64,000 nt of DNA from an uncultured Gemmatimonadales bacterium (GTDB taxonomy: Bacteria; Gemmatimonadota; Gemmatimonadetes; Gemmatimonadales; Gemmatimonadaceae). The position numbers and the translations under genes are program-made. The stretch lies in assembly GCA_963701965.1 (NCBI GenBank), contig OY969695.1, positions 3,360,001 through 3,424,000 of the forward strand. The letters run 5' to 3'. Below, in pieces: positions 1 through 64,000 of the stretch. The notes under the pieces were generated by a model. The model had not been told where the DNA came from. It saw nothing but the letters and a program-made list of their open reading frames with translations, and made no database searches. Positions within the stretch are counted from its first letter, which is position 1; the number at the start of each line of letters is the position of its first letter.

Positions 1-2
1 CG

Positions 3-437
3 AGCGCCAACTTTGGCGCCTATCACACGTACGTATGGAAGAACACGACGCCGGCCCAGAATCCCCTGGTGGACCAGCGCATCGTCACCGCGGTGGACGA
101 ACAGCTGGCCGCGAAGGGACTGCGCAAGGCCGACTCAGGCGCCAGCGACCTCTTCGTCACGTACCACGCCGCGGTGAACCAACGGCTCAACGTCCAGTCG
201 TTCGGGTACGGCTACGGTGCGCCCTATGGCGGAAGCTGGTCGTCGACGAAAACGGTCACGGAGATTCCCGAGGGCACGCTGATCGTCGACCTGGTGGACA
301 TCAAGAAGAACAACCTCGTGTGGCGCGGCACCGCGCAAGACGAGCTTCGCCAGTCGGATAGTCCCGAGCAGGCCCAAAAGCGGGTGAGCAGCGCGGTGCA
401 GACGATGTTCGCCAAGTATCCACCGCGCGGGCGATGA
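3..437 (+). CDS. DUF4136-domain lipoprotein (5'-partial)
   Basis: Frame is open from the window edge (SANFGAYHTYVW...); contains the DUF4136-like EGTLIVDLVD..NNLVWRG motif and C-terminal F..YPP. Confidence 0.8.
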   Translation, partial: SANFGAYHTYVWKNTTPAQNPLVDQRIVTAVDEQLAAKGLRKADSGASDLFVTYHAAVNQRLNVQSFGYGYGAPYGGSWSSTKTVTEIPEGTLIVDLVDIKKNNLVWRGTAQDELRQSDSPEQAQKRVSSAVQTMFAKYPPRGR

Positions 438-455
438 GCGCGGGCCGTTCGGTCC

Positions 456-2024
456 GTGCCTCATCGGTGTTGGCTCTGGGCCGCTGGACTGATCGGCGTT
501 CACGCCCTCGGCGCGCAGGACACCGTGCGGAAGATCGAGATCTCGACGCAACAGGTGTTCGATTCCGCGGACGCGGCATCGTCCACGCTCTTCCGCATCA
601 TGAATCTGATCCACATCCCGACACGGGCGTTCGTCGTTCAGCAGGAGCTGACGTTCGCCACTGGCCAACCCTACGACGCCGCCGCCATCGCGGAATCCGC
701 TCGTAACCTGCGCGCCCTCGGGATCTTTCGCGCCGTGGATATCGATACGGTGCGCACGCCGGATCCAGCCGGGCTCATCGTCCACGTCAACACGCACGAC
801 GCGTGGACGACGAATCCCCAGATAAAATTGCAGACGAGCGGCACCGAAGCGACGGTCGGTGCGGGCCTGCGTGAGACGAACTTTCTCGGGACGAACACCG
901 TTCTCGATGTGGCCTACGAGCGCAATCCGGACCGGTCGGTGCTCACCCTCGCGGCGGCGCGTCCGCGGCTCGTCGCCAGCACCGTCGGTGTCGACTTCAA
1001 CTACGAGGGTCGAAGCGATGGCACCGACCTCTCGGCCACCGTGTCGGCGCCATTCTTCCACCTTTCTACACCGGCGAGCGGATCGCTGAACGGGGTGAGG
1101 ACCGATATCCGGGTGCTCCAATTCCGCGACGGGAACGGCGAGCCTTTCCGTGAGGTGCGCCAGCGGTCGGATGCCCTCATCGGCGAAGGCGGATTCAAGA
1201 TCTCGGCGTCGGAGTCCGGATACCTGCGCGCCGGACTCGACGCGCAGATCCGGCGCGACGGCTTTCAGCTCGAGTCGGACACCAGCCCGTTTCCCAGGCC
1301 GGTGACGGCCGCGTTCGGTCCATGGGTCGAGTACCGGCACGTACAGTATCTGTCGACCCGCGGTTACGAAGCCTTTGGTCGTGACGAAGACGTCGACCTT
1401 GGGCTCACCGTGCGCCTCGCCGCCGCCATCGCCCCGGGCCCCTGGGGTTATCCCCATGGTGGTATCGGGCCATCGCTCACGCTCGCGACGGGTCAACGCA
1501 TACCGGTTGGGTTCGTGCTCGAGCACTTCGAGGCCAATGGCTTGCTCACCAGCGTCGGCGTCGATTCCGGCGCCATCACTGCGGGCGTGACGGCGGTGTT
1601 CCAGGCGGGGGAGCGTCACATGGCCGTGTTGCACGCTGACGGCGGCGTGCGGTCGAATCCCTATCCCGGCGAGGAGTTCGACCTCGGTCTCGGCTACGGT
1701 GCCCGAGCGTATCCCGCGCACGCGTTTACGGGCGACCGCTATTACATCACGAGCGCCGAGTATCGCTACATCATCGTGCCGAACGCCTTTGGTCTCTACG
1801 CCGTGGGACTGGCCGCCTTTGTCGATCAGGCGGGGGCGTGGTTTGCCGGATCTCCGGCGCGCTCCGGTACCGACGCGGGGCTCGGACTCCGGTTTGGCTC
1901 TCTCCGGTCGCCGACGGGCGGCATGATTCGGATCGATCTCGCGTTTCGCGCCGCGACGAGTGCCCAACCGGCACAGTGGGTCATCGCGGTTGGGAAGGGG
2001 TTCGCCTTCGACCTGCCTCACTGA
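456..2024 (+). CDS. BamA/TamA-like (POTRA + beta-barrel) outer membrane protein
   Basis: Signal peptide, POTRA-like ESARNLRALGIF..V, ETNFLG, and C-terminal barrel strands (DAGLGLRF, RIDLAF). Confidence 0.75.
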   Translation: MPHRCWLWAAGLIGVHALGAQDTVRKIEISTQQVFDSADAASSTLFRIMNLIHIPTRAFVVQQELTFATGQPYDAAAIAESARNLRALGIFRAVDIDTVRTPDPAGLIVHVNTHDAWTTNPQIKLQTSGTEATVGAGLRETNFLGTNTVLDVAYERNPDRSVLTLAAARPRLVASTVGVDFNYEGRSDGTDLSATVSAPFFHLSTPASGSLNGVRTDIRVLQFRDGNGEPFREVRQRSDALIGEGGFKISASESGYLRAGLDAQIRRDGFQLESDTSPFPRPVTAAFGPWVEYRHVQYLSTRGYEAFGRDEDVDLGLTVRLAAAIAPGPWGYPHGGIGPSLTLATGQRIPVGFVLEHFEANGLLTSVGVDSGAITAGVTAVFQAGERHMAVLHADGGVRSNPYPGEEFDLGLGYGARAYPAHAFTGDRYYITSAEYRYIIVPNAFGLYAVGLAAFVDQAGAWFAGSPARSGTDAGLGLRFGSLRSPTGGMIRIDLAFRAATSAQPAQWVIAVGKGFAFDLPH

Positions 2025-2051
2025 GAATCGGTTCACCGGACCACGGATTCG

Positions 2052-2693
2052 TCAGTGTGCGAATCCCAGGCCGACGCCGATGGAGAGGAATCGCATGCTC
2101 TTGTTGTCATCCGTCGGGAGGAAGCTCCCGGCGTTCACGGGCCAGTTGTAGCGCGCGTATAACGCGATCTGACCACCGTTGGACAAGCCGATCAGGACCC
2201 CGAGCTCCGGCGCCCAGCCGAAGATCCAGTTATCCGTGTTGAACGTGACGGTTCCGATGTCGAACGTTTGATGGATGTAATAGACCCCCAAGCTGGCCCC
2301 GATGAACGGCTTCAGGTTGCTTTCAGAGCTCATGTGGAAGTAGTAATCCCCGCCGACCATGAAGGGGAAAATGTTGAGATCGCGATACTGCGTGCTCTGA
2401 ATCGTGCCCGCACCGTTCTGCTGGAACGTGAAGTTGATCGGGTTGTTCGTTTTCCAATACAACTCGGTCCATCCGAACGTCGTCCCGACAGAAAGCGTGT
2501 GATCCGGATTGAGGTACCGGCGAAAGTCCAGATAGAATCCGAGCCAGCTGTCATTATCCGTGAACGCCTTCGCGTCGTTCGTCGGCACCGAATAGTTGTA
2601 GCTGATGATGCCGAATTGGTCCTGGGCGCGGACGGGCGAGACCATGACGGCGCTCGTGAGCGCGGCGGCAGCGAGCCAGCAATGCATGCTCAT
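2052..2693 (-). CDS. Outer membrane beta-barrel protein (OmpW/porin-like)
   Basis: Start at ATG 2693, an ATGA overlap with the upstream stop; signal peptide ending VRA-Q; amphipathic strands with a terminal aromatic residue. Confidence 0.7.
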   Translation of the reverse strand: MSMHCWLAAAALTSAVMVSPVRAQDQFGIISYNYSVPTNDAKAFTDNDSWLGFYLDFRRYLNPDHTLSVGTTFGWTELYWKTNNPINFTFQQNGAGTIQSTQYRDLNIFPFMVGGDYYFHMSSESNLKPFIGASLGVYYIHQTFDIGTVTFNTDNWIFGWAPELGVLIGLSNGGQIALYARYNWPVNAGSFLPTDDNKSMRFLSIGVGLGFAH

Positions 2694-3340
2694 TTGGGCG
2701 TCAGGAATGGGGAAGCCGTGAACATCTGATTGATCCGCGTCGGAATGCGCGATGCGACCGAGCTCGTGCCGTTGAGCAAGCCGTTCGCGCCGCCCAGCCA
2801 AACGATCGGCAGCTTCTTGTTCACGGTGTCGCGATTCTTGTTGTCGAGCATCGAAACGAACACCGTGCCGGTCGTGTAGCTGTACGGCACCGCATACGTC
2901 GGGTAGTAGTAGCTATAGGTCGGACCATAGGCGCCGCTCCATCCGGGCCACCAGCCCCAGTAGTTCCAGTACGGGTAGCTCACGACCCCGACCGTGGTCG
3001 AGGATGTCGCATTGACGAGCAACACGAGATCCGCCGTCGCCGCGTTGGACACCTGCGTGAATCCCAACGTGTTCATGTTCTGTTGAACGCTGTTGAGCAC
3101 GAGACCGTCGTTGGCGTGCGAGACATTGTCGGTCTGGCCCGCCGTATCGAGGTGCACCACCGAATCGGGTAGCGCATAGGTCTTATACGTCCCGAACGGA
3201 GCCGCCTTGTCGTAGATCGTCGTGACCGTGTCGAAGTCGGACACGTCAGTGGAGCGATCCGGGTAGCATGAAGCGACGAGTACCATGGACGTGGTGAAGA
3301 GGCTGAGCCAGTGCCATCTCGAACCGAGCATTGCCTGCAT
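2690..3340 (-). CDS. DUF4136-domain lipoprotein
   Basis: Lipobox LVASC; YKTYALPDSVV, YSYTTGT and INQMF..SPFL motifs. Confidence 0.75.
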   Translation of the reverse strand: MQAMLGSRWHWLSLFTTSMVLVASCYPDRSTDVSDFDTVTTIYDKAAPFGTYKTYALPDSVVHLDTAGQTDNVSHANDGLVLNSVQQNMNTLGFTQVSNAATADLVLLVNATSSTTVGVVSYPYWNYWGWWPGWSGAYGPTYSYYYPTYAVPYSYTTGTVFVSMLDNKNRDTVNKKLPIVWLGGANGLLNGTSSVASRIPTRINQMFTASPFLTPK

Positions 3341-3455
3341 GGACCCCCCAACCTGCGATCGACTGGACTCATGATCGGCCTTGGGGCTTGTCACCGGCCA
3401 TTGGCTCTTGGTCGACACTCCGGTTAAGTTGAGCCTGGTTGGTCAGGAGGCTGTG

Positions 3456-3905
3456 TTGTTTGGGATCAAGGTGACGACCCCGGTGGTGACGAACGCCGAT
3501 GGCTGGTCTCACGCGGGTGGCGAGCTCAAGGTGGGCGACGAGTCGCTCAAGTTTCTCGTCGACCTCACGTGGTGGCGCGTGGCCGATTACGAGCACCAGT
3601 GGCGTGACGCGATGGACCGTCTCGCGCACGGGACGCGGGCGACCGCGCTGGTCACCGCGTACGCCGGACCGGGGGGCCCGCACCGGATGTGGGCACTGTG
3701 GCGGGACGATGACTTCGTGTACGTCCAGGAGCACATCGTCGTGCCCACCGACCTCGACACGCCATTCGACCCTTCGCACCCCGACGCGCACGTCGGCGCG
3801 CGGATCAGCCCCGAACACGGGGCGCCCATCGCCGAGTGGCGGATTGAGTTGCTGCACGTCCTCGCCGCGGCGTTCGGCATTCGCTGGCCGCTGTACCCCC
3901 GGTAA
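3456..3905 (+). CDS. Orphan CdiI-like immunity protein (resembles Enterobacter cloacae CdiI / CdiI_N type)
   Basis: AGGAGG at 3445-3450 followed by TTG; ordered motifs FGI...L.WW...DY..QW...AL...W.LW....VYVQ...FDP...R...G.PIAEW resemble CdiI-ECL as I recall it. Confidence 0.6.
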   Translation: MFGIKVTTPVVTNADGWSHAGGELKVGDESLKFLVDLTWWRVADYEHQWRDAMDRLAHGTRATALVTAYAGPGGPHRMWALWRDDDFVYVQEHIVVPTDLDTPFDPSHPDAHVGARISPEHGAPIAEWRIELLHVLAAAFGIRWPLYPR

Positions 3906-3927
3906 CGCCAAGAAGTCGCAGGCGTAT

Positions 3928-3968
3928 ACCTAGGTCCAACTGATAGGGGATCGCGCTCGCGATACGAT
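3928..3968 (+). promoter_or_regulatory. ACCTAGGT box + TACGAT -10 element
   Basis: Box 3928-3935, 27-nt gap, -10 at 3963-3968, ATG at 3976. Confidence 0.6.
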
Positions 3969-3975
3969 GAGCGGC

Positions 3976-4896
3976 ATGCGCCGCGTGCCCCTGCTTCTAT
4001 CGCCTTTGCTCGCGGCGTCGATCGCCCACGCGCAGGCGAACGTGCCGCAGTTCCGCGGCGACTTCGGACTCAACTCCGGCACGCAGCCGCCGCCTGGCTC
4101 ATACGCCGGTGTCTTCTTCAGCTACTACGATCCAGACAAGATCATTACGTCGGATGGGACGGCGATCACCCGGCTGCGTATCGACCAGAGCGCCCTCGCT
4201 CTCCTCCTGCAGTGGGTCTCGGATTTCACCATTCTCGGTGGCGCCCACTACAGTACGCTGATCGCGATTCCCTGGGCCAACATCGCGATCGCCACACCGA
4301 ACGTGAGCAACGAGACCAAATGGGGGTTCTCGGACCTGTACGTCCAACCCCTGAACCTCGGTTGGCACTTGGGCCGGGCGGACGTGCTCGGCACCGTCGG
4401 CACCTACATGCCGACGGGCCGCTTCACCAATGGCGCGCGCAATAATACGGGCCTCGGCATGTGGACCGTGGAGCTGGGCGCCGGCGGGACCGCGTATCCG
4501 GACGAAAAGAAGCAATTCAACGTGGCGACGTACGCCACCTTCGACATTCCCGTGTCCTACGTGCGCGGCACCGACCGGCGCGCGGGAGCGATCCTCACGC
4601 TCGAGGGCGGCGTTGGCCACACGCTGATCAAGGGATTTGGCGCCATCGGTGCCGCGTACTATGCGCAATGGAAGGTGACGTCGGATCACAACTACACGCT
4701 TCCGCCGGGCTTCCAATCGAAGGACTTCTACTTTGGAGTCGGCCCCGAGCTCTCGATACCGATTCCCGTCGTGAAGTCGCTGCCGTTCTTTCTGACACTC
4801 CGATACTACTTCGAGACCGGTAATCGCGTCGCAACCGAAGGCAACTCGTTCATCGCGACCTTCACGGTCGCCAATCCCTCCCCGCCGCCGAAGTAG
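3976..4896 (+). CDS. SphA / phenol MetA-pathway-type outer membrane channel
   Basis: Signal peptide; G.QPPPG, GFSDLYVQP..LGWH and PTGRF....NNTGLG.W motifs. Start is 3976 or 3967. Confidence 0.75.
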   Translation: MRRVPLLLSPLLAASIAHAQANVPQFRGDFGLNSGTQPPPGSYAGVFFSYYDPDKIITSDGTAITRLRIDQSALALLLQWVSDFTILGGAHYSTLIAIPWANIAIATPNVSNETKWGFSDLYVQPLNLGWHLGRADVLGTVGTYMPTGRFTNGARNNTGLGMWTVELGAGGTAYPDEKKQFNVATYATFDIPVSYVRGTDRRAGAILTLEGGVGHTLIKGFGAIGAAYYAQWKVTSDHNYTLPPGFQSKDFYFGVGPELSIPIPVVKSLPFFLTLRYYFETGNRVATEGNSFIATFTVANPSPPPK

Positions 4897-5715
4897 TCAT
4901 TTCGGTGCGGGGAACAGGAGAGACAGGATGAGGCGAAGCTGGTCGCGCCCCGCGGCCGTTGGGCGGGCGACGGCATTGTAGTATTGGAGCCCGAGGCTCA
5001 CGGAGCGCTTGCCGATCGTCGTGACCTTGGTGATGCCGAGTCCCAGCGGGACCGTCCATTGCGTGCCGTGGGGCCCGCTCCAATTGGCGGTGATCAAGGG
5101 TGACGTGCTGATCGCCCACCCCACTCCAAAGTTGAAATTGACGAACGGCTGAAACGTCAGGATGTTGACCTCGGACGGTCCACCGGGGCCGGCGATGGTC
5201 CAGATCTGATTGATCAGCGCGCCATAGACCCAAGGACCATTGATCTGGAGCGCGACCGCGGCCGGACCAAACCCCCAGTCTCCCGTGCTCACCGCAGAAT
5301 TGGTGGCGGTGGGGAACGAGAAGACCGGGCCGATGCCCCAGATGATGTCCCCTGGTGTCGCCGGTGTCACGAACAGCTGCTCCTGGATGTCCCCGAGCCC
5401 CGACTGGTTCGTCCCGCTGGGGGCGGGCACCGTCACGTAGGGCACGATCGTCCGCGCGATCAGCGTGTAGCCGGTCGTGGTCTTGAAGGGCACCACGGGT
5501 TGCACGTTGAGCAGCAGCGATGATTCCTTCCCCAGGCCACCACCCGAGAAGAAATTGAACTGGAACGGAATCGAGATGAGATCGCTGACGGGATTTTGTG
5601 TCTTCTTGGACAGCTCCGTGGCGTTGGGCGGCGGTTGTTCCTGTGCCAACGTGACGATCGGGGTGTGGAGAGCCACAGCCCCGATCGTCACGAGCACCGC
5701 TGACGACCGGCGCAT
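4897..5715 (-). CDS. Outer-membrane transporter-like protein ('neuromedin U'-annotated family)
   Basis: Signal peptide; QNPVSDLISIPFQ.N, LNVQPVVPF, GLGDI, QPFVNFN and WTVPLG motifs. Confidence 0.7.
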   Translation of the reverse strand: MRRSSAVLVTIGAVALHTPIVTLAQEQPPPNATELSKKTQNPVSDLISIPFQFNFFSGGGLGKESSLLLNVQPVVPFKTTTGYTLIARTIVPYVTVPAPSGTNQSGLGDIQEQLFVTPATPGDIIWGIGPVFSFPTATNSAVSTGDWGFGPAAVALQINGPWVYGALINQIWTIAGPGGPSEVNILTFQPFVNFNFGVGWAISTSPLITANWSGPHGTQWTVPLGLGITKVTTIGKRSVSLGLQYYNAVARPTAAGRDQLRLILSLLFPAPK

Positions 5716-6377
5716 TACTGCGGTGTATTCATCGTGGCAGTGGCTCCGGCGTTCTCCGCGGTCTCCACGACGAACACCGCGCGGCGATTCTGCATGGCTC
5801 CCGGGTCGTCCTTCTGTGCGTCGGGATGCACGAGGCGCTCCTTGCCGTAGCCCACCGTGCGCAGATGTTCGGCGTCGAGGCCCTTGGTCTGGAGATACTG
5901 CGAGACCGCGTCCGCCCGCCGCTTCGAGAGCGCGAGGTTGTAGGCCTTCGATCCCGCCGGATCGGCGAACCCTTCCACCGTGACGACCGAGCCTCCGTAG
6001 AACTTGCTCACCACCTGCGCGAACTTATCGAGCGCCGCGTAGTCGTTCTCGGCCACGGTCGCGTCGTTGAACGCGAAGTTCACCGGCACCGCGAAGCGAA
6101 TGGTGCTGCCCATGGTGGACACCGCGGTGTGGAACTGCGTGCGCAGCGAGTCGAGTGCCGCCTGCTGCTGCGCGATCTGCGTCTTGGTGTTGGCGTCATC
6201 GGCTTCGCGGGCGGCGGCTTCCTTGGCTACCGCGGCGTTGACGGAAGAATCGACGTAGGCGGTCGACACCTTGTTGCTGGCCATCATCTGGTCCTTCACC
6301 CACCCCTTCGACGCGCATGCCGCGATGAGTGGGGAGACCAGGCCCAACGCGATCGTGGACGTGAGCCGCGCGTTCAT
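5715..6377 (-). CDS. OmpA/Pal-family peptidoglycan-binding lipoprotein
   Basis: GGAGG RBS; lipobox IAAC; VEGFAD..G...YNLALSKRRA..V and NRR motifs. Confidence 0.9.
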   Translation of the reverse strand: MNARLTSTIALGLVSPLIAACASKGWVKDQMMASNKVSTAYVDSSVNAAVAKEAAAREADDANTKTQIAQQQAALDSLRTQFHTAVSTMGSTIRFAVPVNFAFNDATVAENDYAALDKFAQVVSKFYGGSVVTVEGFADPAGSKAYNLALSKRRADAVSQYLQTKGLDAEHLRTVGYGKERLVHPDAQKDDPGAMQNRRAVFVVETAENAGATATMNTPQ

Positions 6378-6457
6378 AACGACGTTCCTCCGGGAGATGT
6401 GGGTGTGGATCGTGTGTCCCCTCAACCTACGAACCCGGAGGGCACATGCCGATGTGG

Positions 6458-6498
6458 ACCAAAGTACTATTTGCCCGGGTGTCGCCCGGATCTAGCCT
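6458..6498 (+). promoter_or_regulatory. ACCAAAGT box + TAGCCT -10 element (possibly bidirectional)
   Basis: Box 6458-6465, 27-nt gap, -10 at 6493-6498, GTG at 6505; on the minus strand TAGGTT at 6429-6424 points toward the OmpA gene. Confidence 0.55.
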
Positions 6499-6504
6499 CA
6501 CCCT

Positions 6505-7428
6505 GTGGCATCGGTCGAGACGCATGACATGATCTGGATCCCCAGCGGCGCTTTCCGCATGGGGTCGAACGAGCACTACCCTGAGGAGCGGCCGGTGCAC
6601 CGCGTCGAGGTCGATGGATTCTGGATCGACCGCGCGCCGGTGACCAACGAGCGATTTGCCGAGTTCGTCGCCGAATCGGGACACGTCACGTTCGCGGAGA
6701 TCGCACCGGACCCGGCCGACTATCCCGGCGCGCTGCCCCACATGCTGTACGCGGGGTCGCTCGTGTTCATCAAGCCGCGGAATCGGGTCGACCCCTGGTG
6801 GCACTACGTCGCCGATGCCGACTGGCGCCATCCGCAAGGGCCCGGCAGCTCGCTCGATGGACGCGAGAAACACCCCGTCGTGCACGTGACGTACGGCGAC
6901 GCCGCCGCGTTCGCGCGCTGGGACAACAAGGATCTTCCGAGCGAAGCGGAGTGGGAGCGCGCGGCGCGGGGCGGACTGGACGGCGCCGCCTACGCGTGGG
7001 GTGACGAGTTCCTGCCCGACGGCCGCATCATGGCCAACACGTGGCAGGGCGAGTTTCCATGGCAGAATAGATGCACCGACGGATACGAGGGGACGTCGCC
7101 GGTCGGGGCGTTCCCGCCGAATGCGTTCGGGCTGTGGGACATGATCGGCAACGTGTGGGAGTGGACCACCGATTGGTACGCGCCCCGGCATCCCGAGCCC
7201 ATCAAACCCTGCTGCATGCCGAAGAATCCGCGCGGCGGTCTCGAGGGCGAGAGCTACGATCCGGCCCAGCCCGCCATCCGCATTCCCCGCAAAGTGCTCA
7301 AGGGCGGCTCGCATCTCTGCGCGCCGAACTACTGCCGGCGCTATCGGCCGGCCGCGCGGCATCCGGAACCGATCGACACCTCGACGTCCCACGTGGGATT
7401 CCGCTGCATCGTACGTCCGGTGCGATGA
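6505..7428 (+). CDS. Formylglycine-generating enzyme (SUMF1/FGE family)
   Basis: F.MGS..HYPEE.P.H, LPSEAEWERAARGG, GLWDMIGNVWEW and KGGSHLCAPNYCRRYRPAAR (both catalytic Cys present), GFRC. Confidence 0.93.
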   Translation: MASVETHDMIWIPSGAFRMGSNEHYPEERPVHRVEVDGFWIDRAPVTNERFAEFVAESGHVTFAEIAPDPADYPGALPHMLYAGSLVFIKPRNRVDPWWHYVADADWRHPQGPGSSLDGREKHPVVHVTYGDAAAFARWDNKDLPSEAEWERAARGGLDGAAYAWGDEFLPDGRIMANTWQGEFPWQNRCTDGYEGTSPVGAFPPNAFGLWDMIGNVWEWTTDWYAPRHPEPIKPCCMPKNPRGGLEGESYDPAQPAIRIPRKVLKGGSHLCAPNYCRRYRPAARHPEPIDTSTSHVGFRCIVRPVR

Positions 7429-7784
7429 GGCTGCCGGGCGGCACCCTCGGAGAACGCTGGCTCCGCGAGTTGGCCGTGCTCTACCGGGTCCTGCGACATC
7501 CCAGGACGCCATGGTATGTGCGCGGCGTGGCGGCGTGCGCCGTCGGATACGTGCTCAGTCCGATTCAACTCATCCCCAGTTTCATCCCGGTCATCGGCCA
7601 ACTGGACGATGTGTGCGTGCTCCTCGTGGGCGACAAGCTCGTGCGCGCTCTGGTGCCGGATGATGTACTTGGCGAGTGCGAGATCCTGGCGCGACGAACG
7701 CCTCCCACCGCGGTGCTCGGGTTCGTCGCGTTATCGGTGGCGGCAGCGGTGGCCGTCTTTCTCGTCGCCTACTCGACGGGATAG
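7425..7784 (+). CDS. DUF1232 (YkvA) family membrane protein
   Basis: ATGA overlap with FGE; HPRTPWY...GYVLSPI.LIP.FIPVIGQLDD. Confidence 0.85.
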   Translation: MRLPGGTLGERWLRELAVLYRVLRHPRTPWYVRGVAACAVGYVLSPIQLIPSFIPVIGQLDDVCVLLVGDKLVRALVPDDVLGECEILARRTPPTAVLGFVALSVAAAVAVFLVAYSTG

Positions 7785-8380
7785 CGCATCATGGTGACAA
7801 GCCCGAAGACGCAACACCCGAAAGCCAGGGCGAGGAGTGCGGTGCGGGACGGGATCGACGGGATCTGTTGCGATATGCCGGCAAGAAAGAGGACGGACGC
7901 GAACACGACGGCCAGGAGCACGTACTGATCGCTCTGCTGGTTCGCCGCCTGCGCTTCACTGAACGCGCGCTTGGAGGCGAGCTCGAGGCGCCGGGACGAA
8001 TCCGCGAACGCGAGGCGATACTCGGGCAGCGTAAACGGGCTCGGCGCCGCGTTCGGATTCTCGAGCGGGTGACTGGCGATCCAGACATTGAACGCCGGCC
8101 GGAACTCGTCACGAAAGCGTGCACTGAGGAAACTGGCCAGGCGTTGATTGCCACTGGTGAAGGCATTGAGCCACGAGGCGAACATCCCAATGTCGACCCC
8201 CGCCCGCTGTCCCGCCTCCGTGGACATGCGTGTCGCCTCGACGCGGAGGGTGCTCGCGTCGCTGTATCGCGCCGCCTGGACGCCGCCCCACCGCGTGGCC
8301 TGGTAGCCGACCCACGACGACGCCAGGCCCGCGGCCGAGAGCAGCACCGTCGCGACCACGTCGAGTCGCGCCGGTGTCAC
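7769..8380 (-). CDS. Hypothetical membrane protein (DUF4337-like)
   Basis: GTGA overlap with the upstream gene; N-terminal TM ending W.GYQA.RW, SPF..PEY motif, two C-terminal TMs. Confidence 0.6.
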   Translation of the reverse strand: MTPARLDVVATVLLSAAGLASSWVGYQATRWGGVQAARYSDASTLRVEATRMSTEAGQRAGVDIGMFASWLNAFTSGNQRLASFLSARFRDEFRPAFNVWIASHPLENPNAAPSPFTLPEYRLAFADSSRRLELASKRAFSEAQAANQQSDQYVLLAVVFASVLFLAGISQQIPSIPSRTALLALAFGCCVFGLVTMMRYPVE

Positions 8381-9756
8381 GGGGCCGCGAGGCGGAATCC
8401 CGCGATGAGGGTGATACTCGTGTAGTTGATCTTCGCGCCGGCCGGTAGGACGGGGGTGTCCCTGATCGTCGTCGTCAGGCCCGACTGCTGCGTGGACGAG
8501 CCGAACGCCACGTCGGCGCCGAGTACGAAATCGGACCGGCCGAATTGCCAGGACACACCACCGGTGAAGTGGTACAGATCCCACCGCGAGATGAGCGCGT
8601 TGTTGTCCTGAGCCGGGCCCAGGGAGCTGAAGTCCGTGCGAAAACTCACGTAGCCGGCGAACGTGTTCGCGAACTGGTGCTCCACGCCTATGCCACCATT
8701 GGTGACGGCATCGAGCTTCTGCTCCACTACGCCGGTCAAGGCCGCCCCGCCAGTCTGCGGCGTGAACGGAAGCGGCGACAGAATGCTATAGGCGTCCACG
8801 CTGCTGAACCACTCGCCCGCGACATGAATGGTCGTGGAGCCGACGCCGTTGCCGATCAGGTAGGAACCGCCGGCGCCGATCGCGGTCGGCGAATGGTAGG
8901 TGGCCGACAAATCCTGCTGAAAGTTGTCGGCGACCAATGGCGACGTCGGGCCATTGCCTTGCACCCCTTGATTGATGGTCGTCGCGTTTCGACCGACCTG
9001 GCCGCTCCCGAGCAACTTCAGTCCCGGCGTCGTGAGCACGATGCCGGCCCGGAGATGCGGGTACACGAACCCGACGCCGATCTTGGCCATGAGACGCCAG
9101 TGCGTGTAGGAGAAATCGTAATCGCGGAGTACAATGCCGCCGGTGCCGTTCACGCCCACCACTTCGGCGTTGGCCTCGGCGCGCTCGTTCTGGTTGCGGA
9201 CGGCAACATACGGCGTGATCCCGATGCCGATATGTTCGTTGAACGGATGCGAATACGTGATCCCGCCCCAATACTCGCCCAAATGCTGATGCAGCCGGAC
9301 CGTGCCCGTCGCCGATGAGACGTTGGGCGCGCTGATGGCCGTATCGATCGGGATGTCCCGGCCTTCAATGTCGATATCGAGACTCTGGCGCGTCAGAAAC
9401 GAGTACGCCAATCGGTCCTTACCGCCGATCTTGATCTCGCCCGCGAAGAGACTCGGCAACCCGACGACCGAGGTGCTGCCGAGCGTGCGACCCGGGCCCG
9501 CGCCGTTCACGTATTTCAGCGAGGAGTACTGATAGGCACTGCCCGCCACGGCGAACTCGTCGCGTGACGTGAGGGCGAGCGAGCCCGGATCGTAGAACGT
9601 CCCGCCGAGATCGTTCGCGCTCCCGATGACCACGCCGCCCAGGAGCTGGGCCCGCGTCCCGTAAGCGACGGTCCAATATTGCGCGTCCTGCCCGAGGGCG
9701 GACTGGGCGCCGAGGCTGCCGGCGACGCCGACGACAAACCACCATGGCCTACTCAC
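8377..9756 (-). CDS. FadL/OmpP1-like outer membrane beta-barrel protein
   Basis: Signal peptide; G.RAQLLGG...G...D....FYDPG.L N-terminal plug motif; many amphipathic strands. Start is GTG 9756 or TTG 9762. Confidence 0.65.
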   Translation of the reverse strand: MSRPWWFVVGVAGSLGAQSALGQDAQYWTVAYGTRAQLLGGVVIGSANDLGGTFYDPGSLALTSRDEFAVAGSAYQYSSLKYVNGAGPGRTLGSTSVVGLPSLFAGEIKIGGKDRLAYSFLTRQSLDIDIEGRDIPIDTAISAPNVSSATGTVRLHQHLGEYWGGITYSHPFNEHIGIGITPYVAVRNQNERAEANAEVVGVNGTGGIVLRDYDFSYTHWRLMAKIGVGFVYPHLRAGIVLTTPGLKLLGSGQVGRNATTINQGVQGNGPTSPLVADNFQQDLSATYHSPTAIGAGGSYLIGNGVGSTTIHVAGEWFSSVDAYSILSPLPFTPQTGGAALTGVVEQKLDAVTNGGIGVEHQFANTFAGYVSFRTDFSSLGPAQDNNALISRWDLYHFTGGVSWQFGRSDFVLGADVAFGSSTQQSGLTTTIRDTPVLPAGAKINYTSITLIAGFRLAAP

Positions 9757-9763
9757 GCCCAAG

Positions 9764-9804
9764 ACGCTACGGAATGCGGTGCGCGGAGGACAGTCGACCT
9801 AGGT
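9764..9804 (-). promoter_or_regulatory. ACCTAGGT box + TAGCGT -10 element
   Basis: Box 9797-9804 within GACCTAGGTC, 27-nt gap, -10 at 9769-9764, GTG at 9756. Confidence 0.6.
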
Positions 9805-11059
9805 CTAGTGTGGAGTCGGTGACGCACGGCAACGTGAACCCAATGGTGGCACCACGATCCGGATTGCTGCGGCAGAAGATGGTGCCCCCGTGCATCTCGA
9901 CGATCGAGCGGCAGATCGGCAGGCCCATGCCCAGGCCGCGCGGCTTGGTCGTGAAAAAGGGCTCGAACAGGCGCGGCATGTCCTCGGCCGCGATACCGCG
10001 TCCCGCGTCGCGCACGGCGAGCTCAATGTGCGTCGCGTCGGAGCGCTGGGCGGTCAACAGCACCCCGCCCGCCGGCGGACCATTATCGCTGGGAAGGGCA
10101 TCGAAGGCGTTGAGCAGAAGATTGAGCAACACCTGCTGGAGTTGCACGCGGTCGCCGCGCACTGGAGGCAGACCGGGCGCGACGTCGACGCGGAGCGTCA
10201 CGCGTCGGGTCGCGGCCTCGTGCTGGACGAGATGGATGGTTTCGGCGACCAATTCGTCCGGATAGAGCGGCACGCGCTCGACGGCCGCCCGCCGGAACAA
10301 CGCCCGCATGCGCGCAATGATCTGATGCGCCCGACTGTCTTCGGCGGCGATCCGGCGCACAATGTCCCGGACGCGCTCGACATTCGGGGGATCGGCATCG
10401 AGAAACAACGACCCGGCCTCGGCACTGGCGAGGATGGCGCCCAACGGTTGATTGAGCTCGTGGGCCAGCGACGCGGCCAGCTCGCCCAGTGTGGTCACCC
10501 GGGCCACGTGGACCAGCTCGGCCCCGTGCTGTTGCGCGAGGTGCTCCGCGCGCACGCGGCCAAGGGCGTTGCCGATCAGATCGCCCATCGTGCGCACGAC
10601 GTCGGTCGCGAGGCGCCGCCGCGGCCACCGCACCGTCGCGCTGCCGAGCGCCAGCAGCGTCGGGTTGGGCCACGTGGGGAGTCCGACGACCACGGCGGAC
10701 CGCATGCCCCAGCCCGCGAACGTGTCGCGGTCGTCACGGGCGCCCACCGGCAGGCGACTCACATCCGGGATGCGGATCACGCCGTCGGGCAGCGCGCGCA
10801 TGGTGTGATGCGTCAACCGCGCGTCACGCGCGTCGCCGCTCCCCGGCCGCCGAGGGATCGATCAATGGACGGACGTGACGCGCAGTCGATCGGGTGCGTA
10901 CGTCACGAGCGACGCGGACTCGGCTTCGAGCGCGGCCACGGCGTGCTTCAGGATGTGCGCGGTCGCCATGTCCGCACTGGATGCGCCTGTTCGGACATGC
11001 ACCGACGACACGGCGCGGCCGAGTGTGTTGACAATCGACCGCCAGGACGGGCCCGGCAT
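9767..11059 (-). pseudogene. FixL/NodV-like GAF sensor histidine kinase interrupted by an in-frame TGA at 10862-10864
   Basis: ORFs 10862..11122 and 9767..10816 are in the same frame and separated only by TGA (SVH*SIPRRPG); H-box LAHELNQPL, N-box QQVLLNLLLNA, G-boxes FFTTK..GLGMGL. Confidence 0.7.
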
Positions 11060-11110
11060 CCAGACGCAAATATGCAAGATCGCATCCGCGGCTCGTCCGA
11101 CCGGCGTATG

Positions 11111-11151
11111 ACCTTGGGGCAACGGCGTGACACGCGCCAGTGCGCTATTGT
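11111..11151 (+). promoter_or_regulatory. ACCTTGGG box + TATTGT -10 element
   Basis: Box 11111-11118, 27-nt gap, -10 at 11146-11151, GTG at 11158. Confidence 0.55.
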
Positions 11152-11157
11152 GCAGGC

Positions 11158-11820
11158 GTGTCGAATGCGCGGGTGGCGGTCATCGAGGATGACCGCGCGG
11201 TACGCGACTCGGTCGCGGACATGCTGATGGGCGTGGGCTACCGCGTATCGGCATTCGGGTCGGCGGAGGAGTTTCTGGCTTGCGACAATGCGCCGGACGG
11301 GACGGTGAGCTGTCTCGTGGTCGACGTGCACCTGCCCGCGGCCAGCGGCGTGGAACTGCAGCGGCGGTTGGTGGCCCGGGGGCGCGCCGTCCCGACTGTT
11401 TTCGTCACGGGATACGATGACGTCCCCACGACCGTGGCGGCAATGAAAGGCGGCGCCATCGACTTTTTGCTCAAACCCGTCTCCGCGTCCGCGCTGCTGA
11501 GCGCCGTGCGATCGGCGGTGGAGCAGGGGGCGCTCACGCTGGGCGATTCGCGGGTCACCGCCAATGCCGCGCACCGTCTGGCCCGCCTCACGCCGCGCGA
11601 GCGCGAGGTGTTCACGTTGGTCAGTCGCGGGTTGCTCAACAAGCAGATCGCCGCGCAACTCGGTGTGTCGATGGCCACCGTGAAAGCGCACCGGGGCCGC
11701 CTCACCCGCAAACTTTCCGTGTCGACGGTCGCGGATCTCGTCCGTCTGGCGGATCGCGTCAGTCTCGCGCTCGCGCACGTCGACCTAGGTGGAATGGCCG
11801 CAGACGCTATCCCCGCGTAG
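11158..11820 (+). CDS. FixJ/NodW/StyR-family response regulator (REC + LuxR HTH)
   Basis: VIEDD, CLVVDVHLP, AMKGGAIDFLLKP, LTPREREV...GLLNKQIA..LG.S.ATVKAHR. Confidence 0.92.
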   Translation: MSNARVAVIEDDRAVRDSVADMLMGVGYRVSAFGSAEEFLACDNAPDGTVSCLVVDVHLPAASGVELQRRLVARGRAVPTVFVTGYDDVPTTVAAMKGGAIDFLLKPVSASALLSAVRSAVEQGALTLGDSRVTANAAHRLARLTPREREVFTLVSRGLLNKQIAAQLGVSMATVKAHRGRLTRKLSVSTVADLVRLADRVSLALAHVDLGGMAADAIPA

Positions 11821-11823
11821 TCT
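11783..11823 (+). promoter_or_regulatory. ACCTAGGT box + TAGTCT -10 element
   Basis: Box 11783-11790, 27-nt gap, -10 at 11818-11823, ATG at 11833. Confidence 0.6.
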
Positions 11824-11832
11824 GTCTCCAGA

Positions 11833-12195
11833 ATGTTGGTCGGGATCGTGGAAGATGACGTAGGAATGCGTCAGGGACTCTCGTGGCTGCTATCGGCCGC
11901 CCGGTTCAATGTCGTGGCGTTCTCGTCAGCAGAGGAGTTCCTGCAGCGCAGCCAAGCGGAGCGGATCGACTGCTTGGTGCTCAATGTGCGCCTGCCGGCC
12001 ATGGACGGGTTGGCGTTGCGCCGCACGCTACGCGAACGGGGGGATCAAATGCCGACAGTGTTGATCAGCGGGCATGACGACAATGCGACGCGGGAACGGT
12101 TTCGCCGCGCAGGCATCACACGGTGGTTGCGCAAGCCATTCGACGGGCAAACCCTCATCGATGCGGTGCATGATGCCATCGGCAATCTTACGTAA
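11833..12195 (+). CDS. Single-domain response regulator with Asn at the phosphoacceptor position
   Basis: VEDD, CLVL-N-VRLP (AAT codon), ISG, KPF. Confidence 0.85.
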   Translation: MLVGIVEDDVGMRQGLSWLLSAARFNVVAFSSAEEFLQRSQAERIDCLVLNVRLPAMDGLALRRTLRERGDQMPTVLISGHDDNATRERFRRAGITRWLRKPFDGQTLIDAVHDAIGNLT

Positions 12196-12712
12196 GACTC
12201 ATGGTGTCGCAGGCCTGCTCGGCCTTGCCCTGGCGAGCGCACCGGCACTGGCGCAGGCGTCGTTTCTCATCGGACTGGGCGGCGCGTTTCCGGCGGGCGG
12301 CATCGCCAGCCGCATCGATCCCACGTTCGCGGGGCTGCTCGGCGTGGAGATCCAGGGGAAGGAGATGCCGGTTGGTCTGCGCATCGACGACACGTACGCC
12401 CAGTTCACAGGGCCGAACGGATGGGCGGCGATCGACGGCATCACGTTCGGCGGGGTGTTCGGGGAAAAACACCCGGGCAAGCTCGAGCCGTACGCCATCG
12501 CCGGCCTTGGTCCGTATTACGTGACTGGGTCGGCGCTGGGGGCGTCGTTCGCCGGGTATCGCTCGAGCTGGGTCTTCGGCATGAATGCTGGCGGCGGGAT
12601 CAAGTACGGCGGCCGCTTTGCCGTGTTTCTCGAAGCGCGATACCATCTCATGTTCCAGGGTGGCCAGGTCCTGCAGTACATCCCGGTCATGGTCGGGATC
12701 TCCCTACGTTAG
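12170..12712 (+). CDS. Outer membrane beta-barrel protein
   Basis: Signal peptide ending ALA-Q; PYAIAGLG.Y, FGMNAGGG, FLEARYH, IPVMVG. Start uncertain. Confidence 0.7.
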   Translation: MMPSAILRKTHGVAGLLGLALASAPALAQASFLIGLGGAFPAGGIASRIDPTFAGLLGVEIQGKEMPVGLRIDDTYAQFTGPNGWAAIDGITFGGVFGEKHPGKLEPYAIAGLGPYYVTGSALGASFAGYRSSWVFGMNAGGGIKYGGRFAVFLEARYHLMFQGGQVLQYIPVMVGISLR

Positions 12713-13611
12713 CGCCGCTCCAGCGCCGCGCGGTCCCAGGCGCCGAGCGAGGCCGCGGCATCGTAGGTCGACTGCCAGAAGTCGAGCAGGGCCGCGTCGG
12801 GATTCGCCGACGCGCGCACGGCTTCGTACGGCAAGACCCACTCGTGAAGCGTGGTATCGTATCGTCCCGCCGCCGGCAGGATTGGCGCTGTCGGACACCC
12901 CGAGGGCTCGGGATACGCGTAGGAGTAGAACGACGCATCATAGGCGCCGCCGCCCGGCCACCAGCCGGCGCTGGAGCATTCGTGCGAATAGGACTCGCGC
13001 GTGACGCGGTCGGCGAGATGGGGAATGCCTCCCGGATGCGGTGGCGCCGCGCGTCCGGAGAATCGCGTGCAGGCGAGGTCGAAACTGCCCCAAAAGAAGT
13101 GCACGGGGCTGCACTTTCCGATGAACCGCCCCCGAAATGCGCTGAGCACACGGTCGGCCTGCGCGAGGCCGCGCCAAAATCGCGTGGCGTGTTCCGCGTC
13201 GTACGCGGCGTGGGTCTCGTCGTCGGGAAAGGGGATCGCCACCTCGACCTCGACGGGATGGGGCCAGATGTGAACCCGCAGCTTGAGATCCCGCAAGATC
13301 GACGTGTACTCGGCATAGAAATCGGCCACGGATCGCGGCGCCAACGCCATCAGGCGCTCGTCGTCATTCGTCCGCATCGCCAGCACGTGGTCCACGAGAT
13401 CGAACTCGACCTCGAGAATACGCCGGCCGGCCGGCATCGCCGATGTCGTCAGGCCACGCGCCGAGACGTAGAGGGGCACCTGCCACCAGTGATTCACCAT
13501 CGGCGCGAGCGCCAGGCGCGTCTTTCCGATAATCTGTGTCCAGAGATGTAGCGTGTCCTTCGTGTCCTGCCACTCGGCCAACGGGAGGGCCGGCCACTGG
13601 TCGCTTGCCAT
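12709..13611 (-). CDS. DUF5996 family protein
   Basis: WP.LP...W..T..TLHLW.QI.GK, NHWW.V.LY, SPVHFFWGSFDLA.TRFSGR, YSHE.SS.G.WPG. Confidence 0.9.
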   Translation of the reverse strand: MASDQWPALPLAEWQDTKDTLHLWTQIIGKTRLALAPMVNHWWQVPLYVSARGLTTSAMPAGRRILEVEFDLVDHVLAMRTNDDERLMALAPRSVADFYAEYTSILRDLKLRVHIWPHPVEVEVAIPFPDDETHAAYDAEHATRFWRGLAQADRVLSAFRGRFIGKCSPVHFFWGSFDLACTRFSGRAAPPHPGGIPHLADRVTRESYSHECSSAGWWPGGGAYDASFYSYAYPEPSGCPTAPILPAAGRYDTTLHEWVLPYEAVRASANPDAALLDFWQSTYDAAASLGAWDRAALERR

Positions 13612-13633
13612 GCCCTAAGATAAAGGAGAGGCG

Positions 13634-14137
13634 ATGTCGATGACCGAGCTGTTTCTTGCCGAGTTGGACCGCGAGTCCCCGGGCACCCGGCGCGCGCTGG
13701 AGCGCTTCCCTGATGGTCGCGGCGACTGGAGGCCGCACGAGAAGTCCATGCCGCTCGGCCGCTTGGCCGCTCTGGTCGCCAGCATGCCGGCGTGGACGGC
13801 GTCGATGATCGGCGAAGCCGAGCTCAATGTCACGAAGGGCGGCGGGTCACAGGCGGTGCCGGCGACCAGCCGCGAGCTGGTCGACTTGCACGAGCGCAGC
13901 GTCGCGACGGCGCGCGAGTTCTTGTCCAAGACCACGGACGCCCACCTGCTGACAACGTGGCGACTCGTGGCCAACGGTCGCGTGGTGAGCGAGCAGCCCC
14001 GCCATATCGCGTTGCGCGATGGCCTGTTCAATCACTTGGCCCACCACCGGGGCCAGCTCACCGTGTATCTGCGCCTGATCGGCGCGTCGGTCCCCTCCAT
14101 CTACGGGCCCTCAGCCGACGAAGGACACTTCGGCTGA
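13634..14137 (+). CDS. DinB family protein
   Basis: AAGGAG RBS; WRPHEKSM.LG.LA, NHLAHHRGQL.VYLR, YGPSADE. Confidence 0.9.
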   Translation: MSMTELFLAELDRESPGTRRALERFPDGRGDWRPHEKSMPLGRLAALVASMPAWTASMIGEAELNVTKGGGSQAVPATSRELVDLHERSVATAREFLSKTTDAHLLTTWRLVANGRVVSEQPRHIALRDGLFNHLAHHRGQLTVYLRLIGASVPSIYGPSADEGHFG

Positions 14138-14152
14138 GGGCGACATAGTCGA

Positions 14153-16108
14153 TCAGCGCGACGCCGTGAGGGCCGGCTTTTTCACCACCGTTACCGTGAC
14201 CGACGACGGATACAGCTTCGAGTGGTGCACGGCGTTGTGGGCGACCAGACCTGAGGTCTCGTCGTAGTTGTGCCCACCGGTGTTCAGGTTGCGGTCGAAC
14301 CGCGGGAAGTTGCTGCTCGACACTTCGATGCGGAGCTTATGGCCCGCTTCGAGGTAGTCGCTGGTGTTCATCGGGCCCAGAGCCACCTTGTACACCTTGC
14401 CGGGCTCCATCAAGACCTGCTTGTCATACCCCTCGCGATATCGGACGCGCTGAATCGTCTCGTCGAGGTTGTAGGCGCGGCCGTCGGGAAAGACGTCGAT
14501 CAACTTGATGGTGAAATCCGTGTCTTTGCGGTCCGATGACACGTAGAGATTTACCGAGATGGGGCCACTCACTTCCGTACCGGTCGTGAACGCGTCCGTC
14601 GTGTAGACCAGGATGTCGGGGTGCGCCTCCTCCATCTTCCGCTGATCATACGACCCCGACGTCACGCCCGGCTGGCAGCACCCGTTGCCGCCATACGACG
14701 GCACGGGGTTCATGGGATCGTAGGTGAAGCCGTCGGGCTTGTCGGCGGTCGGACCTTTTTGCGACAACGACCCGCCGTCCGAGAGATAGAACGTGAGCGG
14801 CGACGCGCCCTTCGGGGGCCAGCTGTCCGACGACTGCCACTTGTTGAGGCCCATCGTATAGTAGCGCACCTTGGGCAGCGTATCGAGCAAGTGGTTGTTG
14901 GCGCCGTTCAGGAAGTGATCGAACCAGCTGTAGACCAGCGAGTCGTACCCATAGCGCGCATCGCCCACCCAACGCTCGCCGACGACCGTCGAATCCGTCG
15001 CCCGCTTGTACGAGCAGTGCTGGACGGGCGCGATGATCGCGTACTGGTTGTTGGCGATCTCCGGAGCCGCCGTCTTCCGGACGTGATTGAAGAGCTCGAG
15101 ATTCGGGCTGATCGACACGTCGTACCACGACATGAACCACAAGCTCGGCACCTTGAACGGCATGTCGTCGTGATACAATCCCCCGCGATACCACGCGGAG
15201 TCGTTCGGCGTGCGTTGGATCATGCGGCCGCCCGTTGCGATGCCCTTGACCGAGTCGGCGAAGATGCCGGGCGGGCCGTCGATGGCCTTGAAGATGTCCT
15301 GCTCGGGCAGATGCTTGAACGCCTCCATCCAATCGACCTTCGGGGCCGCCGGCGCCAGGTCGTAGTACTTCGCCGCGTAGTCGAGGTCGGCCTGCGACGT
15401 GCCCGGCGGGAACTTCGGCCGGACGTTCGGCGTCTGCTCCCCATACAGCCAGTCGATGAAGAGCATCTGGACCGCGCCGCCGCGATACCAGTTGCCTTGC
15501 TCGTAGAACGGACCCACCCGACCGACGCCGGCGCCGAAGCCCTGCGGCACCATCGCCGCGTGTCCCGGCGCGCCGAGCGCCGCGACACCCATCTGCCACT
15601 CGGCGGTCGAGGAACAGCCCAGCGTGCCCAGCTTGCCGTTCGACCACGGTTGCGAGTTGATCCACTTGATCGCGTCGTACCCGTCGGTCCGCGGCGGGCC
15701 CAGGATGTCCCACGTGCCCTCAGACCAGAACTTGCCCCGCTCGTTCTGCCCGACATAGGCATAGCCGCGCTTCACGGCGTCCAGGATCGCCGTCGCGTCG
15801 CGCGGGACGCCGTTCCGGACATCGAAGTAGTTGAAATTGTACGGAGTCCGAACGAAGATCGTCGCCGATTTCCCGTCCGGTCCGATCGGATGCTTCGGGC
15901 GGTAGATGTCGGTCGAGAGTCGCACCCCGTCGCGCATCGGGACCATCACCTTGTGCTCGATGATGGCCACGGACTCCAACTCCTTGTACGTGGCTTCCCA
16001 CTGAGCCATCTGCTGCGGGGTCGGCCCCGGTCGCCCCTGGGCGGCGGTCGTGCGGACCGCGGCGAAAAGGCCGGCAACGAGGAACAGGTGGCGCGCGGTG
16101 CGATGCAT
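14153..16108 (-). CDS. CocE/NonD family serine hydrolase (secreted)
   Basis: Signal peptide; [42 protein letters not shown]. Confidence 0.92.
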
Positions 16109-16229
16109 ACGTCGTGCTCCCGGATGTCTCAAAGTTGTCGACACAGTGTCAGTCTCCGGGCAAGCGCGCGAGACGCTCTGGACGTCCTGACCGAATGCGG
16201 ACATTCTCTATCGGATGCCCGGGGGTTCG

Positions 16230-16988
16230 ATGCCTGACCGCGTGCTGATAGCGACATCGGGAGCTGACAGTACCACGACAGCAGTGCGCATTGGGTGTTG
16301 GTATGCCGAACACCGGCACCTGCCGGTCGAGGCGTTCGCGGTGATCCAGCCCCTGCCATTGGAGGCGGAGACATCGGCCTCGGCGATCGACACCGCGGCG
16401 AATCTCATCCAAGAGAGCGTGGTCGCGAGCGTACGGGCACAGCTCGCCGTAGTCGCGCCGGCGAGGCCGGTGCCGATCGTGACGGAGGTCGGCATCCCGG
16501 GCGACGCGATCGCCGAGCGGGCCAATGCCGTTCATGCCGGGCTGGTGGTGTTGGGGCCGGAGGAGCACCGCCTGTTCGGCGGCAAGGTGGCTCTCACCGT
16601 GGTGCGCCGCGCCCGCGCGCCGGTGCTCGCGGTGGCCCCGGACGCGCAGGTCCGGATGACCGGGATTCTGATCGCCACGGATTTTGGGCCCGCGTCGGTG
16701 CGCGCGGCGCGTCTGGCGCTCGATCTCGCGGCCGACGACAGTCGGGTGCACATCGTTCACGTGGGTCAGACTCCCGCGAACGCGTTCTCCGATCTTAAAC
16801 TTGAGCCGCCACCGCGGGGCACGATCGAGACGCACCGGTTGGACGGCGACCCCGCGCGTCAAATCATCGCGTTCGCGCACGAAAAAGGAATCGACTTGAT
16901 CGCCCTCGGTACCAAAGGAAAAAGCCGCGTCGCGGAGTCCGTTTTGCGCGGCGCCGAATGCTCGGTGCTCATCGCCCCGCCCGAGTGA
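16230..16988 (+). CDS. Tandem universal stress protein
   Basis: Two USP domains: VLIAT..G.P...I...A, and ILIATDF..DLIALGT.G.S.VAESVLR.A.CSVL. Confidence 0.85.
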   Translation: MPDRVLIATSGADSTTTAVRIGCWYAEHRHLPVEAFAVIQPLPLEAETSASAIDTAANLIQESVVASVRAQLAVVAPARPVPIVTEVGIPGDAIAERANAVHAGLVVLGPEEHRLFGGKVALTVVRRARAPVLAVAPDAQVRMTGILIATDFGPASVRAARLALDLAADDSRVHIVHVGQTPANAFSDLKLEPPPRGTIETHRLDGDPARQIIAFAHEKGIDLIALGTKGKSRVAESVLRGAECSVLIAPPE

Positions 16989-18370
16989 ACGTCGAATTCT
17001 CCGGCGCCGCACAAGAAGTCACAGGGTCATGCCACATTCTGCGGGTGGCGGGACGCACTGTGCTCTTGGATTGCGGGATGTTCCAGGGCCACCGCCTGGA
17101 AGCCGATGCCAAGAACCGGCGCGTGCCGGTCCCGGTGGCGACCATCGACGCGATCGTCGTGTCGCACGCGCATCTCGATCACACGGGACGTCTGCCCTAT
17201 CTGGTGCACCAGGGCTACGCGGGTCCCATCTTCACGACGGCGGCCACGCGCGATATCTCGGTGGCACTGCTCGCCGACAGCGCGCACATCCAGGAGAGCG
17301 ACGCCGCGCACATCCAACGGCACGGGCGGGAGGCCGTCCAACCGCTCTACGACTCGAATGACGCGTCGCGCACCATCGAGCGCATGCAGCCGCGTCCGCT
17401 GGACGAATGGTTCGACGTCGTGCCCGGCCTACGCGCGCGCTACGGCGAGGCGGGGCATATCCTGGGCTCGGCGTCGGTGACGCTCGAGGCGACCGAACAA
17501 GGGGCCACGCGCCGGCTCATCTTCTCCGGCGACATTGGACGCTGGGGCCTCTCGATCATTCGCGATCCGGTGGCGCCGTCCGATGGCGCGCACATGGTCA
17601 TCATGGAGTCGACGTACGGGGACCGGGACCACGAGAGCGTGGCCCAGGCCCAGGAGCGCCTGGGCGATGTCGTGCGGGCGACGGCGGCGCGCGGCGGGCG
17701 CATCATGATTCCGGCGTTCGCGCTCGGCCGGGCGCAGGAGTTGATCTACGATCTGCACGCGCTGGCCCGCGCCGGCCGGATCCCGCACATCCCGATCGTC
17801 ATCGACAGCCCGCTGGCGAGCGCCGTCACCACGGTGTTCGAGAAGCATCCGGAACTCTACGACCGGACCGAGTCGATGGTCCGCGATGTGCCGCAGTTGT
17901 TCCAGTTCGACATGCTCCGCTACACCCACAGTACCGAGGAGTCCAAGGCGCTCAATACCGAGACCGTGCCGATGGTGATCATCGCCGGATCGGGCATGGC
18001 GGACTCGGGTCGCATTCTGCACCATCTGCTCCACGGCGCATCCGATCCCCGCAACACGGTACTCATCGTCGGATTCCAGGCCGAGCATACCATCGGGCGC
18101 CGCATCGTCGAGCACCGACCGACGCTCAAGATCTTCGACCAGCACGTGCCGCTCCGCGCCCAGGTCGAAGTCCTGAACGGGTACAGTGCCCACGCCGACC
18201 GCACCGAGCTGGCGAAGTGGCTCGACGCGGTGCACGCTGGCGCGCCGCAGTTGGCGCGCGTTTGCCTGGTGCATGGCGAGCCGCAGGCCCAGACATCGCT
18301 GATGGAGCGGTTCGCCGCCAAGGGGTACAAGGTGACCAACCCCGCGCCCGGTACCAAAATCGACGTTTAG
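16985..18370 (+). CDS. beta-CASP metallo-beta-lactamase-fold RNase
   Basis: GTGA overlap with USP; GAAQEVTGS, LDCGMFQG, SHAHLDHTG, AGHILGS, MESTYG, SAHAD, LVHGE. Confidence 0.93.
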   Translation: MNVEFSGAAQEVTGSCHILRVAGRTVLLDCGMFQGHRLEADAKNRRVPVPVATIDAIVVSHAHLDHTGRLPYLVHQGYAGPIFTTAATRDISVALLADSAHIQESDAAHIQRHGREAVQPLYDSNDASRTIERMQPRPLDEWFDVVPGLRARYGEAGHILGSASVTLEATEQGATRRLIFSGDIGRWGLSIIRDPVAPSDGAHMVIMESTYGDRDHESVAQAQERLGDVVRATAARGGRIMIPAFALGRAQELIYDLHALARAGRIPHIPIVIDSPLASAVTTVFEKHPELYDRTESMVRDVPQLFQFDMLRYTHSTEESKALNTETVPMVIIAGSGMADSGRILHHLLHGASDPRNTVLIVGFQAEHTIGRRIVEHRPTLKIFDQHVPLRAQVEVLNGYSAHADRTELAKWLDAVHAGAPQLARVCLVHGEPQAQTSLMERFAAKGYKVTNPAPGTKIDV

Positions 18371-18440
18371 CAGGGTGCCGAAAGAACGCACGCCTGCTAA
18401 ACGCGTCGGTTGAACTGAGCTCCGCCGCGCGGAGCTCTAA
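18367..18440. repeat. Two-hairpin REP/MITE-like intergenic element, copy 1
   Basis: Homologous to the reverse complement of 51353-51427; shares GTCGGTTGAACTGAGCTCCGC.GCGCGGAGCTCTA. Confidence 0.8.
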
Positions 18441-19120
18441 CGCTTCAAGAAATAGCCGGCGGAGCGAACCGTCAGGATATGCTCCGGCGCCAGAGGGTCG
18501 GTCTCGACCTTCTGGCGCAGGCCCACGATGTGCGTGTCGACGGTCCGGCTCACCGTGCCGGCGTTGTAGCCCCAGACCTCGCGCAGCAGCTCCGCGCGCG
18601 ACACGATGCGGCCGCTGTGGCGGATCAAGGCCAGCAGGAGATCATATTCTTTTGGCCGGAGCTCGATCTCGGCGCCATTGCGCCGGACGGTGCGCGTCGG
18701 CGGATAGATCTCCAGTTGGCCGATCCGGATCCAGCTCGCCGGCTCGTCCTGTCGGGCCTGGGCCCGGCGCAGGAGCGCCCGTACCCGGGCCACCAACTCC
18801 AGGATCCCGCACGGTTTCGTGACGTAGTCATCGCCCCCGAGGCCAAAGGCCCGCAGCTTGTCGGGTTCGTCCTTGCGCGCGGTCAGGACCAGCACGGGCA
18901 CATCGACCTGGGCGTCGCGGATCGCGCGCAGGACGTCGTATCCGTCGATGCCGGGCAACATGAGATCGAGGATGACGAGCGCTGGCGTCTGCTCATGCAG
19001 GAGCCGGAGGCCCGTGGCGCCCTCGTGCGCCACTACGACCTCGAACCCTTCGACCTCGAGGTTGTTGCGCAATCCCGCCGCGTAGCTCTGATTGTCTTCG
19101 ACGAGCAGTATCAGCGCCAT
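18437..19120 (-). CDS. OmpR-family response regulator
   Basis: LVEDN, LDLMLPG.DG, DDYVTKP, winged helix SRTVDTHI..LR.K, TVRS.GY. Confidence 0.95.
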   Translation of the reverse strand: MALILLVEDNQSYAAGLRNNLEVEGFEVVVAHEGATGLRLLHEQTPALVILDLMLPGIDGYDVLRAIRDAQVDVPVLVLTARKDEPDKLRAFGLGGDDYVTKPCGILELVARVRALLRRAQARQDEPASWIRIGQLEIYPPTRTVRRNGAEIELRPKEYDLLLALIRHSGRIVSRAELLREVWGYNAGTVSRTVDTHIVGLRQKVETDPLAPEHILTVRSAGYFLKR

Positions 19121-19148
19121 AGTGCTCGGGCCATATTGCCCGGAATAT

Positions 19149-20825
19149 ATGCGGAAACCCCTCGTGCCCCGGTCCCGCGGTCAGCTCCTCATCGCGCTCA
19201 CCGTCGCCCTGGCTGCCGCCTTCGGGCTCGCGGTCTGGCAGACCGGTCGGGTGCAGCACGAGCGCGTGCGCGCGGCCGTCTGCTTTTATGCCGCAAGCGC
19301 GGCGCGGCAGCTGTTGGCGCGGGCCCGCGTGCTGCTCCACGCCACGGCCGATCCCATCTTCGCTGGCGTTGGCGGCCAGGTCCCCGTGGCGCCGGGCGCG
19401 CCCCTGCCGTCGCCCGCGGTGCTGGCGCATACCGCGCAGTCGCTTGCCGATTGTCATTGCTCGCCCGCCGTCCCGGCGCGCGCCTATTTTCGCGCCAATG
19501 CATCCGACGGCCGCATCACGGTCGTGCCGGCAGCCGGCGACTCGTCAGTCACCGATACGGCGGCCATCCGGCACACGCTCACGGCCAGCGTGGCGGTGAT
19601 TCGCGCCGCGGGGGTCGCCGCGCTCCAGTCGAAGCACGACGTCATCATTGTCGCGCCCAAATACGCGTCGGACGGCGCGCTGCGCGCGATCTACGGGATC
19701 GTCATGGCGCCCGCGGCGTTCGCCGAGACGTTCGTGGCGCCGATCTTCAATCAGGTGTCGCTCTTTCCGCGCGAGTTGACGGAGCGGGGCACGCTGCCGA
19801 ATTCCGCGTTCGTCTCCTACCGCGTCACGGACTACGATGGCGCGGCCATCGACCAGTCCGCCGAGCAGTTCTCGGGGTGCACCGGGACGGCGGTGCCGGA
19901 TCCGGCGATGGCCTACGTGCTGCTTTCCCTGCGTGCGACGCCGGCCACCGCGGAGCGGTGGTCGGCGGTGGGCACGGTGCCTTCGCGCCTGCCGATCCTC
20001 GCGACGTTGCTGTTCGCGACGCTGGGCTGCGGCGCCGCCGCGGCGATCGTCGGGCATCGGGAGGCGGAGTTGGCGCGCCTCCGATCGGATTTCGTGTCGG
20101 GCGTGTCGCACGAGCTGCGGATGCCGCTGGCGCAGATCCTCCTGTTCGGCGAGACGTTGAGCCTGGGCCGCACCCGGTCCGAGGCCGCGCGCACCGAGGC
20201 CGCCGACGTCATCGTGCGGGAGGCCAACCGCCTGACGGGTCTCGTGGAGAACATTCTGTATTTCTCGCGCGTGGAGCACCACAACCTGCACGTCGCGATG
20301 GAGCCGGTGAGGCTCGGCGCCTGGACGGAGACGATCGCGGCGGCGATGGGTCCGTTGGCGGCCGACGCCGGGGCGGCCATCGCGGTGGACGTGCCCGAGC
20401 GGTTGGACGTGATGCTCGACCAGAGCGCGTTTCGACAGGTGCTATTCAACCTGTTGGACAACGCTCTCAAATACGGACCCCGCGGACAGCGCGTGTCAGT
20501 GACCGCCGTCGCTGTGGATGGCCGGGTGCGTCTGGCGATCGAAGATCAAGGTCCCGGGATTCCGGCGGCCGACGCGCGCCGCATCTTCACGCCCTTCGTG
20601 CGTCTCGATCGCGATCGACACACCGCGGTCGGCGGCTGTGGTCTGGGACTGGCGGTCGTGCGGGACATCGTGGCGCTGCACGGCGGGCGCGTGTGGGTCG
20701 AGCCGACGCCGGGCGGTCACGCCCGGTTCGTTATAGAGCTACAGCTCTCGTTCGCGGACCGGGAGAGCGGTGCGGTCCGGCTCGATGAGACCCTGCCCGG
20801 CGCCGAGGATCGTCACGTCGGGTAG
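19149..20825 (+). CDS. Membrane sensor histidine kinase (HisKA/HATPase)
   Basis: Two TMs; VSHELRMPL, NLLDNALKYG, DQGPGI, GCGLGL. Divergent from the OmpR-family regulator. Confidence 0.92.
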   Translation: MRKPLVPRSRGQLLIALTVALAAAFGLAVWQTGRVQHERVRAAVCFYAASAARQLLARARVLLHATADPIFAGVGGQVPVAPGAPLPSPAVLAHTAQSLADCHCSPAVPARAYFRANASDGRITVVPAAGDSSVTDTAAIRHTLTASVAVIRAAGVAALQSKHDVIIVAPKYASDGALRAIYGIVMAPAAFAETFVAPIFNQVSLFPRELTERGTLPNSAFVSYRVTDYDGAAIDQSAEQFSGCTGTAVPDPAMAYVLLSLRATPATAERWSAVGTVPSRLPILATLLFATLGCGAAAAIVGHREAELARLRSDFVSGVSHELRMPLAQILLFGETLSLGRTRSEAARTEAADVIVREANRLTGLVENILYFSRVEHHNLHVAMEPVRLGAWTETIAAAMGPLAADAGAAIAVDVPERLDVMLDQSAFRQVLFNLLDNALKYGPRGQRVSVTAVAVDGRVRLAIEDQGPGIPAADARRIFTPFVRLDRDRHTAVGGCGLGLAVVRDIVALHGGRVWVEPTPGGHARFVIELQLSFADRESGAVRLDETLPGAEDRHVG

Positions 20826-21245
20826 ACCGGCGGTGACGGTCTCCGTGAAGTAACACATCTCCGGCTGCGAGCCATTGGCGACGATGGCGCGAATGGGGAC
20901 CGGCGCGCCGACGATGGTGCGCGACTCGCCCGGCCGCAGTTGGTACGGCTCGGAGCGCAGATCACAGGCATCGGGAACAGCGGCCTGGCCATCGTAGGCC
21001 GCCGGGCCCCGGCGGTCCGGCGACGTATAGACGCTGAGCACGATCGTGCAGGCGGGATTGCCGAGCACGACGCGCCGTGGCGCGCCGGAGGTGTTGGTGA
21101 CGGTCAGCGTGGGGTACAGCATTTCCGCCGTGGCCATGGTAGAGGCCACGAACCGAAGCCCATCCCATGTCAACGACTCGTGGACGATACCATTCGGTAC
21201 CGTCGCGAGGGTCGTCGCGATCGCGCCTGCATACATCCAGATCAC
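20739..21245 (-). CDS. Hypothetical exported protein (Ig-like, possibly BsuPI-like)
   Basis: LTVTNTS...C...C....L.PGES pattern; overlaps the kinase 3' end by 87 nt. Confidence 0.5.
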   Translation of the reverse strand: MIWMYAGAIATTLATVPNGIVHESLTWDGLRFVASTMATAEMLYPTLTVTNTSGAPRRVVLGNPACTIVLSVYTSPDRRGPAAYDGQAAVPDACDLRSEPYQLRPGESRTIVGAPVPIRAIVANGSQPEMCYFTETVTAGLPDVTILGAGQGLIEPDRTALPVREREL

Positions 21246-21306
21246 GGATACACCCCAGCCTCAAGCCACCCGTAATCTGTGGGCCGCCGGTCCCGCGCGC
21301 TATTCC

Positions 21307-23898
21307 CTATTCGCCTTGCAGCGCGAGTTTCGGATCGATCGCGGTGGCGCGCCGCGCCGGAAAATAGGCCGCGGCGCCGGCCACGCCGGTCATGAAGGCG
21401 ATGGCGCCGACCAGGACTCTCGGATCGAGCGGACTGGTGTCGTATAAGAGCGATGCCATGATCTTCGACAGCGAGAGGGCGCCCAGCAATCCGAGCCCGA
21501 TGCCCAACGCGGTCACCACGAGTCCTTGACGGAGGACCATGGCCCGAATCACGCCGCGATCGGCGCCCAACGCCATCCGAATGCCGATCTCCTTGCCCCG
21601 CAGCGTCACGATGTACGACAGCACGCCGAACAATCCGACGGCGGCCAGCAGCAGCGCGACCGCGGCGAAGCTCACCAGGATCCGCATCGTGAAGATCCGC
21701 TGCGCCGAGCCTTGGCCGATCACCTCGTCCAGCGGCGCGGGGTGATCCATGACCAGACGCGGATCGAGCAACGCCAACGCCCGCCGGACGGCCGGCGCGG
21801 CATTGAGCGGCGGGCCGTCCGTGCGCACCAGCTGCACCAGCGACCAGTTGCGATCGCCGGCGAACTGACGATGGGCATAGTAGACGTAGGGTTCCGTCCG
21901 GCCATCGGGAAAGATGGCGACGTCGCCGACGACGCCGATGACGACGCTTTCCCGGTCGCCCGCGTTGAGTTGCTGACCGATCGCATCGACGCCCGGGAAG
22001 AAGCGCTGGGCCGCCGAGTGGCTGATGACGATGTGGCGGGGCACGCCGGCGTCGTCGCGCGCGTCGAACACGCGCCCTGCCAGCACGGGGATTTGTGCCG
22101 CCGCGAAGTACTGCCCGGACACCACGCGGTTGTCGGTCAGCGCGTTCTCTTCCTTGGTGCCCGCCAACGGACCGGAGAGCGCGTCCGTCCCCCACTGGTT
22201 GAATTCGCCAGTGGCAGGGAGCTTCGAGATGCCGCCGACGGCGCGCACGCCGGGCACTTGGGCGATGCGCTCGGCTAACGTTTCGTAGAAACGGGCGCGA
22301 GCCGTCGAGTCGTACGTCGCGTCGGGGAGACTCACGCGAAACGTCAACACGTGATCCGTGCCCACGCCCAGCGGGGTTTGCTCGAGACGCGCCAGGCTGG
22401 CCAGCAGCACGCCGGCGCCGACGAGCAGCACGAACGCCAGCGCGACCTGGGCGATGACGAGACCGGCGCGCAGTCGCCCTTGGCCCGCCGACGATGACGC
22501 GCCGCGCGCTTGCTCGCGGAGCGTCCCGTTCGGATCCACGCGCGCGGCGCGGAGCGCGGGCACGAGGCCGAATCCCAACGCGCTCAGCGTGGATACGCCG
22601 AGCGAAAACATCAGGATCCACGGATCGAGCGCCACCTGATCGATGCGCGGGATCGAACCGGCGCCGAGCCGCGCCAGCGCGGCCATCGCCAAACGCGCGA
22701 CGCCGATGCCGGCGACGCCGCCGGCCACGGCCAGCGTGAGGCTCTCAATGAGCAGCTGCCGCACGAGGCGCGTGCGGCGCGCGCCAAGCGCGGACCGCAC
22801 GGCGAACTCGCGGCTCCGCTCCGAGGCCCGGACCAGCAGCAGGTTGGCGATGTTGACGCAGACGAGCAGCAGCACGAGGCCTACCGCTCCGAGCAGCGCC
22901 ACGAGGGCGCGATCGGCCGTGCCGACGACGTCGGTCTTGAGGGGAACGAGTACTCCGCGGTAGTTCTTCTCCTGAGGATTGGCGATTGCGAGCGCAAGAC
23001 ACAGGGCGTCCAACTCGGCTTGCGCCTGGGTAATGGACGCGCCCGGCTTGAGGCGGGCCAGCACGGTGAGAAAGTTGTTGCCCGGCGTGAAATCACCGGG
23101 ATGGGCCGCGATGTCGACCGGGATCCAGGCATCGACCGCGCCGGAGACCGGGTCGCGGAACTCCTCCGGGCCGACGCCCACGATAGTCCGCGGGATCCCG
23201 CTCATGGTGATCGAGCGGCCGAGCGCGGAGGGATCGCCGCCAAATCGCCGCAGCCAGAACTCGTGGCTCAGGATCACGACGGGCGAGCCGATCTCCTCCC
23301 GCGACTCGAACGCACGGCCGATCGCGGGCGGCGCGCGCAGCGTCGCGAAGTAATCGGCGGTGACGGGCAGGATCTTGATCCGCTCGGCCCCGCCGCCCAG
23401 ATCGATGTCGGCCCCACGTACGTCGTACGTAAAGGTGGCCGCCGCCTGCGCGAAGGTGGAGAGCTGCGTCCGGTAGGCGTTGAAATACGGCACGCTGACG
23501 AAGCCCCGGGCGTCGCGGTCGTTCACGAAGCTCGTGTACACCCGGACCAGTTGCTCGGGTTTGCCATAGGGCAGCGGCTTGAGCAGCACGGCATTGACGG
23601 CACTGAACACTGCGGTGACGCCGCCGGTGCCGAGGGCCAACGTGAGAATCGCGACGATCGTGAAGCGCTTGCTGCGGGCCAGCGTGCGCAACGACCAGCC
23701 GACGTCGGCGATGCTGTCCTCGAGCAGTCGCGTGCCGCGCGCGTCGCGCACTTCTTCTTTGTAATTCTCTATGGCGCCAAACGCCTTCCGCCCCGACATC
23801 TCGAGATGGAACCGCATCTCCTCGGCCATCTCGGCTTCTTCGCGCCGGCGGAAGATGAGCGCGCGCACGCGCTCGGTCAGGTCGGTGAAGAGACTCAT
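21307..23898 (-). CDS. ADOP-family duplicated orphan ABC permease (MacB/FtsX)
   Basis: ATGA overlap with padR; EEMRFHL permease prefix, TLALG.G..TAVFS.VN.VLL.PLP, LL..C.N.ANLLL.R, EIGIRMALGA, PARRA..IDP. Confidence 0.93.
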   Translation of the reverse strand: MSLFTDLTERVRALIFRRREEAEMAEEMRFHLEMSGRKAFGAIENYKEEVRDARGTRLLEDSIADVGWSLRTLARSKRFTIVAILTLALGTGGVTAVFSAVNAVLLKPLPYGKPEQLVRVYTSFVNDRDARGFVSVPYFNAYRTQLSTFAQAAATFTYDVRGADIDLGGGAERIKILPVTADYFATLRAPPAIGRAFESREEIGSPVVILSHEFWLRRFGGDPSALGRSITMSGIPRTIVGVGPEEFRDPVSGAVDAWIPVDIAAHPGDFTPGNNFLTVLARLKPGASITQAQAELDALCLALAIANPQEKNYRGVLVPLKTDVVGTADRALVALLGAVGLVLLLVCVNIANLLLVRASERSREFAVRSALGARRTRLVRQLLIESLTLAVAGGVAGIGVARLAMAALARLGAGSIPRIDQVALDPWILMFSLGVSTLSALGFGLVPALRAARVDPNGTLREQARGASSSAGQGRLRAGLVIAQVALAFVLLVGAGVLLASLARLEQTPLGVGTDHVLTFRVSLPDATYDSTARARFYETLAERIAQVPGVRAVGGISKLPATGEFNQWGTDALSGPLAGTKEENALTDNRVVSGQYFAAAQIPVLAGRVFDARDDAGVPRHIVISHSAAQRFFPGVDAIGQQLNAGDRESVVIGVVGDVAIFPDGRTEPYVYYAHRQFAGDRNWSLVQLVRTDGPPLNAAPAVRRALALLDPRLVMDHPAPLDEVIGQGSAQRIFTMRILVSFAAVALLLAAVGLFGVLSYIVTLRGKEIGIRMALGADRGVIRAMVLRQGLVVTALGIGLGLLGALSLSKIMASLLYDTSPLDPRVLVGAIAFMTGVAGAAAYFPARRATAIDPKLALQGE

Positions 23899-24203
23899 GC
23901 CAGCACCCAATTGACGGCGGCCGACGTGCGCTCCCACGTCGCGCGCTCGATCTCCAGTTGGCGCCGTCCGGCGGCGGTCAGCTCGTAGTACCGCGCCCGC
24001 CGGTTGTTTTCCGTGGCGCGCCAAGCGGCCGTGATCCAACCGCGCCGTTTCATACGCTGGAGGGCGGGGTAGAGCGAGCCCTGTTGCACGGAAAACACGC
24101 CGCGCGACAGCTGCTCGACGCGCTGGGCGATGCCCCACCCGTGCATGGGTTCCAACACCAGCGTCTTGAGGACCAGCATTTCCAACGTGCCTTGTAGTAG
24201 CAC
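23895..24203 (-). CDS. PadR family transcriptional regulator (acidobacterial type)
   Basis: LLQGTLEML.LK.L...MHGWGI, QGSLYPAL.R, NNRRARYY.LT..GR; GTG 24203 is preceded by AGGAG. Confidence 0.93.
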   Translation of the reverse strand: MLLQGTLEMLVLKTLVLEPMHGWGIAQRVEQLSRGVFSVQQGSLYPALQRMKRRGWITAAWRATENNRRARYYELTAAGRRQLEIERATWERTSAAVNWVLA

Positions 24204-24211
24204 CGGCGCTC

Positions 24212-24239
24212 CTGTAGACCGTCTACAGAGCACACTATA
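24212..24239 (-). promoter_or_regulatory. Putative PadR operator CTGTAGAC-N-GTCTACAG with TATAGT -10
   Basis: Perfect 8-1-8 palindrome at 24212-24228, just downstream of TATAGT (24239-24234) and overlapping the RBS. Confidence 0.7.
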
Positions 24240-25424
24240 TCACGGGGTGGCTCCCGCCGCCAGCAGGGCGGCCCGGGTGGCCGCGTAGTCGCCGGCGGCA
24301 CGGAGCCAACTCCCGTTGGCCCCATGGTAGGCCCAGCCGATGGGCGTGCCGCTGTATCGCTCATCGATTGTCTCGACGGGCGCGCCGTGCTGCAGGAGCT
24401 CGCGAACCATGGCGACGTTGCCGTGGAAGGCGGCCCAGTGCAGCGCGGTCGCGCCGTGGTGCCCGCGCGCGTCCACCGGCCAGCCGAGGGCCAGCATACG
24501 GGAGACGGCGCGGGTGTTGTTCCGCTCGGCCATCTCGGCGATCCGCGGGCCCAGTGCCTCGGAGATCGCGACCGGGCCCTGGGCGGTCTCCTCGCTGCCA
24601 TCGGCGATAGCGACGGCCAGCCGAAGATCGGGCGTGCTGCGTTCCCACAGGAGGTCGTACACGGCCGGATGTCCGAACGCGCGCGCGACTTCGTGGGCGG
24701 TCATGTTGTGCCCCAGCGTCCAGTGGTAGATCGAGCCTCCGGCCTGGAGATTTTGTTGCGGAAAGTGCCGGTGAGACACCGTGAGGGTCACTGAGGCCGG
24801 ATCCGCGTCGAGGTGTCGTCGCACCAGGTCGATGTCGCCGAGGGCCACGGCGAGCAGGAGGTCCGTGCGGCATCCGCGCGCCACGAGCGCGCGCGCCACG
24901 TCCTGATGCTCACGTACCATGTACTGCGCGGGCGTCGACTCGTGGTCGATGGCCAGCGCATTGATGTCAGCGCCGTGGTCGAGCAGCAGGTGCGCTGTCG
25001 ACACCGTCCTCGCGCAGTGGAGCGGCGTCTGGCCATCGGGACCGTGGGCGTGGACGACGCCGGGATCGCGTGCGATCAAGGCGCGCAGGTCGGCCTCGAG
25101 GCCGAGCCGCGCCGCCGCGAACGCGTCGACGCGGGCGCCGCGCTGGATGAGATACGCGGCCAGCGCTGGTTCGGCCTGATCCAGGACACCGAAACCGCCC
25201 GCCCACCAGTGACTCTTCTGGTCGATGTCGGCGCCGGCATCGAGCAGCGTGTCGATGATCTCCCGGTTGCCGCGTTGCACGGCACCCAGGAGCGCCGTGG
25301 CACCGAAGCCCAACTCCTCGATGGGGTCATTGATATGGTCCCTCAGGTCCGGGTGCGCCGCCAGGGTGGCACGGACCGTGGCGGCATCATTTGCTTGGAT
25401 GGCACGGGCGAGATCGGACAACAT
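24240..25424 (-). CDS. Ankyrin repeat protein
   Basis: Real start ATG 25424; LLDAGADI, GQTPLH, LLLDHGADIN, GATALHWAA, GTP.GWA repeats. Confidence 0.88.
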   Translation of the reverse strand: MLSDLARAIQANDAATVRATLAAHPDLRDHINDPIEELGFGATALLGAVQRGNREIIDTLLDAGADIDQKSHWWAGGFGVLDQAEPALAAYLIQRGARVDAFAAARLGLEADLRALIARDPGVVHAHGPDGQTPLHCARTVSTAHLLLDHGADINALAIDHESTPAQYMVREHQDVARALVARGCRTDLLLAVALGDIDLVRRHLDADPASVTLTVSHRHFPQQNLQAGGSIYHWTLGHNMTAHEVARAFGHPAVYDLLWERSTPDLRLAVAIADGSEETAQGPVAISEALGPRIAEMAERNNTRAVSRMLALGWPVDARGHHGATALHWAAFHGNVAMVRELLQHGAPVETIDERYSGTPIGWAYHGANGSWLRAAGDYAATRAALLAAGATP

Positions 25425-25475
25425 GTGTCGAAAACTAGTTAGCGATTCGGGTCCCGGCGCGATTAAGTTGCCCGG

Positions 25476-27095
25476 ATGACGTACCGGGTACTGATCACTG
25501 ACGAGATAGATCCCGACGGCGTGGCCGTGCTGGCCGCGGAACCTGGCTTGACCGTCGATGAAGTGCCGACGCTTTCGCGCGACGAGCTCTTGGCGCGCAT
25601 CGGCGGCTACGACGCGCTGGTTGGTCGGAGCGCGACGCGCATTTCGCCGGAGTTGCTGCGCGCGGCGCCGCGGCTTTCGGTCGTGGGCCGCGCCGGTGTG
25701 GGGGTCGACAACATCGCGGTCGATCTGGCGACCGAGATGGGGATCGCGGTGATCAATGCACCGGCGGGCAACACGATCGCGGTGGCCGAACTGTTTTTCG
25801 GGACCGTCATCGGGCTGCTGCGGCACATCCCGCGCGCGGACCATTCGATGCACGACGGCCGGTGGGATCGCTCGCAGTTCCTGGGCCGCGAATTGCGGGG
25901 CCAGACGCTCGGCATCGTCGGGCTGGGCCGCATCGGGGGCGAGATCGCGGTGCGCGCCCATGCGTTTGGTATGACCGTGGTGGCGTACGATCCGTACATT
26001 GGCGAGAGTCGCTTTCAGGGGCTCAGGGTCCGGCGGGCGTCGACGTTGGACGACCTCCTGTCCGAGTCGAGTCTCGTCACCGTCCACACGCCGCTGACCG
26101 ATGAGACGCGGGGCCTGATCGGCGCGCGCGAGATCGCGCGCCTCCCGCATGGCGCGGTCGTGGTCAACATGGCCCGGGGCGGCATCGTCGACGACGCCGC
26201 ACTCTCGACGGCCATCCGCGCGGGGCGCGTCGCCGGCGCCGTGCTGGACGTGTACGCCGCCGAGCCGCTGGCGGCGGACCATCCGCTGCGCGCGATGACG
26301 AACGTGGTGTTGACGCCGCACATCGGCGCGTCCACGGCGGAGGCGCAACGGTCCGTGGCGGTCGACGTGTGCCGGGCGGTTCGCGATGCGCTGCTGCACG
26401 GCGAGCTGTCCCAGTCGATCAACGCGGCACTCGTCGACGGCTTGTCGGCGGCCGACGTGCGGCCGGTGTTGGTCCTCACGCGGCAGCTTGCGGCCGTCGG
26501 CCGCGCCGTGTTGGCGTCGCGCGGAGCGCGCGCCATCGACCGCATCGACGTGACGAGTGGTGACGCGCTGACCGGCGCGCGCGATGCGCTGCAGGCGGCG
26601 GCGGCACTCGGCGCGTTGGCGCCGGTGCTGTCCAACGAACGCCTCAACCTGATCAACGCGCGCGCGCTGGCCGTCGCGCGCGGGATCGCGCTGTCGGCCA
26701 CGCAAGGGGCACCGTCGGACAACGGGCCCGCGCCCTATGGGGTGAGCGTGCGCGTCACCAGCGGGTCGCGCGAGATCAGTGTCGCCGGCACGGCGCATCC
26801 CGCGGGCGCGCCGCGTTTGACGCGCATCGGCTCGTTCCACGTGGATGTGCATCCCCGTGGGACGTTGCTCATCCTGGACAACACGGACGTCCCCGGCGTC
26901 ATTGGTCACGTTGGCACGGTGCTCGGCGCCGCCGGGGTCAACATCGCCGAGTATCATCAGGCGCGCCTCGCGCAGGGTGGGGAAGCGTTGGCCGCGGTGG
27001 CGGTGGACGGGCGGGTCGGTGACGATGTGCGGCACGCGTTGCTGGCACTCCCGGACGTGCACGCGGTCACCGTCGTCGAGCTGCCCACCGAGTAA
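25476..27095 (+). CDS. serA: D-3-phosphoglycerate dehydrogenase (long form with ASB + ACT domains)
   Basis: RAGVGVDNI, NAP.GNT, G.GRIG, ARGG, LDVY..EP, TPHIGASTAEAQ, C-terminal D.PGVIG.VG..LG..GVNIA. Confidence 0.95.
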   Translation: MTYRVLITDEIDPDGVAVLAAEPGLTVDEVPTLSRDELLARIGGYDALVGRSATRISPELLRAAPRLSVVGRAGVGVDNIAVDLATEMGIAVINAPAGNTIAVAELFFGTVIGLLRHIPRADHSMHDGRWDRSQFLGRELRGQTLGIVGLGRIGGEIAVRAHAFGMTVVAYDPYIGESRFQGLRVRRASTLDDLLSESSLVTVHTPLTDETRGLIGAREIARLPHGAVVVNMARGGIVDDAALSTAIRAGRVAGAVLDVYAAEPLAADHPLRAMTNVVLTPHIGASTAEAQRSVAVDVCRAVRDALLHGELSQSINAALVDGLSAADVRPVLVLTRQLAAVGRAVLASRGARAIDRIDVTSGDALTGARDALQAAAALGALAPVLSNERLNLINARALAVARGIALSATQGAPSDNGPAPYGVSVRVTSGSREISVAGTAHPAGAPRLTRIGSFHVDVHPRGTLLILDNTDVPGVIGHVGTVLGAAGVNIAEYHQARLAQGGEALAAVAVDGRVGDDVRHALLALPDVHAVTVVELPTE

Positions 27096-27099
27096 GCGC

Positions 27100-28453
27100 G
27101 TGGGGTTCAGCACGGACGATGACGTCCGGCAGGCATTCGAAGCCGATGCATCCGGGCTTCGCCTGCGGCCCGACGCCGTCGCGCGACCGACGTCGACTGA
27201 TGAGGTCATCGCGGTGCTCGGCGGGGCCGTCGCCGCGCGCACGCCGGTCACCACGGCCGGCGCGCAGAGCAGCACGACGGGGGCCTCGATCACGGATCGT
27301 GGCCTCGTGCTCTCGATGCGGGGCTGCGACCGGATCATCGACATTGATGCCGGGGCGCGCACGGCGCGGGTCGAAGCGGGCGCGTTGGTCGCCGACGTCA
27401 AGCGCGCGGCGGCGGCGTGCGGACTCACGTGGGCGCCCGACCCCACGAGCGAAGTCGAGTCCACGGTCGGCGGGGCCATCGCGTGCAATGCATCCGGGCC
27501 ACGGACGCTGTGGTACGGCCCCACGCGCCAGCACGTGCGAGCGCTGCGCGTCGCACTGTGCGACGGGCGCATCTTGTCGCTGCGGCGGCCGATGTTCGAC
27601 AAGAACACCGTCGGCTATAGCCTTGTGCAGGATCCCGTCGACTGGTTCATCGGGAGCGAAGGCACGCTCGGCGTCGTCTTGGACGCCGAGTTGTCGTTGG
27701 TCCCGTTGCCCGACCACGTCATAGGCCTGGCGATCCCATTCTCTACCGAGGCAGCTCGCATTCGTCTTTGTTGCCGCCGCGCGCGAAGCGCGCGCGGTGT
27801 CCCCGCGATGCATCGAGTTTCTGGACGCCGAGGCGACACGGATCGCCCGCGCGGCGGGCGAGCGGCTGTCCGTGCCCGATGGAGCCAGTCTCGTGTACGT
27901 GGAGCAAGAGGCGTCAGAGAGCGCGCTCGATGCTTGGTTGGCGCTAGCCGAGACGCACGGGGCGCAGGCCGACGACATCCAGGTGTTCGACGGCGCCCCC
28001 GAGATCGCGCGAGCGCGCGCGATGCGGCACGCCGTGCCCGCGACGATGCACGAACGGGCGGCGCGGGCGCGCGCGGCCGGCGGCCGGCGCGTCTCGACGG
28101 ACTGGGCGGTGCCGTATCGCGAGCTACGCGCCGCGGTCGAGACCGCGCGGCGGTTGGCGGACGATGCGGAGATCGCGCCGGCCGTGGTGTACGGCCACGC
28201 GGGGAACGGGCATCCGCATCAGAACTACATCGCCGGGGACGCCGCCGAGCTGGCGGCGATCGAGCGGGTGGTCGAGGCGACGCTGCGGTACGTCGTGGGC
28301 GTCGGCGGTACCATTGCGGCCGAGCACGGGATCGGGAAGATCAAGCGCCGATGGCTGCCGTTGCAGCTTCTGGGCGTCCAGCTCGACGTGATGCGCGCGG
28401 TCAAGCGGGAGCTGGATCCGCACGGCCTTCTGGCGCCCGGGAACATCCTGTGA
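27100..28453 (+). pseudogene. FAD-binding oxidoreductase (GlcD / D-2-hydroxyacid dehydrogenase family), frameshifted near 27754
   Basis: N-half PDPTS...STVGG.IA.NASG and GSEGTLGVV in frame 1; C-half YGHAGNGH.H, AEHGIGK.K and K..LDP...L.PGNI in frame 2. Confidence 0.8.
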
Positions 28454-29088
28454 GGTTCGCGTCCGTGGTGTTCGACGTGGACTCGACGCTGACGCGCCTC
28501 GAAGGCATCGAGTGGCTGGCGGAGCAGCGGGGGCCAGCCGTGGCGCGGGCGGTGGCGGACATGACGACCCGCGTCATGGAGGGCGCCTTGGCATTGGACG
28601 CCGTGTATGCCGAGCGGCTGGCGATGGTCCGTCCGTCGCGGGCGGATCTCACGGCGCTCGGTGAGGCCTATGCAGCGGCAGTCGTCGCGGGCGTGCCCGA
28701 GGTCTTCGACGCGCTCCGCGCGTCGAAGGTGCATATTGTCCTCGTCAGCGGTGGCCTGTTGGACGCGGTAGTGCCGTTCGCTGTCTCGCTCGGCGTACCC
28801 GCGACTGATGTCCACGCGGTCCCGTTGGAGTTCACGGCCGACGGTGCCTACGCGGGTTTCGACGCTACGTCGCCGTTGGCGTGTCGCGGCGGCAAGCCGC
28901 GGGTCGTGGAGTCTTTACATCTGCCGAGACCGATCCTGGCCATCGGTGACGGTAGCACGGACGCCGAGCTCAAGTCCTGCGTCGACGCGTTCGCCGCGTT
29001 CACGGGCGTGGCGCGCCGCGAGGCCGTGGTCGCGGTGGCCGACCATGTCGTCACGCGCTTCGCTGACATTCCTTCTCTCGTGCTATGA
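28450..29088 (+). CDS. serB: HAD-IB phosphoserine phosphatase
   Basis: GTGA overlap; FDVDSTL..LEGI, VSGG, K and IGDGSTD motifs. Confidence 0.88.
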   Translation: MRFASVVFDVDSTLTRLEGIEWLAEQRGPAVARAVADMTTRVMEGALALDAVYAERLAMVRPSRADLTALGEAYAAAVVAGVPEVFDALRASKVHIVLVSGGLLDAVVPFAVSLGVPATDVHAVPLEFTADGAYAGFDATSPLACRGGKPRVVESLHLPRPILAIGDGSTDAELKSCVDAFAAFTGVARREAVVAVADHVVTRFADIPSLVL

Positions 29089-30146
29089 CGTTCGGTACGT
29101 TCTTTCTGCCCGGGCCGACGGAAGTCCGCCCGGAAGTGCTGCAGGCGATGACGCGGCCCATGATCTCGCATCGCGGCGCGGCCTTTCAAGCGATGTTCGC
29201 CCGCGTGCAGCCGGCGTTGCAGGCCGTCTTCGGGACCGCGCACCCCGTGTTCATCGCCACGTCGTCGGCCACGGGGCTCATGGAGGCGGCGGTCCGGAAC
29301 GCGCCGGCCGGCCGGGTGCTGGCGTTGGTGAACGGCGCCTTCTCGTCCCGTTTCGCGCACGTGGCCGAGGCCTGCGGCCGCGCGGTCGAACGCTACGAAG
29401 TGCCGTGGGGGGCGGTGCACGATCCCGCCGAGGTCTCCCGGCGCGTCACCGGCGCGGCGGTCGTCACGGTGGTCCACTCCGAGACGTCGACGGGCGCGCT
29501 CAACGATGTGCGGGCGATCTCCAATGCCGCACACGCGGCCGGCGCGATGTGCGTGATCGACAGCGTGAGCGGGATTCGGGGCGCCGAGATGCGGTTCGAC
29601 GCCTGGAGCCTCGACTACGTCTTCACGGGGTCGCAGAAGGCGATGGCCTTGCCCCCGGGCTTGGCCTTTGCGGTCGCGTCGCCCGCATACCTGACCCGCG
29701 GCGACCGCGCGCAGCGCGGCGCGTATTTCGACCTCGCCGAGTACGCATCGAATGCCGAGAAGGGCGAGGCGCCGAACACGCCGTCGTTGCCGTTGTACTA
29801 CGCGCTCGACGCGCAGCGCGATCGGATCCTCGGCGAAAGCGCGACGGCCGCCTGGGCGCGGCACGCCGGGATGGCGGCGTTGACGGTGGATTGGGCGGGC
29901 GCCCACGATCTCGAGATTCTCGCGCCGAAAGGCCATCGATCGCCGACGGTGTCGACGATCGTGCTGCCGGCCGGGATCAAGAGCGACAGCATCGTGCGGG
30001 CGGTAGCCGACGCGGGATACACCATTGGGTCCGGCTACGGGAAGCTCAAGGACACGACGATCCGCATCGGCCACATGGGCGATCACACACCGGACGGTGT
30101 TGCCCGGGTGCTCCGGATCACCGCCGACGCGCTAGGGCGTCGCTGA
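29085..30146 (+). CDS. Class V PLP aminotransferase (alanine-glyoxylate/serine-pyruvate type)
   Basis: LPGPT, SHRG, HSETSTG, D.VS, GSQKA..LPPGL, IRIGHMG. Confidence 0.92.
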   Translation: MTFGTFFLPGPTEVRPEVLQAMTRPMISHRGAAFQAMFARVQPALQAVFGTAHPVFIATSSATGLMEAAVRNAPAGRVLALVNGAFSSRFAHVAEACGRAVERYEVPWGAVHDPAEVSRRVTGAAVVTVVHSETSTGALNDVRAISNAAHAAGAMCVIDSVSGIRGAEMRFDAWSLDYVFTGSQKAMALPPGLAFAVASPAYLTRGDRAQRGAYFDLAEYASNAEKGEAPNTPSLPLYYALDAQRDRILGESATAAWARHAGMAALTVDWAGAHDLEILAPKGHRSPTVSTIVLPAGIKSDSIVRAVADAGYTIGSGYGKLKDTTIRIGHMGDHTPDGVARVLRITADALGRR

Positions 30147-30569
30147 CGGCTGGAACGGCCGCAACGCCGCATACCCCGCGTCGCGCAGGCGCAGCGTCGT
30201 GATGCCACCCAGCACGTAGACGTGCGCGTGCTTGTGTGACCGTGGCAGGCGCTGCTCGCCGGCGTAGGTGATCGCCGACCACGGGATGAAGAGGGCCGGC
30301 TGCCGGAACCGCAGGAGCAGATCGCGCTCCATGTAGAGCCCCGCGTTGGTCGGGATGAGCGTCGTCACGCGATTCTGCCCGGTCCCGCCGATCCCCATGA
30401 CCTGCCCCCGGACCGGCGTTCCCTCGGGTCGCACGTGCGTCCGGTATTGCGCCGCCAGCTTCGTCCAGCCACTCAGCTCCGCGAGCATTGCGCTCAAGGC
30501 CAACCATCCGCCCGCGACGGCAATCGGGAACCAAAAGGGCGGCGGCAACTGGTGGACCATCGTGGCCAT
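30132..30569 (-). CDS. Hypothetical small membrane protein
   Basis: N-terminal TM, SGW..LA..YR, GLY....L.FRQPALFIPWS.I; TACATT -10 lies 6 nt upstream. Confidence 0.65.
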   Translation of the reverse strand: MATMVHQLPPPFWFPIAVAGGWLALSAMLAELSGWTKLAAQYRTHVRPEGTPVRGQVMGIGGTGQNRVTTLIPTNAGLYMERDLLLRFRQPALFIPWSAITYAGEQRLPRSHKHAHVYVLGGITTLRLRDAGYAALRPFQPSATP

Positions 30570-30587
30570 TGTGGTAATGTATGGCGC

Positions 30588-31895
30588 ATGCGCACCGATC
30601 ACGTCGTCGCCGGCGCCCGTCGCACCATCGCGCTGCCGGCCGCGATCGCCATTCTCGTCTCCAACATGATTGGCACGGGCGTGTTCACGAGCCTGGGTCT
30701 TCAGGTCGTGGGAACGCATACCGGCTTTGCGCTCCTGGCTCTCTGGGCCCTGGGCGGTGTCGTGGCGCTCTGTGGGGCGGCGTGCTATGCGGAGCTCGGC
30801 GCCGCCATGCCGAGATCGGGCGGGGAATACGTGTACCTCGGCGAGATTTTTCATCCGCTCATTGGTTTCCTCGGCGGATGGGTGTCGGTGACGGTGGGAT
30901 TCGCCGCGGCGGCGGCGCTGTCGGGCATCGCATTTGGCCGGTATCTCGCGGCCGTCGTGCCCGTGCCGCCGGCGGTCGGGTCTCTCGCCACGCTCGGCGT
31001 CGTCACCGGCGTCCACGCCGCCAGTCTGACCCTGTCCCGGAGATTTCAGGTCGTCACCACGGCGCTCGTCGTCGCGTTGATCATTGCGTTCATCGTGGCC
31101 GGGTTCGGGTACGGTCACGCCGAACCGGTCGCGTTTGCGCCGAGCGTCGGCGCTTGGCGCGAGGTCGGGTCGCCGCCATTCGCCGTGTCGCTCATTTACG
31201 TCTCGTATGCGTATTCGGGCTGGAATGCCGCCGGGTATGTCGCCGGAGAGCTGCGGGATCCCGAGCGCACCATTCCGCGGGCGTTGATCGTCAGCGCGAT
31301 TCTCGTCACCGTGCTCTACGTGCTGCTCAACTGGACGTTCCTGCGTACCGTCCCCGCGGGCGATCTCGCGGGCACCATCGAAGTGGGGGCGCGCTCGGCC
31401 ACGCGCATGTTCGGTCCCATCGGGGGACGCATCATGAGCGCGGTCATCGCGCTGGCCCTGCTCGCGTCGATGAGCGGGTTCGTCCTGGCCGGCTCGCGCG
31501 TCACGCAAGCCATGGTCGCGGATCTTCCCGCGCTCGCTTCCCTCGCGCGGTACAGCCCTACCGGCGTGCCGCGGGCCGCGGTCCTGGTCCAGGTGGGACT
31601 CACCGTCGTGCTCCTGCTCAGCAACGCATTCGAGCTGGTGCTGACCTATGCCGGGTTCACGCTGGAGCTCATGACCCTCTTTGCCATAGCCGCGCTGATC
31701 GTGCGGCGGAGGCGCGGCACACCGACGCCGCCCGCACTTCAGGCCTGGGGCTATCCGGCGACCGCGTTCGTCTACGCCGCGGTCAGCATTTGGACACTCG
31801 TGTTTGTCATCGCCCAGCGTCCGATCGCCGCTTTAGGCGGCGCCATTACCCTCGTCCTCGGGGTCCTGCTGTACGCCGGTCTCCGCGCACGATAG
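30588..31895 (+). CDS. APC family amino acid permease
   Basis: NMIGTGVF, YAELG..MPRSGGEY.Y, YAYSGWN, GE..DPER.IPRA; about 12 TMs. Confidence 0.93.
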   Translation: MRTDHVVAGARRTIALPAAIAILVSNMIGTGVFTSLGLQVVGTHTGFALLALWALGGVVALCGAACYAELGAAMPRSGGEYVYLGEIFHPLIGFLGGWVSVTVGFAAAAALSGIAFGRYLAAVVPVPPAVGSLATLGVVTGVHAASLTLSRRFQVVTTALVVALIIAFIVAGFGYGHAEPVAFAPSVGAWREVGSPPFAVSLIYVSYAYSGWNAAGYVAGELRDPERTIPRALIVSAILVTVLYVLLNWTFLRTVPAGDLAGTIEVGARSATRMFGPIGGRIMSAVIALALLASMSGFVLAGSRVTQAMVADLPALASLARYSPTGVPRAAVLVQVGLTVVLLLSNAFELVLTYAGFTLELMTLFAIAALIVRRRRGTPTPPALQAWGYPATAFVYAAVSIWTLVFVIAQRPIAALGGAITLVLGVLLYAGLRAR

Positions 31896-31896
31896 C

Positions 31897-33540
31897 TTGT
31901 CGCCCATGCCTCTTTACATGCCGCCGCCGCGTGTCGAAGTCGTGGTCCCGGCCACACTCCGCGCCGCGCCGCTCACCGGGCGCATCTTCGTCTTCTTCTC
32001 GCGCGACTCGACACCGGAACCTCGCCTGCAAGCCGGCGGGATGGTCTCGGTGCCCTTCTTCGGCGCCGACGTCGACCAGTTGGCGCCCGGCACGCCTGGC
32101 ATCATTGACGACCACGCGCCCGGCAACATGGGCTATCCCCTGCGATCGCTGTCGAGCCTCAAGGCCGGCGACTACTACGTGCAGGCCATCGTCAGCGTCT
32201 ACACGAAGTTTGTCCGCGCCGACGGCCACACCATCTGGGCCCACATGGACGAGTGGGAGGGGCAACAGTTCAACCGGGCCCCCGGCACGTTGGTCGGCCC
32301 CATCACCCGCGTGCACGTGGACCCGCGCGCGGGACTCGATCTCAAGCTCACGGTGGCGCGCGAGCTGCCCCCCGTCCAAATCCCGCCCGACACCAAGTAC
32401 GTCAAGCACGTCCGGATCCAGAGCGAGATCCTGACGAAATGGTGGGGCCACCCCATCTACTTCGGCGCGGTCGTGCTCTTGCCAAAGGGCTACGACGAGC
32501 ATCCCGATGCCCACTATCCCACGGTCTGGGAGCAGGGCCACTTCACCCTCTCGCCACCGTTCGGGTTCTCGCTCGACTCGACGCCCGAGACTCTGGAACG
32601 CAAACGCGAGCGCCTCGAGCGCACGCAAGCGCGCGAGACTGGCTACGAGTTCGCCCGCGACTGGATGAGCGACACGTTCCCGCGCATGGTCGCGATCCGG
32701 ATCCTGCATCCGTCGCCCTACTACGACGACTCGTACGCGGTGAACTCGCCCAACAACGGCCCGTTCGGCGACGCCATCATGCAGGAGCTGATCCCCTACC
32801 TCGAGGAGCATTATCGGGTCATCCGCCAGCCGTACGCCCGCATGCTCACGGGCGGGTCGACCGGCGGTTGGGAATCGCTCGCCCTGCAGGTGTACCACCC
32901 CGATTTCTTCGGCGGCACGTGGACGTTCTATCCCGACCCTGTCGATTTCCGGCGGTACGAGCAGGTCAACATTTACAGCGACACGAACGCGTTCTGGATC
33001 CGGCGCAATGAGTGGATCACGCAGCCCCGGCCGTCGGAACGCCGGAGCGACGGGCAGCCCGTGGTCCAGCTCCGCGAGGAGAACCAGCTCAACAACGCGC
33101 GCGGCAGTCACCGCCGGGGCGGCGAGAACTTCGCCATCTGGGAGGCCGCCTACGGTCCCGCCGCCAGCGATGGCTACCCGGCGCCGATCTGGAACGACAG
33201 CACGGGCGTCATCAACCGCGACGTCGCGGAGTATTGGCGCGACCACTATGACATCCGCGAGTACCTGTCGCGCAACTGGTCGCGCGTCGGCCCCGATCTC
33301 GTCGGGAAGATCCACGTGTATTGCGGCGACATGGACAACTATTACCTGAACCTGGCCGTCTACCTGCTGCAGGACTATCTGGAGCACACGACCAGCCCCG
33401 CTTACGGTGGATCGTTCGACTACGGCCGTCCGCTCAAGGGCCACGGGTGGCAGCCAATGTCCAACGCCGATCTCCTGCGGATCATGGCGAAACACATCGC
33501 GCAGCACGCGCCAGCGGGGTCGGCGGCGGCGGTGAACTGA
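31897..33540 (+). CDS. Putative esterase (alpha/beta hydrolase, Fes-like)
   Basis: GGSTGGW nucleophile elbow, YYDDSYAVNS.N.GP.GDAI, GK.H...GDMD; paralog of 48245..50002. Start uncertain. Confidence 0.8.
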   Translation: MSPMPLYMPPPRVEVVVPATLRAAPLTGRIFVFFSRDSTPEPRLQAGGMVSVPFFGADVDQLAPGTPGIIDDHAPGNMGYPLRSLSSLKAGDYYVQAIVSVYTKFVRADGHTIWAHMDEWEGQQFNRAPGTLVGPITRVHVDPRAGLDLKLTVARELPPVQIPPDTKYVKHVRIQSEILTKWWGHPIYFGAVVLLPKGYDEHPDAHYPTVWEQGHFTLSPPFGFSLDSTPETLERKRERLERTQARETGYEFARDWMSDTFPRMVAIRILHPSPYYDDSYAVNSPNNGPFGDAIMQELIPYLEEHYRVIRQPYARMLTGGSTGGWESLALQVYHPDFFGGTWTFYPDPVDFRRYEQVNIYSDTNAFWIRRNEWITQPRPSERRSDGQPVVQLREENQLNNARGSHRRGGENFAIWEAAYGPAASDGYPAPIWNDSTGVINRDVAEYWRDHYDIREYLSRNWSRVGPDLVGKIHVYCGDMDNYYLNLAVYLLQDYLEHTTSPAYGGSFDYGRPLKGHGWQPMSNADLLRIMAKHIAQHAPAGSAAAVN

Positions 33541-33605
33541 CGCCGGGAAAAAGGCGGCACCGGCCGCGTTCAAACGCCGCGGCCGGTCGCGTTGTCCAAC
33601 CCGCC

Positions 33606-36035
33606 ATGCGCGCACTCCAATACGCCTGGCGCCGCCTGTGGTCGACCCGAGGGGTCACCGCTCTGGCGATGCTCACCATGACCCTGGGCATTGCCGCCAC
33701 GACCGCCGTGTTCAGTGTCGCCAACGCGGTCCTGCTACGGCCGCTGCCGTACCCCGATCCCGCCGGTCTCGTGATGATCTGGAATCACTGGACTGGCTGG
33801 CCGTCCACCTGGCTCGCCGAAGCGGAATTCCTCGATTACCGCGACAAGGCGCGATCGTTCAGCGCGGTCGGGGCGTTCACCGGCGATAGCCGCAACCTGA
33901 CCGGCGGCGACACGCCGGAACGCGTGCGGGTCGGCATCGCGTCGGCCGGGGTCTTTACGGCCCTCGGGACCCACCCGCAGATCGGCCGCGTGTACTCGGT
34001 GACCGAGGACCGACCCGGGGGCGCGCGCGTCGCGGTGATCTCCGATGGACTCTGGCGCCGCCGCTTCGCGGCCGATCCCAACATCCTGGGCAAGTCGATT
34101 CTGCTCGACGACAGCATCTCCACCGTCATCGGCGTCATGCCGCCGGGATTCCAGTTGCCGCTCGACTTCGGCGCCGACCCCATGGATCTCTGGCTGCCGT
34201 TGGCCCTGGGTCCCGTCAATCCGACGATGCGCGGCGGACATTACCTCAACGCCATCGCCCGCCTCCGTCCCGGCGTGACGCCGGCGGCCGCCGAGGCCGA
34301 AGTCCAGGCCATGGGGCGGCAAATGATCGCCGACTATCCCGGCGCCTATGCGCCGGAGTTCGGCGCCTTTGCGCGCAGCGTCACGAGTCAGGTGCTGGGC
34401 GACATTCGGCCGACGCTCGTGCTCCTGCTGGCCGCCGTGGCGTGTGTACTGCTCATTGCCTGCGCCAACGTCACGAATCTCCTGCTCTCCCGGGCCCACG
34501 CGCGCCAGCGCGAGATCGTCGTCCGCACGGCGCTTGGCGCCAGTCCCGCCCGTTTGGTGCGACAGCTCCTCTCCGAAGGCCTGTTGTTGTCCCTCACGAG
34601 TGGGGCGATTGGCCTGGCGCTGGCCGCCGCCGCGCTCCGCGGGTTCGCCGCGATCGCCCCCGCCACCATCCCTCGCGTGACGGGCGTGGGGGTCGATCTC
34701 ACGGTGGTGCTCTTCATCACCGGTGTGTCGTGTCTCACGGGCATCGGCTGCGCGCTGGCGCCGGCGCTGCACGCGATCGGCGCGGACCTGCATACCGTTC
34801 TCAAAACGGCGGGTCGCGCGGTCACGATCGACCGGGCGGGCGATCGTTTGCGCCGCGCGCTCATTGCCGGCGAGGTGGCGCTCTCCGTCGTGCTGCTCAT
34901 CGGGGCCGGACTGCTGCTCAAGAGCTTTGCCCGCTTGCACGCCGTGGACCCCGGGTTTTCGCCGGCCAACGTGTTGACGGTGCGCGTGAGCGTCCCGGCC
35001 GCGCGGTATCCCGACAACCAATCGGTCCGCGCGTTCTATCAGACGGCGGTGCAACGCCTGGGTAGCCTGCCCGGAGTCACGGCGGCGGGGCTCGTGCGGG
35101 TTCTCCCCATGACGGACATCATGGGCGACTGGGGGTTCGCCGTCGAGGGCCGCAAGACGGACAAGCAATTTGCCTATGCGGCCGACTGGCAAATCGTCTC
35201 GCCCGACTACTTTCGCGTGATGGGCATCGCCCGCCACTCCGGGCGCGCGTTCTCGGTGACGGACGATGCGCATGCGCCCGGCGTCGTCGCCATCAACGAA
35301 GCGTTGGCCCATCGCGTGTGGCCGGACGGCAACGCCATCGGCCAACGCATCCTGCTGGGCGGAACGTCGGATAGCCTGTGGCGCACGGTCACCGCGGTGG
35401 TCGCCAATGTGCACCATCGCGGCCTGGACGCCGAGCCGCGCCCGGAGATGTACATCCCGCACGCGCAGTGGCCGCACGGCGAAGGCACCGCGTCGCGCAC
35501 CGTGTATCTCGTGCTGCGGAGCGTGCGGGATCCGCGGGCGCTGGCGGGCAATGTGCGGCGCACGGTGCAGGCGCTGGATCCGAATCTGCCGTTGTCGAAC
35601 ATTCGCACGATGGACGAGGTCCTCGCCGGATGGACGGCGGCGCGGCGCCTCGCGCTCGTCGTGCTGGCGGCGCTGGCGGCCGCGGCGGCGACGCTGGCCG
35701 CGATCGGCTTGTATGGGGTCGTCGGCTATGCCGTGGCGCAGCGGACGAGCGAGATCGGCATCCGCCGGGCGCTCGGTGCCGATGCGGCATCGGTCATGGC
35801 GCTGGTGGCGCGGCAAAACGCGGCGCCGGTGGTGATCGGCGTTGGGGTGGGGTTGCTCGGCGCCCTGGCCGCGTCGCGGCTCGTGCGCGCCATGCTGTTT
35901 CAGGTGTCGAGCGGCGACGTGACTGTGTATGCGATCGTGCCGGTGATGCTGGGCGTGGTCGCGGTCCTGGCCACCTATGTGCCGGCGCGCCGGGCCACGC
36001 GCGTCGATCCGCTGACGGCGCTCCGCTCCGAGTAG
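33606..36035 (+). CDS. ADOP-family duplicated orphan ABC permease
   Basis: TLGIAATTAVFSV.NAVLLRPLPY, LLIACANV.NLLL, EIGIR.ALGA, PARRATRVDP. Confidence 0.93.
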   Translation: MRALQYAWRRLWSTRGVTALAMLTMTLGIAATTAVFSVANAVLLRPLPYPDPAGLVMIWNHWTGWPSTWLAEAEFLDYRDKARSFSAVGAFTGDSRNLTGGDTPERVRVGIASAGVFTALGTHPQIGRVYSVTEDRPGGARVAVISDGLWRRRFAADPNILGKSILLDDSISTVIGVMPPGFQLPLDFGADPMDLWLPLALGPVNPTMRGGHYLNAIARLRPGVTPAAAEAEVQAMGRQMIADYPGAYAPEFGAFARSVTSQVLGDIRPTLVLLLAAVACVLLIACANVTNLLLSRAHARQREIVVRTALGASPARLVRQLLSEGLLLSLTSGAIGLALAAAALRGFAAIAPATIPRVTGVGVDLTVVLFITGVSCLTGIGCALAPALHAIGADLHTVLKTAGRAVTIDRAGDRLRRALIAGEVALSVVLLIGAGLLLKSFARLHAVDPGFSPANVLTVRVSVPAARYPDNQSVRAFYQTAVQRLGSLPGVTAAGLVRVLPMTDIMGDWGFAVEGRKTDKQFAYAADWQIVSPDYFRVMGIARHSGRAFSVTDDAHAPGVVAINEALAHRVWPDGNAIGQRILLGGTSDSLWRTVTAVVANVHHRGLDAEPRPEMYIPHAQWPHGEGTASRTVYLVLRSVRDPRALAGNVRRTVQALDPNLPLSNIRTMDEVLAGWTAARRLALVVLAALAAAAATLAAIGLYGVVGYAVAQRTSEIGIRRALGADAASVMALVARQNAAPVVIGVGVGLLGALAASRLVRAMLFQVSSGDVTVYAIVPVMLGVVAVLATYVPARRATRVDPLTALRSE

Positions 36036-36910
36036 CGCAACGCGATCGCCAGAAAGGCGTTGAGGACCCGCGAGAGCCGGTGCGGTTGGTAGACCGCGGC
36101 CAGCTCCGCGGTGGCGCGTAGGCCGCGGAGAGGGCGGAACTCCACGCCTTCGAGATTGAGGCTGCGGACCGAGGCGGGCACGATGGTGACGCCGAGCCCG
36201 GAAGCGACGAGGCTCAGAATGGTCTGATATTCCGAGCTTTCGTGGCGGACGTTGGGCTCGAAGCCGGCGCGCTGGCAGGCGCTGGTGAGCACGTCGTGAT
36301 AGGCGGGCGCGACGTGCCGCGGAAAGAGGATGAAGGGCTCGGCGCGCAGGGCGCCAATGGCAATGGTGCGCCGGCTCACGAGCCGGTGATCCGCGGGCAA
36401 GGCGGCGAGAAAAGGCTCGCGCCGGACGACCTCGGCGCGCGCGCGCGTCGCCGACACGGGGCCGCGCACGAGGGCGGCGTCGACGAGGTTGCGCTCCACG
36501 GCATCGAGTTGGGTCTCCGTGGTGCCTTCGATCAGCTCCAGCTGGATGTGTGGGTACGCGGCCCGAAACGCGCGCACGATTTCCACGAGGCCGCCGAGCG
36601 CCGCCGAGTCGGTGAAGCCGACGCGGAGGATGTCGACCTCGCCGCGGCCGGCGCGCTGGGCCGCGTCCATGCCGCGGGTGGCCTCGGCGAGCGTGCGGCG
36701 GGCGCCGCCGAGGAGCGCGGTGCCCGCCGGCGTGAGCTCGACGCGCCGGCTGGTGCGCACGAACAGCGGTGCGCCGAGGATGCGCTCGAGCTGCCGGATC
36801 TGCTGGCTCAAGGGCGGCTGCGAGAGGTTGAGGCGCCGCGCGGCGCGGCCGAAGTGCAATTCCTCGGCGACGGCGACGAAGTACCGCAGGTGTCGGAGTT
36901 CGACCAGCAT
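35975..36910 (-). CDS. LysR family transcriptional regulator
   Basis: ELRHLRYFVAVAEELHFGRAA.RL..SQPPLSQQI..LE. Confidence 0.96.
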   Translation of the reverse strand: MLVELRHLRYFVAVAEELHFGRAARRLNLSQPPLSQQIRQLERILGAPLFVRTSRRVELTPAGTALLGGARRTLAEATRGMDAAQRAGRGEVDILRVGFTDSAALGGLVEIVRAFRAAYPHIQLELIEGTTETQLDAVERNLVDAALVRGPVSATRARAEVVRREPFLAALPADHRLVSRRTIAIGALRAEPFILFPRHVAPAYHDVLTSACQRAGFEPNVRHESSEYQTILSLVASGLGVTIVPASVRSLNLEGVEFRPLRGLRATAELAAVYQPHRLSRVLNAFLAIALRYSERSAVSGSTRVARRAGT

Positions 36911-36923
36911 CGAGACGCTCCAG

Positions 36924-36952
36924 ATATTGATAAAGAACGAACAATATATTGG
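36924..36952. promoter_or_regulatory. AT-rich LysR-type operator between divergent genes
   Basis: ATATTG-N12-CAATAT inverted repeat (36924-36947) in an AT-rich spacer. Confidence 0.5.
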
Positions 36953-36983
36953 TCGTCACGGCTACCGCTGTGCATCCTGTGAC

Positions 36984-38006
36984 ATGAACGCGTTGGAACG
37001 CATGGCGGCACATGGCCACGAATCGGTCGTGTTCGCTTCCGATGTCCCGAGTGGGTACCGCGCCATCATCGCCATTCACTCGACGCGCCTGGGACCGGCG
37101 CTCGGCGGGACGCGCCTCTGGCCGTACGCCAGTGAGGACTCGGCGCTGGCCGACGTGCTGCGGCTGGCGGAGGGCATGACCTACAAGGCCGCGGCGGCGG
37201 GCATGCCGTTCGGCGGCGGCAAAGCGGTGCTCATCGCCGATCCGGCGTCGATCGATCGGTCCGCGGTGTTCCGCGCCCACGGGCGCGCGGTCGATCGCCT
37301 GGCCGGCCGGTACATCACGTCGATCGACATCGGCACGGGGCCGGACGACATGGTCCACGTGCACGAGGAGACGCGCTACGCGGCTGGGTTGCCCGCGCCG
37401 TTTGGCAGCCCGGCGCCGGGCACGGCGCGCGGGGTCCAGCGGGCCATCGAGGCCGCCCTGCTCCACACGCGCGGCAGTGCCGATCTGGCGGGTCGTACCG
37501 TGGCGATCCAGGGATGCGGCGCCGTCGGCGCCCTGCTGGCCAAAGGGCTGCACGCGGGTGGCGCGAAGCTCATCGTCAGCGACGTGGACACGGCGCGCGT
37601 CGCCAAGGTCGCCCGCGAGTCGGGAGCGCGGATCGTGCGGCCCGAGGAGATCCACACGGCGGACGTCGACGTCTTTGCGCCGTGCGCTTTCGGGGCGGGG
37701 CTCTCCGAGACCACGATCCCGCAGCTCCGCTGTCGCGCCATCGCCGGTGCCGCCAACAACCAGCTGGCCACGCCGGTCGACGGCGTGCGCCTCACCGACC
37801 GCGGCATCGCCTACGCGCCGGACTTCATCGCGAACGCGGGCGGCCTCATCTACCTGGGCCAGGAAGTCCTCGGCTGGAGCTCCGACCGCGTCACCGCGAG
37901 CATCGACCGGATCTTCGACACAGTCGGCGAAGTGTTCCGCCGCGCCGCCGAGCGGCATATCACGACCCACGAGGCCGCTGTCGCGCTAGCGAAAGAAAGG
38001 CTCTGA
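36984..38006 (+). CDS. Leu/Phe/Val dehydrogenase
   Basis: IAIHST.LGPALGGTR, LA.GMTYK, GGGKAV, QG.GAVG, APCA.G, GAANNQL, PDF..NAGG. Confidence 0.93.
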   Translation: MNALERMAAHGHESVVFASDVPSGYRAIIAIHSTRLGPALGGTRLWPYASEDSALADVLRLAEGMTYKAAAAGMPFGGGKAVLIADPASIDRSAVFRAHGRAVDRLAGRYITSIDIGTGPDDMVHVHEETRYAAGLPAPFGSPAPGTARGVQRAIEAALLHTRGSADLAGRTVAIQGCGAVGALLAKGLHAGGAKLIVSDVDTARVAKVARESGARIVRPEEIHTADVDVFAPCAFGAGLSETTIPQLRCRAIAGAANNQLATPVDGVRLTDRGIAYAPDFIANAGGLIYLGQEVLGWSSDRVTASIDRIFDTVGEVFRRAAERHITTHEAAVALAKERL

Positions 38007-38010
38007 GCGG

Positions 38011-38700
38011 TTAGCGCCGCAGCGCCAGCGAGAACGTGTCCCCTTGTCGCGGGACCCGTCGCCCTTGGTACATCGGGACCTGTTCCCCGGCCCGATGGTG
38101 GTAAATGACGATGCGTCGGGCGTCGACTCGCTTGCCAATCTTCATGAACGCCTTGAGTTGCCACGGTGTCACGAAGGCGACGTCCAGATCGGTTTGGCTG
38201 GCCAACGCCTGGATGTCATCGGTGTCGCCCGGGAAATAGAACCTGAGGCCGTGCCAGACCACGAGATACGAGTAGTGTTCGATCGTCCCGTGCGGAGTCC
38301 GGAAGGGCGTTATCGTGATGCCCTCATAGGTCATCTCCGGCGCGAACGGGATCTTGCGGGGCGTATCCAAGGTGGCCACGAGAGACGGAGGGGCCACGAT
38401 CGCGAAGTGCGTCGCTGAAAACAGAGTCGGGCTGAAGTGATCGGCGTGGCCATGCGTGATGAGACAGAGGACGTTGCCGCCTCGGGGGATCTTGCCGGCA
38501 TCGTACGTCATGTAGCCGAATGCGCCCGACTCGTAGGGGAAGTCAGTCAGCAGCGTGGTAGTGCCGTCGCTGATGTGGAAGGCTTCGTTGCCAATGAACT
38601 CGAAGACGAGACTGTCGGGCGGCGGCGCCGCGTGTAGCAGGCGTGGCACCACGAGAAGGAATGCCAACAGCTTCGGGACGAGTCCCTGCCATGCTCGCAT
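38011..38700 (-). CDS. Secreted MBL-fold metallo-hydrolase
   Basis: Signal peptide; THGHADH, H, GDT and HH motifs. Confidence 0.8.
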   Translation of the reverse strand: MRAWQGLVPKLLAFLLVVPRLLHAAPPPDSLVFEFIGNEAFHISDGTTTLLTDFPYESGAFGYMTYDAGKIPRGGNVLCLITHGHADHFSPTLFSATHFAIVAPPSLVATLDTPRKIPFAPEMTYEGITITPFRTPHGTIEHYSYLVVWHGLRFYFPGDTDDIQALASQTDLDVAFVTPWQLKAFMKIGKRVDARRIVIYHHRAGEQVPMYQGRRVPRQGDTFSLALRR

Positions 38701-38782
38701 AGGTGTGGTGTCTCACCGATCGTTGACTATTGCCACCAAGCAGGGATGGAACCCTTGGAACCCGGGCCGGTTCCAACTCGGT

Positions 38783-41002
38783 ATGCCCATCCGGCCGTCA
38801 TACCGCGCGGCGGGAGCAGCCGCGTGCGCCCTCTTCGCGCTGTACGTGGCGACTTTGCTCCCGTCGACCGCGATGTGGGACACGAGCGAGTACCTGACGG
38901 CGGCCCACGTGCTCGGGATCCCGCACCCGCCGGGGAACCCGTTCTTCGTCCTCATCGGCCACGTCTTCTCCCTGCTGCCCGTCGCGCCCACCATCGCGCA
39001 ACGCGTCAACCTGATGGCCGCGCTCACCAGCGCACTCTCGGCCGGCGCCTGGTTTCTGGTCACCGAACGCGTCCTCGCGCACTGGCTGCCGAAACCGTGG
39101 CAACGGCTGGCCGGCGCCACCGTGGCGGTCCTTGTCGGCGGCACGGCTTTCACGGTCTGGAGCCAATCCGTCGTCAACGAAAAGGTCTACACGGTCTCAC
39201 TCCTGTTCTTCGCGATCGTCGCCTGGCTCGTCATCCTGTGGTCGGACGACCCGGATGCCCCAGGCGCCGAGCGACTCCTCGTCCTCAGCGTTTTCCTGAT
39301 CGCCCTCGGCTACACCAACCACCCCGCGGGCTTCCTCGTCGCTCCTGCCGTCGCGGTCGCGATCCTCGCCCGCCGCGCGCGCCTGCTCGTCGATCCCCGC
39401 TTCCTCGGCAAATGCGCCGCCGTGTTCGCGCTCGGCCTCACGCCTTTTCTGTTCGAGCCCATCCGCGCCGGCAACCTCCCGGCGCTCAACGAAGGCGAAA
39501 CGACGGCCTGCACGACCCACTTCGCGTGGAACTGCACGCTGACGCCTGAGACCTGGGACCGGTTCCGCGACCAAGTCACGCGCAAACAATACGGCGGCCA
39601 TGAGCTCGTGGAGCGGCAAGCGCCGTTCACCGGCCAGATCGCGATGTACTGGATGTACTTCAAGTGGCAGTGGATGCGCGACGTCACTGGCGCGCACCCC
39701 GGACTCCAGAGCGGCCTCGCCGCGCTCTTCCTGATGCTCGCGCTTCTCGGCGGCTACGCGCACTGGCGACACGACCGGGCCAGCTTCTGGTTTTTCGGGT
39801 CACTCGTGTTCACCGTGACGCTGGCGCTCGTCTACTATCTCAACTTCAAGTACGGCTACTCCCAGGACCCGTCGCTCGGCGAACGCGAAGTCCGCGACCG
39901 CGACTATTTCTACCTGTGGAGCTTCAGCGCGATGAGCGTCTGGATCGCGCTCGGCCTCGTCACACTATGGGAAACCTGTGCAACGCTCCGCGTTGCCAGG
40001 TCCCCAGTCGGTTGGACAGATCTCGGCTCCGCCCAGATCCTGGGCGCCGGTCGCCGTTGGCTCGCGGCTTCGCCGGTGCTGCTCCTCGCCGGCGTGCCGT
40101 TCGTCGCCAACTTCCACGCTGCCCCGCGCGCCGAGCAGGTCGTCACCCGCGATGTCGCCATCGACCTCCTGAACTCGGTGGAACCCTACGGCATTCTGGT
40201 CACCGGCGGCGACAATGATCTCTTCCCGCTCTGGTACGCCCAGGAGGTAGAAGGCGTCCGGCGCGACGTGCTGTGCGTCACCACGTCGCTGCTCGGCACC
40301 GAGTGGTACGCCGGGCAGCTGCTCCGGCGTCCGGTGTACCCGTACGACGCGGCGCACGGACCCGCGGCCTATCGCGGCCGCCTGTGGCCCAAGCCCACCC
40401 GGCCGCTGTTCACGATGTCGCTTGCCGACACCCGACACGTGCCGGACTTCGTGCCGCTGGCCCAGGCGGTGACGTTCCACAAGCCCGGCACCGCCCTCGT
40501 CGCCACGGTGGATCCGAAACGATTGCCATTCGGCGGCCTGACCCGCGCCAATGTGTTCGTGCTGCACATGATCGCCGACGGCAGCGAACGGCCCGTCTAC
40601 ATCAGCACGACCTATGGGAACTACGGATCGACGCTGGGCTTGGACTCGCATCTCCTCACGCAGGGGTTCGCTCGCAAGGTCGTCGACGACACGCCCGTCG
40701 CCACGCGCGACACGGTCATGGTGCCCAGCGACGGATGGATGGACACCAGCCGCTCCAACGCGCTGTGGCGCGAGGCGCGCGGACCGGCGACGATCGTCCG
40801 GCATACCGGCTGGAGCGATCCCGCGTCGGTGGGCATGCCGTTGCTCTACGTGTTCCGTGGCTACGCGCTGGCCGAGGCCCTGTCAGTCCGGCACGAGCCT
40901 GGCGACGACCAGCAGGTCAACGCCGTCATGCAACAGCTTCATGGTATGGCCAACGCCCTGGGCGCGAACGATCTGTTTTCTCCACGGGCCAGCAGTCGCT
41001 GA
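38783..41002 (+). CDS. DUF2723 / TMEM260-like GT-C membrane glycosyltransferase
   Basis: WD.SEY...A..LGIPHPPG.P.F, VNEKVY, REVRDRDYFY, GDNDLFPLWY.QEVEG.R.DV. Confidence 0.9.
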   Translation: MPIRPSYRAAGAAACALFALYVATLLPSTAMWDTSEYLTAAHVLGIPHPPGNPFFVLIGHVFSLLPVAPTIAQRVNLMAALTSALSAGAWFLVTERVLAHWLPKPWQRLAGATVAVLVGGTAFTVWSQSVVNEKVYTVSLLFFAIVAWLVILWSDDPDAPGAERLLVLSVFLIALGYTNHPAGFLVAPAVAVAILARRARLLVDPRFLGKCAAVFALGLTPFLFEPIRAGNLPALNEGETTACTTHFAWNCTLTPETWDRFRDQVTRKQYGGHELVERQAPFTGQIAMYWMYFKWQWMRDVTGAHPGLQSGLAALFLMLALLGGYAHWRHDRASFWFFGSLVFTVTLALVYYLNFKYGYSQDPSLGEREVRDRDYFYLWSFSAMSVWIALGLVTLWETCATLRVARSPVGWTDLGSAQILGAGRRWLAASPVLLLAGVPFVANFHAAPRAEQVVTRDVAIDLLNSVEPYGILVTGGDNDLFPLWYAQEVEGVRRDVLCVTTSLLGTEWYAGQLLRRPVYPYDAAHGPAAYRGRLWPKPTRPLFTMSLADTRHVPDFVPLAQAVTFHKPGTALVATVDPKRLPFGGLTRANVFVLHMIADGSERPVYISTTYGNYGSTLGLDSHLLTQGFARKVVDDTPVATRDTVMVPSDGWMDTSRSNALWREARGPATIVRHTGWSDPASVGMPLLYVFRGYALAEALSVRHEPGDDQQVNAVMQQLHGMANALGANDLFSPRASSR
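39969..40044 (+). repeat. Single in-frame copy of the 62-bp array element inside the DUF2723 gene
   Basis: 22-nt exact match GTCGGTTGGACAGATCTCGGCT (40007-40028) plus homologous flanking hairpins. Confidence 0.85.
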
Positions 41003-41049
41003 CAGTCGAGCTTGCTCCGACGGGCCCCGGCGTGTTAACAAGCACGCCC

Positions 41050-41844
41050 ATGAAAACATCTCTTCGAGCCATCGCGCTACTCCTGATCGCGAGCGCCCCG
41101 GTGCGCGCGCAATCCGATCTCGCCAAAGAGGGCGTCGTCCTCGACTTGCACGGCCATTACGCCGAGGCACGCGCCGATTTCCAGAAGGTGCTCGACGCGG
41201 CGCCAGATTCGACCAAGTCCCGGGCGCGACGGACGCTGGCGGTCTCGTACGCGTTCACCTGCGACATCCCGCACGTCAAACAGTACGAGCACCAGGTGAT
41301 TGACCCGCAGATGACCGCGGGGAACTACCTCGCGGCGGCCGACGTCGACAACGAGTTGGCGCGCATCCTCCTCGAGTGCGGCGACCTGAATGGCGCCTTG
41401 GAGACGTACCGGGCGGGTCACGACGCCGCCCTCCGCGCGCCGGCGCTGTCCGACACCGCCCGCGATCTGTGGAACTTCCGGTGGGAGCACGCCCAAGCGC
41501 GCATCGCCGCGCGCCGCGGGAACAAGGCGGACGCCGCCCAGCACGTCGCGCAGGCCAAGGCCATTCTCGACAAGGGCACGAACCCGGACCAGAAGCGCTT
41601 CTATCCCTATCTCACGGGCTACGTCGCCCTTTATACCGGCGACTATCCCACGGCGATCGCCGATCTCCAGCAGGCGGATCAACACGATCCCTTTATTCTC
41701 GTCTTGCTCGCCCAGGCCTACGAGAAATCGGGCGACAAAGCCCAGGCCATCACGTACTATCGCAAAGCGCTGGAAAGCGATGCGCACAACCCACCGAACG
41801 CGTTCGCCCGCCCGCTGGCCAAGCGCAAGGTGGCCGCGACCTAA
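41050..41844 (+). CDS. Secreted tetratricopeptide repeat protein
   Basis: Signal peptide ending VRA-Q; helical TPR patterns (GDY..AI..L, LAQAYEKSGD...A...Y.KAL). Confidence 0.8.
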   Translation: MKTSLRAIALLLIASAPVRAQSDLAKEGVVLDLHGHYAEARADFQKVLDAAPDSTKSRARRTLAVSYAFTCDIPHVKQYEHQVIDPQMTAGNYLAAADVDNELARILLECGDLNGALETYRAGHDAALRAPALSDTARDLWNFRWEHAQARIAARRGNKADAAQHVAQAKAILDKGTNPDQKRFYPYLTGYVALYTGDYPTAIADLQQADQHDPFILVLLAQAYEKSGDKAQAITYYRKALESDAHNPPNAFARPLAKRKVAAT

Positions 41845-41884
41845 CGGTCTTGCGTTGGGGCGTGACGCGCGATAAAACATCAGT

Positions 41885-42415
41885 ATGATCAAAATCATAT
41901 CGAATCTCGCGCTGCTGCTCGCGACCGCCGTAGCCGGTATCGCCCCGGCATCGGCGCTGGCGCAACCGTCGGACTTCAAGAAGCCGAGCGATGCGGAGCT
42001 CAAGAAAAAACTCACGCCCGTCCAGTATCAGGTGACGCAGAAGGCCGCGACGGAGTTCGCGTTCCGGAATGAGTACTGGGACAACCACGAGCCCGGCATC
42101 TACGTCGACATCGTGTCGGGCGAGCCGTTGTTCAGCTCCACCGACAAGTTCGACTCCGGCACCGGTTGGCCGAGCTTCACCAAGCCGTTGGAGCCGGCCG
42201 ATATCAAGACCAAGACGGACCGGTCTGTGATGGAGGTCCGGACCGAGGTGATCTCGGTACACGCCGGTTCGCACCTGGGTCACGTGTTCGACGATGGGCC
42301 CGCGCCCACGGGACTCCGATACTGCATGAACTCGGCGGCGATGCGCTTCATCCCCGCCGACAGCCTGGAAGCCGAGGGCTACGGCAAGTACGCGAGCTTG
42401 TTCAAGACCAAATAG
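41885..42415 (+). CDS. msrB: Peptide methionine-(R)-sulfoxide reductase with signal peptide
   Basis: [43 protein letters not shown]. Confidence 0.96.
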
Positions 42416-42436
42416 AGGCTGCCAGAGACGGCAGCA

Positions 42437-42844
42437 TCAACGGCGCTTCTTTCCCTTGTTCGGGCGCCGAGAGGGCGGGAGCGCTGACAACTGCACCCGG
42501 TCGTACGCGCCTCGTTTCGCGTCTTCTGGATGCGGCTCCAATCCGATAACGGTGACTTGGCCACGGTCGGGACCGTAGACCCAGAACAGGCGTCCGGCAC
42601 CAGGCGTGTTGTTCTCAATGTATGACTCGAAGACCTTCTGGCCAAAGCGTTTGGTCAGCTCGGCAATCTCGTGGCTCTGAAGGCCCGGGTGATAGGGGTT
42701 CTCCGCCAAATGTCCGAGCGCCCTGGCGAATCGCTTCGCAAAGGCGCGTTCGGGCTTCGTAAGGGAATCATCCCTCAATCCGTCCATGAGATAGCGCCAG
42801 ATCTTCTCGAGTCCTGGCACACCCGGCATTACCTCGAACCTCAT
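42437..42844 (-). CDS. Putative RelE/ParE-superfamily type II toxin
   Basis: A...L..NP.HPGL.SHEI, FESY.ENNTPGAGRLFW.YGP...T...LEPHP; basic protein lying downstream of a small gene. Confidence 0.6.
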   Translation of the reverse strand: MRFEVMPGVPGLEKIWRYLMDGLRDDSLTKPERAFAKRFARALGHLAENPYHPGLQSHEIAELTKRFGQKVFESYIENNTPGAGRLFWVYGPDRGQVTVIGLEPHPEDAKRGAYDRVQLSALPPSRRPNKGKKRR

Positions 42845-42930
42845 AGCGGCGTAGCAGGCCTCCCCCCGGGGAAACGAAAAAAGCGACGCTGATCGGCGCC
42901 GCCCCAACCCTCGCGGACTTTCGAAGTCCG

Positions 42931-43194
42931 CTACTCGTCTTGTTCGACGAGCTTGAGCATGGCGGCCCAATCCAATGACTTGCCGACGCGGCCTTTCGCG
43001 AAGTTCTCCATCGCCTCGTCCATCTGATCGAGCGTGGCCAGCGAGACTGTGGGATCCGCTAGCACACGCGGATACAGCTCGATATGACCATCGCTGAACA
43101 GTTTGGCGTGGTAGTGCTCGAACGCCGCGGGCTGAATCGTGAAGCGCTTTCGTGGATCGCGCCTCACGTCAAATTCTTTGATGACAGTGCTCAT
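42931..43194 (-). CDS. Putative AbrB-like antitoxin
   Basis: 87 aa; D.RKRFTI...Y.....DGHIEL.P beta-hairpin-like N-terminus and acidic helical C-terminus. Confidence 0.6.
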   Translation of the reverse strand: MSTVIKEFDVRRDPRKRFTIQPAAFEHYHAKLFSDGHIELYPRVLADPTVSLATLDQMDEAMENFAKGRVGKSLDWAAMLKLVEQDE

Positions 43195-43281
43195 GCGCCT
43201 ACCCGGTGCGCGTACCCAGTCCCCGAATCCCCAATCCCCACCTGCCCAATATTACCGCTGGGGCCCAACTGAGGCAATACC

Positions 43282-43392
43282 CTATTTGGGCTTTCGGGCA
43301 AAACCCACGATCAGCTCGTCGTGCAAGCCGTGATGTCGGGCGAGCCAGGCGCCGAAATCAGCCGGGGTCGGGAAGAACGTCGCCTTCTTTAT
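43282..43392 (-). pseudogene. N-terminal remnant of a YdeI/OmpD-associated family gene
   Basis: Translates as (I)KKATFFPTPADFGAWLARHHGLHDELIVGFARKPK*; begins at ATA overlapping the upstream stop. Confidence 0.65.
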
Positions 43393-43814
43393 GGAAGCCG
43401 GCGTGGCGGATCTCCCTTCGTGAACAGCAGACTAGCGCGCCGACCGTCATACTCGGCCATCACGATGTTGACCTGATCGTCGAACACATCGAACAACGCG
43501 CGCGCCGCGATCGTCATGCCGCTCGGTCCGCGTGGCGCCGCGGTCCGAACACAAAGCCAAAGGACATCGCCCTCCCGCCGCGAGCCACACCAGGTCGTCG
43601 GCAGCGGGCGTCCAGTTTGGTCCGCGAGCGCGATGGTCGCCCGCGCGTACGTCGAGTCGGCCTGATGCGCGCGCGCCAGCGCGCGGCCCAAGTCATCGGC
43701 GAACGCGCGGGTCGTCGCCGTGAGAGATGCTGTGCGGGGATCGTAGCTCAACGTCGTGAGCGTCGTGTGCATCGGATGGAACAGACACGCCAGCACGAGA
43801 CAGGCCACTACCAC
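43389..43814 (-). CDS. DUF6702 family protein
   Basis: HPMHTTLT...F.DD...LFD.FDDQVNIV pattern; coupled to the HupE/UreJ stop. Confidence 0.7.
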   Translation of the reverse strand: MVVACLVLACLFHPMHTTLTTLSYDPRTASLTATTRAFADDLGRALARAHQADSTYARATIALADQTGRPLPTTWCGSRREGDVLWLCVRTAAPRGPSGMTIAARALFDVFDDQVNIVMAEYDGRRASLLFTKGDPPRRLP

Positions 43815-44395
43815 GGCCTGCGCTCCACGGCCCAGCCCGCGGCAACCACGGCCACCACCGTCGACACGGCAATCACCCGCAAGCGGAGTGGAGACGGCGC
43901 GCGGCTGGGGAGGCGGAACGCACCGATGGCCCGGTCGACGGCGGCCAGCGCGACGGCGGCGCTCGCGAGCGCGAGAATCTGACCCAACTCGATCCCGACG
44001 TTGAAGCCAAACAACGGAAGCGCAATGTGATCCACGAACAAGCTGCGCAGATAGTTCGCGAAACCCGCGCCGTGCACGAGACCAAACACGCCCGCGAAGA
44101 CCGCGCGATATCGGCCGCCGTCTTTGGCGAACAGATTCTCGATGCCGGTCAACATGATCGTCACCGGGATCAGGAACTCGATCACCGGCGATGGCAGCGT
44201 GAGCGTGCCCGTCACGGCCAAGGCGAGCGTGATCGAATGTCCTACCGTGAAGGCCGAGACGACCCACAGCGCGCGACGCCAATCGGCCGGACGATAGATC
44301 GCGGCCAGGGCCAGCAGGAACAGGATGTGATCCATCGCGCCAGGATCGACGATATGGCGAAATCCCAGGTGGACGAACGTCAGCCACTCACTCAT
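43808..44395 (-). CDS. HupE/UreJ family membrane protein
   Basis: LGF.HI...DHILFL, AFTVGHSITL, FGLVHG.GFA, FNVGIELGQ. Confidence 0.92.
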   Translation of the reverse strand: MSEWLTFVHLGFRHIVDPGAMDHILFLLALAAIYRPADWRRALWVVSAFTVGHSITLALAVTGTLTLPSPVIEFLIPVTIMLTGIENLFAKDGGRYRAVFAGVFGLVHGAGFANYLRSLFVDHIALPLFGFNVGIELGQILALASAAVALAAVDRAIGAFRLPSRAPSPLRLRVIAVSTVVAVVAAGWAVERRPW

Positions 44396-45692
44396 GAGTC
44401 AGTACGGCCCGCGCACTGTCCGGCTGCGTCGGGTGAAAGTAGGGATTCGTGTCGAGCGCCCGCCGGAGGTAGACCCGCGCCGAGTCGGACCGGCCTTGGG
44501 CGCGCGCGATCATGCCGGCGTGGTAAAAGAGCAGCGCATCCTGGGTACCCTGGCTGAGCGCACGCGTCATGGCGCGCGCGGCTTCGGGATAGCGGCCGTT
44601 CCGGTAGAGCGCCCACGCCAGCACATCGTAGCCGTAGATGTCGCGGCGGGTGCGAAGCTCTTGGCGGGCCTTCCCCAGCACTTCCGGCACACGGCGCGCG
44701 TGGTCCAGCAGAAACAGGCTCCAGGCCCGATGATAGGCGCCCGGTTGCTGGGAGACGGCCACCTCCATCGCATGCGCATAGGCGTTGGCCTGCACCGTGT
44801 CGCCGAGCGCCAGGTAACAGTCGCTCACGGTGCCGAGCGTGGCGGGATCGAGGACCGCGGCGATCGCGCGATCGCCATCAGCGATCGCGGCGCGCCATTC
44901 GTGGCGCACCGCGTGCAGATGCGACAAGGCGGCGGCGATCCGATAGTCGTCCGGGTGGGCCGCGAGACCCAAGCGATACTCGCGTTCGGCCGTGTCGGGT
45001 TGCCCCATGCGCAGCGCCAGGTCGCCGAGTCGGAGCCGGAACCAGGCGCGTTGCTCGCTCGGCAGATCCGTGCGGGCTTGGGCGGCGGCGATCGCGTGTT
45101 GGAGTAGCGAGCGCGCTGTGGCCGGATGCCCCTCGATCTCCTCCCATCGCGCCAGCCGCGGCGCCACGGAGAGACTCCGCGCCTGCGTGCGGAGCGAGTC
45201 GAACGTGCGGCGCGCTTCGTCGTATCGTCCCAACTCGACCGCGATCTCGCCCGCCATCGCCCGGTACGACACGCGCTCCGGGTCCAGCGCGGTCAGTCCC
45301 CGAGTGACGTCGAGGGCTTCGGCGAACCGGTGCTCCGACAGCAGCGCCGAGGCCAGCACTTGCGCGGCCAGCGCATTGCGGGACAGCCGGTTGTGGAGCG
45401 ACCGGCGCGCCGCGCTATCGGCGCGGAGCACGTCCTCGTAGTGGCCCGTCTCCCGGCTCCGCGCCAAATACAGTTGTGCCGCGCGGGCCAGGTCCATGGC
45501 CCCGGTCGGATCGCGCCGGGCGCGCGCCTCGTAGAAGGCGATGTCGAGATCGCGCGTTTCGGCCTCGCTGTGGACGGGCCCCAGCGCGTACAGCGGTGGT
45601 GATGGCGGCGGAGAGCGCCGGGCCGCGTAGGCGTACGTGCTGCCCGCCAACGCCGCCACGGCGACGGCGGGCAGCACGAGACGGGGGCGCAT
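44388..45692 (-). CDS. Tetratricopeptide repeat protein
   Basis: TGATG coupling to the upstream gene; RETG, H.F..A, ELGRYDEA, D.LAWALY..G, YHAGMI. Confidence 0.88.
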   Translation of the reverse strand: MRPRLVLPAVAVAALAGSTYAYAARRSPPPSPPLYALGPVHSEAETRDLDIAFYEARARRDPTGAMDLARAAQLYLARSRETGHYEDVLRADSAARRSLHNRLSRNALAAQVLASALLSEHRFAEALDVTRGLTALDPERVSYRAMAGEIAVELGRYDEARRTFDSLRTQARSLSVAPRLARWEEIEGHPATARSLLQHAIAAAQARTDLPSEQRAWFRLRLGDLALRMGQPDTAEREYRLGLAAHPDDYRIAAALSHLHAVRHEWRAAIADGDRAIAAVLDPATLGTVSDCYLALGDTVQANAYAHAMEVAVSQQPGAYHRAWSLFLLDHARRVPEVLGKARQELRTRRDIYGYDVLAWALYRNGRYPEAARAMTRALSQGTQDALLFYHAGMIARAQGRSDSARVYLRRALDTNPYFHPTQPDSARAVLTHE

Positions 45693-46243
45693 CAGTGCGG
45701 GTTCCCCACATACGGGAACGTTGTCTGGTAGTCCGTGTGCGGCGGGACGTTGTCGTTGCACAGCGCCGGGCAGCTGTTGCCCGCGGTCTCGATCAGCGTG
45801 CCGAAGATCGCGTCGAGACCCGCGGCCACGACGTCGTCATTGAGCTTCCGGCCGCCGTAGCCGTTGGCCAGCGCCCACGTGAGCCAACCGGCACCGGCCG
45901 GGTCCTTGTCGGTCTGGACGATGAGCATGTCGGGCAGGAGCACCGCGGCGAGGGTGTTCTGCACCGTCGTGTCGCGGCCCGCGACCGTGGCGACGAAGTT
46001 CTTGAACTCCGCCTCGATGATGGTGTCTTGGGCCGGCCCGAGGGAGCCGTGGGTGGGGTGACTGCGTTTGGCAAGGAACACTTCGCTGACCAACGGATTG
46101 CCCAGGCGTTGCACTTGGTCGAACATGCGGGTCGAGGTCGACGGGCCGGTCGTTGAATTGGACCCGTTGTTGTCGTCGCTGCACGCGGCGACGGTCATGA
46201 TCGTGGCGACCGCGGCCACGAGACACAGAGCTCGGCGAGACAT
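45692..46243 (-). CDS. DUF4331 family lipoprotein (resembles the C-terminal half)
   Basis: Lipobox VAAC; QV.RLGNPLVSE, LLPDML, GGRKL.DDV, FPY...H. Confidence 0.8.
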   Translation of the reverse strand: MSRRALCLVAAVATIMTVAACSDDNNGSNSTTGPSTSTRMFDQVQRLGNPLVSEVFLAKRSHPTHGSLGPAQDTIIEAEFKNFVATVAGRDTTVQNTLAAVLLPDMLIVQTDKDPAGAGWLTWALANGYGGRKLNDDVVAAGLDAIFGTLIETAGNSCPALCNDNVPPHTDYQTTFPYVGNPH

Positions 46244-46269
46244 TGCTATAGTCCTCTCGTGGTGTAAGG

Positions 46270-47004
46270 TCAGCGGCTGATCGTGCCCCAGAGGCCGATC
46301 TTGGCGTTGCCGCCGGCGGTCAACATCGATGTCGGCAGCTCGACGACGATCGACAGCACGTTGTGGCCGGCGACGAAATCGACGCCCGGGTTGCGGAAGC
46401 TCGTCGCTGACGGCGTGTTCGGGAGTTGCGACAACGTGCCGGTGACGGGTTTCCGGTCGGGCAGAATGCGGAAGAATTGCTCGAGGTCGATGAAGAACGG
46501 GTCGCTGCGCGGGCCGGCAAAGAGTTGGATGCCGGACGCGGTGCCCAAGACCGTGTTGACCTTGCCGGTCAGGACGGGCGTGCCGGTCGAGATCGTGTTC
46601 TGCATCGCGCCGACGACCGGCGGTTTGATCGGGCCCCACAGTGAGACCGTCTGGTTGGCGCCGGTGCCGCTGAACGTCACCTGCATCACCAGGTCTTCCT
46701 TGGCGTCGCCGGTGTTGTCGATCTTGAACTGGTACAGGAGGTTGGGATCGAACGATGTGCTCGCCGTCGAAGCCGGCGTCAGGAACGCCCAGCTGTCGAG
46801 GACGAGCGCGATCCGTCCGGCGGCCGAGCCGGGGAACGCGTAGAAGTCGGTCATGTCTGTCGCCGGGTTGAGCTCGACGTCAGGGCTGTCCTGATGGTCG
46901 GAGCCAAGCGCGTGGCGTGTGGCGAGCCCGCCGGCGACGAGGGCGACGAGCAGGCCAGCCGTGAGCAGGCGTGGCCGGGAAAGCAACGTACGGGCGTAGC
47001 GCAT
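46270..47004 (-). CDS. DUF4331 family secreted protein (resembles the N-terminal half)
   Basis: GGAGG RBS; SDH.D.P, D.TDFYAF, Y.FKIDN.GD, FAGPR.DPFF.DL, NVLSIVVELP, W.TISR. Confidence 0.85.
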   Translation of the reverse strand: MRYARTLLSRPRLLTAGLLVALVAGGLATRHALGSDHQDSPDVELNPATDMTDFYAFPGSAAGRIALVLDSWAFLTPASTASTSFDPNLLYQFKIDNTGDAKEDLVMQVTFSGTGANQTVSLWGPIKPPVVGAMQNTISTGTPVLTGKVNTVLGTASGIQLFAGPRSDPFFIDLEQFFRILPDRKPVTGTLSQLPNTPSATSFRNPGVDFVAGHNVLSIVVELPTSMLTAGGNAKIGLWGTISR

Positions 47005-47049
47005 TGCCGCCTCCGTGGAAGAGCGCTGTGGTCTGGTATGCGCCCTACC

Positions 47050-47076
47050 TACGCCGCTCATCGCACCGCGGATCTG
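47050..47076 (-). promoter_or_regulatory. Putative ECF (SigK-like) promoter CAGATCC-N16-CGTA
   Basis: -35 at 47076-47070 and -10 CGTA at 47053-47050, about 45 nt upstream of the DUF4331 start. Confidence 0.55.
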
Positions 47077-47600
47077 TGCGATGCTTCGCATTGCCAGATC
47101 CGTCGTCGGTTGGACAGATCTCGGCTGCGCCGAGATCCCGCGATGCTTCACGTCGCCAGATCCGTCGTCGGTTGGACAGATCTCGGCTGCGCCGAGATCC
47201 CGCGATGCTTCACGTCGCCAGATCCGTCGTCGGTTGGACAGATCTGGGCTGCGCCGAGATCCCGCGATGCTTCACGTCGCCAGATCCGTCGTCGGTTGGA
47301 CAGATCTCGGCTGCGCCGAGATCCCGCGATGCTTCACGTCGCCAGATCCGTCGTCGGTTGGACAGATCTGGGCTGCGCCGAGATCCCGCGATGCTTCACG
47401 TCGCCAGATCCGTCGTCGGTTGGACAGATCTGGGCTGCGCCGAGATCCCGCGCCGCTTCACGTCGCCAGGATCCGTCGTCGGGTTGGACAGATCTCGGCT
47501 GCGCCGAGATCCCGCGATGCTTCACGTCGCCAGATCACGCGTCCGTTGGACCTATCCCAACTCCGCCGAGATCTCGCAATGCGAAGCGTTGCTGAGATCC
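47070..47600. repeat. 62-bp structured tandem repeat array (7 near-identical units + 1 degenerate) with ~32-bp terminal inverted repeats
   Basis: Unit GCCAGATCCGTCGTCGGTTGGACAGATCT(C/G)GGCTGCGCCGAGATCCCGCGATGCTTCACGTC starts at 47093, 47155, 47217, 47279, 47341, 47403, 47465 and 47529; no spacers. Confidence 0.95.
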
Positions 47601-47628
47601 GTTGGCGCGCGACCATTGTATCGAGACG

Positions 47629-48205
47629 GTGCGATTCACACTCATAGTCGCGTTCGCGACGATCCCGTGTGCGTTACGGGCCCAGGCCGCCGATAGCGCG
47701 AAGAACCATAAACTCGACACTCTTCGTGTCATGGGCCGCGCCAACGATCTGCATGGGATCGCCGGTTCGGCGTCCCAGGGGACTGTGGGCGCCGTCGATC
47801 TTCGTCTCCGCCCACTAGCACGAGAGGGCGAGTTGCTAGAGACCGTCCCGGGGATGATCGTCACCCAGCACTCGGGCCCTCGTGGGTGGCATCACCTGGA
47901 CGCCGCGACCGCGCGGTCTCTTCGCCGCCTTCCGTGTCCGCCGGTTCGGGTCCTATCCCCTGACCCAAGACATATAGTATCCGCGCCGGTTCGACCACGT
48001 TGTGCAACGCCGACGTCGGGTTCCAGTTCGCCGGGGAGTCCGTTTGCAGCTCACGATGCTCAACGTGTTCGATTCCAGGGGCGACGACATTGACTACTAC
48101 TATGTCTCGCGCCTCCCCGGCGAACCGGCGGCCGGCGTCGGCGATCAGCATTTCCATCCCGTCGAACCGCGACAGCTCCGGGTGTCGGTGGCCTGGGGAC
48201 TCTGA
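47629..48205 (+). pseudogene. TonB-dependent receptor remnant (large internal deletion plus frameshifts)
   Basis: Signal peptide and plug start (SASQG.V......RP..R.GELLETVPGMIVTQHSG) joined near 47877 to the C-terminus (N.FD....DIDYYY.SRLPGEP..GV.D.HFHPVEPR..R). Confidence 0.85.
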
Positions 48206-48244
48206 TCTGGCGGGGGAGCGGCCGTACCGTTATGGTGCTGCCAA

Positions 48245-50002
48245 ATGCGTACCCTCGCGACTCTCTCGACGATCGCCCTGTGCGCCGCGCCCCTCGCCGC
48301 GCAGAGCACCGGTTTCCGCGTGCTCGTCACGATGCCGGCCTCCGCGGCCACCCGGCCGCACAATGGCCGCCTCTTGCTGCTCCTGTCCAAGGACAGCACC
48401 GCCGAACCGCGGTTTCAGATCACCTATCACGACGATACGCAGGAAGAGTTCGGGATCGACGTGCACGGCTTGAGCGCGACGCATCCCGGGGTGTTCGATG
48501 CGCGCGTGCTCGGGTACCCCGTCGCCAGCCTTTCGCACGTGCCCGCCGGCGACTACTGGGTGCAGGCCGTCCTCCATCCCTACGAAGTCTTTCATCGCGC
48601 CGATGGCCACACCGTCGAGCTCCCGCCCGATCGTGGCGAGGGCCAACGCTGGGAGCGCGCGCCCGGATCGCCCATGAGCCGGCCCGTGCGCGTGCACATC
48701 GATCCGCGCACCAGCGGTGTCGTGCGCGTCGTGCTCGATACGGTGATCCCGCCGCTGCCCGAGACGAAGGACACGAAATACGTCAAGTACGTCCGCATCC
48801 AAAGTGAGCGCCTGACCAAGTTCTGGGGCCGGCCGACCTACCTGGGTGCGATTCTGCTCCTGCCGGAAGGCTTCGACACGCATCCCGACGCCCACTACCC
48901 GCTGGCGGTCTACCAGGGACACTTCCAACGCGCCGTCTCCGGTTGGCGCGAGACGCCACCCGACACGACGCTGCCGGTGCCCGACACCGCGCGCATCGCC
49001 CACGATTGCCCGAACGGGGGCGAGATGGAGCACTGCGATCGCCGGGCCATTCAGCGGTTGCGGGAGGAAGAGGGATACGCGTTCTACCGGCAGTGGACCG
49101 GCCCCGGATTTCCGCGCCTGATCATGGTCACCATCCAACACGCCAATCCGTACTACGACGATTCGTACGCCGTGAACTCGGAAAACGTCGGCCCCTACGG
49201 CGACGCGATCACCTACGAACTGATCCCCTACATCGAGCAACACTATCGCGGGCTCGGCCCCTGGGCCCGCGCGTTATACGGCGGGTCGACCGGAGGCTGG
49301 GAGGCCTTGGGTGTCCAGGTGTTCTATCCCGACCAGTACAACGGCAGCTGGGCCTTCTGTCCCGATCCGGTCGATTTTCACGCCTACACCAACATCGACA
49401 TTTACCACGACAAGAACGCCTACTATACGGAAGGCTTCTGGCGGCGCACGTTCCGGCCCGGCGAGCGCACCTACCTCGGTGACATGCTGTCCACCGTCCA
49501 AGACCAGAACATGACGGAGCTGGTCAGGGGCACGCACACGCGGTCCGGTGAGCAGTGGGACATCTGGGAGGCCGTCTTTTCGCCCGTGGGCCCCGACGGC
49601 TATCCCCGCCGCATTTGGGACAAGCGCACCGGAGTCATCGACACCAGCGTCGCGGCCTACTGGCGCGAGCACTACGATCTCGTCCACATCATGCAGCGGG
49701 ACTGGGCGACGCTGGGACCGAAACTGCAAGGCAAGTTGCACATCTACGCGGGACTCTCCGACAGTTGGATGCTCAACGATGCCGTCTATCTGGCCCAGGA
49801 TTTCCTGCAGTCGGCGCAGAACCCGCGCGCCGATGCCGTCGTCGAGTACGGGGCGCGGGACGAGCATTGCTGGACCGGCGACCACGACCATCCCAACACG
49901 ATCGCCGGCGGCACCGTGAATCAACGGTTCATCCCGCAGATGGTGAAGCGCTGGCTGCAGACGGCGCCTCCCGGAGCGGACACCACGAGCTGGCGGTACT
50001 GA
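48245..50002 (+). CDS. Secreted putative esterase (alpha/beta hydrolase)
   Basis: Signal peptide; GGSTGGW, YYDDSYAVNS.N.GPYGDAI; paralog of 31897..33540. Confidence 0.85.
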   Translation: MRTLATLSTIALCAAPLAAQSTGFRVLVTMPASAATRPHNGRLLLLLSKDSTAEPRFQITYHDDTQEEFGIDVHGLSATHPGVFDARVLGYPVASLSHVPAGDYWVQAVLHPYEVFHRADGHTVELPPDRGEGQRWERAPGSPMSRPVRVHIDPRTSGVVRVVLDTVIPPLPETKDTKYVKYVRIQSERLTKFWGRPTYLGAILLLPEGFDTHPDAHYPLAVYQGHFQRAVSGWRETPPDTTLPVPDTARIAHDCPNGGEMEHCDRRAIQRLREEEGYAFYRQWTGPGFPRLIMVTIQHANPYYDDSYAVNSENVGPYGDAITYELIPYIEQHYRGLGPWARALYGGSTGGWEALGVQVFYPDQYNGSWAFCPDPVDFHAYTNIDIYHDKNAYYTEGFWRRTFRPGERTYLGDMLSTVQDQNMTELVRGTHTRSGEQWDIWEAVFSPVGPDGYPRRIWDKRTGVIDTSVAAYWREHYDLVHIMQRDWATLGPKLQGKLHIYAGLSDSWMLNDAVYLAQDFLQSAQNPRADAVVEYGARDEHCWTGDHDHPNTIAGGTVNQRFIPQMVKRWLQTAPPGADTTSWRY

Positions 50003-50418
50003 TGCCCTTTCTTTTTTTGCCCCTCGCCGCCGCGATCGTGCTCGCGGCGCCGCCGGACTCCGGCATCAAGCAGACCCTCGATCAGAGCGCGGTGGCCTGG
50101 AACCACCACGACATCGAGGGCTTCATGACGTCGTACGAAAAAGCCCCCACGACACTGTACGTCGGATCGACGGGTATCGCGCGCGGGTGGGACGCGATCC
50201 GCACTCACTATCGGATGGAGTACCCGCCCGACGATGCCCACATGGGGACGCTCAGCTTCTCCGATCTCGAGGTGCATCCGCTGAGTCCCGAATACGCCAT
50301 GGCGATCGGGCGTTATCATCTCCTTCTCGCGGGTGGGAAGACCGCGACCGGCATGTTCACGTTGGTGATGCACCGGACCGCCGGCGGTTGGCGCATCGCC
50401 ATCGACCACTCGTCCTGA
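50002..50418 (+). CDS. DUF4440 / SnoaL-NTF2-like (YybH) protein
   Basis: TGATG coupling; AWN..DIEGFM..Y, RGW, MGTLSF, G.FTLV, W.I..DHSS. Confidence 0.85.
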   Translation: MPFLFLPLAAAIVLAAPPDSGIKQTLDQSAVAWNHHDIEGFMTSYEKAPTTLYVGSTGIARGWDAIRTHYRMEYPPDDAHMGTLSFSDLEVHPLSPEYAMAIGRYHLLLAGGKTATGMFTLVMHRTAGGWRIAIDHSS

Positions 50419-50420
50419 CC

Positions 50421-51341
50421 GTGCGGCTCGCGTTCGCGCTCGCTCTCATGATTCCCGCCGTCATGACCGGTCAGACCGGCTACGTCGCCGGGTCGGACGG
50501 AGTGCAGCTGCACTACCGCGTGATGGGCCACGGTCCGGACACCGTCATCGCGATTCATGGCGGCCCGGGCGTCGATCTGGAGAGCATCGCGCCGGATTTC
50601 GCGCCGCTCACCGCGCATCACACGGTGATCTTCTACGATCAACGCGGCGCTGGTCGGTCGACGCTGCCCAAAGACACGGCGCTGCTCACCGCGGCGAAAC
50701 AGATCGACGATCTCGACGCGGTGCGGCGTCACTTCGGCCTGACCCGCGTGACGCTCATCGCCCACTCCTATGGGCCCCTGTTGGCGGCGACGTACGCGCT
50801 CGCCCATCCCGAGGCCGTGCGGCGCATGGTGTTCTTCAATCCCATTCCGCCGCGCCGCGGCGATCTCTGGCAACGCTTCAACGCCACGTTGGATCAGCGT
50901 CTCGACAGCGCGCAGCAAATAAAGATGGCGGATGCCATGCGCCACCTCGACTCGTCCACGGCGGACGTCCGTCAGGCTTGCCGCGATTTCTGGGCGATCG
51001 CGCTCCGACCCCGGCTCGCCGATCCCAATCGTTCGCTCCCGCGGCTCAAGTCGGACCTCTGCGCCTCGAATCCCGCCGGCATCCGCTATGGGCTTACGGT
51101 GACCAACCCCGTCATCATGGGCTCGTACGGCGACTGGGATCTCCGCGCCCAGCTCCGCGGGCTCGCGGTCCCGACGCTCGTCGTGCACGGCGAGGAAGAC
51201 GCCATTCCCATGGATCTCGTCGAGGAATGGACGACGAGTTTGCCCCACGCCCGGCTGCTGCGTGTGCCGCACGCCGGGCACTTCTCCTACGTCGAGCAGC
51301 CGGATCTCGTCTGGCCAGCGGTGGAAGCGTTTCTGCAGTAG
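50421..51341 (+). CDS. Alpha/beta hydrolase (proline iminopeptidase-like)
   Basis: HGGPG, YDQRGAGRS, HSYG, HG..D, AGHF. Confidence 0.88.
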   Translation: MRLAFALALMIPAVMTGQTGYVAGSDGVQLHYRVMGHGPDTVIAIHGGPGVDLESIAPDFAPLTAHHTVIFYDQRGAGRSTLPKDTALLTAAKQIDDLDAVRRHFGLTRVTLIAHSYGPLLAATYALAHPEAVRRMVFFNPIPPRRGDLWQRFNATLDQRLDSAQQIKMADAMRHLDSSTADVRQACRDFWAIALRPRLADPNRSLPRLKSDLCASNPAGIRYGLTVTNPVIMGSYGDWDLRAQLRGLAVPTLVVHGEEDAIPMDLVEEWTTSLPHARLLRVPHAGHFSYVEQPDLVWPAVEAFLQ

Positions 51342-51352
51342 AAACGAGCCGC

Positions 51353-51427
51353 CTAGAGCTCCGCGCAGCGGAGCTCAGTTCAACCGACAATGCCCTAGCG
51401 GGGGTGCGTTCTTCAGCACCCCGCTAG
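51353..51427. repeat. Two-hairpin REP/MITE-like intergenic element, copy 2
   Basis: Reverse complement aligns with 18367-18440; bounded by CTAG on both sides. Confidence 0.8.
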
Positions 51428-53223
51428 GGCAACACGTCGATTTCGACGTTCGACGGGGACTTGGCCGTCCGGTAGATCGTGTGTTGCCGCGCCTGATAGT
51501 CCTGGGGTCGCGCCTGGAAGATATTCGGCACGAACGTCTGGGGGTTCCGGTCATATAGCGGGAACCACGTGCTCTGCACCTGCACCATGATGCGGTGGCC
51601 AGCGCGGAACGTGTACGCCTGCTGGTGCAGATCGACCGTATAAGGCTCGACCTGCCCCGGCGGAATCGGCGCCGCGTGCTCGAAGCTCTGGCGATACCGG
51701 CCGCGCATGATGTCCGCCGTGACGATCAATTCGTATCCGCCCATGGTCGGCCGGTCGTCGATCGTGTCGGGATACACGTCGATGAGCTTCACGACCCAGT
51801 CCGCGTCGCTCCCGGTCGTCGCCGCATAGAGATGCGCGACGACGTTGCCCGCGACCGTGAGGTCTTCCGTCAGGGGCGCGGTCTGCCATGTCAACACGTC
51901 CGGGCGTTCGTCGACGAACCGCTGGTCCTCCGTCATCCACCGCCGCCAGCGCGACGTCGCCGAGTACGTCCGTTCGACGGGGCGCGGCCGGTAGGGTACC
52001 GGATGCGTCGGGTCCGAGACGTAGCGATCGGCGCCCGTGTCGGCCTTCGCCGGTGTCATCGACAGCGCGCGGCCCGACCGGAAGTACAGATGCTTGTGCG
52101 CGACACCGGGGGCCGGCCACTGCGCGAACGTGCGCCACGTGTCCGTGCCGCCGTCGAACACCGTGGCCGCCGGCGTCGTGCCGCCGGCCGAGTCGTGGAG
52201 CCAGTGCGCGAACCAGCGCGCTTCCAGCGCGCGGAAGTCGATGCCCGTCGGCCGGCCGAAGCGCGCGTTGCCGAGCGCGATGCCGGAATCACCGGCCCAT
52301 TGTCCGTGGAACCACGGACCCATGACCAATGAGACTTGGTGCGTCGTGTCGGTCCGCGCCAGCGTGCGATAGGTGAGGAGCGGGCCAAACTCGTCCTCTT
52401 GGTCCCACCATCCGCCGACGACCAGCGTCGGAATCGTCGCGTGCGGAAACGTCGTCGCCAACGATCGGCTCTTCCACTCCGCGTCGTAGGCGGGATGGGC
52501 GACGAACCGCTCCCAAGTCGGCCAGGCTGTGGCGCCGACCGATTTGGCCAGCGCGCCCAGCGTCGGATACGAGAGGTACCACTCGTACGTGTCGTACCGC
52601 GCCGGAGACGGCGTGACACTCTGGTCCTTCGACGCTTCCAGGGACCAGGCGTACTCGAGGCCGTACGTCAGGCGAAACGCGCCCTGGTGAAAGAAGTCGT
52701 CGCCAAGCCACGTGTCGGCCATCGGCGCCTGGGGACTGATCGCTTTGAGCGCCGGATGCGCGCCGATGCCCGCGACGGCGGCCAGCCAACCCGGATACGA
52801 GACGCCGTAGATGCCGACGCGTCCCGTGTTATCCGGGACATTGTGAATGAGCCACTCGATCGTGTCGTACGTGTCCGTGCTCTCGTCGGTGCCCGTCGTC
52901 GTCGTCTTCTGCGGCCGGTTCATGACAAAGGATCCCTCGGACTGAAAGCGTCCGCGGATGTCCTGCAACACGAAGATGTAGCCATCGGACACGAAGTCGG
53001 CGCGCCCTTCCGCAAATCGCGCCAGATCCATCGGCCCGCCCACTCCATACGGGGTCCGTGTCATGAGCATGGGCAGCGGGCCGGAGGCCCGCTCGGGGCG
53101 GATGATGACGGTGTAGAGGCGCACGCCGTCGCGCATGGGGATCATCGCGTCGGTCTTGACCAACTGGCCGGGCACCGGGCGCGCCAGCGCGGTGATCGCG
53201 AGCAGAGTGGGGAGGAGTTTCAC
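51424..53223 (-). CDS. CocE/NonD hydrolase (alpha-amino acid ester hydrolase / glutaryl-7-ACA acylase-like)
   Basis: Signal peptide; [56 protein letters not shown]. Confidence 0.93.
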   Translation of the reverse strand: MKLLPTLLAITALARPVPGQLVKTDAMIPMRDGVRLYTVIIRPERASGPLPMLMTRTPYGVGGPMDLARFAEGRADFVSDGYIFVLQDIRGRFQSEGSFVMNRPQKTTTTGTDESTDTYDTIEWLIHNVPDNTGRVGIYGVSYPGWLAAVAGIGAHPALKAISPQAPMADTWLGDDFFHQGAFRLTYGLEYAWSLEASKDQSVTPSPARYDTYEWYLSYPTLGALAKSVGATAWPTWERFVAHPAYDAEWKSRSLATTFPHATIPTLVVGGWWDQEDEFGPLLTYRTLARTDTTHQVSLVMGPWFHGQWAGDSGIALGNARFGRPTGIDFRALEARWFAHWLHDSAGGTTPAATVFDGGTDTWRTFAQWPAPGVAHKHLYFRSGRALSMTPAKADTGADRYVSDPTHPVPYRPRPVERTYSATSRWRRWMTEDQRFVDERPDVLTWQTAPLTEDLTVAGNVVAHLYAATTGSDADWVVKLIDVYPDTIDDRPTMGGYELIVTADIMRGRYRQSFEHAAPIPPGQVEPYTVDLHQQAYTFRAGHRIMVQVQSTWFPLYDRNPQTFVPNIFQARPQDYQARQHTIYRTAKSPSNVEIDVLP

Positions 53224-53253
53224 GGTGCCAAGTTGCGGGCTGAACCGTGTCCG

Positions 53254-53292
53254 CACAAGGCGCGTAGCACAAGGCGCCATAACACAAGGCGC
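53254..53292. repeat. Triple direct repeat CACAAGGCGC upstream of the CocE gene
   Basis: Exact 10-mer at 53254, 53268 and 53283. Confidence 0.75.
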
Positions 53293-53308
53293 CGTACCCG
53301 CTATTGCC

Positions 53309-53806
53309 CTACCGCTGGCGCTCGCGTTCGGAGTCGACGTTGGCCGACGAATCAGCGGCCATGAGCGTCAGCAGTTCCCGGCAACTCTCGAAGAACGTCG
53401 CCACCGCCTCGCGTTGCTCGTACAACGAGCGCGTCGGGCTCACGCCGGTGGCCGCCGCCCGGACTTCCGCCGCCGCGGTGCCGAGCACCGGATAGCGGCG
53501 CGCTTGCAGGTCGGACAATCCGTGGGCGGCGCGGATGAACGCGTCCCGCGCGATGTCCGCGTGCTCCGGCGTCCCGCGCGGCGAGCTTTCCAGGGCGCGC
53601 GCTTGATCGCGGATGGTCTCCATGGCGCCATCGCCGCCCGCCGCCGCGATGGCGTCGGTCAGCGTATAGAGCCGCATCGCCGTCAGTTCATCGGCGGTAC
53701 GCGGGGTCCAGGATGGTGCCTCGCCCTGGTCGCGGGTCGCGATGCCCCATCCAAGCAGCGCAATTAGTACCGTTCCAAGTACCCACGGCCAGGGCGGGCG
53801 AAGCAT
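53309..53806 (-). CDS. Hypothetical membrane-anchored helical protein
   Basis: N-terminal TM (WPWVLG...W); TATCGT -10 lies 6 nt upstream of ATG 53806. Confidence 0.6.
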   Translation of the reverse strand: MLRPPWPWVLGTVLIALLGWGIATRDQGEAPSWTPRTADELTAMRLYTLTDAIAAAGGDGAMETIRDQARALESSPRGTPEHADIARDAFIRAAHGLSDLQARRYPVLGTAAAEVRAAATGVSPTRSLYEQREAVATFFESCRELLTLMAADSSANVDSERERQR

Positions 53807-53913
53807 TGGGTGACGATAAGCGCTGGTACGCCGCAGGTGTCCGGGGACATGGGACCGGGCAGGCGATCGGTGGGGCGAATACCCTGGGGGCCGGGATGAG
53901 ACGTTGCACCGCG

Positions 53914-54660
53914 TCACCCGCGCGGCAATCGATCACGATACTGCGGGCTCATCGGAATTTCCGTGCCATCGGTCAGCACGATCCGGTACTCGCCCGAGGG
54001 CAGCGCGCGCAGCTCGCGCACGAAGTCGATGCGCACTAGGAACGACCGGTGCACGCGCGCGAAACGGGACGAGTCGAGCCGGCCTTCGATGCCGCTCAAG
54101 GTCGAACGAATCAGGTAGGTCTTGAGACCCACGTGCAGGCGCAGGTAGTTGCGTTCCGCCTGCATCCAGTCGATCGAATCCGTCGGCACGAAAAAGGTCC
54201 GCCGGCCGACGGTCACGGCCACACGGTCGAGATGCGCCGCCCGCCCGCGGAGCGTCTGCACCAGCTCGCGCACCTCGGCGTCGAGCGATCCCGAACGCGC
54301 CGCTTGCAGCGCCGCGCGCGCGCGACCGAGCGAGCGCGCCAGTCGCTCCCGATCGTACGGCTTGAGCAGATAGTCGACCGCATCCGCATCGAACGCCTGC
54401 ACGGCGTGTTCGGCGTGCGCGGTGACGAAGATGACGAAGGGCCGCGGCGTGGTGCCCAGTCGCTCCAACATCGCGAAGCCATCGACTTCCGGCATCTGGA
54501 CATCGAGAAACAGGATGTCCGCCTTGCTCTCGGGCAACGCGCGCAACGCCTCCGTGGCGTCCTCGTAGTCGCCAATGACCTCGACGTCGGGATGCTCGGC
54601 CAGCATCGCCCGCAACCGGCGGCGGGCCAGCGGCTCGTCGTCGACCATGATGACTCTCAT
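53914..54660 (-). CDS. LytTR family response regulator
   Basis: VDDEPLAR, FLDVQMPE.DG, DYLLKP, F.RVHRS..V. Confidence 0.95.
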   Translation of the reverse strand: MRVIMVDDEPLARRRLRAMLAEHPDVEVIGDYEDATEALRALPESKADILFLDVQMPEVDGFAMLERLGTTPRPFVIFVTAHAEHAVQAFDADAVDYLLKPYDRERLARSLGRARAALQAARSGSLDAEVRELVQTLRGRAAHLDRVAVTVGRRTFFVPTDSIDWMQAERNYLRLHVGLKTYLIRSTLSGIEGRLDSSRFARVHRSFLVRIDFVRELRALPSGEYRIVLTDGTEIPMSPQYRDRLPRG

Positions 54661-55769
54661 AGCGGCCGCAATGGCATCGAGATCGACACCAACGTGCCGC
54701 GCGGCGTCGCGGCCGACAGGGCCAGCGATGTTCCACCGGGGAACATGGCGTCGAGCCGGGCGCGCGTGCTGCCCAGACCGACCCGTTCCCGGCGGGCGTG
54801 CTCGGGCGGCGGCCCGATGCCGTCGTCCCGCACCGACAGCAGGAGCCGGTCACCGTCGCAACGGGCCTCGACCTCGATGTGGCCCGCCCCGCGCCGGGGC
54901 GCAATGCCGTGCGAGATCGCGTTCTCGATGAGCGGCTGCAACAGAAACGAGGGCACGCGCGCGTTGGCGGCGTTGGGGTCGATCTGCATCGACACCGACA
55001 GCCGGTCGCCGAACCGCATGCGTTGCAGCTCGATGTAGGAGTCCAGCCGGCGGAGCTCCGTCTGCAGGGTGATGTGGTCCCGGGCGTCCGTATCGAGCGA
55101 CAGCCGCAACAGGTCCCCGAGGCGCACCAGCATCGCCTCGGCGATCAGCGGGTCATCGGGCACGAGCGCGGCAATGGCGTTGAGGGTGTTGAACAGAAAG
55201 TGCGGCTGCAATTGCAAACTGAGCGCGTGCAGGCGCGCCTCGGCCAGCGATCGCTCGAGCCGGGCCGCTACGTCCCGCTCGCGCCGCGCGCGCTGCACGC
55301 GGGCCAGGACGTGGTACGACATCCAGAACAGCAGGACGGGCTGGAAGTTCGTTTCGAAGAGATAGCGGAACGTGAGGAGCGGGGAACCGAGCGCCAACCG
55401 GGCGCTGTGGGACAACGTGGCGCCCGCCACCCACAGTCCACGCACCATCCACGCCTGGGCGGCGGCGGTCGCCACGCCCAAGACCACCCATCCGGCGGCG
55501 TGCAATGCCAGACGCGGGCGGGCCAGCGGCATGCGGTCCAGGGCGGCAAACACAAATGGAATGAGCGCGAGCCAGAGCGCCAGGTCGGCCGTGGCGGCGA
55601 TGGCCACGTGGGCGACCGCCGGCTGAAACCCGACCGCGCGATTCGCGGCGAGGGTCGGCCGAATCGAGGCGAGTTCCAAGACCAGTTGCAGCGCCGCGAC
55701 GGCCGCCCACTCGGCGGGCGTCGCGTTGCGCGTTACCGCAGGGGTGGGCGCGCGGGTCGTCTCGTCCAC
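54657..55769 (-). CDS. LytS/YehU-family sensor histidine kinase
   Basis: TMs; QLQPHFLFNTLN.I, RFGDRL, LQPLIENA..HG, GLGSTR.RL. Confidence 0.93.
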   Translation of the reverse strand: MDETTRAPTPAVTRNATPAEWAAVAALQLVLELASIRPTLAANRAVGFQPAVAHVAIAATADLALWLALIPFVFAALDRMPLARPRLALHAAGWVVLGVATAAAQAWMVRGLWVAGATLSHSARLALGSPLLTFRYLFETNFQPVLLFWMSYHVLARVQRARRERDVAARLERSLAEARLHALSLQLQPHFLFNTLNAIAALVPDDPLIAEAMLVRLGDLLRLSLDTDARDHITLQTELRRLDSYIELQRMRFGDRLSVSMQIDPNAANARVPSFLLQPLIENAISHGIAPRRGAGHIEVEARCDGDRLLLSVRDDGIGPPPEHARRERVGLGSTRARLDAMFPGGTSLALSAATPRGTLVSISMPLRPL

Positions 55770-55790
55770 CCCATAATATGAATCGGCACC

Positions 55791-56234
55791 TCAGGAGGTG
55801 CTCGTGCGCGCGCGCGAACCACCACGTCGCGCGCGCGTGCCTTCCTCCGCGGCCTCTTCGGCCGTCACGAATACCCACCACACGAAGTCTTCGAGCTCCT
55901 CGGTGAGCGGGCCGCCGGTGTAACTCGGCAACACGCTGCATCCCCGAGCGGGAAGGGCGCGCAAGTTGATCCGGCGGCGCGCCAGATTCACGCGCGTGTA
56001 AGCAACGGGCACGAGGACACGCTCGTGGCTCGCTTCGAGGTCGACGATGAAATACTGCGCCTGCCCCTCGCACGTGCTTCTCACGGAACCTTCGATCGAT
56101 CCGACGGTCGTACGGTCGGCACCGTATACGATCCATCCGCTGTAGTCGATCATGCTGTGAAGCAAGCGGTCATCGCCGGAGACTCCAGACGACTCGGGCC
56201 CAATCAGGTTGGAATTGGGACGACGGGCATGCAT
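55791..56234 (-). CDS. PRC-barrel domain protein
   Basis: GW.VYGAD...VG.I....Y..VD....VLVPV; start uncertain. Confidence 0.6.
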   Translation of the reverse strand: MHARRPNSNLIGPESSGVSGDDRLLHSMIDYSGWIVYGADRTTVGSIEGSVRSTCEGQAQYFIVDLEASHERVLVPVAYTRVNLARRRINLRALPARGCSVLPSYTGGPLTEELEDFVWWVFVTAEEAAEEGTRARRGGSRARTSTS

Positions 56235-56253
56235 CGTGGGACGGCCCCGGCGC

Positions 56254-56282
56254 TTGCGTTCAAAGAGACACCAGAGTATTAT
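56254..56282 (+). promoter_or_regulatory. sigma70-type promoter TTGCGT-N17-TATTAT, leaderless
   Basis: -35 at 56254-56259, -10 at 56277-56282, ATG at 56289. Confidence 0.6.
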
Positions 56283-56288
56283 CCAGAT

Positions 56289-56723
56289 ATGAACAAACCG
56301 GCGGTCGCGCCGTCAGTGACACCCGATCCGCTCATCTTCTCGCTTCTTCACGCGGCACACGCGGTGGAGAAACGCCTCGATGACGCGTTCGCGACCGTTG
56401 GGCTTTCGCTGGCCAAGTTCTCCGTGCTGTCGCAGCTGGCCCAGGCCGGCGCGCCGATGGCGTTGAGCGAGTTGGCGGCGCGGCTCAGCTGCGTACGGTC
56501 CAACATGACGCAGCTGGTGGACCGGTTGGAGAGCGACGGCCTCGTGCGTCGGGTCGATGATCCGGCCGATCGGCGTGTCGTGCTGGCCGCGTTGACGCCG
56601 TCGGGCGCGAAAGCGCAGGTGGCGGGTGCTCAGCAGTTCGCGGCGGTGCATAAGGAGTTCCTCGCGACGTTCAGCGCGCAGGACCGCCCGCATTCGGAAC
56701 GCCTGCTGTCAGCGATTACCTAA
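56289..56723 (+). CDS. MarR family transcriptional regulator
   Basis: LSELA..L...SN.T.LVDRLE.DGLV.R..DP.DRR.....LT..G. Confidence 0.93.
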   Translation: MNKPAVAPSVTPDPLIFSLLHAAHAVEKRLDDAFATVGLSLAKFSVLSQLAQAGAPMALSELAARLSCVRSNMTQLVDRLESDGLVRRVDDPADRRVVLAALTPSGAKAQVAGAQQFAAVHKEFLATFSAQDRPHSERLLSAIT

Positions 56724-56816
56724 GTGATGCGTTGTCCTTCTTAGCCCTCTTTTTGCGGACTGCTTCAGTGCTCGACAATCCAGCAGTCGATCATATCACC
56801 TTCCCCCATCCCTTCT

Positions 56817-57380
56817 ATGACTACTACTCAGAAACCGACGACAATGACGACGTGGCAGGTGGATTCGGCGCATACGAGCGCCGAGTTTGCTGTCCGCCAC
56901 CTCATGATCTCCACCGTGAAAGGCCACTTCACGGACATCACGGGTACCGTGGCGTTCGATGAGTCGGATCCGTCGGTCGTTGACGTCAACATCACGATCC
57001 AGACCGCCAGCATCGACACGCGACAGCCGCAGCGTGACGATCATCTGCGCTCCGCGGATTTCTTCGACGTGGCGAAGTATCCGACCATCACGTTCCACGG
57101 GAAGCGTCTGGATGGCGATCCCAGTGACGCCTTCGCGCTCACCGGCGATCTCACGATCCACGGCGTGACCAAGCCCATCACCCTCTCCGTGGCGGCTGAA
57201 GGTCGGGGCCCGGATCCGTTTGGCGGCGCCGAGCGGGCGGGGTTCAGCGCCACGGGTAAGCTCGATCGGCGCGACTATGGTCTCGTGTGGAACATGGCGA
57301 CCGAGGCGGGCGGCATTGCGGTCGGCCACGACGTCAAGCTCACGCTCGATCTGGAGCTGGTGAAGCCGAAGGTCGCGTAA
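56817..57380 (+). CDS. YceI family protein
   Basis: W.VD.AH...F.VRHLMISTVKG.F, SIDT....RD.HLRS.DFFD..KYP.ITF, G.LTIHGVTK. Confidence 0.95.
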   Translation: MTTTQKPTTMTTWQVDSAHTSAEFAVRHLMISTVKGHFTDITGTVAFDESDPSVVDVNITIQTASIDTRQPQRDDHLRSADFFDVAKYPTITFHGKRLDGDPSDAFALTGDLTIHGVTKPITLSVAAEGRGPDPFGGAERAGFSATGKLDRRDYGLVWNMATEAGGIAVGHDVKLTLDLELVKPKVA

Positions 57381-57389
57381 GACTGAAGC

Positions 57390-57430
57390 GCAAAAGCCCC
57401 CTCCCCCTTTTCGGGGGAGGGGATTTTTGC
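57390..57430. terminator. Bidirectional rho-independent terminator
   Basis: AAAA-g-CCCCTCCCCC/GGGGGAGGGG-a-TTTTT hairpin between convergent genes. Confidence 0.85.
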
Positions 57431-57438
57431 TTCTTGCG

Positions 57439-58305
57439 CTAGTGTTGCGTGAACGCCGTCGCCAGAGCGGCCAGATCGACCGGGTCCGTGCTCGGCGCGT
57501 CGACCCGCCCCGTGACCCGGGCCAGGCTCACCTGCGCTTTCGCGTATCCGCTATCGGCCGCTAGCGCGCTCTGATAGGCCGCGGCCGCCGCTGTGAAGTG
57601 TCCGGTGCGCTCGAGCGCGATTCCCAGGTTGTTCTCGAACGTGGCGACGCTGGAGTCCAGTTGCACCGCGCGCGCCAGCGGGCCCAGCGCCTCGGGATAG
57701 CGGCCGGCGTCGATCAGCAGCACGCCCATGTTGTTCATCGACCAGGTATCCGTCGAGTCGATCGAGATCGCCGTCCGGTAGGCGTTGAGCGCGTCGTCCA
57801 CCTGGCCGAGGTGGCCTTCAACGCGGCCCATGACGCGCCAGCTGGCGCCGTTCATCGAGTCGATCGCGATCGCGTCCTTGATCCGCTCCAGCGCCTCCGA
57901 GCCCTTGTCCTGATCGAGCAGCACGCGGCCCAGATTCACCAGCGCCTTCACATGCTGCGGGTCGCGCTGCAGCACGGCCTCGAACGCGTCGCGCGCCTTG
58001 TCCAACTGGCCCGCCTTCCATGCCGAGAGGCCGAGCATGTAGTAGCCCCACGGATTCTCCGTGCGGTCTTTCGTGTAGGCATCGAACTTGGTGACGGCCG
58101 TCGCGTAGTCGTGCGACGTGAAGCTCGACTCCGCGTCCGCGTAGGTCACGTGGATCGGGGCCGGCGGCGCCGCCGTCACCGGCGTCGCCGTAGGGGTCAC
58201 CGGCTCCCCGTTCGACACCTGCACGGGGGGCTTTGCGCGGCACGCCGCGATGGAGAGGAGAGCGAGACCTGCAATCGTCGGGCGGTACATGGTGGGGCGG
58301 TACAT
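57439..58305 (-). CDS. TPR-repeat lipoprotein
   Basis: GAGG RBS; lipobox IAAC; repeated TPRs (YMLGL, NLGRVL, NNMG, NNLG). N-terminus has a 15-bp duplication encoding MYRPT twice. Confidence 0.88.
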   Translation of the reverse strand: MYRPTMYRPTIAGLALLSIAACRAKPPVQVSNGEPVTPTATPVTAAPPAPIHVTYADAESSFTSHDYATAVTKFDAYTKDRTENPWGYYMLGLSAWKAGQLDKARDAFEAVLQRDPQHVKALVNLGRVLLDQDKGSEALERIKDAIAIDSMNGASWRVMGRVEGHLGQVDDALNAYRTAISIDSTDTWSMNNMGVLLIDAGRYPEALGPLARAVQLDSSVATFENNLGIALERTGHFTAAAAAYQSALAADSGYAKAQVSLARVTGRVDAPSTDPVDLAALATAFTQH

Positions 58306-58340
58306 GGTGCGACCTCGGGTTGGGGTTGCCCCATACCCAA

Positions 58341-58356
58341 AGCAATCGCGCGACCG
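58341..58356 (-). promoter_or_regulatory. sigma54 -24/-12 promoter
   Basis: Minus strand cGGtcgcgcgatTGCt (GG-N10-GC with TTGCT), about 35 nt upstream of the TPR start. Confidence 0.6.
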
Positions 58357-58440
58357 CGTCGCGGCGCTGCGCGCCGACGACGTCAACTCCCTACGCCATC
58401 ACACGTTGCGCGCACGCCCCCAATTCCAACATCACGTGAT

Positions 58441-58491
58441 CGTGTCCATGCGGACACGCCGCCGGTCACGCCCCTGTGTCCACCGGGACAC
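58441..58491. promoter_or_regulatory. Paired palindromic enhancer sites GTGTCC-N4-GGACAC
   Basis: 58442-58457 and 58476-58491, 34 bp apart centre to centre, about 100-150 bp upstream of the sigma54 promoter. Confidence 0.6.
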
Positions 58492-58820
58492 GCCCGAGAT
58501 GTAGTCGTAATCCACGAACGAGCGCCCGGCGATAATTCGTCGCAGGCGGCACTGTCCTCTCAGCCACGGCCCGAGAGGCCATGGTGATCCACCAACGAGC
58601 ACGGCGACACTTCGTGGCAGGCGGGTTGTCCTCTCAGCCACAGCCCGAGAGCTCATGGTGATCCACCAACGAGAGCACGGCGACAATTCGTAGCAGGCGG
58701 CGTTGTCCACTCGGTTTTCAGCCCGAGATGCAGCTGTAATTCACGAACGAGCGCCCGGCGATAATTCGTCGCAGGCGGCCTGCTGTACCGAGACGCCGGA
58801 GACGAATTATCGCCGGGCGC
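58492..58820. repeat. Degenerate ~74-78-bp tandem repeat (4 units, A-B-B-A) ending in a 20-bp inverted repeat
   Basis: Units start GCCCGAGA at 58492, 58569, 58643 and 58721; GCGCCCGGCGATAATTCGTC (58751-58770) is inverted at 58801-58820. Confidence 0.85.
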
Positions 58821-58844
58821 CGCCGGCCGACCTCAGTTTGCCCG

Positions 58845-60194
58845 TCAATCGCGAGTAATCCCATGCCGCCGCATGATCTTGAGGAGGCTGGCATGATCCG
58901 CGAGTCCCAACTCTGCGGCCGTGCGCGTAACATGCCCGTCGTTGCGCTCCAACGCCGCCAAGATGATCTGCCGCTCCGCCTCTGCTTTCCGTTCGAGAAA
59001 CGTGCGAGCGGTCCCGACTGGGACGTGAGCCGACTGGATCTCGACGGGAACATGCTCGGCGCCGATAACCTCGCCGTCCGCCGCAATGACCATACGCTCG
59101 ACGACATTGCGCAGCTCGCGGACATTGTTCTGCCGCCACTCATACGCCATGAGCACCGGCAATACCCCAGGCCCCAGCTTCTTCCGTCGGATACCAAACC
59201 GCTCGGCGATCCGCGCTAGCAGATGCTCGACCAACTCCGGCACATCCGACAGCCGTTCCCGGAGCGGCGGCACCCGCAGCACATGCACATTGAGCCGAAA
59301 ATAGAGATCCCGCCGAAACCTCCCGTCGCGCACCTCGCCTTCCAACTCGCGGTTGGTGGCCGCAACAACCCGCGCCGGCACCGCGACGGGCCGGTTGCTC
59401 CCCAACCGGACAACCGCGCGTTCTTCCAGCACGCGCAGCAGTTTGGCCTGCGCCGGGAGCGGAAGCTCACCGATCTCGTCGAGGAACAACGTGCCTTTGC
59501 CCGCCGACTCGAACGCCCCTTTGCGGGTGACGCTAGCCCCGGTAAACGCCCCCCGCTCATGCCCAAAGAGCTCGCTCTCGACCAGCTGCTCAGGCAACGC
59601 CGCACTATTGACGGCGACAAACGGCTCACGCGCACCAGGACCGAGCCGATGGACGTCGCGCGCGACGAGCTCTTTCCCCGACCCGCTCTCCCCAACGATG
59701 AGCACCGGACTCGGGATGGACGCCACCCGGACGATCGCGTCCTTGAGCGCCTGCATGGCCGGACTCGAGCCGAGGAGCGCGCTGTCGTCACTCGCGTAAC
59801 GCCGGAGGGCCGAGACCTCCGCGAGCATGCGCCGGCGCTCGATGGCGTTCTCGACCTCCCGCGCGACCCGTTCGACCGGCTCCTCCTTGTCGATGAACCC
59901 ATACGCCCCAAGGCGTATCGCTTGCGCGCACCGGTCGTAGCTGCCGGTGCCCGTATAGACGATGACCGGGACGTCGAGGCCCCGCTCCCGCATGGCGCGC
60001 AGCACCGCGAATCCGTCCATTCGCGGCATCTCCAGATCGAGGATGACACAGTCGATCGCCTCGCGCGCCAGCACCTCCAACGCGTCGTCCCCCGACCCCG
60101 CGATGACCACCTCATGCCCAGCCAGCCGCCGCAAATCGTAGGCATACTGCTCGGCCAGCGCGACGTTGTCATCGCAGACGAGAATCGTGCTCAT
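58845..60194 (-). CDS. sigma54-dependent NtrC-family response regulator
   Basis: REC (DLEMP), GESGSGKE, ESELFGHERGAFTGA, FLDEIG, DLYFRLN, NVREL and a Fis-type HTH. Confidence 0.96.
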   Translation of the reverse strand: MSTILVCDDNVALAEQYAYDLRRLAGHEVVIAGSGDDALEVLAREAIDCVILDLEMPRMDGFAVLRAMRERGLDVPVIVYTGTGSYDRCAQAIRLGAYGFIDKEEPVERVAREVENAIERRRMLAEVSALRRYASDDSALLGSSPAMQALKDAIVRVASIPSPVLIVGESGSGKELVARDVHRLGPGAREPFVAVNSAALPEQLVESELFGHERGAFTGASVTRKGAFESAGKGTLFLDEIGELPLPAQAKLLRVLEERAVVRLGSNRPVAVPARVVAATNRELEGEVRDGRFRRDLYFRLNVHVLRVPPLRERLSDVPELVEHLLARIAERFGIRRKKLGPGVLPVLMAYEWRQNNVRELRNVVERMVIAADGEVIGAEHVPVEIQSAHVPVGTARTFLERKAEAERQIILAALERNDGHVTRTAAELGLADHASLLKIMRRHGITRD

Positions 60195-61846
60195 GGCGCT
60201 CCCGGAAACGTGATGGCCACCCGCGTGCCGGCCCCGGGCGTCGTGTCGATCGCCAGGTTGGCGCCGAGGTCCGCCGCCAGCCGCCGCACGATCGACAGCC
60301 CCAATCCGGTCCCGGTGGGCTTCGTCGTGTAAAAATCATTGAACGCCCGCGCCAACTGCGCCTCCGTCATGCCGGGCCCCGTGTCGGCGACCGTGATGCG
60401 AGCGCCGCCACCCTCGACGGCGGCACTCGCGATCGTGACCGTACCGTCCCGGTCGGCCAGCGCCTCCACGCCATTGGCGACGAGATTGTCGAGGATGCGC
60501 CGGAGCACCAGCGGGTCGACCGCCAGCGGCGCCAGCCGCGCGTCGAGATCCACCTGCACAGGCGCCACCGCACCCCCCGCGATGGCGCGAATGAGCGCGT
60601 TGACGTCTACGGGCCGCACGTCGAGCCGGGGCGTCAAGCGCGCGTAGTTGCGCGCCAGCGCGTCCAGATACTCGACACTGGCATCGAGCGTCGGACGGCG
60701 CTCGACGAACACGGCCGCCAGCCGCGCCGGATCCTCGCGCGCCACCTGATCCAAGTGCCGGTGCACATGACGCAGCGGCGCCAAGCCATTCTTGACGTCG
60801 TGCGTCACCTGCCGGGCGAGATCGCCGATCGTCGCCCGCCGCTCGGCCTCCCGCTGTTGCATCGCGCTCGTGCGCAGCCGCCGCGTCATGGCGCCGAGCA
60901 AACGCGCCAGCACGCCGATCTCGTCGGTGCGCGTGGTGGCAAATTGGACATCCAGCCGGTCGAGATCGACGCGCGCGGTCGCGTCGGCCAGCGCCGCCAG
61001 CGGGCGGCCGATGTAGGCGGCCAGCCAGATCGCCGCCAGCACCGCGACCAGGGCCGTGGTGACCAGCGCCGTCACGACGACCCGGCCGACGCTGGCGCGG
61101 ATCGCGTCCAAGTCGTCCGTCGTATGCGCCACGACGAACTGCGCCGACCGGAGCGCCGACCGGTCGACGAAGGGGAACGCGAACCGCGTCACGATAGTCG
61201 CGTCGGGCGATCCCGACGGTGCCGCGGTTGCCGAGTCGGCGTCTGGCGTGCGCAGCGAGACCGTCATGACGCTGTCCGCCGCCAGGGCGCTCAGAAAACG
61301 CTCGTCGACCGCCACGCCGCCGACGAGCGAGAGCCGCCGGCCGCCCAAGCGCAGCGAGTCGGTGCGCGCGATGACCATCAGCGGTCCTTCCGGCGTTCGC
61401 ATCGCCACCAGCGCCGCGCCACCGGGCGCGGCGGCGAGGAGGCGCGGGAGATCCGGTTCCAGTCGATCGTATTCGTTCCGGAAATGCCCGGAGCTCAGGA
61501 TGCGGCCGGCACTATCCTGGAGTTGGAGCGCGGCCAGTCCTGTGAGTCGCATGGCGCGGCCGCCGTAGTCCAGCAGGTACGACTGCTCGTCGCCGGGCCG
61601 GGCGATGGCGACCCGGAGGCGGTCGTCATCGGCGATCGCGCCGCGCAATGACGCGAGGCGATCGGCGATCGCTCCGCTCTCCCGGCTCAGCGCGCCACGC
61701 GTGACGGCCGCCAACGCGTCGACGCGCGAGCGGTACTGCGATGTCATCCGGCGGTCGACGGCGCGCTCCAAGCCCCACGCCAATCCCAACAACGGCAACG
61801 TCGCGATCAACGCGAACGCCAGCACGAGCCGGACGCGAAAGCTCAC
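60191..61846 (-). CDS. HAMP-domain sensor histidine kinase (NtrY-like)
   Basis: GTGA overlap; two TMs, HAMP (DEIG.L), HDVKN.L.P, DTGPG, FYTTK..GTGLGL. Confidence 0.92.
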   Translation of the reverse strand: MSFRVRLVLAFALIATLPLLGLAWGLERAVDRRMTSQYRSRVDALAAVTRGALSRESGAIADRLASLRGAIADDDRLRVAIARPGDEQSYLLDYGGRAMRLTGLAALQLQDSAGRILSSGHFRNEYDRLEPDLPRLLAAAPGGAALVAMRTPEGPLMVIARTDSLRLGGRRLSLVGGVAVDERFLSALAADSVMTVSLRTPDADSATAAPSGSPDATIVTRFAFPFVDRSALRSAQFVVAHTTDDLDAIRASVGRVVVTALVTTALVAVLAAIWLAAYIGRPLAALADATARVDLDRLDVQFATTRTDEIGVLARLLGAMTRRLRTSAMQQREAERRATIGDLARQVTHDVKNGLAPLRHVHRHLDQVAREDPARLAAVFVERRPTLDASVEYLDALARNYARLTPRLDVRPVDVNALIRAIAGGAVAPVQVDLDARLAPLAVDPLVLRRILDNLVANGVEALADRDGTVTIASAAVEGGGARITVADTGPGMTEAQLARAFNDFYTTKPTGTGLGLSIVRRLAADLGANLAIDTTPGAGTRVAITFPGAP

Positions 61847-62652
61847 GGATATCCCGTGTCCAATCGCAATAGTCCGCCGGTGTCGATCGTGAGCCCCACC
61901 ACGCCGCGCCGCGCGATGGCCACCGGTCTCGTTTCGATCAGGGGCACCCCGCACACCGTGGCCCGACCGATCCAGGTCGGCGTGATCATGACCGCGCCGG
62001 CATCCGACGTCGGACCGGCGCGGGTGATCCCGAGACCGGGCACGGCGTTGGTCTCCGCGAGTGAGACCAAGCGCTCGGCCAGCGACCGCGCGATGCTGTC
62101 GCCAGGCGCATAGCTCACACGCGACGGGTTCGCGGGGGTCGTCCGTGGTGGAAACGGCGTCGGACAGCCGGCGAGGACATCGTCATTCGCCGGCCGGGCC
62201 TCGCCGTGGACGGCGCGCTCGGCCATCTCGGCGCGCTGCGGATAGGGAATTACCACGCCATCGACGCCCGTCAGGACGTAGACGCGATCCCATGGGAGCG
62301 GTGCGACGACGAGATCGGATCGAGTGGAGGCATAGCGGATCGCGGCCGCGTTCGTGGTAATGACCAGATCCGCCCCGGCGTCCATCGCGTCGCGCAGTTC
62401 CGACTCGGGCACCACCGCGATCACCACGCGCGGACCGGCGCCGTTCGGCGTCACCGCGATGCGCTTCGCCTCGAGCGAATCCGTGACGACCACGCGCAGC
62501 GAGTCGGTCGCCACGGTCGGCGACGGCAGGAAGCGCATCGAATCCGCCGGTGTCGCGGGTGTGATGTGCGTCACACGTGTAGCGCTCCGTCCACACGACA
62601 GCGTCACCACTACGACAGCGACGACCGCTAGGCGACGAGCCCTGGCCACCAT
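61843..62652 (-). CDS. Hypothetical lipoprotein (possibly a degenerate solute-binding protein)
   Basis: Lipobox TLSC; PLPWDR.Y and VPLIETR...I.RRG motifs; translationally coupled to the kinase. Confidence 0.55.
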   Translation of the reverse strand: MVARARRLAVVAVVVVTLSCGRSATRVTHITPATPADSMRFLPSPTVATDSLRVVVTDSLEAKRIAVTPNGAGPRVVIAVVPESELRDAMDAGADLVITTNAAAIRYASTRSDLVVAPLPWDRVYVLTGVDGVVIPYPQRAEMAERAVHGEARPANDDVLAGCPTPFPPRTTPANPSRVSYAPGDSIARSLAERLVSLAETNAVPGLGITRAGPTSDAGAVMITPTWIGRATVCGVPLIETRPVAIARRGVVGLTIDTGGLLRLDTGYP

Positions 62653-62705
62653 GCCTTAATTGTAGGGCCCGATAGCCGCGTTGTTCCACCGTTTAAGATT
62701 CGGTC

Positions 62706-62722
62706 TCGGCACGCAGCTTGCC
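62706..62722 (+). promoter_or_regulatory. sigma54 -24/-12 promoter
   Basis: cGGCACGcagcTTGCc with GG at 62708-62709 and GC at 62720-62721. Confidence 0.7.
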
Positions 62723-62749
62723 CATTTATACGCGCGAATGGAGGATATC

Positions 62750-62920
62750 ATGTCGCTCTTCGCGCATCGGAAAGGCCGTGGACGTCGCGGCGGGTGGCGC
62801 GCGCCCCGCATTCCTCGCACGCTCGGCGAGCGCGCCGGGAACGTGCTGTGGTGGTTTGTGATCGGTGCTACCGCGATCGTGAGCGTTGGGTACATCGTGC
62901 GCGTCGCCCGGGTCGGCTAG
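62750..62920 (+). CDS. Small (56 aa) Arg-rich single-TM protein
   Basis: GGAGGA RBS and ATG at 62750; basic N-terminus and hydrophobic C-terminal helix; lies downstream of a sigma54 promoter. Confidence 0.55.
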   Translation: MSLFAHRKGRGRRGGWRAPRIPRTLGERAGNVLWWFVIGATAIVSVGYIVRVARVG

Positions 62921-62932
62921 CGGGCGACGCGT

Positions 62933-64000
62933 TTATCTCGGCGGCCGCCCCTGCGCGGTGGGCGGCCCCTTCACCCGATCGGGGATCTCGTTCCACTGAT
63001 CCGGGGTGATCAGCCGGTGCAGGTCGTCGAGCGCCTGCTGCTCGAGCTCACGAACGGCGCCTTGCTGGTGCCGCATGATCCCTGACATGGTCGTCGCGTC
63101 CAGCGTGGCCCCGAGGTTCTTGAGCTGCTGGCGCACGACGCCGGTGATCGAGTCCGCCTTGTCTTGGAACCGGGCCGACGCCAAGCCCAGCGAATCGACC
63201 TGCGCCGGAGTCAACGCCAGGGCCAGCGAATCCTTCACGCTCAAGACCATGGCGAACGGGTTTCTCAGGCGTCGCGAGAACCGGTCGGCAATGTCATCGG
63301 CCAGACTTTGACGCTGTTCGTCAGCGCTCGGCGCCGCGCTCGAACCCGGCGCGCCGGGGTTCCCGCCCCCGCGCCCGCCACCGCCGCCGCTGCCTCCGCG
63401 CCCGTTGAATAGCGAGCGCAGTTGTTGGGCGGCATCGGCCGGCCCGACGTTGAGGCGCGCGGCCAGGATGAACTGGAACGGCTGCCCATAGGCCTGGTTC
63501 GCGCTCGCCCGTCCAAAGTGCGTGTTGACGGTGTACCGATACGTGTTGCTGGACGCGTTGAATCCGGTGATCGTGAGCAGCGTGGGGTCCGGTGGCGCGG
63601 GTTGTCCCCACCCCTGCAGGTGGTTCGGGCCGTTGAACAGGAGATCGAGTCCCGTCAGCGAATTCAACATCTGCACGGAGATGGTCAGCCGCCGGTCGAG
63701 CCCTAGGACAGCGGGCCGGACGTTGACCTGCCAGTTGAGCGATGTGGTCCAGGGACCGAAGCAGCTATTGCGCGCCGCCACCTCGCCGATCTGGGACGTG
63801 AGACAGTCCTTGATGCGGCCGGGCGCGGCCTGAAGGAGCGTCCGCATGGCGGCCGCGACGGACGGATCAGTCGCCGGGTTGTTCGGGTCGAAGATGAACG
63901 CGCGGTCGTTGCGCGAGACCCCGTCGCCGTTCACGTCGCCGTTGACCAGCGGCGAGTACGGCGTGCCGGAGTTGAGCTGCGCGATGCCGGTGAGCTCTAT
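62933..64000 (-). CDS. C-terminal part of an Oar/TonB-dependent-receptor-like outer membrane protein (5'-partial)
   Basis: Frame open to the window edge; SGTPYSP.V.GDVNGDG..NDRAFIF, RNSC.GPW, GWGQ, Y.VN..FG, followed by a helical tail. Confidence 0.75.
   Translation of the reverse strand: MELTGIAQLNSGTPYSPLVNGDVNGDGVSRNDRAFIFDPNNPATDPSVAAAMRTLLQAAPGRIKDCLTSQIGEVAARNSCFGPWTTSLNWQVNVRPAVLGLDRRLTISVQMLNSLTGLDLLFNGPNHLQGWGQPAPPDPTLLTITGFNASSNTYRYTVNTHFGRASANQAYGQPFQFILAARLNVGPADAAQQLRSLFNGRGGSGGGGGRGGGNPGAPGSSAAPSADEQRQSLADDIADRFSRRLRNPFAMVLSVKDSLALALTPAQVDSLGLASARFQDKADSITGVVRQQLKNLGATLDATTMSGIMRHQQGAVRELEQQALDDLHRLITPDQWNEIPDRVKGPPTAQGRPPR

Follow-up and report, generated by a model that had tools for sequence, protein, structure and literature searches.

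The palindromic boxes of the window, the 64,000-nucleotide stretch of a Gemmatimonadales genome analysed here, probably bind a FixJ-type response regulator of the EL222/NodW-like clade as a dimer. The best candidate is the protein encoded at 11158–11820, which would activate adjacent genes for the envelope and ion transport. In full, the site is a palindrome of 16–18 bp, (A)TTGGACCWWGGTCCAA(T), located 27 or 28 nt upstream of the −10 hexamer. It marks eight places within a 20-kb island of the window and about ten more promoters elsewhere in the 5.1-Mb genome.

The box and its promoters

Five promoters had been proposed in a preliminary description, each with an ACCWWRGK 8-mer exactly 27 nt before a TAnnnT hexamer. 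All five 8-mers, spacers and hexamers were recovered, that at 9797 being read on the minus strand, and together they exceed chance. The spacing of exactly 27 nt holds for these five; for the family it is 27 or 28 nt. The boxes were ranked across the genome using a matrix built from 34 sites of other genomes only:

3928–3935, box 1: core ACCTAGGT, −10 TACGAT at 3963–3968, ATG at 3976; rank 9
6458–6465, box 2: core ACCAAAGT, bidirectional, −10 TAGCCT at 6493–6498 (plus strand, 27 nt) and TAGGTT at 6424–6429 (minus strand, 28 nt); rank 13
9797–9804, box 3: core ACCTAGGT, −10 TAGCGT at 9764–9769 (minus strand); rank 3
11111–11118, box 4: core ACCTTGGG, weak, predicted autoregulatory site, −10 TATTGT at 11146–11151, GTG at 11158; rank 521
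11783–11790, box 5: core ACCTAGGT, −10 TAGTCT at 11818–11823, ATG at 11833; rank 25

In-frame start codons follow the hexamers of boxes 1–5 after 7, 6, 7, 6 and 9 nt, within the 6–9 nt first described, and two boxes lie inside the 3′ ends of coding sequences as had been noted, box 3 in the kinase gene and box 5 in the regulator gene. Matches to a −35 element are poor (2–4 of 6 bases), and the arrangement of a fixed-phase palindrome just upstream of a weak −35 and a clear −10 is that of a class II-type sigma-70 promoter. Promoters of alternative sigma factors also show a fixed spacing to the −10, and EL222 represses when bound over a core promoter (PMC5001607, in the part accessible); a half-site acting as an alternative −35 element, or the palindrome as a repressor operator, is nevertheless very improbable. 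The site is two-fold symmetric, serves both directions at box 2 and at box 4 of two orthologous loci (L031 and L032), and lies upstream of the −35 position, where the poor −35 matches would therefore leave little basal activity to repress.

Enrichment across the genome

The 8-mer alone is degenerate, with 916 matches across the genome. When combined with TAnnnT at 27 nt, 13 sites were obtained, five of them in the window, compared to 8 sites at 28 nt and 0–3 at the other spacings within 15–40 nt; a set of 47 other spacings gave a mean of 1.9 and a maximum of 5 sites. The eight held-out sites at 27 nt gave a Poisson probability of 8e-4, and none of 60 permuted motifs attained the real ratio, so that the proposed enrichment over background at this spacing was confirmed genome-wide. 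A chance pattern in GC-rich DNA might be suspected, as the degenerate 8-mer was defined from the five sites themselves and box 4 alone is weak; the held-out and permuted tests, together with the orthologue and cross-phylum comparisons below, refute chance for the set and leave this explanation a negligible probability, although single weak sites may be chance.

Leaderlessness, proposed as a trait of the regulon, was not upheld. About 480 ATG starts in excess occupy a leaderless position genome-wide, against 4,508 called genes, a count biased upward by the simple gene caller, which gives a bonus to starts 5–8 nt past TAnnnT and fails on some lower-GC loci. Among 80 metagenome sites, only 13 had an ATG 6–8 nt past the −10. 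In this host, leaderless starts are widespread and do not mark out the regulon.

Predicted target genes

The genes of the island were assigned as follows:

3976–4896, plus strand: SphA-type (PF13557) outer-membrane channel, E 9e-22; likely leaderless target of box 1
4897–5715, minus strand: secreted protein without a Pfam family, directly 3′ of the OmpA-domain gene and likely in the same operon
5715–6377, minus strand: OmpA-domain protein, target of box 2, its start lying about 46 nt past the −10
6505–7428, plus strand: formylglycine-generating-enzyme (FGE) family protein, PF03781, E 8e-82, CxxxxC pair kept
7425–7784, plus strand: DUF1232 protein, second gene of the FGE operon
8377–9756, minus strand: FadL-like outer-membrane protein, likely leaderless target of box 3
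9767–11059, minus strand: sensor histidine kinase (HisKA and HATPase_c), with one in-frame TGA at 10862–10864
11158–11820, plus strand: FixJ/NarL-type response regulator (REC and LuxR HTH), PF00072 E 3e-20, PF00196 E 2e-17
11833–12195, plus strand: receiver-only protein, Asn at the phospho-acceptor position

Domain matches bore out the earlier labels of SphA-type channel, FGE-sulfatase, REC plus GerE regulator and receiver-only protein. The FadL-like label stands in part: the protein has no match in Pfam or NCBIfam, but language-model features placed it in FadL/Toluene_X clusters with scores of 0.98–0.99, and an orthologue with 59% identity is also preceded by the box, 27 nt and CAGCAT.

The outer-membrane part of the proposed outer-membrane and sulfatase-maturation regulon was retained, but the regulon extends past the five promoters and takes in more than sulfatase maturation. 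Across phyla the targets include the outer-membrane or periplasmic proteins OmpA, DUF4136, DUF3300/2950, DUF3313, DUF1254 and MlaC, as well as cation/proton antiporters and channels, while sulfatases and FGE form a subset. Among the targets, envelope and ion-transport functions predominate over sulfatase maturation.

Conservation and distribution of the box

Examination of orthologous Gemmatimonadales loci revealed conserved footprints of box 2 (OmpA side), box 3, box 4 and box 5. The OmpA-side promoter of box 2, overlooked earlier, recurs in both orthologues with box and spacing unchanged, whereas the FGE side, for which the promoter at 6458 had been proposed, has no TAnnnT at 27 or 28 nt in the two. 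Box 4 with its 27-nt spacing is also kept in both L031 and L032, which supports the suggested autoregulation of the regulator. The receiver-only gene is likewise probably under its control.

At 80 loci surrounding relatives from many phyla, the box with TAnnnT peaked at 27 nt (22 sites) and 28 nt (12) and again at 41/42 nt (13 and 6), other spacings giving 0–5 sites; only 26 of the 80 loci have a site at 26–29 nt. A metagenome scan using the motif alone, in which 80 of 123 loci were examined, gave 13, 43, 23 and 1 sites at spacings of 26, 27, 28 and 29 nt. The left flank, which the scan left unspecified, restored the palindrome (A in 44, T in 62 and T in 55 of 79 sites). A regulator or receiver match was present in 24 of the 80 metagenome loci and reached the HTH in 17, compared to 12 and 7 when 2,000 stretches drawn at random from the host genome served as control.

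Strict sites were found in 18 of 151 Burkholderiaceae genomes; all 18 are among the 25 of 150 that carry the regulator, and none of the 125 without it has the box. Strict sites are absent from 7 of the 25 carriers, and most of 301 genomes of the phylum show no excess over control, among them five (G005, G030, G050, G077 and G094) that have 0–2 sites each despite a regulator match. Related genomes in these counts are not independent of one another. A quick tree of 118 regulator sequences resolved only small clades and was used solely to pair orthologues. The box tracks one FixJ-type regulator clade. This co-occurrence, the fixed phase and the conservation are consistent with the proposed FixJ-type activator box immediately before the −35 element's place.

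The core GACC-NN-GGTC is common to the boxes and to the motifs published for HcpR of Desulfuromonas/Desulfotalea and for Thermus NsrR (PMC545781, PMC5748679, accessible parts), which raises the alternative of a CRP/FNR-family reader (TTGACCNNGGTCA). The cross-phylum consensus has 2 mismatches to the HcpR 18-mer as given there, and four CRP-type HTH proteins over cut-off are encoded in the genome. Against this, the window boxes have 4–7 mismatches to that 18-mer, and HcpR and NsrR, which belong to other protein families, need a TTGAC that the boxes avoid, a T before GAC being the rarest base there (1 of 68). No CRP/FNR match was obtained among 147 neighbour proteins scanned, none of the four CRP genes lies inside a box island, and no TTGAC half-site with a linked CRP/FNR gene was found. 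With box presence following the FixJ-type clade in Burkholderiaceae, a CRP/FNR reader is highly unlikely.

The local two-component module and its paralogue

The FixJ-type protein at 11158–11820 is the likely binder of the boxes. The acidic pocket, phospho-acceptor Asp, Thr and Lys are kept in the alignment, the recognition helix reads MATVKAHRGRLTRKL, and identity to the orthologues is 62–63%. The rest of the module is altered. In the assembled sequence the kinase is interrupted by the TGA, with HisKA and the ATPase domain lying whole downstream of it; the orthologous kinase in L031 is uninterrupted (425 aa). No in-phase −10 lies on the kinase side of box 4, where L031 and L032 each carry TAGCCT at 27 nt, and the Asn of the receiver-only protein is Asp in all five aligned relatives. 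Systematic miscalling of bases at CATCGA was rejected as an origin for the TGA and for the Asn codon of the receiver-only gene, as neither a k-mer shift nor an excess of split CAT-TGA was found. Selenocysteine at the TGA is unlikely, the aligned L031 codon being Arg and the downstream RNA folding like its shuffles (z 0.0); a tRNA-Sec is present in the genome.

An intact paralogous system with the same boxes lies 2.2 Mb away (G000:1126000-1131000), and its regulator (G000:1128008-1128658), served by a GAF kinase, could be the main reader of the same boxes by the same mechanism while the window module decays. The kinase stop, the loss of the kinase-side −10, the Asp-to-Asn change and the deletion of an arylsulfatase from the same island fit such decay. 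The paralogue has intact kinase and receiver, three boxes of its own and the helix EKTIKVHRGRVMEKM, which most resembles the helix that accompanies perfect boxes; in L031 and L032 its orthologue shares one island with the orthologue of the window regulator. The window regulator is nonetheless intact, with its phospho-acceptor Asp, its conservation and its own box retained. A C two bases before the core occurs in 7 of 16 half-sites of the window island, compared to 0 of 6 in the paralogue island (small numbers) and 3 of 42 in Burkholderiaceae and Methylomirabilota loci. This flank, in step with a Val-to-Ala change in the helix of the local regulator, hints that the local protein may read the island boxes. 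Reading mainly by the paralogue is a minority possibility, though the strongest of the alternatives. The proposal of the local regulator as activator is kept with reservation, given its interrupted kinase and the presence of the same boxes in an intact paralogous system.

Proposed mechanism and significance

In the favoured reading, that of the local FixJ-type regulator, a phosphorylated dimer would occupy the 16–18 bp site centred near −43.5/−44.5, abutting the −35 position, and recruit sigma-70 RNA polymerase in class II-type activation. Acting at the weak box 4, the regulator would increase its own abundance, and box 5 would drive the receiver-only protein, which in intact systems may drain phosphate and damp the response. 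With the module partly broken, either the truncated kinase or the intact paralogous system would have to supply activation here. A role in envelope, pH or ion stress is likely because the cross-phylum targets are envelope proteins, antiporters and channels. An acid response lacks a direct marker here: a glutamate decarboxylase over the TIGR01788 cut-off, sought also as a sign of a Gad-type acid-resistance island, was found in none of three genomes tested.

The mechanism is an ordinary, conventional class II-type one, and its DNA word, which recurs in many soil bacteria, is already published for EL222. A description of the regulon was not found in the literature searched, though subscription papers, RegPrecise, figure logos and supplements could hold one, and titles and abstract openings of the NodW/NwsB literature give nothing on the box. 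The target-gene set appears undescribed. A bolder view, offered tentatively, is of a mobile cross-phylum regulon for envelope and pH/ion stress that uses the EL222 word through a large unnamed two-component clade, with a local copy cut off from its sensor, relaxed, and its island driven in trans. If this were true, the recurring block of DUF4136, DUF3300/2950, DUF3313, DUF1254/1214 and DUF2092 would share a regulatory handle; the kinase stop, lost kinase promoter and dead receiver-only brake would together be the sensor loss, and the specificity of the regulator would have relaxed by drift.

With the box and its 27/28-nt phase, targets can be predicted for a widespread but unnamed clade of regulators, and many envelope proteins that lack a characterised function are linked to a single response. 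In hosts bearing the clade, tools based on EL222 might show cross-talk with the native promoters. Culturable hosts (S. meliloti with SMa1686, Paraburkholderia) allow tests.

Comparison with known systems

The best full-length solved match to the window regulator is the StyR structure 1yio (E 3.5e-41). According to the accessible parts of the papers, StyR/TodT bind as a dimer to a 16-bp palindrome with the activating site near −40 (PMC2442086), and have the consensus ATAAAC-N4-GTTTAT with contacts by K175, V176 and H179 (PMC5874301). The window boxes have 5–8 mismatches to the 12 specified bases of that consensus, and the window regulator has K, A and G at the three contact positions. Unlike StyS/StyR and TodS/TodT of Pseudomonas, the module has no aromatic catabolic operon, and its kinase is short and single. 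Of the comparison with StyR first drawn, the FixJ-family activator was retained; the site is longer, and is matched far better by EL222 (1–3 mismatches of 12).

FixL/FixJ resemble the module in domain layout and provide the nearest NCBIfam models. In rhizobia the receiver-only FixT neighbours FixL/FixJ, and a receiver-only gene likewise neighbours the window regulator. The regulator scores 163 bits against the FixJ equivalog cut-off of 255, and no PAS match was found in the window kinase, unlike the haem-PAS kinase of FixL/FixJ. The FixJ site, TAAGTAATTTCCCTTA in the accessible text of PMC4999443, is unlike the window box.

On S. meliloti pSymA, SMa1684/SMa1686/SMa1688 comprise a kinase, a regulator with 43% identity and a receiver-only gene beside an arylsulfatase operon, and on the sulfatase side a ACCTTGGG box lies 27 nt from TAGAGT. 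This system is itself uncharacterised, the accessible text of PMC4560400 giving neither target nor site. In the available part of the transcript map (PMC3616915), the sole mRNA start in the vicinity of the box, that of SMa1684, lies some 77 nt away from the box centre, and no start is mapped for the arylsulfatase operon with the in-phase −10.

EL222, the light-responsive LOV-HTH protein of Erythrobacter litoralis, was the best of three PDB matches to the regulator HTH at E <= 1e-8 (E 5e-14), with helix EKTVKMHRGLVMEKL compared to ATVKAHRGRLTRKL. Its consensus site is RGNCYWWRGNCY in the accessible part of PMC10521638, which over 12 positions has no mismatch to the cross-phylum consensus and 1, 1, 1, 2 and 3 mismatches to the window boxes. 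It activates sigma-70 promoters from a site at the lux-box position abutting the −35 (PMC5001607, accessible part). The input of EL222 is a LOV domain and light, whereas that of the window regulator is a receiver domain and kinase; no match to a LOV motif was found in the genome. The window site is longer, with A/T-rich flanks, and its targets are a native envelope island. Judged by HTH and site, EL222 rather than StyR is the nearest relative among characterised proteins.

Palindromic boxes and their spacing

The features of the module and of its paralogue are listed below (plain coordinates are positions in the window, G000:C1:3360001-3424000; those prefixed G000 are genome-wide):

3928, 6458, 9797, 11111 and 11783: palindrome cores, boxes 1 to 5
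9767..11059: kinase
11158..11820: FixJ-type regulator
11833..12195: receiver-only gene
G000:1128008-1128658: paralogous FixJ-type regulator with its own box island

The boxes, spacers and TAnnnT hexamers were all found in the sequence as in the preliminary description. Across G000, a single-contig genome of 5.1 Mb and 67% GC, ACCWWRGK preceded TAnnnT 13 times at 27 nt and 8 times at 28 nt, while 47 other spacings averaged 1.9 occurrences and never exceeded 5. The proposed enrichment at 27 nt was borne out by 8 held-out sites (P = 8e-4); none of 60 permuted motifs reached the spacing ratio of the real motif. A matrix trained on 34 sites, all from genomes other than G000, gave the five window sites genome ranks of 9, 13, 3, 521 and 25; after their removal the 118 strong sites included 5 at 27 nt and 3 at 28 nt, compared with a mean of 0.72. 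ACCTAGGT occurred in 12 copies genome-wide, 5 of them within 15 kb (G000:3356972 to 3371783).

The flanks lengthened the palindrome to (A)TTGGACCWWGGTCCAA(T), centred at -43.5 or -44.5 when the hexamer is taken as -12 to -7. The right flank stopped at the expected start of the -35 element, matches to which were poor (best 2-4 of 6). Identical strong boxes were also seen 12.5 kb apart at G000:C1:34061 and 46551, the first with TATGGC at 27 nt, and are likely a repeated element.

Identity of the predicted reader

The box was searched in 80 loci around relatives of the regulator, giving 510 matches with TAnnnT peaks at 27 (22) and 28 nt (12), a second peak at 41/42 nt (13, 6) and 0-5 at all other spacings; 26 of the 80 loci had a site at 26-29 nt. 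The 41/42-nt class (L041, L048, L051-L108) was mostly from alphaproteobacteria with A/T-rich flanks, several being near-identical Bradyrhizobium sites, and could reflect either binding at a class I-type position or another subclade. Three Rhizobium sp. replicons among the plasmid matches (T136, T1470 and T1473; H29-H31) contained 5-7 regulator relatives each.

The reverse search scanned metagenomes by DNA motif only and yielded 123 loci, 80 of which were examined. Spacings of 26, 27, 28 and 29 nt occurred 13, 43, 23 and 1 times, and the left flank, unspecified in the query, restored the palindrome. A regulator or receiver match was present in 24/80 loci, reaching the HTH in 17, compared with 12 and 7 among 2,000 windows drawn at random from G000. 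The commonest layout was regulator, box, receiver-only gene. A scan of 147 neighbour proteins, of which 143 came from the metagenome loci, gave no CRP/FNR match.

Strict sites occurred in 18 of 151 Burkholderiaceae genomes (controls 0-2 per genome). Of 150 genomes scored for the island regulator, 25 had it, including all 18 with strict sites; the 125 lacking it had no such site. Related genomes in these counts are not independent. Most of the 301 genomes of the phylum had no site excess, the exceptions being G000 (12 vs 3) and G345 (10 vs 5), and there were 0-2 sites in each of five genomes of the family that gave a regulator match, which counts against the link. Taken together, the sequence comparisons describe a real regulon of conventional kind, with a FixJ-type regulator of EL222-like specificity as its predicted reader.

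For the paralogue (G000:1128008-1128658) the GAF kinase is intact, and its helix is of the type seen beside perfect boxes. A C two bases before the core was found in 7/16 half-sites of the island boxes, in 3/42 of two other groups and in 0/6 of the paralogue's island. This difference in flank hints that the local Val-to-Ala regulator may read the island boxes, with counts that are small and to which GC bias could contribute. In two further FixJ-type paralogues (G000:C1:4246447-4247076 and 4853215-4853880) the phospho-acceptor position is occupied by Asn or Ser, and neither has a strong box nearby.

Conservation and damage of the island

The closest relatives of the window regulator (62-63%) were in two Gemmatimonadales MAGs, whose orthologous loci are L031 and L032; the host is therefore likely a member of the Gemmatimonadota. 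Weak box 4 forms a patch of identity amid diverged DNA in both, followed by 27 nt to TACCGT/TACCCT and 8 nt to ATG. The boxes of the receiver-only, OmpA and DUF4136 genes are also retained, as is that upstream of the FadL-like orthologue (59% identical) in the genome of L031. The phase on the FGE side was not conserved: the orthologues carry a pair of boxes in this gap, neither followed by TAnnnT at 27/28 nt toward FGE. The L031 locus showed no SphA-type gene, so the orthologue comparison covered boxes 2 to 5. Box 6458 (6440-6500) aligned with L031 5190-5235 as the left half of the first and the right half of the second of two boxes about 32 nt apart; the single bidirectional box looks like a fusion of these two. 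The FGE-family protein has a CxxxxC pair (6505-7428), both cysteines of which are absent in L031 (5276-6211).

The window regulator itself is intact. The kinase frame is interrupted by a TGA at 10862-10864, which aligns with an Arg codon in L031. Both orthologues have a bidirectional box 4; here the kinase side of the box lacks an in-phase -10. In the receiver-only gene the acceptor Asp is replaced by Asn. The island arylsulfatase, left of the window (G000:C1:3353573-3355700, L111), has an internal deletion of Pfam positions about 128-174 and a frame change. No systematic sequencing error was found. A strong box at G000:C1:3355775, upstream of this arylsulfatase, has no in-phase TAnnnT. G000 contains one tRNA-Sec gene.

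Predicted targets and start sites

The box island extends leftward beyond the window, with 8 sites followed by in-phase [TC]AnnnT in 20 kb and 0-2 at each of five wrong spacings; the paralogue's island has 3 sites. Genes in or near the islands and at scattered sites were:

Box 6458, opposite strand: OmpA-domain gene, additional island target
Additional island targets: DUF4136, DUF1622, Na+/H+ exchanger
Downstream of scattered sites: bile-acid-symporter family, HAD hydrolase, DUF4412, SnoaL protein, intact arylsulfatase
69-3418, left part of island: two DUF4136 genes (the first starting 75 nt left of the window, downstream of a box at G000:3359878), Omp85-like gene, outer-membrane beta-barrel gene
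3381-3905: CdiI_N-domain (immunity-like) ORF, no toxin gene noticed beside it
12170-12712: secreted protein after the receiver-only gene, in the window as in L031 and L032, without a Pfam or NCBIfam family; likely on the receiver-only gene's transcript

The called start lay 5-9 nt past the hexamer in 12 of 18 listed promoters, a distance favoured by the gene caller used. Leaderless starts had been proposed as a trait of the regulon; this did not hold, as they are common throughout G000 and an ATG lay at 6-8 nt in only 13/80 metagenome sites. The excess of leaderless-type ATG starts was about 480 against 4,508 called genes, and such starts look common in this host. An ATG peak was seen 5-8 nt past TAnnnT genome-wide, with no clear GGAG peak.

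Metagenome-locus targets were DUF3300 (4), DUF3313 (3), MlaC (3), OmpA (3), DUF1254/1214 (2) and ClC channels (2), with DUF2092, DUF2950 and DUF4136. Boxes preceded an efflux operon, ion channel, MlaC and NhaA in P. fungorum, a cation:proton antiporter, TrkA-C-domain transporter and DUF3300/2950 on a P. phenoliruptrix plasmid, and an arylsulfatase operon in S. meliloti. This target set suggests a probable role in homeostasis of the envelope and of pH and ions. None of three genomes tested had a glutamate decarboxylase match. The kinases vary in their input domains (GAF, PAS, MASE1).

Comparison with known systems

The regulon description was not found in the literature searched. A FixJ proper was rejected as identity of the window regulator, and so was an HcpR / Thermus NsrR-type motif, in which the required TTGAC is avoided by these sites (1/68). 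The best solved match of the regulator HTH was EL222 (E 5e-14), with StyR behind. StyR activates from a site at about -40 (PMC2442086), and its operator is given as ATAAAC-N4-GTTTAT, with residues K175/V176/H179 (PMC5874301), which are K/A/G in the window regulator. The five boxes had 5-8 mismatches to the StyR motif and 4-7 to that of HcpR. The StyR-type palindrome first taken as the model gave way to the EL222 consensus, RGNCYWWRGNCY as reported in PMC10521638, from which the family consensus differs at 0 positions and the five boxes at 1, 1, 1, 2 and 3. EL222 is described as activating a luxI-derived promoter when sited at the lux-box position (PMC5001607). The DNA word is already published, for EL222.

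Follow-up and report, generated by a model that had tools for sequence, protein, structure and literature searches.

A 63-nt DNA repeat was found inserted in frame in a gene for a DUF2723/TMEM260-like membrane glycosyltransferase-family protein of an uncultured Gemmatimonadales bacterium, and the same mobile repeat has entered 12 further genes of this genome. The newly recognised feature of the repeat is that the inner arm of its first hairpin mirrors the host flank of each locus, as described below for its TAG-associated copies; in-frame repeats themselves are already known.

Results

An in-frame repeat unit in the DUF2723 gene

The window analysed is the whole 64,000-nt stretch (G000:C1:3360001-3424000) of the source genome G000, which consists of one 5.12-Mb contig; positions without a prefix are those of the window. 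The host gene (38780-41002, plus strand; Pfam PF11028) is the sole unbroken full-length copy of its DUF2723 group in G000. A paralog at G000:C1:836538-838712 is broken across three frames and is either a pseudogene or the product of long-read indel errors. Named homologs of the protein come from the Gemmatimonadaceae, and TMEM260 is the sole solved structure among its relatives.

The insert (39977-40039, plus strand) comprises 21 codons, residues 399-419. A sequence-only reading of the window had placed within this ORF, between two predicted transmembrane segments, a diverged copy of the unit of a nearby tandem array, with a 22-nt exact core and both hairpins, and this description was confirmed. 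The in-gene copy (39976-40040) matches the first unit of the array (47074-47138) at 85% in a gap-free alignment of 65 nt, the longest exact word common to copy and array is 22 nt, starting at 40007, and BLASTN of the copy against its own genome gave an E value of 2.75e-14. Both hairpins fold (z = -3.26, with 0 of 200 shuffles equally stable), hydrophobic peaks lie on either side of the insert at residues 376-394 and 427-445, and both peptides that had been quoted are present in the ORF translations.

The host codons W-E-T (39968-39976, plus strand) form the outer arm of hairpin 1 and include a degenerate target, AACC, in place of GATC. These are followed on the same strand by the upper stem, GCT-N-CGC loop and inner arm of hairpin 1 (39977-40006), a near-invariant 11-nt core between the two hairpins (40007-40017), and hairpin 2 (40019-40039), which has an 8-bp stem, a 5-nt loop and, in this copy, one C-C mismatch, and which ends in a probably element-borne GATC. 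The inner arm at 39997-40006 is complementary to the W-E-T codons with a one-base offset, pairing with AACC and the host W codon, and the stem changes are compensatory and private to the DUF2723 copy.

In four syntenic same-genus genomes the ortholog, which has the same gene upstream, is shorter by exactly 63 nt, and deletion of 39977-40039 gives a gap-free alignment with it. The earlier expectation of about 25 added residues at this loop is refined to 21 codons. Of 120 DUF2723 homologs, 117 could be anchored; the distance between anchors is 95 residues in 89 of these, 98 in 9 (the source included) and 77 in 4, the insert-free congeners. The presence of the same peptide in orthologs from genomes lacking the repeat had been named as grounds for rejecting an insertion; read by eye, 0 of the 116 other anchored homologs carry it. 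Most of the family already has a loop about as long as that of the source. Because inter-anchor lengths vary across the family, the loop tolerates length change. A tree of 53 proteins, built without the loop, groups the source with the 77-residue clade as its sister (support 1.0); in the clade next out the distance is 92-98 residues, mostly 98 like the source, so that an older loop may have been overwritten. An AlphaFold model, for which the input alignment included native long loops, places residues 399-419 at a helix end, a loop and the start of the next helix; the fold is kept, and confidence is lowest over the insert, with block pLDDT values of 69 and 55 against a mean of 88.8 overall.

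Subtypes and distribution of the repeat

Each 63-nt unit is laid out as hairpin 1, the 11-nt core and hairpin 2. The loops are mostly GCT-N-CGC, which on the opposite strand reads GCGNAGC, a sequence described as a mini-hairpin (PMC13037366). Hairpin 2 shows stem covariation: 517 of 560 alignment cells are paired, individual columns contain several types of pair, and G-T occurs in 7 cells. The source genome holds 82 units at 51 loci, 74 of them recovered by an iterated profile at E 0.01 or better and 8 more by a pattern search, and two further units were seen afterwards. The in-gene copy had been taken for a single outlier near the array; it is instead one member of this family, of which two other related copies lie within the window. 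The terminal word is GATC in subtype A (26 loci) and CTAG in subtype B, which also has stop codons; subtype C, found in relatives, has a third hairpin.

The intergenic tandem array (47070-47601, plus strand) contains eight units with periods of 62, 62, 62, 62, 62, 63 and 63 nt and is closed at 47570-47601 by an inverted copy of hairpin 1. As had been read from the sequence, the array unit has no stop in the plus frames; one occurs in a minus frame. Periods are multiples of three in 5 of 5 intragenic arrays versus 3 of 7 intergenic ones. A CRISPR array was ruled out, as the units run head to tail with 94% matches and no spacers. Two CTAG-subtype copies sit directly after TAG stops, at 18371-18440 (plus strand, behind the gene at 17078-18370) and 51353-51423 (minus strand, behind the gene at 51424-53280), and their inner arms mirror the final 7 and 8 host bases, respectively.

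BLAST located the unit in 6 of 41 genomes, and these 6 belong to a single genus; the 41 include one unpublished genome (G012) with no match. The exact pattern was found in 0 of 300 other genomes of the class, whereas among 185,579 species genomes the exact motif occurred at 15 places in 5 Gemmatimonadaceae/Gemmatimonadales assemblies. In metagenomes it was found at 21 places, of which 17 represent the repeat family; rows L121, L124, L141 and L137, which do not belong to it, were dropped, as were six duplicate rows for loci counted elsewhere. Viral contigs, plasmids and phages gave no match to the motif, and an Rfam search of 39800-47800 returned one chance-level match (19.9 bits against a gathering threshold of 50).

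Subtype A copies cluster near dnaA (2,722,497), with 20 of 26 within 750 kb (p = 7e-7; G000:C1:2261575-3435946), or 10 of 13 when neighbours are merged (p = 5e-4). Subtype B does not cluster there (5 of 16 within 750 kb), and strand bias with respect to replication is slight (18 of 26, p = 0.08).

Two other features of the window were recorded. A second, unrelated intergenic repeat at 58492-58820 consists of 3.5 units of 75-78 nt with an inverted partial copy at its close, and its 30-nt head is present at five other places in the genome. At 42437-43194, two small adjacent minus-strand genes without an NCBIfam match at 1e-8 have a layout that we take to recall a toxin-antitoxin pair.

Other invaded genes and mobility of the repeat

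With ORFs assigned by our own gene model of G000, 15 of the 26 subtype A loci (about 58%) lie inside ORFs. Homologs were compared for 13 of these 15, the other two belonging to no family, and all 13 carry extra residues. Relative to congeners, 21 residues are added in pyruvate kinase and in a metallo-beta-lactamase-fold protein (5 of 5 each) and in an alpha/beta hydrolase (3 of 3), whereas Ogt is longer by 20 or 21 residues than 33 of 33 anchored homologs (of 37). Additions of 23 residues were seen in an SNF2-like helicase, 19 in AlkA (whose homologs are just 44-46% identical) and 29 or 30 in a PD40 protein. Two units each are present in VirD4 (40 or 44 residues added), a PIG-L protein (40 residues), HisH and Lhr, and ImuB (G000:C1:2274914-2275200) contains four units in frame, the frame breaking a few codons past the array. 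Pyruvate kinase, HisH and Lhr are single-copy genes. DNA-repair genes are among those invaded (AlkA, Ogt, ImuB and Lhr), as has likewise been reported for repetitive extragenic palindromes (REPs; PMC3733652). At the hisH loop that is invaded in G000, the congener G004 (L075) holds a different, unrelated repetitive stretch and is about 19 residues longer than G002. Against congeners, dN/dS was about 0.13 for the kinase and 0.21 for the DUF2723 gene, with controls at 0.04 and 0.15; as dS is near 1, these ratios tell little about the time since insertion. Production and activity of the decorated proteins would be indicated only indirectly, by intact ORFs, single-copy status and low dN/dS.

In-ORF copies are read in four frames, giving four unrelated predicted peptides, with 12 of 15 in antisense orientation relative to their host gene (p = 0.035). 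For use of the remaining two frames, GATC would have to fall in the codon phase where 1398 of the 35622 coding GATCs (4%) are found. The peptide VGWTDLG.A.I, proposed as a TBLASTN probe for further invaded genes, would consequently miss most of them, because only 1 of the 15 in-ORF loci is read in that frame. Since the peptides are unrelated across frames, the peptide is unlikely to be what selection acts on, and the inserted segment is likely without a function of its own.

Four genes that are filled in other genomes, with 24 to 26 additional residues, are empty in G000, and ImuB in L131 is 63 nt longer than in 3 of 3 congeners and is hit at a different site than ImuB of G000. As filled and empty sites are thus reciprocal between genomes, the repeat is mobile, as the sequence-only reading had proposed.

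Junctions and target words

The words at the junctions are GATC-like for subtype A and TAG/CTAG for subtype B. In the 21 of 26 subtype A loci that could be placed in a fixed register (5 loci with indels were left out), GATC is present at the right end in 20 and at the left end in 13 (Fisher p = 0.02). A target duplication should decay alike on both sides; the observed decay is one-sided, which suggests that the right GATC is borne by the element and the left is host target. The left GATC-like word would then be a tolerant host target that extends the hairpin 1 stem, and insertion would occur behind a degenerate target rather than with a classical target-site duplication. GATC is not enriched in G000 (observed/expected 1.06). 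Longer junction repeats of 8 nt at Ogt, 16 nt at VirD4 and 12 nt (exact) at Lhr were also found, where the host DNA already resembled the element; an automatic direct-repeat finder was used, which proposed implausible pairs at several loci, and clear cases alone are quoted.

The mirror arm of hairpin 1

In the 15 subtype B copies examined, the inner-arm five-mer beyond CTA was set against the host five-mer preceding TAG; the two match at 63 of 75 positions, compared with a mean of 34.5 and a maximum of 55 of 75 in 20000 trials with shuffled flanks (one register, G3970009, was shifted by hand, and the misregistered row L133 was kept). All 15 five-mers differ. The match falls to chance at positions 6-7 (12 of 30, p = 0.09). 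Among genes ending in TAG, a mirror of at least 7 of 8 bases was seen in 12 of 16 with the core versus 21 of 912 without it, the match consisting partly of the element's own CTAG.

At two stops the origin of the mirrored bases could be assessed from congeners. The C-terminus of glutamate dehydrogenase is conserved and the site is empty in four congeners and three other genera, whereas the stop carries the element in G000, L128 and L136; in L136 the whole right arm mirrors host codons at 15 of 15 positions, and in G000 the arm follows a synonymous difference. The C-terminus of an MBOAT protein is likewise conserved, with the element absent in four congeners. Because the C-termini are conserved in element-free congeners, the mirrored bases in these two cases are host coding DNA. 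Three further stops were set aside as proof of host origin, those of PhzF and a CocE-type protein (paralog-level matches only) and of a histidine kinase (orthologs with longer C-termini).

Subtype A shows no mirror excess outside GATC (1.52 versus 1.42, p = 0.31), and its mirroring trends upward with divergence (rho 0.43, p = 0.054). Among the 7 copies with a substituted left 4-mer, the inner arm matches fully in 1 and partly in 1. An apparent subtype A signal in an initial test (6.04 versus 5.36) included element-internal stem positions and was gone in the fixed register. Subtype C gave no mirror signal in that same initial test, from which 7 rows had been dropped (3 mis-anchored and 4 orthologous duplicates). 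As young subtype A copies lack a mirror excess, the pattern favours repair after insertion, by which the mirror arm would arise through template switching.

Several related structures were seen at gene ends. At the groEL stop of G002, G005 and G004 (L187, L185 and L184), hairpins mirror the last codons and the core is absent, the mirror being perfect in G002, and G000 has a decayed element copy at this stop. At the MBOAT stop, a different hairpin insert of about 55 nt, with CTAG at its end, occupies the same TAG in G001 (L200); a short remnant is left in G003 and nothing in G005, so that the site looks like an insertion hotspot. In the subtype B copy at G000:C1:4780733 the upper hairpin is gone, and the host end and its mirror abut as a perfect palindrome.

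Searches for a mobilising enzyme

No mobilising enzyme emerged from the family searches, the scans of host and neighbouring proteins or the motif scan. The Y1 transposase family PF01797 was found in 0 of the 6 genus genomes (67-95% complete), with the control positive in 6 of 14. A PF01541 search of G000 gave two GIY-YIG matches in long ORFs of 615 and 510 residues, neither a small nuclease and one UvrC/Cho-like, and a PF05598 search gave one DUF772 match distant from every copy. Pfam and NCBIfam scans of 207 host and neighbouring proteins (96, 51 and 60) returned nothing recurrent. A crude scan with general motifs (four-helix-bundle, GxxExxY, DUF559, IS110, IS91, RT, HNH and Y1) yielded no candidate; its one IS110-like and one HNH match lie 154 and 38 kb from the nearest copy, and two tyrosine-recombinase matches are both more than 40 kb from any copy.

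Discussion

Relation to known repeats

The sequence-only reading had compared the repeat to the Rickettsia palindromic elements (RPEs) and placed an RPE-like element in a different phylum. The in-frame invasion of proteins stands, while kinship with RPEs was not supported. Like RPEs, the 63-nt unit is a small structured repeat with no known mobiliser that occurs both between genes and in frame in conserved proteins. RPEs are described as 105-146 bp long (PMC2229807), with one long stem-loop, terminal inverted repeats and a conserved peptide carried in frame in conserved proteins (PMC2229807, PMC10969869, PMC3733652), whereas the unit here has two short hairpins around an unpaired core and yields four unrelated peptides from four frames. 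Its host is free-living and of high GC. Membership of the RPEs was therefore rejected on length, conserved peptide and sequence motif, in-frame fusion in conserved proteins being seen in 13 of 13 cases; the call of no kinship rests on the distribution of the exact motif, the two being set apart by descriptions rather than by sequence alignment. The repeat thus appears to act like an RPE and yet to be distinct, being shorter, read in four frames and confined to one genus.

The implied novelty of a case outside Rickettsia was likewise not borne out. Di Nocera 2013 reported in-frame intragenic REPs in Opitutus, Thauera, Thioalkalivibrio and Xanthomonas (PMC3733652), and in-frame repeats beyond Rickettsia are also covered elsewhere (PMC3184786, PMC2229807, PMC10969869). 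Hairpin 2 fits the REP criterion of a 20-40 bp stem-loop with an 8-9 bp stem and 4-5 nt loop, and its 8-bp stem, 5-nt loop and AT near the base resemble the CGTC families (PMC3733652). Further likenesses to GTAG/CGTC REPs are the occurrence as single copies and tandem clusters, the abutting of TAG stops, intragenic units that add 20-30 residues, and the lack of a dedicated transposase in CGTC families (PMC3733652). The present repeat differs in having no GTAG or CGTC tag beside hairpin 1 or 2 in the listed copies, in its fixed hairpin-core-hairpin unit, in the large share of subtype A loci that is intragenic, and in that the RAYT (Y1) transposase associated with GTAG families is absent from all six genus genomes. 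The available text of PMC3733652, REP consensus listings outside the comparison, holds no account of an arm that mirrors host DNA. More generally, no account of this repeat family or of a host-mirroring arm was found in the literature covered, in which subscription papers are thinly represented.

IS200/IS605 ends and RAYT-associated REPs share with the repeat hairpin ends, insertion at a short word apparently without duplication and possible target choice by pairing with the element (PMC5934647). The junction geometry, as known here from sequence, fits such target pairing, but no Y1 enzyme is present in the six genus genomes, the pairing is a plain extension of the hairpin stem, and the unit is far smaller. 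The cyanobacterial small dispersed repeat SDR5 (PMC4390886) is also very small, with a GATC-containing insertion word and no known mobiliser. The 63-nt repeat is longer than SDR5, its target is degenerate and it has several target subtypes. Quasi-palindrome template switching produces perfect arm complementarity in single events (PMC8604942, bioRxiv 10.1101/2023.04.19.537475), but is a mutational process and not an element.

Two other classes were considered and rejected. A MITE would be expected to have 15-30 bp terminal inverted repeats and a target-site duplication; terminal complementarity here is at most 8 bp, the end 4-mers are identical in just 13 of 21 copies and decay is one-sided. 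In integron attC sites, inverse core and core sites close one long hairpin that is used by the integron integrase, and the core word is GTTRRRY. The core of the repeat fits this word but sits between two hairpins, with no inverse core.

Proposed mechanism and alternatives

On balance we consider it probable, by a modest measure, that a selfish, non-autonomous, genus-restricted repeat inserts in frame, guided by pairing, and has its arm remodelled afterwards. The DUF2723 copy would be one in-frame insertion into a length-tolerant loop, with the same repeat in the 12 other checked genes. The element likely spreads selfishly and non-autonomously; its likely point of entry is after a short stretch of host bases to which the inner arm of hairpin 1 can pair, much as IS608 picks a tetranucleotide target by base pairing (PMC5934647). 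A putative trans-acting enzyme may act on single-stranded DNA, where it would recognise the core together with loops of the GCGNAGC type. Template switching during replication, which is known to homogenise the arms of inverted repeats (PMC8604942), would then even the hairpin arms, whereby the target-pairing arm would drift and new subtypes could emerge. Selection would act only as a filter, coding copies persisting if their length is a multiple of three and the loop tolerant, and stop-containing subtype B copies persisting at gene ends. Several observations count against this account. The searches described above found no mobilising enzyme, and the loop lengths in the clade next out would also fit overwriting at the DUF2723 site. 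Of the 15 subtype B copies, 10 differ at 0-3 of 33 bases (core plus hairpin 2) and yet all mirrors are private, so that slow repair explains them poorly, and the junction repeats at VirD4 and Lhr suit microhomology recombination equally.

A different timing of the mirror is possible, though we judge it unlikely: it may be written at insertion, either because a host end capped by a mini-hairpin is opened or copied some 5-15 nt back, which would leave every new copy with its target duplicated in inverted form, or because an arm of at least 8 nt guides targeting. The 15 distinct five-mers that follow their own flanks and fade to chance beyond position 5, the perfect mirror in L136 and tracked synonymous difference in G000 at the dehydrogenase stop, the host five-mer present at all four arm positions in L131, and the excess in TAG-ending genes with the core all speak for this, but that excess draws partly on the element's own CTAG, subtype A shows no excess beyond GATC, its mismatched targets mostly stay mismatched, its mirroring tends to rise with divergence, and element-free mirror hairpins occur at congener groEL stops. 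A bolder form, which we hold to be similarly doubtful, is a self-programming 63-nt element whose inner arm would serve both as target guide and as a tape rewritten at insertion, giving each daughter a new specificity; its mover would fall outside the searched Y1, small GIY-YIG and DDE families, and 21-residue peptides from four frames would be seeded into core enzymes. It is improbable that no dedicated enzyme acts and that units, released from tandem arrays in the form of small circles or single strands, are put back by host repair at microhomologies located at any point of the unit. Junction repeats of 4 to 16 nt with variable phase, several single copies that start with the array-internal junction form, a unit at the dehydrogenase stop that looks circularly permuted, the negative transposase searches and the clustering of subtype A around dnaA would all agree with this; the near-invariant 11-nt core amid unrelated stems suggests protein recognition instead, albeit that the searches required the core, and restriction to one genus is easier to understand with a lineage-specific factor.

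At the DUF2723 site itself, the repeat could have overwritten a native 21-residue loop, the short congeners having lost theirs separately, as the lengths in the clade next to the source and the 77-residue group might suggest. We regard this as quite improbable: with exactly one unit taken out, the gene aligns gap-free to four congeners, and other genes as a rule show pure additions of 21 residues. The simpler reading is a pure insertion into an allele with a short loop, and the loop is repeat-derived under either. The insert can hardly be explained by chance similarity, by a peptide inherited from an ancestor or by an error of assembly. Probable assembly indels do exist, in the DUF2723 paralog split over three frames and in ImuB, where the frame is lost after the array, but the strength of the BLASTN match and the private compensatory stem changes argue against artefact and chance, no homolog has the repeat peptide, and independent assemblies behave alike at other genes.

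Significance

For a free-living bacterium, the repeat provides a clean and recent collection of sites, some filled and some empty, at which proteins have been invaded. The invasion of the single-copy pyruvate kinase and HisH makes loop tolerance directly assayable. As to how REP- and RPE-type repeats move when they lack a transposase, two measurable clues come from the repeat: its asymmetric junctions and the arm that mirrors host DNA. Were the mirror formed during insertion, very small mobile DNA would have a new logic of targeting; were it formed later, template switching would be reshaping the ends of a mobile element.

Follow-up and report, generated by a model that had tools for sequence, protein, structure and literature searches.

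A genus-specific double-hairpin repeat, likely mobile and non-autonomous, forms a tandem array between two divergent promoters in a Gemmatimonadaceae genome

Introduction

The window analysed here is a 64,000-nt stretch of DNA from an uncultured Gemmatimonadales bacterium (assembly GCA_963701965.1, contig OY969695.1, positions 3,360,001 to 3,424,000). Between a DUF4331 operon and the remnant of a TonB-receptor gene, it carries a head-to-tail array of 62-bp units (window positions 47,070 to 47,600), which raises the question of what the unit is and how it came to multiply at this place. The initial annotation, made from the sequence alone, had proposed a MITE/REP-like element that might yield a multi-hairpin RNA or tune operon expression by its copy number. 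The explanation preferred here, to which a probability of roughly 0.6 is given, is that a single copy of a non-coding repeat with two hairpins, specific to the genus, multiplied head to tail to give the array, and that this repeat is likely a non-autonomous mobile element processed as single-stranded DNA.

Structure of the array

TRF detects on the forward strand of the window a tandem repeat at 47078..47582, with a period of 62, 8.1 copies, 94% matches and a score of 857. Eight TTGGAC cores (47110 to 47546) mark its units, at successive spacings of 62, 62, 62, 62, 62, 64 and 62 nt; the spacing of 64 results from two additional G within the G-runs of unit 7, which could be long-read errors. 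As initially described, the units abut without spacers and the last one, unit 8, is degenerate. The lack of unique spacers rules out a CRISPR array.

When folded as DNA, unit 1 forms two hairpins (z -5.2). Hairpin A (47070..47101, + strand) has a bulged stem of 14-15 bp and the loop GC-TTC-GC (GC-GAA-GC when read on the minus strand), and its outer GGATC doubles as the -35 box of the DUF4331 operon. It is followed by a conserved single-stranded core, TCGGTTGGAC (47106..47115, + strand), which recurs every 62 nt, and by hairpin B (47117..47137, + strand), with a 9-bp stem and the loop GC-TGC-GC. In units 2-8, hairpin A is degenerate (TTC-A, not TTC-G), and an internal unit folds with a z of -2.1. 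The array ends with an inverted hairpin A (47569..47600, minus strand), whose terminal GATCC serves the divergent promoter of the TonB-receptor gene as its -35 box. The two end hairpins are indeed inverted copies of each other, matching at 26/32 positions with a TTC loop in one and a GAA loop in the other, and the terminal one has been flipped with both its loop and its bulge.

The C/G variant of hairpin B announced for units 3, 5 and 6 is present in the sequence. Such unit variants, and the fact that the family forms arrays elsewhere, speak against an artefact of assembly; the array, as read from the assembly alone, is taken to be real.

Distribution of the repeat family

A genome-wide BLASTN search, combined with motif scans and curated by hand, gave 91 units at 57 dispersed loci of the same genome, 13 of which are head-to-tail arrays with periods of 60-69; in this tally, the array studied here counts as 6 units, units 7 and 8 having altered cores. 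Both the multicopy, REP-like nature of the element and its tandem expansion, suspected from the single array, are thus confirmed. The unit consists of hairpin A, 2-4 variable bases, TCGGTTG(G/A)AC, one base and hairpin B, and a hairpin follows 71 of the 94 exact TCGGTTG(G/A)AC motifs of the genome. The copies are concentrated near the origin, located near dnaA at 2.64 Mb (dnaA is no more than 750 kb away at 26/57 loci; p 0.007).

With one mismatch allowed, the pattern has matches in 5/5 same-genus genomes (1-28 each, one match looking like chance). The exact pattern is absent from 400 other genomes of the class, including one unpublished genome (G012), and the named records bearing the motif are entitled Gemmatimonadales or Gemmatimonadaceae at 7/7 loci. 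About 30 more copies occur in the related genome G001, where an additional hairpin comes first and the 3' hairpin differs; in most G001 copies (L086-L104), hairpin B has given way to a 3' module of another type, which contains G-runs (on the other strand, GGGGGGTCCGGGGGG). TCGGTT is therefore the sole constant part of the element across the genus. Viral contigs gave no match with four patterns, plasmids gave none to the family, and the only phage matches (E 0.8) are at chance level. No description specific to this family was found in the literature surveyed, which for PMC3733652, PMC11602168 (a MITE survey) and PMC7826278 stopped short of the supplements.

Family-related copies also lie beside RNA genes. 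Two elements in opposite orientation surround a tRNA-Lys gene (positions 345890-346160 of the genome, L001 5890-6160), one of them being followed by a duplicate of the tRNA 3' end, and another copy is located between the 23S and 5S rRNA genes.

Insertions in genes and differences between species

The repeat is inserted DNA: species differ by the presence or absence of copies, which come and go. The pyk gene contains 63 extra nt that 5/5 orthologues lack, and in the window a single copy (39972..40041, + strand) adds 63 nt in frame to a TMEM260-like gene that has no copy in 4/4 orthologues. In-frame copies lengthen genes such as pyk and hisH by 21-46 codons; hisH carries two units and alkA one. 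In the relative G003, insertions of 72 nt in adh and of 75 nt in cls occupy sites that are empty both in G001, whose DNA is about 92% identical, and in the genome studied here. At infB-rbfA, the unit is single in G001, double in G003 and missing from this genome. All arrays located within genes (3/3) have a period divisible by 3.

In-frame copies occur in both orientations. One orientation prevails within genes (15 vs 2, some of the 17 gene calls being doubtful), a bias that is explained in part by top-strand stop codons (18 vs 27 of 33 frames open) and reduced to 9 vs 2 (p 0.065) when only genes with a family match are retained. Copies located between co-directional genes have mixed orientations (15 vs 8).

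Two further observations concern single genes. A TMEM260-like paralogue (positions 836538-838724 of the genome) is split over three frames, a hint of long-read indel errors in the assembly. The stop codon of rpsA is occupied by different subfamilies in two species (L188/L228 of G003; position 4812779 of the genome studied here) and empty in three others, which would reflect either independent insertions or an exchange of modules.

Target sites and the arm matching the flank

Copies of one subfamily have GATC on both sides. The left GATC deviates in 7/21 copies and the right one in 1/21 (Fisher p 0.045), and the deviant left bases of the copy in the TMEM260-like gene are the codons found in its orthologues. 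As the left GATC deviates more often, it would be the host target and not a duplication; these sequences fit a target that looks like the end of the element itself, with the insertion placed on its 3' side. CGAGATC is found on both flanks of the pyk insertion, and a GATC-type repeat at pyk, hisH and alkA; no duplication is seen at adh or cls. Over the 57 loci of the genome, flanking direct repeats are no longer than expected by chance. Among the relatives, the copies L089, L090, L095, L100, L101, L108 and L117 are flanked by direct repeats of 12-25 nt or duplicated together with at most about 100 nt of flank.

The other subfamily starts at TAG, which at 14/57 loci doubles as the stop codon of a reading frame no shorter than 600 nt. 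The window contains a single copy of this subfamily on a stop codon at 18368..18439 (+ strand), whose inner arm AACG pairs with the gene end CGTT, and another at 51355..51426 (minus strand), on the stop codon of a hydrolase gene (51424-53223), whose inner arm GGGCA pairs with the gene end TGCCC. In the 14 stop-codon copies, the 4 bases following the inner CTA pair with the last 4 bases of the gene at 49/56 positions, with gdh, wrongly anchored in this tally, counting as 0; shuffling the flanks among the copies gives 26 +/- 3.2 (p 2e-5), and 12 distinct 4-mers are involved. In 15 copies picked on inner pairing alone, 58/60 positions are paired; position 5 is paired in 9/15 and pairing beyond is at background level. 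The matched stretches range from 3 to about 15 nt, which alters the length of the linker.

The origin of the left arm varies between loci. It is host-coded at gdh, where 5/5 empty orthologues share the terminal residues and about 15 nt are complemented, at algI, where TTC-stop ends 10/10 homologues, and at the 3' end of a tRNA-Arg gene; in genes for a 72-aa protein and PhzF it agrees with the homologues, which does not prove host coding. At rpsA, the ATC preceding TAG is missing from 4/4 orthologues and was therefore brought by the element. No such arm extension was found in copies of the GATC subfamily (p 0.29), nor does hairpin B show one (p 0.61).

Two readings of the stop-codon copies remain, a later copying of the flank by template switching or a pairing at integration. 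According to the part of PMC8604942 consulted, template switching inverts spacers, as in TTC/GAA, and lengthens arms, the latter being also reported in the part of PMC5941160 consulted. The variable matched lengths favour later copying, whereas the persistent bulge, the fixed loop polarity and a pairing window cut off sharply at 4 nt point to a step linked to an enzyme. Pairing at integration could amount to guide-like targeting, in which the bases that immediately follow hairpin A on its 3' side would pair with host bases 5' of the insertion point and either select the site or be rewritten from it at each insertion. Both tallies of paired positions, obtained on differently chosen sets, the drop of pairing after position 4-5 and the host-coded arms at gdh, algI and tRNA-Arg speak for it, and so does a geometry like that of the extended pairing engineered in IS608, as described in the consulted part of PMC5934647. 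However, the absence of extension in the GATC subfamily and at hairpin B, the element-derived ATC at rpsA, the range of matched lengths with its changes of linker length, which suits later copying, and the failure to find an enzyme all weigh against guide-like targeting, which is a tentative and rather unlikely proposal. About as improbable is its fullest form, a natural DNA-guided insertion in which a single-stranded element of 60-75 nt, its inner arm paired with or rewritten from the host flank so that each copy records its target, would be moved by an enzyme outside the known Y1/Y2 families. If targeting is true, the family would be a natural counterpart of the re-programmed IS608; if template switching is true, covarying stems in such repeats could not be read as a sign that selection maintains an RNA structure. 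The flank-matching arm offers a countable and testable handle on the target choice of orphan repeats and on stems that change yet stay paired.

Hairpins made of DNA or of RNA

The covariation of stems noticed between array units extends to the family: among 33 distinct copies, hairpin B is paired in 31-33 at each of its 9 positions, with several pair types. The loops are strand-polar. In the genome studied here, GC-TNC-GC is on the top strand of 35/57 B hairpins and 23/57 A hairpins, and GC-GNA-GC on none; in the relatives, the TNC loop is found in 28/29 B hairpins and 29/29 first hairpins. Hairpin A shows a clear left-arm bulge in 12 of the 28 copies with a TNC loop and a long perfect stem in none of them. 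The consulted part of PMC13037366 describes GCGNAGC as a DNA-specific mini-hairpin, far stabler as DNA than as RNA, which is read by primases and the N4 polymerase. Bulged hairpins are also typical of REPs and IS200/IS605 elements, and TnpA-REP requires a mismatch in the stem for its binding, according to the portion of PMC3333891 used here. Judging from these sequence features, the element likely acts as single-stranded DNA.

The alternative first put forward, a structured RNA kept by selection (an mRNA 3'-end stabilizer, a ribosome stall signal or a small RNA) with an array that tunes the operon, is very improbable. It would account for the 14/57 loci on stop codons, for strong folding (z -7.8 as RNA) and for the covarying stems, but it agrees poorly with DNA-type GNA triloops of fixed strand polarity, with the mixed orientations between co-directional genes and with in-frame copies in both orientations. 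Moreover, neither predicted transcript would include the array, whose position is upstream of both -35 boxes, and searches of Rfam returned a single chance miRNA match for the array (E 0.68, 22 vs 82 bits) and none at gathering score for further copies of the family.

The array and its flanking promoters

The annotation of the neighbourhood holds. Pfam recognizes an operon encoding DUF4331, DUF4331, TPR, HupE/UreJ (HupE_UreJ_2) and DUF6702 proteins (43389..47004, minus strand). Its predicted ECF-type promoter, GATCC-N16-CGTA (47050..47074, minus strand; start codon at 47004), which may depend on a SigK-like sigma factor, does overlap the outer stem of the array and is kept upstream of the DUF4331 gene in all 4 orthologous regions, which lack the array (AATCC in one). 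The same motif occurs in the opposite direction in 3 of these 4 regions. In the window, it corresponds to the predicted promoter GATCC-N16-TGTA (47596..47620, + strand; CGTA in relatives) of the collapsed TonB-receptor gene. This remnant (47632..48202, + strand) has lost about 457 codons and contains one stop and one frameshift; alignment with the 647-aa G001 orthologue retrieves residues 4-80 (window 47632-47877) and 538-647 (47873-48202).

The array therefore sits between two divergent -35 boxes, both left in place (47070-47074 and 47596-47600). As it lies upstream of an intact -35 box, and relatives possess the promoter without any array, a tuning of the operon by copy number is unlikely to be needed; the promoter being intact, the array is probably near-neutral. 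The outer GGATC/GATCC are these pre-existing boxes, and this at the array locus only; hence, they do not represent MITE-type terminal inverted repeats, as had been thought, and reading the other 56 loci by eye revealed no inverted terminal hairpin. Genome-wide, GATCC-N16-CGTA precedes genes in 4/57 cases, with no clear enrichment, and the motif does not appear in the main text of PMC7826278, as far as this was covered. Elsewhere in the window, two small genes without Pfam match (window 42437-43194) resemble a toxin-antitoxin pair.

Candidate enzymes and proposed course of events

The transposase of the RAYT/IS type expected near the copies did not turn up: Y1 transposases (PF01797) are found in 0/6 genomes of the genus (67-95% complete), with a positive control in 6/14. 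Y2_Tnp also gave 0/6, but its control was equally silent, so this is no evidence of absence. A regular expression for the HUH motif found nothing, and 20 of the 67 ORFs listed beside metagenome copies include no transposase. DDE_Tnp_1_6 is absent from the 6 genomes, DUF772 detects one broken IS5-like gene without family ends in the genome studied here, and three IS110 genes are all far from any copy. Two other candidate mobilizers were discarded, GIY-YIG because both matches are UvrC-like and DUF559 because its single weak match is inside a 1644-aa frame. Orientation is not linked to the direction of replication (29/57, p 1.0), the skew being weak in one half. Positions ~217000-242000 of the genome bring together attC-like sites, IS110 and IS5 remnants and foreign-looking genes, and may be an island or contamination.

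From dispersal, presence or absence between species, in-frame insertion, tandem arrays and strand-polar GNA loops, all of them observed, we infer the following course of events. One strand would fold into two GC-GNA-GC hairpins, and this strand would have been cut and pasted, as the anatomy suggests, by an enzyme of the HUH type (RAYT/IS200-like) that has since been lost or escapes recognition. Insertion would occur just 3' of a short target that matches the end of the element, namely GATC in one subfamily and TAG in the other, and the target would then become the foot of hairpin A. At the array locus, the target would have been the GGATC -35 box between the two divergent promoters, and the unit could have multiplied there by slippage or rolling-circle-like copying. 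A template switch of the polymerase would likely have flipped the last hairpin A and would likely also be the source of the arms complementary to the host gene end in stop-codon copies.

Several results count against this expansion of a single-stranded element. No Y1 enzyme, HUH motif, GTAG/CGTC tag or replication-strand bias (29/57) was found. Bulges should disappear under template switching and loops should lose their fixed polarity, whereas both features have been retained. Finally, the flanking direct repeats of 12-25 nt in some G001 and metagenome copies are not accounted for by the model.

Relationship to known mobile elements

The family works like REP/BIME elements and Rickettsia palindromic elements (RPEs), but it fails the tag, RAYT and MITE tests and is therefore a variant and not a member. 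As far as PMC3333891, PMC3733652 and PMC6006769 were covered, REP/BIMEs mobilized by RAYTs share with it short GC-rich hairpins, tens of dispersed copies, compensated stems with a mismatch and tandem clusters that are homogeneous within a locus, variable between strains and sometimes located in genes; the difference between one and two units at infB-rbfA is of this kind. In contrast to REP/BIMEs, it consists of two dissimilar hairpins in a fixed polar order and not of inverted dimers, uses host bases as the foot of hairpin A, has no RAYT in 6 genomes and lacks the GTAG/GGAG or CGTC tag, which is found at the 5' foot of hairpin B in 1/57 copies and on the other strand in 2/57 (a comparison made with the consulted text of PMC3733652). 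RPEs and intragenic REPs, in the account given in part of PMC3733652, also insert in frame into conserved genes, here with 21-46 additional residues in genes for repair (alkA, ogt, lhr) and central metabolism (pyk, hisH). Unlike RPEs as presented in that part, the family is shorter (60-75 nt), has a free-living host and subfamily-specific targets, and also forms arrays within genes. It thereby extends REP/RPE behaviour to Gemmatimonadota, with untagged, enzyme-less repeats seen inserting peptides into core enzymes.

The IS200/IS605 elements, exemplified by IS608 in the part of PMC5934647 used, provide a second comparison. They have imperfect hairpins on one strand, a feature that loop polarity and bulge would reproduce here, and an insertion that seems to fall 3' of a short target and to leave no true duplication; in engineered IS608, the sequence 3' of the left hairpin is complementary to that 5' of the target. 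However, the family has neither a transposase gene nor a replication-strand bias (29/57), its pairing stacks directly on the stem, and a role of this pairing in targeting is a candidate only.

Bacterial MITEs, as defined in the consulted part of PMC3733652, are likewise non-coding, multicopy sequences of 60-100 nt that are polymorphic between species, but the family lacks their terminal inverted repeats and consistent target duplication. That it is a MITE of a DDE transposase (IS5/IS1182-like) producing GATC or CTAG duplications is very unlikely. CGAGATC on both sides of the pyk insertion and the broken IS5-like gene would suit this idea, as would the left end of the TAG subfamily, which presumably resembles IS5/IS1182 ends. 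Yet this IS5 remnant has no such ends, no terminal inverted repeats were read by eye at other loci, GATC is asymmetric between left and right, adh and cls show no duplication, and DDE_Tnp_1_6 is at 0/6, the partner having been sought with two Pfam families only. A descent from integron attC sites moved by an integron integrase is extremely unlikely: although the core fits GTTRRRY at 49/57 loci and the bulged hairpin would act on one strand, the partner RYYYAAC box is present at 2/57 (background 2.2%), the core varies to GTTCGCC/GTTCTCC in G001, and insertions end outside the hairpins and not at G/TT.

A second, unrelated repeat family is present in the window as a 78-bp tandem (58510-58779). 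Elsewhere in the genome it appears as inverted GATAATTCGTCGC-type hairpins (positions 1967031, 2612485-2613079, 2617947 and 5059694), and several copies lie beside parA near the origin.
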